Source: a virus (taxonomy: Duplodnaviria; Heunggongvirae; Uroviricota; Caudoviricetes). From it: a DNA stretch of 10,407 nucleotides. The DNA lies in IMG/VR virus record IMGVR_UViG_2713896778_000036, one strand, 5' to 3'. Below are positions 1 through 10,407 of this stretch, one piece after another (positions within the stretch are counted from its first letter, which is position 1; every line of letters starts with the position of its first letter). The notes beneath the pieces were generated by a model, which saw nothing but the letters and a program-made list of their open reading frames with translations, ran no database searches and had not been told where the DNA came from. The position numbers and the translations under genes are program-made.

Positions 1-711
1 ATCCCGGTGCTTGTTCAGCTCCCGCAGCGCGGCGCAGACTCGCTCCCACTTCTGGACATGATTTTTCGCCCGACGCAGTTCGCGGTTTGCCATATGCAGC
101 GATGGTAAAACCAGGTCATCCGCTCGCGTTTCAGTAAACGATGGCAGCGACTGCACAATGTCCGCCACCGTTTCTGTTTTAATATCTTCCTGTGTTGCAG
201 CCTCCTGTACTGGTAACGCAACACCTGTGGGCTGAGGAAAGGCCTTACCATCAGTTTCCGCTACCGATGCTGCTTTCGGCTCTGCTGGTAAATTATCGCC
301 CGGTATGCAGTAACGAAATTTACCGTTCTGGTTTACGCGAATCAGGCGTCCTTTGCTGATAGCCATTGCCAGCGTTGAAGCTACTTTGCGTGATGTGGTA
401 CCGAACAATGTAGCCAACTCATCCGCCGTTTGTGGTCCACGTTGTTCAATCGCCGCAGTTAAATCGCACTCCGAAATTTTCGCGACTGTTGCCGTGGTGG
501 TTTCTTCCGGCAGTTCTGCCTGCTCTGGCTGTTCCTGCTGAACGTTGTTATCAGCCACACGCCAGGTGTATACGCTTTTATCAACGAAACCAGCCTTTTT
601 CAGTTCCCACAGCTCGTTCAGTACCTCTTCACGACTGATATCAAGTCGCGCAGCCAGTTCTACCGACGTGGCTTTTCCCATTGCTTTCAGTGCGTCAAAT
701 ACAGTTTCCAT
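1..711 (-). CDS. ydaW-like hypothetical protein with two winged-helix-like segments; partial, 3' end lies beyond the window start
   Basis: Hand translation of the minus strand from ATG (complement of 709-711) gives 237 codons with no stop down to position 1: [53 protein letters not shown]... GGAGG lies 8 nt upstream of the ATG (complement of about 720-724), 21 nt after the ydaV stop. Absent from the ORF track because it has no in-window stop. Family assignment is positional (downstream of ydaV, as in Rac), not sequence-verified. Confidence 0.6.
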
Positions 712-732
712 TAAAACGTCCTCCAACAAAAA

Positions 733-1479
733 TTACTCCGCAATTCCTGGCTGACCAACATTCGGACGCCAGCTCTCCCAGTTAAAATTCACCCATCGCC
801 CGCCGTTCATGGTCATGCGATCCATAATCCGCTCACCGAGCAATGTTTTCATGGCCTCATAGTTCAGGTTTGTCAGCATCCCCACGCTGCGCATCGACGC
901 TGTCCGGCGATCAACAATCTGATGCAGCACCACCTGCTCGTTTTTCGTCTCGCGCTGAATGCCAATTTCATCAAGAACCAGCAGATCCACTTCGCACAGC
1001 TCCCGCAAAAATTTTTCGCCTGACTGCCCGTCGTCATAGCTGGCGTGCAGGGCGCTCATAACATCAGCCACGGTAACCACAATCACTGTCTGACCGTCTT
1101 TCAGCAGGCGATTCCCGATAGCTGCCGCTAAGTGATTCTTCCCGGTACCAGGTTTTCCGCTGAACGAAAAATTTGTACACCCGGTCATCAGTTCATCGGC
1201 GATGGATTTCGCCTGGCTTAACGCGTATCGCTGGCCGTCGTTCTGCACCTGGTAATTCGCAAACGAGCATTTACGGTGCAACGGCTGGATGCCAGAGCGA
1301 TTCAGAATTTTTTCCACCCGCAACTGACGATTCAGGCGGTTGATCTCCTCGCAACGTTTCTGTCCTTCAGCAAGTTGCCACTCACGCCACTCCGCAACCG
1401 TTCTGAATGGGGCGGTTACATGTGGTGGGGTCAGTCTGCGGATACGCTCCAGAACGCCGCCTGTCGCAATATTTTTCAT
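733..1479 (-). CDS. ydaV: DnaC/IstB-like AAA+ replication protein (helicase-loader-like), YdaV family
   Basis: 248-aa ORF; Walker A GKPGTGKNHLAAA and Walker B DLLVLDEIG motifs; same length as K-12 YdaV as I recall; 6-nt gap from the ydaU stop; G-rich stretch upstream of ATG. Confidence 0.85.
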   Translation of the reverse strand: MKNIATGGVLERIRRLTPPHVTAPFRTVAEWREWQLAEGQKRCEEINRLNRQLRVEKILNRSGIQPLHRKCSFANYQVQNDGQRYALSQAKSIADELMTGCTNFSFSGKPGTGKNHLAAAIGNRLLKDGQTVIVVTVADVMSALHASYDDGQSGEKFLRELCEVDLLVLDEIGIQRETKNEQVVLHQIVDRRTASMRSVGMLTNLNYEAMKTLLGERIMDRMTMNGGRWVNFNWESWRPNVGQPGIAE

Positions 1480-1485
1480 GGTCTG

Positions 1486-2343
1486 TTACCCCCTGAAGCC
1501 TGGCGGGATCGCACTATCCGGTAGCGAAACGGTGTTAACCTGTCGGAGTAACGTCTCAGGTCGAACACCTTTCGGCGCGAACAAGCCCTGGTATTCATTG
1601 GCGATGCTGTGTCGAATCACCTGCTCAGGTGAAAAACCCTGCTGGCGGAATTTTTCCAGCTCCCGTATCGCCCCGTTAGCGCCCTGCTCCGTTCGAATCG
1701 GTTTACGCAATGCCTGGCGAAATTCAACCCACTCACGCCAAAGCGAGACAGAAATCCAGTTCGGCAAAGCAATATCCAGAGGGTCAAACTTTTTGACACC
1801 TCGATTCCCCCGGGGGGGATTTAGGGGGGGATCTGTTTTTAGATCTTTATCTGTATCTTTATTAGTTGCCTTTGTGTTGACATCATGTTCAAACACCACT
1901 TCAACATCTGTTTGAACACCTGTTAAATTTCTCTCTTGTTTTTTTTGAACATCTGCTTCCTTTCTGCTTCTTCTGGCCTGAACAGATGCTTTTCCTGCGG
2001 CTGATTTTTTGGTTAATTTTTCCCTGACTGATGCCAGATCTTCCTCAATCCGAAGATGCACCCATTCCTCGCCGTTATCGCAAAAAAACTCCTGCAAGGA
2101 TGGTTCAACATCAGCCCATCGCTCGTTAGTCAGACGGGCAATTTTTGCCAGTCTGTTTTTAGGTATTGGCTTTCCTGTTTGCCAGTAATTGAACATCAGC
2201 AACAAATACGCACCATGCTCCTCTGCTGACAAATGCATGGTGTCAGCCAAGTAATCAGCTATGTACAGTTGCATGTATGGTAATGCGGCCATAATTGCCC
2301 CGTATGATGCTGCCCGGTGGCTTAGAATAAGCACAAACAGCAT
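1486..2343 (-). CDS. ydaU: DUF1376/YdaU-family putative replication protein
   Basis: 285-aa ORF, same length as K-12 YdaU as I recall; starts 12 nt after the ydaT stop. Central low-complexity K/E/D-rich linker. The conserved N-terminal motif (YMQLYIADYLADT) begins near residue 23, so an internal start at 2292 (MAALPYMQLY...) is possible. Confidence 0.8.
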   Translation of the reverse strand: MLFVLILSHRAASYGAIMAALPYMQLYIADYLADTMHLSAEEHGAYLLLMFNYWQTGKPIPKNRLAKIARLTNERWADVEPSLQEFFCDNGEEWVHLRIEEDLASVREKLTKKSAAGKASVQARRSRKEADVQKKQERNLTGVQTDVEVVFEHDVNTKATNKDTDKDLKTDPPLNPPRGNRGVKKFDPLDIALPNWISVSLWREWVEFRQALRKPIRTEQGANGAIRELEKFRQQGFSPEQVIRHSIANEYQGLFAPKGVRPETLLRQVNTVSLPDSAIPPGFRG

Positions 2344-2355
2344 GGAAACTTTTGC

Positions 2356-2778
2356 TTAATGAACAATGACAGAATCTTCGGAAGACCCGCCGCCGCTGAA
2401 ATGCGCTTTCCGGTAAACGGCCTGGACTGCATCATCATGCGCATCAATTGCCGTACTCAACGCTTCCTGCGCCGCCAGTAATGCACGGCGTTCCAGGGTA
2501 TCGAAGATGCAGAGTCGGTGACGCAGCTCGCGCGGAATAATTGCCAGAACCGCAGGGATCAGTTTCTGAATTTTTTCCCTTTGCGCTTTCGTTTCACCTT
2601 TCAACCAACGGTGATAGATATTCTGCTGATTGTTCCAGTCCTTGCCTGGTACCAGGGGCAATTCGCCGCCCCCCTGGCGCAGATATTCTTCAGTAATTGC
2701 GTTAGCGACCCACGCCTGCCCTTTTTCGGCTGCCAGGGCTAACAACACTGATTCGATGTGCTCATGCCTGATTTTCAT
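2356..2778 (-). CDS. ydaT: YdaT-family protein (reported as toxin and/or CII-like regulator in Rac/CP-933P-type prophages)
   Basis: 140-aa ORF MKIRHEHIESV...SEDSVIVH, same length as K-12 YdaT; AGGAG 7 nt upstream of ATG (complement of 2776-2778); start overlaps ydaS 3' end by 17 nt. Confidence 0.8.
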   Translation of the reverse strand: MKIRHEHIESVLLALAAEKGQAWVANAITEEYLRQGGGELPLVPGKDWNNQQNIYHRWLKGETKAQREKIQKLIPAVLAIIPRELRHRLCIFDTLERRALLAAQEALSTAIDAHDDAVQAVYRKAHFSGGGSSEDSVIVH

Positions 2779-3037
2779 GAATCAACTCCTGTGCATTTTG
2801 CGTGTTAGCCTTACATCCAACAGGTAAACCATCGGTCGGATTAGGGTAGATATCAGGCCGGAGTTCATGAGGTGTAACCTCGAAATTCGTAGCCTCTGCG
2901 ATACGCAATACCTTTTCAGGGCTTAACTGACTACGTCCAGTAGCAACGAGGCTAATCATTGATTGCGAACAACCAGCCAGCGCGGCCAAACAAGACTGTC
3001 GTACACGATTTTTTTTCAAATATTCATCTAATGTCAT
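2762..3037 (-). CDS. ydaS: YdaS-family Cro-like HTH protein
   Basis: HTH core QSCLAALAGCSQSMISLVATG and the family-typical HELRPDIYPNP. Track ORF starts at 3076 (104 aa) but that ATG has no SD; the ATG at 3035-3037 has AAGGTG 7 nt upstream and sits downstream of a predicted promoter, giving 91 aa (MTLDEYLKK...). Confidence 0.7.
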   Translation of the reverse strand: MTLDEYLKKNRVRQSCLAALAGCSQSMISLVATGRSQLSPEKVLRIAEATNFEVTPHELRPDIYPNPTDGLPVGCKANTQNAQELIHENQA

Positions 3038-3141
3038 AATGGTCACCTTAGTAATGCTCACAAAAATATTAACCATACTAATTTAAATGATCAATACCTA
3101 TATCAGTTTGAGATTATGAACTGTATTCATAAGATGGTGGT
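3038..3141. promoter_or_regulatory. Divergent promoter/operator region between ydaS (Cro-like) and racR-like repressor (PR/PRM analogue)
   Basis: Minus strand: TTGATC (complement of 3089-3094) - 17 nt - TAATAT (complement of 3066-3071) upstream of ydaS. Plus strand: TTGAGA (3108-3113) - 16 nt - TAAGAT (3130-3135) ending 6 nt before the racR ATG at 3142. Hexamers read by eye, no experimental support. Confidence 0.45.
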
Positions 3142-3606
3142 ATGAGAAGAAAACGCGAAGAAATCGCATCGCCGGAAGCTACGCAACGTCTGCGCGCAAT
3201 CTGGGATGCAAAAAAAAGAGAGCTCAAACTGACTCAGGAGCTTGCTGCCGAGCTAATGGGTTTTGAGGCGCAATCTGCGGTTAGCCATTATCTCAACGGA
3301 AAGGCTCCACTTAATACTGATGCGGCATTAAAATTCGCTGTATTACTAAGAGTTAAGCCTGAAGAGTTGAGGCCTGATTTAGCTGATCTGATGAATTACG
3401 TCCGTTCCTCAGGAACTTATGACGAAAGTTTCGAAGGCGAAGGTTGGCGGATGGTTAACAAGCAACAAGCTGATTTACTAGATCTTTTTGATATCCTTCC
3501 CGAATCAGAAAAAGCAAAACTAATCGAAAGACTTAAAGGTCAGAATGAACTCTACAAAGAAGCATTTGAAAATATGCTGGCAGCTCAAAAACGCATGAAG
3601 AAATAG
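3142..3606 (+). CDS. racR: CI-like prophage repressor with N-terminal XRE/lambda-CI-type HTH and no S24 peptidase domain (RacR position)
   Basis: 154-aa ORF; LTQELAAELMGFEAQSAVSHYLNGKAPLNTDAALKFAVLLRVKPEELRPDLA resembles the lambda CI N-terminal domain; C-terminal half is predicted helical and charged. Sits between ydaS and ydaG exactly as racR does in K-12 Rac; symbol is positional, sequence identity to K-12 RacR not verified. No usable SD before the ATG. Confidence 0.65.
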   Translation: MRRKREEIASPEATQRLRAIWDAKKRELKLTQELAAELMGFEAQSAVSHYLNGKAPLNTDAALKFAVLLRVKPEELRPDLADLMNYVRSSGTYDESFEGEGWRMVNKQQADLLDLFDILPESEKAKLIERLKGQNELYKEAFENMLAAQKRMKK

Positions 3607-3627
3607 CTCCCACCATCTCGTAACTAA

Positions 3628-3651
3628 ACCGCCATTTTTGGCGGTTTTTTT
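3628..3651 (+). terminator. Rho-independent terminator downstream of racR
   Basis: Perfect 7-bp stem ACCGCCA (3628-3634) / TGGCGGT (3639-3645), 4-nt loop TTTT, followed by a T run to 3651; 22 nt after the racR stop. Confidence 0.65.
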
Positions 3652-3746
3652 GTCCCCTCCGCCCGCCCCCGCCTTACTTTTTATCAAAAAAACACTAAAA
3701 ATTTCATTAGGATAGTACATTTTTATCAACGAAATGCATATTTGTG

Positions 3747-3775
3747 TTGATCATTAATATGAACATAACTAATAT
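3747..3775 (+). promoter_or_regulatory. Candidate sigma70 promoter for the ydaG-ydaF early-left operon (PL analogue)
   Basis: TTGATC (3747-3752) - 17 nt - TAATAT (3770-3775), the same -35 and -10 hexamers as the predicted ydaS promoter; about 65 nt upstream of the ydaG ATG. Confidence 0.35.
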
Positions 3776-3841
3776 TATTACAGAAGCAGCACGGCGCTGT
3801 AGGTTTTAGTTCCGCCACCCGGCGTTAAAGGGAGAGATAAA

Positions 3842-3976
3842 ATGGTGCATTACGAAGTAGTTCAGTATTTGATGGATTGTTGCGGTATCACTTACAGCCA
3901 AGCTGTACAGGCTCTACGCAGCAACGACTGGGATCTCTGGCAGGCAGAAGCCGCTATATGCAGCAACAAGATGTGA
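3842..3976 (+). CDS. ydaG: Small protein YdaG (44 aa), unknown function
   Basis: ATG 3842 with GGGAGAG about 8 nt upstream; translation MVHYEVVQYLMDCCGITYSQAVQALRSNDWDLWQAEAAICSNKM matches my recollection of K-12 YdaG in length and sequence. Not in the ORF track (under 60 aa). Confidence 0.6.
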   Translation: MVHYEVVQYLMDCCGITYSQAVQALRSNDWDLWQAEAAICSNKM

Positions 3977-3986
3977 GATTCGCAAA

Positions 3987-4139
3987 ATGCAAAAAATCGA
4001 CCTCGGCAACAACGAATCCCTAGTGTGTGGCGTGTTCCCCAACCAGGATGGAACGTTCACCGCCATGACGTATACCAAAAGCAAAACATTTAAAACTGAA
4101 ACAGGCGCACGTCGCTGGCTTGCCAAAAATACCAGCTAA
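3987..4139 (+). CDS. ydaF: Small protein YdaF (about 50 aa), unknown function
   Basis: ATG 3987, 10 nt after the ydaG stop; translation MQKIDLGNNESLVCGVFPNQDGTFTAMTYTKSKTFKTETGARRWLAKNTS; matches my recollection of K-12 YdaF (51 aa) apart from the C-terminus. Not in the ORF track. Confidence 0.55.
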   Translation: MQKIDLGNNESLVCGVFPNQDGTFTAMTYTKSKTFKTETGARRWLAKNTS

Positions 4140-4337
4140 ACCATTTATTGGATTAATTCAATATTCTTGCTGTAGGGGTATAGCCGAGGCCACCAAAGCC
4201 CGGAGGTGGTGAAATAAAACCGGGCACAACACGAAGGCGCATTTCCGGTATCCATAAAGAGTCGGTCTTGTCTGTCAAATTTAAATGGTGGGAGTGCGCC
4301 TCCGGTTGTGAATAACAACACTGCTGTGTGTAGTCTT

Positions 4338-4384
4338 GGCGGCATCAGTTTTTTCTTGAAGTTCGACTGATGTCCGCCCTTTTT
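4338..4384 (+). terminator. Candidate intrinsic terminator or attenuator hairpin upstream of kilR
   Basis: GGCGGCATCAG (4338-4348) pairs with CTGATGTCCGCC (4367-4378) with a 1-nt bulge, 18-nt loop, followed by CTTTTT (4379-4384). The long loop makes this a weak call. Confidence 0.3.
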
Positions 4385-4563
4385 AAAGTGAATTTTGTGA
4401 TGCGGTGAATGCGGCTAAGCGCACGCGGAACAGTTAAAAAGCTATTGTCCTTCGTAGCAGAGTTATGGGTGAAATATCCGGCGTTAATTGTTAACTGGTT
4501 AACGTCACCTGGAGGCACCAGGCACCGCATCGACAAAATTCATTTGTAAAAATGGAGATAATT

Positions 4564-4785
4564 ATGATTGCTCATCACTTCGGAACTGATGAAATACCAC
4601 GTCAGTGTGTGACCCCTGGCGATTATGTTCTTCATGAAGGCCGGACATATATTGCCTCGGCAAACAATATTAAAAAGCGAAAACTTTATATTCGTAACCT
4701 GACCACAAAAACATGCATTACTGACCGCATGATTAAAGTCTTCCTCGGTCGTGATGGTTTACCTGTAAAGGCGGAGTCATGGTGA
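4564..4785 (+). CDS. kilR: KilR-like small protein (Rac prophage cell-division inhibitor family)
   Basis: 73-aa reading [73 protein letters not shown] from ATG 4564 with GGAG 6 nt upstream; length and sequence match my recollection of K-12 KilR. Track ORF starts 4 codons earlier (4552) without SD; no start codon further upstream, so the 91-aa RacC cannot be encoded here. Confidence 0.65.
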
Positions 4786-4955
4786 TGACTAAGAAAATAA
4801 AATGTGCTTATCACCTTTGCAATAAAGGAATTGAAGAAAGCAAAAGTATTAAAAGACCACTTCATTTCATGCGTGGAGTTATCCCAACGACGGAAATGAA
4901 AAAATATTGTAGTGAAAATTGTGCCGAAAAAGACCAGATGGCACACGAACTTTAA
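4785..4955 (+). CDS. ydaE: YdaE-like small Cys-rich (putative zinc-binding) protein
   Basis: ATG overlaps the kilR stop (TGATG). 56 aa: [56 protein letters not shown] with Cys at 7, 12, 42, 46. Same length and similar sequence to K-12 YdaE from memory. Not in the ORF track. Confidence 0.65.
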   Translation: MTKKIKCAYHLCNKGIEESKSIKRPLHFMRGVIPTTEMKKYCSENCAEKDQMAHEL

Positions 4956-5035
4956 CTAACTGACTATTCGAAACTGAATTTATGCCAGCAATGGCAGGTG
5001 GTCGCTCAACCTTAAAATAGTTATGAGGTTTATCA

Positions 5036-7621
5036 ATGAGTACTGATAAAGAAAATTACGCTCTGTATTGCGACGCGAAAAATGATAAAACCAGAAAACG
5101 CCTCGGCATCAAAGGCGGCTTTTTCTGGACAGAGGCAAAAAAACTTTCTGTTGCGGTTTCACGCTGCATTGCTGCAATGGACGATGCCGGATTTGACGAA
5201 GAGGATTTTAAAAAACCCATCCGCGTCCATTTACCCGTTGTGAATGACCTTCCACCGGAAGGTGTGTTTGATACTGAATTCTGCAACCGATACGAAAAAG
5301 GCGGAGAAGATGGTATCACAATGATACTTATCGCGCCCTCTGTTCCGGACAAACCAGCCAGTACTGACAATACCAACGTCAACGGCGAAGACATGGCTAA
5401 GATTGAGGAGAATATGCTTCTTCCGGTTTCAGGTCAGATTCTGCCTGTTCGCTGGCTGGCGCAACACAACAGCGAAAAACCGCTCACGCACGTTTCACTG
5501 GACAAACTGCGCGCATTACATAACGCACAGGATGAAAAACTTCCCGCCGTTACCGCGCTGGCCATCTCAAATAAAGCAGTGCAACTCGAACCGCTGGAGA
5601 TTCGGGATTTGTACAAACTGGTGCGAGACACTGACAAAGTTTTCCCCGCCCCCGTAAATTCGGACCTGGGACTGATGACCTCTTTTATCGAAGCATACCT
5701 GGGCGCTGACTACACCGATCGCGGTCTGCTTACAAAAGAGTGGATGAAAGGAAATCGTGTTTCACGCATCAGCCGCACGCCATCCGGCGCTAACGCTGGC
5801 GGCGGCATTCTTACCGATCGCGGCGAAGGTTTTGTCCACGATGATGCGTCAGTGGCGCGTGACGTAGCCACTGGCGTACTGGCCCGTTCAATGGACGTGG
5901 ATATTTATAACCTTCATCCCGCGCACGCTAAACGCATTGAGGAAATTATCGCTGAAAATAAACCGCCATTTTCTGTGTTTTTCAGCAAATTCATCACCAT
6001 GCCGGGCCACAAGGATTACTCCCGCGCCATCGTGGTTGCGTCCGTGAAAGAAGCACCAATTGGTATAGAGGCTACTCCCCACCGTGTCACCGAATACCTG
6101 AATAAGGTGCTGACTGAAACCGATCATGCCACCCCTGATCCGGAAATCGTGGATATTGCCTGTGGTCGCTCCTCTGCCCCGATGCCGCAGCGTGTAACAA
6201 AAGAAGGAAAACAGGATGATGAAGAAAAACTGCAACCATCTTGCGCAATGGCAGATGAACAGGCAACGGCTGAAACAGTGGAACCGGATGCAANNNNNNN
6301 NNNNNNNNNNNNNNNNNNNNNNNNNNNNNNNNNNNNNNNNNNNNNNNNNNTACTGGCTGCCTCTCGCGGAGAATTTGTTGAAGGGATTAGCGACCCGAAT
6401 GATCCGAAATGGGTTAAGGGAATTGAAACCCGAGATTCTGTGAACCAGAACCAGCCCGAATCGGAACAAAACAACCAGAAAGCGGAACAAAACAGCCCAA
6501 ATGCACAGAAAAACGAGCCAGAAACGAAACAATCTGAACCAGTAGCGCAACAGGAACCGGAAAAAGTCTGTGCCGCCTGCGGTCAGAGCGGTGGCGGCAA
6601 CTGCCCTGATTGTGGCGCGGTGATGGGCGACACCACGTATCAGGAAACCTTTAATGAAGAAAATCTGGATGAATCTCAGGAAAAAGATCCGGAGGAAATG
6701 GAAGGCCCTGAACATCCGCACAATGAGAATGCTGGCAGCGATCCGCATCGCGATTGCAGTGACGAAACTGGCGAAGTCGCAGATCCCGTAATCGCAGGAG
6801 ACATAGAGCCTGGTATTTATTACGGAATTTCGAATGAGAATTACCACGCTGGTCCCGGTGTCAGTAAGTCTCAGCTCGACGACATTGCTGATACTCCGGC
6901 TCTGTATTTGTGGCGTAAAAATGCCCCAGTGGACACCACAAAGACAAAAACGCTCGATTTAGGAGCCGCTTTCCACTGCCGTGTACTTGAACCGGAAGAA
7001 TTCAGTAACCGCTTTATCATAGCACCTGAATTTAATCGCCGTACAAACGCCGGAAAAGAAGAAGAGAAAGCGTTTCTGATGGAATGCGCAAGCACAGGAA
7101 AAACGGTTATCACTGCGGAAGAAGGCCGGAAAATTGAACTCATGTATCAAAGCGTTATGGCTTTGCCGCTGGGGCAATGGCTTGTTGAAAGCGCCGGACA
7201 CGCTGAATCATCAATTTACTGGGAAGATCCTGAAACAGGAATTTTGTGTCGGTGCCGTCCGGACAAAATTATCCCTGAATTTCACTGGATCATGGACGTG
7301 AAAACTACGGCGGATATTCAACGATTCAAAACCGCTTATTACGACTACCGCTATCACGTTCAGGATGCATTCTACAGTGACGGTTATGAAGCACAGTTTG
7401 GAGTGCAGCCAACTTTCGTTTTTCTGGTTGCCAGCACAACTATTGAATGCGGACGTTATCCGGTTGAGATTTTCATGATGGGCGAAGAAGCAAAACTGGC
7501 AGGCCAGCAGGAATATCACCGCAATCTGCGGACCCTGGCTGACTGCCTAAATACCGATGAATGGCCAGCTATTAAGACGTTATCACTGCCCCGCTGGGCT
7601 AAGGAGTATGCAAATGATTAA
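5036..7621 (+). CDS. recE: Exodeoxyribonuclease VIII (RecE), 5'-3' dsDNA exonuclease of the RecET recombination system; interrupted by an N run
   Basis: 861-codon ORF; GAGG 7 nt upstream of ATG. C-terminal PD-(D/E)XK-type nuclease region ([24 protein letters not shown]...[23 protein letters not shown]...) and central blocks ([33 protein letters not shown]) match RecE from memory. N-terminal ~100 aa differs from my recollection of K-12 RecE. Stop overlaps the recT start. Confidence 0.92.
6294..6350. other. Run of 57 N (assembly gap or masked bases) inside recE
   Basis: Directly visible: n at 6294-6350. Length is a multiple of 3 and the recE frame is identical on both sides (20 X codons in the translation). 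Confidence 1.
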
Positions 7622-8423
7622 GCAACCACCTATCGCAAAAGCCGATCTGCAAAAAACTCAGGGAAACCGTGCACCAGCAGCAGTTAACGATAAGGATGTG
7701 CTGTGCGTGATTAACAGCCCGGCAATGAAAGCGCAACTGGCAGCAGCTCTGCCACGTCACATGACAGCGGAACGCATGATCCGCATTGCTACAACAGAAA
7801 TCCGTAAAGTACCGGAACTAAGAAACTGTGACTCGACGAGTTTTATCGGTGCCATCGTACAGTGTTCACAGCTCGGACTTGAGCCAGGTAGCGCCCTCGG
7901 TCATGCATATTTACTGCCTTTTGGTAATAAAAACGAAAAGAGCGGTAAAAAGAACGTTCAGCTAATCATTGGCTATCGCGGCATGATTGATCTGGCTCGC
8001 CGTTCTGGTCAAATCGCCAGCCTGTCAGCCCGTGTTGTCCGTGAAGGTGACGAGTTTAGCTTCGAATTTGGCCTTGATGAAAAGTTAATACACCACCCGG
8101 GAGAAAACGAAGATGCCCCGGTTACCCACGTCTATGCTGTCGCAAGACTGAAAGACGGAGGTACTCAGTTTGAAGTTATGACGCGCAAACAGATTGAGCT
8201 GGTGCGCAGCCTGAGTAAAGCTGGTAATAACGGGCCGTGGGTAACTCACTGGGAAGAAATGGCAAAGAAAACGGCTATTCGTCGCCTGTTCAAATATCTG
8301 CCCGTATCAATTGAGATCCAGCGTGCAGTATCAATGGATGAAAAGGAACCACTGACAATCGATCCTGCAGATTCCTCTGTATTAACCGGGGAATACAGTG
8401 TAATCGATAATTCAGAGGAATAA
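7614..8423 (+). CDS. recT: RecT single-strand annealing protein (Red-beta/RecT family recombinase)
   Basis: [24 protein letters not shown]...[15 protein letters not shown] is near-identical to my recollection of K-12 RecT (MTKQPP..., 269 aa). ATG 7614 with AAGGAG (7601-7606) 7 nt upstream; overlaps the recE stop as ATGATTAA. Track ORF start 7557 is an upstream in-frame extension. Confidence 0.95.
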
Positions 8424-8479
8424 TTCAGCCTGGCGGTGTAATGCACCGCCAACTTGAAATATTTTTTATGAGAAAAATT

Positions 8480-8674
8480 ATGAGATATGACAATGTTAAA
8501 CCATGTCCATTTTGTGGTTGTCCATCAGTAACGGTGAAAGCCATTTCAGGATATTACCGAGCGAAGTGTAACGGATGCGAATCCCGAACCGGTTATGGTG
8601 GAAGTGAAAAAGAAGCACTCGAAAGATGGAATAAACGAACCACTGGAAATAATAATGGAGGTGTTCATGTATAA
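8480..8674 (+). CDS. ralR: RalR/Lar restriction-alleviation protein, reported as the DNase toxin of the RalR/RalA type I toxin-antitoxin pair
   Basis: 64-aa reading MRYDNVKPCPFCGCPSVTVKAISGYYRAKCNGCESRTGYGGSEKEALERWNKRTTGNNNGGVHV matches K-12 RalR from memory; two CxxC-type pairs (CPFCGC, CNGC). In-frame alternative starts at 8441 and 8468 lack SD. Confidence 0.8.
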   Translation: MRYDNVKPCPFCGCPSVTVKAISGYYRAKCNGCESRTGYGGSEKEALERWNKRTTGNNNGGVHV

Positions 8675-8876
8675 AATTACCGCCACTATTGAAAAGGAAG
8701 GTGGCACTCCTACTAACTGGACAAGATATTCAAAATCTAAACTAACGAAATCAGAATGCGAAAAAATGCTCTCAGGTAAAAAAGAAGCAGGCGTTTCCAG
8801 AGAGCAGAAAGTAAAACTGATAAATTTTAATTGCGAGAAACTTCAGTCCTCGAGAATTGCATTGTATTCAAATTAA
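8667..8876 (+). CDS. ydaC: YdaC-family small protein (DUF1187-like), unknown function
   Basis: 69-aa reading MYKITATIEKEGGTPTNWTRYSKSKLTKSECEKMLSGKKEAGVSREQKVKLINFNCEKLQSSRIALYSN; GGAGG (8657-8661) 5 nt upstream of ATG 8667; overlaps the ralR 3' end by 8 nt. Matches K-12 YdaC from memory. Confidence 0.7.
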   Translation: MYKITATIEKEGGTPTNWTRYSKSKLTKSECEKMLSGKKEAGVSREQKVKLINFNCEKLQSSRIALYSN

Positions 8877-8887
8877 AACTTCATAGC

Positions 8888-8903
8888 TGATTATTAATAA
8901 TCA
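8888..8903. repeat. Perfect 16-bp palindrome TGATTATTAATAATCA in the ydaC-xis intergenic region
   Basis: Read directly: 8888-8903 is its own reverse complement; lies about 50 nt upstream of the xis start codon. Confidence 0.5.
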
Positions 8904-8954
8904 ACATCGGGCGTCAATTTCAGTCTAACATTGGCGCCTGCCAGAGGTGATGCG

Positions 8955-9170
8955 ATGGCACAAGTAATCTTTAATGAAGAGTGGATGGTTGAATACGGCC
9001 TGATGCTTCGCACTGGTCTGGGGGCCAGACAAATTGAAGCATACCGCCAGAACTGTTGGGTGGAGGGCTTCCACTTCAAACGAGTATCTCCTTTAGGTAA
9101 GCCAGACAGCAAACGAGGGATTATCTGGTACAACTATCCAAAGATAAATCAGTTTATCAAAGACTCATGA
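8955..9170 (+). CDS. xisR: Excisionase (Xis), Rac XisR/YdaQ type
   Basis: 71-aa reading [71 protein letters not shown] from ATG 8955 with AGAGGTG 5 nt upstream; matches K-12 YdaQ/XisR from memory. Track ORF starts at an upstream TTG (8931). Stop lies 1 nt before the int ATG. Confidence 0.85.
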
Positions 9171-9171
9171 T

Positions 9172-10407
9172 ATGTCTAAATTACCAACAGGTGTCGAGAT
9201 TAGAGGTAGATACATTCGCATCTGGTTCATGTTTCGAGGAAAACGATGTCGGGAAACATTAAAAGGCTGGGAGATTACAAACAGTAATATTAAAAAGGCC
9301 GGAAATTTAAGAGCGCTGATAGTTCATGAAATAAACTCCGGTGAATTTGAGTATTTAAGACGTTTTCCCCAGTCCAGCACTGGGGCAAAAATGGTGACAA
9401 CGAGAGTCATAAAAACGTTCGGAGAGCTTTGTGATATCTGGACAAAAATTAAAGAGACAGAGTTAACAACAAACACAATGAAGAAAACAAAATCACAATT
9501 AAAAACACTCAGAATAATAATTTGTGAAAGTACCCCGATATCACATATTCGTTATAGCGATATCTTAAACTACCGGAATGAACTGCTGCATGGAGAAACG
9601 CTTTACCTGGATAATCCAAGATCCAACAAAAAAGGAAGAACCGTGCGCACAGTTGATAACTATATCGCCCTGCTCTGTTCGCTGTTGCGTTTTGCGTATC
9701 AGTCGGGATTTATATCAACCAAACCATTTGAAGGAGTAAAAAAATTACAGCGAAACAGAATAAAGCCTGATCCGTTATCTAAAACAGAATTCAATGCATT
9801 AATGGAAAGTGAAAAAGGACAGAGCCAGAACTTGTGGAAATTTGCCGTTTACTCAGGACTTCGTCACGGGGAACTGGCAGCTCTGGCGTGGGAGGATGTG
9901 GATCTCGAAAAGGGAATAGTGAATGTCAGAAGAAACCTGACGATACTTGATATGTTCGGTCCCCCAAAAACAAATGCCGGGATCCGGACAGTAACACTAC
10001 TGCAGCCTGCTCTTGAAGCACTGAAGGAGCAATACAAACTGACCGGGCATCATCGCAAAAGCGAAATCACCTTTTACCATCGGGAGTACGGCAGAACCGA
10101 AAAGCAAAAACTGCATTTTGTTTTCATGCCCAGGGTGTGTAACGGAAAACAAAAACCTTATTACTCGGTAAGCAGTTTGGGGGCAAGGTGGAATGCAGCA
10201 GTAAAACGTGCTGGTATTCGCCGTCGTAATCCGTACCATACGCGGCATACTTTTGCCTGCTGGCTGTTGACGGCAGGAGCGAACCCGGCATTTATAGCCA
10301 GCCAAATGGGGCATGAAACTGCGCAGATGGTGTATGAAATTTACGGTATGTGGATTGATGACATGAACGACGAACAGATAGCCATGTTGAATGCGCGGTT
10401 ATCGTAG
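9172..10407 (+). CDS. intR: Tyrosine-family site-specific integrase (lambda Int family), Rac IntR type
   Basis: 411-aa ORF MSKLPTGVEIRGRYIRIWFMFRGKRCRETLKGW..., same length and near-identical N-terminus to K-12 IntR from memory; C-terminal catalytic region with HTRHTFACW and a downstream Tyr (MVYEIYGMW). Stop codon is 10405-10407. Confidence 0.95.
   Translation: MSKLPTGVEIRGRYIRIWFMFRGKRCRETLKGWEITNSNIKKAGNLRALIVHEINSGEFEYLRRFPQSSTGAKMVTTRVIKTFGELCDIWTKIKETELTTNTMKKTKSQLKTLRIIICESTPISHIRYSDILNYRNELLHGETLYLDNPRSNKKGRTVRTVDNYIALLCSLLRFAYQSGFISTKPFEGVKKLQRNRIKPDPLSKTEFNALMESEKGQSQNLWKFAVYSGLRHGELAALAWEDVDLEKGIVNVRRNLTILDMFGPPKTNAGIRTVTLLQPALEALKEQYKLTGHHRKSEITFYHREYGRTEKQKLHFVFMPRVCNGKQKPYYSVSSLGARWNAAVKRAGIRRRNPYHTRHTFACWLLTAGANPAFIASQMGHETAQMVYEIYGMWIDDMNDEQIAMLNARLS

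Follow-up and report, generated by a model that had tools for sequence, protein, structure and literature searches.

The DNA described here comes from a 10,407-nucleotide stretch (the window) whose gene content identifies it as part of the Rac prophage of STEC Escherichia coli. Genes follow one another in the Rac order, with ttcA adjoining and with ydaU/ydaV, kilR, recET, ralR, xisR, and intR in the neighborhood. The region of interest holds three genes. Two are on the minus strand: ydaT (2356-2778), which encodes a 140-amino-acid (aa) putative CII-analogue transcription factor, and a gene for a 91-aa Cro-like helix-turn-helix (HTH) protein (2762-3037) that is a distant member of the YdaS family. 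The third, on the plus strand, encodes a repressor of 154 aa (3142-3606; RefSeq WP_001253182.1). These positions are those given in a preliminary description of this DNA, and the 17-nucleotide (nt) overlap reported there is exact, as the stop codon (TGA) of the Cro-like gene is at 2762-2764 and the ydaT start codon (ATG) is at 2776-2778. A mechanical list of open reading frames (ORFs) starts the Cro-like gene at 3076 (104 aa), but we prefer the ATG at 3037, which is backed by RefSeq, by homologues, and by a Shine-Dalgarno sequence (AAGGTGA). The ORFs are not chance occurrences, because all three proteins have significant family matches (repressor, HTH_3, E = 4e-8; Cro-like protein, YdaS_toxin [PF15943], 40.2 bits against a gathering score of 30; YdaT, YdaT_toxin [PF06254], 42 bits against 21). 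At least 22 complete E. coli genomes, O121, O157:H7, and O45 genomes among them, carry this 1,251-bp stretch at 100% identity and have it annotated as three coding sequences. In one strain, RM8352, IS3-family insertions break up the prophage.

On either side of the region, identity to the Rac prophage of E. coli K-12 is more than 95%; the similarity is lost near 2785 and again near 3806. The intervening segment (about 2786-3806, ~1 kb; G+C content of 41%, compared with 48 to 49% in the flanks) contains the Cro-like gene, the divergent control region (the analogue of lambda OR), the repressor gene, a terminator, and the OL/PL region. Alignment thus indicates that an immunity cassette has replaced the one resident in K-12 Rac, with one junction falling inside the YdaT-box at the start of ydaT.

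A hybrid repressor and its partners

The repressor consists of a lambda-CI-type HTH domain (residues ~11 to 89), a flexible linker (~90 to 106), and a DicA-type C-terminal helical hairpin (107 to 153). Residues 12 to 82 match the N-terminal domain of lambda CI (PDB 3kz3 and 1lmb; phmmer E = 5.5e-9), and the best Foldseek matches of the predicted structure are all to that domain (TM score of 0.78 on the target, root mean square deviation of 2.2 Å, 38% identity). The CI-like HTH proposed in the preliminary description is therefore genuine. In the phmmer alignment, the protein retains the recognition-helix residues Q44 and S45 and acidic residues aligned with E34 and D38 of lambda. The Foldseek search with the whole model is informative for the N-terminal domain only; whole-length matches to Stl and to the SPC32H Rep-Ant complex were set aside (E of about 0.03 to 0.05, deviations above 13 Å).

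The C-terminal part has a different affinity. Residues 105 to 154 align with DicA, the repressor of the Qin prophage (BLASTP, 30% identity over 50 aa, E = 9e-7), and positions 85 to 134 of the NCBIfam DicA model match the same part of the protein (E = 7e-9). BLASTP aligned these 50 residues alone and gave no alignment between the N-terminal domains of the two proteins, and the whole repressor scores 35.6 bits on the DicA model, below the curated cutoff of 101. The AlphaFold2 model is all-helical beyond residue 107. A Pfam search of the repressor gave no match to Peptidase_S24 (PF00717), so that the absence of a LexA-type autocleavage domain, as previously noted, holds; S24 is, however, present in P0034 and P0035, two relatives that share this N-terminal domain. 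By these comparisons, the repressor is a hybrid of a lambda CI DNA-binding domain and DicA C-terminal helices, and one N-terminal domain occurs with either an S24 domain or DicA-type helices.

The label "racR-like", by contrast, has to be abandoned. BLASTP between K-12 RacR and the 154-aa repressor detects no similarity (E = 4.5), and the NCBIfam RacR equivalog model (NF049929), which scores 244.6 bits on K-12 RacR, does not match the protein at all. Sequence comparison thus makes it a positional analogue of RacR and not a homologue. Of the other two proteins, YdaT is close to its K-12 counterpart and the Cro-like protein only distantly related. The earlier name "Cro-like ydaS" is sound as a family assignment, but the protein is a remote relative of K-12 YdaS (42% identity over 50 aa). 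Its best PDB matches are 8c7k and 8co2, whose chains are named "antirepressor protein Cro" (E = 4e-7), and in 14 of 21 genome loci its gene is found along with that of a member of the repressor family. DicC was considered as a relative of the Cro-like protein and rejected, since the two have no similarity; the "dicC" label used in phage Rac-SA53, which has a repressor homologue (69.5% identity) annotated as dicA, is for this reason positional.

YdaT is 96% identical and YdaU 99% identical to their K-12 counterparts. YdaT also matches phrog_163 (E = 2e-36), a family described as CII-like (PMC9986795, PMC11879457), which together with its orthology to K-12 YdaT upholds the CII-like role assigned to it previously. 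Aligned with the K-12 protein, it keeps H56, R57, and W58, which bind DNA, and L107 and A110 of the tetramerization helix (PMC11879457). It is distant from the CP-933P YdaT of known structure (8bt1; phmmer E = 2e-5), and the K-12 and CP-933P proteins are themselves only 30% identical (Wons et al., PMC11879457).

Putative promoters, candidate operators, and the YdaT-box

The divergent control region between the Cro-like and repressor genes is 104 bp long (3038-3141). The RacR operator repeats GCCTAA/TTAGGC, of which the K-12 intergenic region has four copies, are absent from 2780-3850 (0 copies), and for that reason we expect the cassette to be heteroimmune to K-12 Rac. Two putative promoters can be placed in the control region from consensus hexamers. 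The PR-like candidate (minus strand, 3066-3094; -35 TTGATC at 3094-3089, 17-nt spacer, -10 TAATAT at 3071-3066) faces the Cro-like gene, ydaT, ydaU, and ydaV, and TAATAT and TTGAYM are conserved at its position in related loci. The PRM-like candidate for the repressor gene (plus strand, 3108-3135) consists of TTGAGA, a 16-nt spacer, and TAAGAT; only 6 nt separate its -10 element from the ATG, which predicts a leaderless transcript. [quoted passage not shown] Leaderless repressor mRNAs are known from paaR2 of CP-933P (PMC8630535) and likewise from lambda cI.

Beyond the repressor gene, a PL-like candidate (plus strand, 3747-3775; TTGATC, 17 nt, TAATAT) would serve ydaG, ydaF, kilR, recE, and recT. 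Its hexamers are identical to those of the PR-like promoter; both match the consensus at 8 of 12 positions, below the threshold of the promoter scan. The two promoters lie within a 42-nt inverted repeat that flanks the repressor gene (3062-3103 and 3738-3779, 71% complementary). An intrinsic terminator-like hairpin followed by a T-run (plus strand, 3626-3657) is found directly 3' of the repressor gene. It has a 9-bp stem with 5 G-C pairs, has equivalents after the repressor gene in L003 to L005, and occupies the position of the terminator that ends the lambda immunity operon.

Candidate operators were recognized by comparing related loci and by scanning for dyads; a seed-6 repeat search of the intergenic region found nothing. 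The strongest, at the OR3 position between the PRM-like -35 and -10 elements, is the 17-bp TATGAACtgtATTCATA (3115-3131), the core of a perfect 7-5-7 palindrome (3114-3132) whose arms are conserved and whose spacer varies in L003 and L004. Its half-site, TATGAAC, agrees with the lambda consensus half-site TATCACC at 5 of 7 positions. A weaker match at the OR1 position, TATTAACcatACTAATT (3067-3083), lies inside the PR-like spacer and -10 element and may be a second operator. No convincing 17-mer was found between 3084 and 3114, where OR2 would be expected. On the OL side, TATGAACataACTAATA (3758-3774) lies in the PL-like spacer, and promoter and candidate operator are conserved together in L003 and L004; a further, weak candidate, TATCAACgaaATGCATA (3724-3740), has 3 mismatches to the palindrome and an equivalent in L003. 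Five of the nine half-site matches in the window lie within 137 nt of OR and OL, a count to be read in the knowledge that the motif was defined post hoc from the sequences on which it was scored.

The YdaT-box, TTGATTcatgaaAATCAG (2768-2785, minus strand), covers the start codon of ydaT together with the 3' end of the Cro-like gene; it has one mismatch to TTGATT-N6-AATCAA. A box is present at this junction in 10 of the 10 loci (among L003 to L023 and L025) that encode a full-length YdaT-family protein. The corresponding K-12 box, ATGATTCATGAAAATCAA, has been footprinted and activates the reverse promoter PracR4 (PMC11879457). No YdaT-box-like sites occur within 3 mismatches in the control region, where K-12 has three weak YdaT operators. 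Far from the switch, 8870-8920 includes a candidate YdaT site at xis-int. A YdaT-dependent (PRE-like) promoter could not be placed with confidence; PracR4 of K-12 lies inside ydaS, in the stretch that is replaced in the window. The sole plus-strand consensus candidate inside the Cro-like gene (TTTTCA-16-CATAAT, 3013-3040) is about 230 bp from the YdaT-box.

A probable lambdoid switch and its competing explanations

We consider it probable that the region is the immunity (lysis/lysogeny) switch of the Rac lambdoid prophage as it occurs in STEC, with a cassette unlike that of K-12 Rac. The layout visible in the sequence is that of a lambdoid immunity region, with divergent PR- and PRM-like promoters that share candidate operators, a second candidate operator set (OL/PL) past the repressor gene, and the Cro and CII analogues followed by replication genes. 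Gene order and the putative promoters and operators thus bear out the CI/Cro/CII-like switch suggested in the preliminary description. The switch appears to be an ordinary, hitherto uncharacterized variant of a known lambda-like kind, with a swapped-in repressor/Cro cassette.

From this arrangement we infer the following direction of regulation. The repressor would bind 17-bp operators of the form TAT(G/T)AAY-N3-RTT(A/C)ATA that flank its gene, contacting DNA through the lambda-CI-type HTH and oligomerizing through the DicA-type helical hairpin. On the OR side it would silence the PR-like promoter and keep the Cro-like gene, ydaT, ydaU, and ydaV off, and on the OL side the PL-like promoter, and with it ydaG, ydaF, kilR, recE, and recT. 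It would regulate its own synthesis from the PRM-like promoter through the leaderless mRNA, and the Cro-like protein would vie for the same operators, creating a bistable switch. YdaT, as the CII analogue, would act on the box over its own start to boost leftward (antisense) transcription toward the repressor gene. Parts of this circuit may be vestigial, as Rac is generally cryptic. Given the near identity of YdaT to the K-12 protein, derepression would presumably be lethal. The preliminary description singled out this module as the most likely conditionally lethal unit in the window, a view that draws on K-12 data only.

RecA-stimulated self-cleavage is impossible because the repressor is without an S24 domain, and the earlier statement that induction cannot follow the lambda RecA-cleavage route is correct to that extent. 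Induction, like that governed by DicA, the Gifsy repressors, and PaaR2, is probably RecA independent. Derepression may come about by stochastic or stress-driven switching or through an antirepressor, as with DicA (Rem) and the Gifsy repressors. This last route admits indirect SOS induction, in which a Rem- or GfoA-type antirepressor from this or a coresident STEC prophage, possibly under LexA control, frees the repressor from DNA. We think this somewhat unlikely, and it would refine the induction step of the lambdoid switch rather than replace the switch. It draws on the homology of the C-terminal 50 residues to DicA, on the inactivation of DicA by Qin Rem, and on the resemblance of DicA to Gifsy repressors, which are under LexA-regulated antirepressors (PMC10448788). 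The same prophage of RM8352 retains a truncated remnant of rem (26 aa, 73% identity) at L001:560-637, about 6 kb beyond the left end of the window, but this copy is a pseudogene, and no intact Rem homologue is found in the window. Nor was a LexA box found in the window: no 20-mer matches the consensus within 3 mismatches, and CTGT-N8-ACAG with one mismatch occurs at chance level, with no instance near the module. Moreover, only the C-terminal domain of DicA is shared, and Rem may contact either DicA domain; DicA is also derepressed without Rem or RecA (PMC10448788). A specific form of the idea, that the C-terminal module docks antirepressors so that Rem- or GfoA-like proteins of coresident prophages, including Stx phages, derepress this Rac variant in trans, seems to us unlikely. 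If true, it would couple expression of KilR, YdaT, and RecET from Rac to the induction of other prophages, although the rem gene of Rac is dead.

RacR-YdaS-YdaT was first described in K-12 as a toxin/repressor module (PMC5700373, PMC5700377), and the genes studied here could by the same token form an atypical toxin-antitoxin addiction module, with the YdaS-like protein and YdaT acting solely as host-killing toxins silenced by the 154-aa protein. The Pfam names YdaS_toxin and YdaT_toxin invite this explanation, K-12 racR is essential and expression of ydaS/ydaT is toxic (PMC5700373, PMC5700377), K-12 YdaT, to which the protein studied here is nearly identical, causes filamentation and death (PMC11879457), and the immunity region of CP-933P has been reported as addictive (PMC8630535). 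We nevertheless judge it improbable. The genes occupy the lambdoid places of Cro and CII, upstream of replication genes; YdaT activates repressor synthesis in a sequence-specific manner (PMC11879457); CP-933P YdaT was not toxic (PMC8630535); and Jobling has argued that being toxic when expressed ectopically does not qualify these proteins as toxins (PMC5917428). The toxicity of YdaS cannot be transferred to the Cro-like protein, given how remote the latter is from K-12 YdaS. The co-transcription that marks type II toxin-antitoxin modules is not found, as the repressor gene is divergent from the supposed toxin genes, and this arrangement implies no neutralization by protein-protein contact.

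That the locus is a decaying remnant, with intact repressor and Cro-like ORFs in a circuit that has ceased to switch and does not affect the host, is very improbable: Rac is cryptic, its rem is truncated, and IS3-family insertions have entered it in RM8352, but none of the three ORFs is disrupted, their sequences are 100% identical in many STEC lineages, the promoter and operator features are common to Salmonella and E. albertii relatives, and the K-12 counterpart is active and essential (PMC5700373).

Relation to known switches and modular exchange

The lambdoid switch proposed here overlaps partially with several characterized systems. It shares with K-12 Rac (Krishnamurthi 2017; Bindal 2017; Wons 2025) the prophage family, the integration site by ttcA, the gene order, the YdaT-box over the ydaT start, and a repressor that is divergent from a Cro-like gene and ydaT and lacks S24. 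It differs in having a repressor unrelated to RacR, in lacking RacR operators and the PracR4 sequence of K-12 ydaS, and in the 17-nt overlap before ydaT, where K-12 has a 22-nt gap. With lambda it has in common a homologous repressor N-terminal domain (about 38 to 42% identity) with Q44/S45 and acidic residues at the positive-control patch positions (E34, D38), candidate 17-bp operators with similar half-sites, OR and OL flanking the repressor gene, a PRM-like promoter with a predicted leaderless mRNA, and a terminator followed by a PL-like promoter. In contrast to lambda, the repressor has no S24 C-terminal domain and so no RecA-mediated cleavage, the place of CII is taken by YdaT, a functional analogue from another protein family, the Cro-like protein is of the HTH_XRE/YdaS type and not lambda Cro, and there is no rexAB.

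The repressor resembles those of DicA-DicC (Qin) and GfoR/GftR (Gifsy) in being short (about 135 to 155 aa) and without an Ala-Gly cleavage site and S24. Like that of Qin, the PL-like operon opens with a DUF1391 gene and holds a cell division inhibitor (kilR in the window, dicB in Qin); here, however, the Cro-like protein is unlike DicC, and the prophage has no intact Rem. The paaR2-(paaA2-parE2)/ydaS-ydaT locus of CP-933P (Jurenas 2021; Prolic-Kalinsek 2023) likewise combines a short peptidase-less repressor (PaaR2 being likened by description, not sequence) with a Cro-like YdaS and a CII-like YdaT that recognizes TTGATT-N6-AATCAA. Its PR/PRM/PL/PRE logic, leaderless repressor mRNA, and bistable switch are predicted for the window from sequence; a toxin-antitoxin pair behind the repressor gene, as in CP-933P, is absent.

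It follows that "RacR" cannot be assigned from position alone. K-12 data concerning the operators of RacR and cross-talk with restriction-modification C proteins are not transferable, because the window-type cassette differs and is presumably heteroimmune; YdaT-dependent effects observed in K-12 probably do carry over. Modular exchange is apparent at two levels, the immunity cassette, with its junction in the YdaT-box regulatory site, and the repressor domains, which is unsurprising for lambdoid phages. A few strains were reported to have ydaT but no racR, with the intergenic region "lost" (Krishnamurthi et al. 2017). The cassette described here offers an explanation for such strains, namely, that the intergenic region was replaced, not lost. 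Among 5,426 complete E. coli genomes, 1,085 have the K-12 type of cassette and 75 (~1.4%) have the window type, the latter being, in the best matches listed, mainly STEC O121, O157:H7, and O45.

Exchange of the Rac immunity cassette

The switch studied here is an uncharacterised case of a well-known type of system, and what is modestly new in it comes down to a lambda CI/DicA hybrid repressor, the position of one cassette junction within the YdaT-box, and another box-like site upstream of xisR. The three genes of the preliminary description are borne out: a repressor gene (154 aa, 3142-3606, + strand), a Cro-sized gene (91 aa, end 2762, start 3037, - strand) and ydaT (140 aa, 2356-2778, - strand), all three visible in the raw sequence and its ORF list. 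The mechanical ORF list begins the Cro-like gene at 3076 (104 aa); we place the real start at 3037 because RefSeq annotates it there in an identical genome, because the first residue then aligns with the first residue of PDB chains 8c7k and 8co2, and because of the Shine-Dalgarno sequence AAGGTGA. The stop codon of this gene (TGA, 2762-2764) and the ATG of ydaT (2776-2778) give the 17-nt overlap that had been described.

We conclude that a ~1-kb cassette has replaced its K-12 counterpart, as DNA identity with K-12 exceeds 95% on both flanks and is absent between them, with breaks at ~2785 and ~3806. The cassette comprises the Cro-like gene, the divergent control region, the repressor gene, the terminator and the downstream promoter region, and its G+C content is 41% (48-49% in the flanks). 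YdaT and YdaU are 96% and 99% identical to their K-12 counterparts. The repressor shows no significant BLASTP similarity to K-12 RacR (E 4.5), and the NCBIfam RacR equivalog model, which gives K-12 RacR 245 bits, does not match it, so that the label "racR-like" is wrong. The Cro-like protein passes the Pfam YdaS threshold (40.2 bits against 30), but as a remote relative, with 42% identity to K-12 YdaS over 50 residues. The operator repeats of RacR, GCCTAA/TTAGGC (PMC5700373), do not occur in the cassette, whereas the K-12 intergenic region has four, from which we infer that the STEC-type and K-12 forms of Rac would be hetero-immune. Krishnamurthi et al. noted a few strains with ydaT and no racR, in which the intergenic region was "lost" (PMC5700373); the window offers the explanation that it was replaced.

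At least 22 complete E. coli genomes, including those of O121, O157:H7 and O45:H2 isolates of bovine, food and patient origin, carry the 1,251-bp stretch at 100% identity. The prophage that contains it in strain RM8352 adjoins ttcA and has the order ydaV, ydaU, ydaT, "transcriptional regulator," "HTH protein," ydaF, kilR, ydaE, recE, recT, ralR, rcbA, xisR, intR, which is that of K-12 Rac in reversed orientation. Among 5,426 complete E. coli genomes, 1,085 carry the K-12-type racR-ydaS, 75 the full module of the window and 1,644 a match to part of it. K-12 Rac has sieB and the kilS sRNA between ydaF and kilR; the window lacks sieB at that place (4140-4550), the corresponding ~420 bp of RM8352 carry no RefSeq annotation, and similarity to K-12 ends near 4120. 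Inside recE, 57 consecutive Ns (6294-6350) seem to stand for a gap in the assembly or a masked segment and to fall short of the true sequence by ~84 nt, the ORF being 861 aa against 889 aa in the identical RefSeq genome.

Repressor architecture and induction

Residues 12-82 of the repressor match the lambda CI N-terminal domain (PDB 3kz3 and 1lmb; E 5.5e-9 to 6e-8). In alignment with lambda CI, Q44 and S45 are retained at the start of the recognition helix, and E33/E37 align with lambda E34/D38, which form the positive-control patch touching sigma-70. The C-terminal part (105-154) is similar to the final 50 residues of DicA, the Qin prophage repressor (BLASTP, 30% identity, E 9e-7); the NCBIfam DicA model gives E 7e-9, yet falls far under its whole-protein cut-off. 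An AlphaFold2 model built from 21 homologues (mean pLDDT 78.6) is all-helical, with a helix-turn-helix domain, a low-confidence linker (90-106) and a helical hairpin (107-118 and 121-153); its best Foldseek matches are lambda CI N-terminal domains (rmsd 2.2 Å, 38% identity). The family consists of ~150-aa proteins of Enterobacterales prophages, including those of Salmonella, Hafnia, Enterobacter, Yersinia and Dickeya. The same N-terminal domain, at 53-64% identity, recurs in two relatives, P0034 and P0035, and in CI proteins encoded by many Stx2a phages. Both of these relatives have an S24 domain, and one Stx2a-phage CI gene is annotated as LexA family; the domain boundary is thus a swap point. 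Rac-SA53 is the sole phage record with a full-length homologue (69.5% identity), annotated dicA beside "dicC" and ydaT.

RecA-stimulated cleavage is excluded, as had been argued from sequence, because the repressor lacks an S24 domain (no Peptidase_S24 in the Pfam search, no S24 fold among the Foldseek matches). DicA, whose tail is homologous to that of this repressor, is derepressed via the antirepressor Rem, spontaneously via DicC, and under urea or heat, all independently of RecA (PMC10448788). Mitomycin C also leaves the CP-933P repressor PaaR2 unaffected (PMC8630535). A search of the window for rem homologues gave none, and LexA boxes did not exceed chance; a truncated remnant of rem, the Qin antirepressor gene (26 aa, 73% identity, a partial pseudogene near hokD), lies ~6 kb beyond the left end of the window in the same Rac prophage of RM8352 (L001:560-637). 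Any induction route for this switch is therefore inferential.

Predicted promoters, operators and YdaT sites

The reading as a CI/Cro/CII-like switch holds, and the most likely working model would be a lambda-type bistable switch with YdaT as establishment activator. The Cro-like protein matches phrog_35, and its best solved relatives are two chains titled "antirepressor protein Cro" (8c7k, 8co2); it is not similar to DicC. For YdaT the matches are phrog_163, "CII-like transcriptional activator" (E 2e-36), and two solved structures of its family, 3c4r and 8bt1; the protein retains H56, R57, W58, L107 and A110, which Wons et al. found to be required for DNA binding and tetramerisation (PMC11879457).

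A 42-nt inverted repeat (71% complementary) pairs the control region (3062-3103) with a site beyond the terminator-like hairpin downstream of the repressor gene (3738-3779). Each arm has a predicted promoter with the same hexamers (TTGATC-17 nt-TAATAT), PR-like and facing the Cro-like gene in one, PL-like and facing ydaG, ydaF and kilR in the other; both are conserved in a Salmonella locus (L003) and a metagenome-assembled Proteobacteria locus (L004). Between the -35 and -10 of the predicted PRM-like repressor promoter (TTGAGA-16 nt-TAAGAT, + strand) lies a candidate operator, the perfect 7-5-7 palindrome TTATGAActgtaTTCATAA (3114-3132), whose arms are conserved and spacer variable in relatives. 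The half-site of its 17-bp core, TATGAAC, resembles the lambda half-site TATCACC. Weaker candidate copies occupy the PR-like (3067-3083) and PL-like (3758-3774) spacers; no operator was found at the OR2 position of the control region. Of nine half-site matches across the window, five lie in the 137 nt made up by these OR and OL sites; the count is indicative only, as the motif was drawn from the sequences on which it is scored. The PRM-like -10 ends 6 nt before the repressor ATG, and a -10-like hexamer 6-9 nt before the start codon (20 of 24 sequences, the window and 23 related loci) points to a leaderless repressor mRNA, like those of lambda cI and paaR2 of CP-933P (PMC8630535).

In Proteus and Providencia (L017-L020, ~3900-4000), control regions of distant repressor relatives have three very clear 15-17-bp dyad operators (e.g., ATTAGCAATGCTAAT, CAATAGCAATGCTATTG and ATTAGCAATACAAAT), a cleaner layout than that of the window, which would make these loci a good system for defining the operator code of the family. 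The first gene of the PL-like operon (3842-3976) encodes a YdaG-like protein of 44 aa matching Pfam UBA_4, a UBA-like domain (E 3e-5, 24.1 bits against a threshold of 21.8).

In K-12 the YdaT footprint covers ATGATTCATGAAAATCAA, at the start codon of ydaT itself, and from this site YdaT activates a reverse promoter and raises racR expression, comparable to lambda CII at PRE (PMC11879457). The window has TTGATTCATGAAAATCAG (2768-2785), and in the alignment with K-12 the left cassette junction falls inside this box. Among the related loci (L003-L023 and L025), all 10 with a full-length YdaT-family protein have the box, with at most two mismatches, where the Cro-like gene meets ydaT; loci without such a protein lack it at that position. 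A second box-like palindrome, CTGATTATTAATAATCAA (8887-8904), has one mismatch to TTGATT-N6-AATCAA, lies ~50-70 bp upstream of the xisR start (ATG at 8955) and is kept in K-12 Rac (L002:2504-2521); it could be a CII/PI-like site for YdaT control of xis-int. Wons et al. (2025) reported just two YdaT sites in Rac and did not mention xisR (PMC11879457).

Possible toxicity of the module

The preliminary description also saw the module as the most likely conditionally lethal (toxin-like) unit of the window. Derepressed ydaS/ydaT is lethal in K-12 (PMC5700373, PMC5700377) and K-12 YdaT by itself causes filamentation (PMC11879457); with YdaT 96% identical, such effects on derepression are plausible in this prophage. 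Weighing against a toxin unit, the Cro-like protein is distinct from K-12 YdaS, Jobling regards these proteins as regulators rather than toxins (PMC5917428), and CP-933P YdaT is non-toxic (PMC8630535). We favour the regulatory switch, whose repressor probably keeps kilR repressed as well, via the PL-like promoter; in K-12, however, deletion of racR through ydaU with kilR left in place is viable (PMC5700373). Nor is ydaS/ydaT the sole toxin-like unit of the window, which also carries the established type I toxin-antitoxin pair RalA/RalR: the RalA antitoxin sRNA (8673-8851, - strand; Rfam RF02694, 225 bits) is antisense to rcbA and ralR and adjoins the ralR toxin gene (8480-8674, + strand).

Follow-up and report, generated by a model that had tools for sequence, protein, structure and literature searches.

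What occupies the space between ydaF and kilR in a Rac-type prophage from which sieB is missing? The question is raised by positions 4140 to 4563 of a viral sequence of 10,407 nt (IMG/VR record IMGVR_UViG_2713896778_000036), the whole of which is referred to below as the window. A sequence-only reading had described these 424 bp as a stretch with no credible gene at the place where K-12 Rac carries sieB, and as the main unexplained part of the window. We hold with high confidence that the interval forms the untranslated leader of kilR in a Rac variant that lacks sieB, with all of its functional content on the plus strand. The interval is explained by features that were already known, the annotated and published Rac small RNA KilS and an RNA fold of a known type. 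The coordinates of all features are listed in Table 1.

The window is the early left arm of a Rac-type prophage. Over 3800-4900, it matches several E. coli O121:H19 chromosomes at 100% identity, and elsewhere the identity to strain RM8352 is 99.98-100%. Two differences from RM8352 were observed apart from this, an in-frame length difference of 84 bp within recE (57 bp at window 6294-6350 versus 141 bp in RM8352) and an IS3 insertion of RM8352 beyond 9211, which the window does not carry. The PGAP annotation of these identical O121 genomes leaves the space between ydaF and kilR empty. By tblastn with the K-12 proteins, KilR (98.6% identity), YdaE (73%), YdaF (96%) and YdaG (93%) were all recovered from the window. 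The RefSeq annotation of K-12 Rac gives the order recE-racC-ydaE-kilR-kilS-sieB-ydaF-ydaG-racR, in agreement with the earlier statement that sieB lies between ydaF and kilR and racC between ydaE and recE. Directly 3' of the HTH repressor-like gene, a strong terminator-like hairpin with a U-run is located on the plus strand (3626-3647), so that a separate promoter within 3650-3840 is probably required for ydaG, ydaF and the kilR leader. Farther downstream, the RalA antitoxin sRNA of the RalR/RalA type I toxin-antitoxin system was detected on the minus strand (8673-8851) as a full-length Rfam match of 225 bits (gathering score 170).

The nature of the interval was indicated by alignment with K-12. 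Window positions 4165-5015 align to K-12 1418625-1417778 with 91% identity, and 3806-4122 align to the K-12 ydaG-ydaF region with 94% identity. In a column-by-column pairwise alignment, 4165-4563 runs collinear with the 441 bp that separate kilR from sieB in K-12 Rac; 4165-4400 is 95.4% identical to K-12, and the two sequences are identical from 4540 through the kilR ATG (4564-4566). The earlier view that the 424 bp occupy the place of sieB was thus mistaken, because K-12 possesses the homologous 441-bp spacer besides sieB and the missing cassette maps to 4123-4164 only. The supposedly unexplained stretch is not a stand-in for sieB; it is a conserved 5' UTR of kilR, present in K-12 too. Between the two outcomes foreseen for a BLASTN comparison, a deletion scar or a conserved non-coding element, the second is supported by the conservation with the K-12 spacer, and the first is not.

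Table 1. Features of the kilR leader and its surroundings (window coordinates)
Feature	Position	Strand	Basis or remark
HTH repressor-like gene	3142-3606	+	PGAP, RM8352
ydaG-like ORF	3842-3976	+	PGAP, RM8352
ydaF	3987-4139	+	PGAP, RM8352
Junction segment, 42 bp (last 17 nt of the ydaF allele plus 25 nt)	4123-4164		K-12 homology stops at 4122 and resumes at 4165
Two ORFs, 4145-4345 (ATG, 66 aa) and 4345-4536 (TTG, 63 aa)	4145-4536	-	judged non-coding
Conserved spacer upstream of KilS	4165-4287	+	K-12 alignment
KilS orthologue, 97 nt (K-12 kilS b4833, 1418502-1418405)	4288-4384	+	alignment to K-12, RefSeq ncRNA
Conserved seed of the KilS family, UGCUGUGUGUAGU	4322-4334	+	13 nt
DicF-type intrinsic terminator	4338-4384	+	GGCGGCAUCAG (4338-4348) pairs with CUGAUGUCCGCC (4367-4378); U-tract 4380-4384
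STnc100-class structured RNA domain in kilR 5' UTR, 135 nt	4398-4532	+	Rfam, fold, covariation
Helix P1	4398-4407 with 4523-4532	+	
Helix P2	4411-4415 with 4421-4426	+	
Helix P4	4480-4489 with 4497-4506	+	
Helix P5	4508-4512 with 4518-4522	+	
Pseudoknot	4431-4437 with 4491-4497	+	window CAGUUAA pairs with UUAACUG
Linker with kilR Shine-Dalgarno GGAG (4554-4557) before ATG at 4564	4533-4563	+	sequence
kilR (FtsZ / cell-division inhibitor, gene served by the leader)	4564-4785	+	PGAP; 98.6% identical to K-12 KilR
ydaE	4785-4955	+	PGAP, RM8352
recE, then recT, ralR, rcbA and xisR	from 5036	+	PGAP, RM8352

The first of the two RNA elements is KilS. Within the kilR-sieB spacer of K-12, RefSeq annotates the ncRNA gene kilS (b4833, 1418405-1418502, minus strand), and its orthologue in the window differs by five substitutions and one indel, a 1-nt change in the U-run of the loop (about 94% identity over 97-98 nt). 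By synteny and alignment, it belongs to the 5' UTR of kilR, has the same orientation as this gene and lies between kilR and the ydaF/sieB side. In K-12, KilS was predicted from RIL-seq as an sRNA of the kilR 5' UTR and verified by northern analysis, with yncL as a partner (Bar et al. 2021, PMC8175672). The K-12 RNA was Hfq-associated in RIL-seq with three interactions, and its transcription start site and RNase E site were given in the supplement as 1418502 and 1418471, respectively (PMC8175672). The start site corresponds to window 4288 and the RNase E site to about window 4319, 31 nt into KilS.

The KilS segment folds with z=-3.46, and its MFE structure consists of a 5' stem structure and the terminator hairpin (4338-4378), followed by UUUUU. 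The seed is partly paired inside the 5' stem structure in this fold; it is nevertheless taken as accessible, in view of its conservation and of the K-12 RNase E site immediately 5' of the box. The conserved spacer upstream of KilS presumably holds the KilS promoter. Relative to shuffles, no marked fold of this spacer was predicted for either strand (z=+0.98 and +0.58), and no sigma-70 consensus promoter was found by scanning upstream of 4288, so that it is the start-site data of K-12 that argue for a promoter belonging to KilS itself. The segment 4164-4214 is similar to a 5' module that KilS-family RNAs carry in other phage contigs (79% identity to L225 and L230 over 52 nt, E=0.003).

As to targets, the seed shows a 10-bp complementarity, including one G-U pair, to the yncL 5' UTR at -37 to -28 (p about 0.03-0.06 versus shuffles). 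No complementarity of the seed to the ftsZ start region beyond that of shuffles was detected (p=0.68-0.91). An action of KilS on ftsZ in the manner of DicF was not supported, the seed complementarity being at chance level and the unconstrained duplexes long and uninformative; between the KilS loop and the translation-initiation region of ftsZ, about 8 bp including two G-U pairs were noticed, by eye only. A separate observation concerns RprA. The 16-mer UGCUGUGUGUAGUCUU, which lies directly 5' of the KilS terminator (4322-4337, plus strand), is the same as the stretch directly 5' of the RprA terminator, and the Rfam RprA match in the window has a score of 24.6 bits (E=2.2). The RprA seed described for hdeD is located at about nt 31, elsewhere in RprA than the shared 16-mer (PMC5861431). 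The sharing may reflect a common origin, a common Hfq or RNase E signal, or chance.

KilS is related to DicF of the Qin prophage. The Rfam DicF model (RF00039) matches the window at 4325-4379 with 42.8 bits (E=6e-8), below its gathering score of 48 bits; the corresponding scores are 39.1 bits for K-12 KilS and 76.7 bits for true DicF. Both K-12 Rac and K-12 Qin give the same pair of Rfam matches, DicF and STnc100, and in the alignment kilS-kilR is homologous to Qin dicF-dicB over a stretch that begins at the terminator stem and extends to the Shine-Dalgarno region of the gene that follows. A module of terminator plus leader upstream of a prophage division inhibitor is found also in Qin, Tritos and mEp460-type phages. 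The 5' seed of DicF, UUUCUGGUGACGU, does not occur in the window and is replaced by UGCUGUGUGUAGU. By these comparisons, KilS is a DicF paralogue that has a different seed and falls outside the DicF family.

The KilS seed together with the start of the terminator stem was found by a pattern scan at no fewer than 120 viral-contig loci, with 86 distinct sequences among the matches listed. The seed was fixed by the search pattern in this set of 86; its invariance was shown by a separate phage comparison, in which the 13-nt seed was invariant across different phages while the flanks differed. The 5' modules of the family vary; among them are a Rac-type hairpin, the 3' end of a tRNA and an STnc100-type domain that directly precedes the element. 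Terminator stems also vary between contigs, for example GGCGGCAUCAG/CUGAUGUCCGCC versus GGCGGUACCAG/CUGGUACCGCC, the pairing being apparently kept as judged by eye and uncounted, and a DicF-type loop is present in some members (L204 and L231). The KilS element precedes a kilR-like gene in the N-type Stx1c phage phiSTEC1589 and an unrelated gene in phage GER2 (L127), where neither kilR nor an STnc100 domain is located downstream. In a Shigella flexneri Rac-like prophage (L030, 3017-3424), KilS and an STnc100-type leader are followed not by kilR but by isrK (Rfam, 61.5 bits) and a C4 antisense RNA (75.7 bits), an arrangement indicating that the leader module has been joined to different downstream modules.

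The second RNA element is a structured domain of the STnc100 class. The Rfam model STnc100 (RF02076) matches at 4381-4571 with 40.8 bits (E=2.3e-7), below the gathering score of 47 bits, while canonical copies score 50-90 bits. The lower score is attributable mainly to the covarying helix P2, which is GCGG/CGC instead of CCCC/GGG. The window domain folds with z=-3.43, and the helices of the family are reproduced by its MFE structure. Homologues were collected from one genome per species with the pattern CACCNGGAGGCACCNGGCAC, for which 120 loci were returned, most of them in Enterobacterales with GGUGAAU located 70-125 nt upstream. From 87 non-redundant domains including that of the window, an alignment was made and analyzed by RNAalifold and pair counting. 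Helices P1, P2, P3 and P5 were supported. Of the cells, 97.7% were paired, compared with 86.6% after shuffling and 37-50% in slid controls, and compensatory cells numbered 163 versus 43, a level reached in none of 500 shuffles; P5, being fixed by the search pattern, carries no independent weight in this count. A pseudoknot between the segment following P2 and the loop of the P4 hairpin was also supported (self pairs 6.33 versus cross pairs 4.88, p=8e-24), and this element is an addition of the present analysis to the Rfam STnc100 structure. The covariance analysis that the earlier reading had proposed thus revealed a structured RNA on the plus strand, with helices covarying across 87 homologues from many genera of Enterobacterales. 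The suggestion of a regulatory RNA in that reading was right as to the kind of element, but both RNAs are on the plus strand, opposite to the ORFs named there, and belong to types already described, KilS and the STnc100 class.

The surroundings of this domain differ among its copies. Of 103 copies, about 31% have a terminator 8-46 nt downstream, and about 25% have a Shine-Dalgarno sequence and an ORF within 150 nt, among which a cluster at 33 nt represents the Rac/Qin type; in the window, the domain ends 32 nt before the kilR ATG. Tandem arrays of four copies, about 330-570 nt apart, were observed in other Enterobacterales (L053, 894-2010; L077, 110-1688), and in further loci the domains are interleaved with prophage tRNA genes for tRNA-Met and tRNA-Thr (L099, 3717-5512; L113, 4776-5127). 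These arrays and the tRNA interleaving suggest that the fold is able to function on its own or as a processed RNA. The core of the domain (window 4401-4529) is present also in the P1-like phages P7 and D6; the P7 copy (L124, 2501-2616) is part of the ban operon, with tRNA genes on one side and a terB-like gene on the other. The literature on STnc100 gives no function, and PasD, a reported relative of STnc100, was described as a base-pairing sRNA. A put-like antiterminator role was also considered for the domain and ruled out, because the HK022 genome contains neither an STnc100-like sequence by pattern nor an Rfam match.

A working scheme for the leader can be proposed from these elements. Transcription would start at about 4288, the site mapped in K-12, or arrive from upstream via ydaG-ydaF. 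Most transcripts would stop at the terminator, giving rise to Hfq-bound KilS, which would then be trimmed by RNase E, probably to a product of about 66 nt whose 5' end carries the seed, as judged from the K-12 site near 4319. KilS would act in trans through this seed on mRNAs such as yncL. The terminator would at the same time serve as an attenuator, by which the toxic kilR is kept silent, and only read-through transcripts would carry the structured leader and kilR. In K-12, kilR is toxic and its silencing depends on Rho/NusG (PMC5793797), which may limit the read-through further. The STnc100-type domain would most likely affect kilR mRNA in cis, through its stability, its processing or its translation, which is a guess.

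The strongest competitor of this scheme concerns the last step. The STnc100-type domain could be an independent RNA, either processed or acting as a trans sRNA or a protein decoy, and not a cis part of kilR mRNA. Rfam classes STnc100 as an sRNA, and PasD, its reported relative, is described as base-pairing; the four-copy arrays, the position beside tRNA genes and the nearly one-third of copies that precede a terminator also speak for independence. In Rac and Qin, however, the end of the domain and the ATG of the division inhibitor are separated by 32-33 nt that contain no terminator, and this spacing is conserved between kilR and dicB even though the two proteins are unrelated. We therefore regard an independent RNA as rather doubtful for the Rac/Qin type, while giving it more weight than any other competing explanation. 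Two further proposals are made tentatively, at somewhat lower confidence still. In one, the STnc100-type domain is a cis-acting RNA of an undefined class; in the other, which is separate from it, the KilS family is a widespread modular prophage sRNA within the host Hfq network. In the first case, the domain could serve in processing or stability, act as a gate on translation, or bind a protein or ligand so as to time the expression of a toxic gene. The connection of the KilS family with the Hfq network is drawn from the 16-nt box identical to that of host RprA and from the occurrence of the family in at least 120 phage contigs.

KilS itself could be only the by-product of a transcriptional attenuator, so that the interval would be a purely cis-acting kilR leader with no trans function. 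The dependence of kilR silencing on Rho/NusG in K-12 (PMC5793797), the small number of RIL-seq partners of KilS and the weak match between the seed and yncL are all compatible with this explanation. It was considered unlikely, because the 13-nt seed stays invariant while the 5' modules, the terminator stems and the downstream genes differ between phages, which argues for selection on a trans-pairing sequence. In addition, the GER2 element has no kilR or STnc100 domain downstream, and KilS is associated with Hfq in RIL-seq.

Far less probable is the coding of small proteins. The two minus-strand ORFs of Table 1 exist as they had been described, each without a Shine-Dalgarno motif in the 20 nt upstream of its start, and two further short ORFs are present, 4409-4549 on the plus strand (46 aa) and 4153-4278 on the minus strand (41 aa). 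No Pfam match was obtained for any of these four ORFs, nor any PHROG match for the three on the minus strand, which overlap the RNA elements of the opposite strand. The frame of 4345-4536 is broken in K-12 by a 4-nt indel, while that of 4145-4345 is open in K-12 too, with 5 of the 8 substitutions synonymous by hand count. The plus-strand 46-aa ORF matches phrog_24763, a family of unknown function (E=5.8e-12). The ATG of this ORF, however, arises from the Rac-type P2 (AAU-GCG) and is missing from canonical family members (AAU-CCC). The PHROG match covers the conserved P4-P5-P1 RNA, and the substitutions across the stretch follow the covariation of RNA helices, not codon conservation. The 46-aa ORF is therefore regarded as spurious, and phrog_24763 is probably a family of ORFs miscalled over a conserved RNA. 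PGAP never calls a gene here. The earlier statement that the interval lacks a credible protein gene holds, and the proposal of chance ORFs was right, in view of the missing Pfam and PHROG matches of the minus-strand frames and of the frame broken in K-12.

The absence of sieB itself was confirmed. By tblastn with K-12 SieB, the best match in the window (E=0.58) was outside 4140-4563, and no SieB-like ORF of about 160 aa was found. The K-12 counterpart of the 42-bp junction is a sieB cassette of 551 bp (L002, 7627-8177), which consists of sieB, the 46 nt upstream of sieB and the overlapping ydaF end. Blastn with this cassette matched only the 24 nt of its upstream flank (4165-4188), and a degraded sieB, one of the options in the sequence-only reading, is therefore without protein or DNA trace. 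The sieB-less junction was found in 280 of 5426 complete E. coli genomes at a threshold of at least 80% of the query covered, and the 424-bp leader was covered to at least 80% in 1755 genomes. The sieB cassette is therefore a presence/absence polymorphism, the lineage of the window being one without the 551-bp cassette and not one in which the gene decayed in place. That the interval is a decayed sieB or the scar of its deletion, as the position of sieB between kilR and ydaF in K-12 and the similarity in length (424 bp against 489 bp for sieB) might suggest, has a negligible chance of being correct, because SieB gives only chance matches and none within the interval, the cassette matches at its flank only, and all of 4165-4563 aligns to the K-12 spacer beside sieB, leaving just the 42 bp unmatched.

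The window also lacks racC, in agreement with the earlier remark that racC does not fit here. The best tblastn match of K-12 RacC in the whole window (E=0.10) was at an unrelated place, and ydaE and recE are separated by 80 bp (4956-5035) versus a racC-containing gap of 478 bp in K-12. This absence looks like another difference of the cassette type. A degraded racC as the content of the interval was ruled out, since tblastn and blastn with the K-12 sequences yielded nothing.

For the window itself, these results carry little weight, the absence of sieB being an ordinary cassette polymorphism. In a wider sense, annotation pipelines leave the leader blank because both RNA elements score just under the Rfam gathering thresholds, and the same explanation should thus apply to the "empty" stretches upstream of kil/dicB in thousands of E. 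coli prophages. In E. coli O157:H7, kilR and the region upstream of it have been singled out as predicting a severe outcome (PMC12711010); it is therefore useful for the reading of such variants that the leader holds a small RNA, a terminator and a folded domain.

The leader can finally be compared with known systems. The K-12 Rac sieB cassette belongs to the same neighbourhood, between ydaF and the kilR leader, and differs by its absence from the window, where 551 bp are reduced to 42 bp with no remnant. The put antiterminator RNA of HK022 is likewise a folded RNA in an early lambdoid operon, whereas the domain of the window is located after, not before, the nearest terminator. With STnc100 and PasD, prophage-borne RNAs of Enterobacterales, the domain shares helices P1, P2, P4 and P5, the pseudoknot and the junction motifs GGUGAAU and CACCNGGAGGCACCNGGCACC. 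In contrast to these RNAs, the Rac/Qin subtype has the altered P2 and a longer variable arm, which bring it below the gathering threshold, and the window copy is a 5' UTR directly before a gene, not an element before a terminator. DicF of Qin resembles KilS in its homologous terminator hairpin, U-tract and downstream leader and in its place in the operon, just upstream of a division inhibitor (dicB versus kilR). The two RNAs are also alike in processing, in that K-12 KilS has its internal RNase E site and the 5' end of DicF is made by RNase E. KilS differs from DicF in its sub-threshold Rfam score, its seed, its loop, about 35 extra nucleotides at the 5' end and the lack of convincing complementarity to ftsZ. 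The closest relative is K-12 KilS, which shares the site between ydaF/sieB and kilR, the strand, the seed and the terminator; in the window, the neighbour is ydaF instead of sieB, and KilS is here read from sequence alone.
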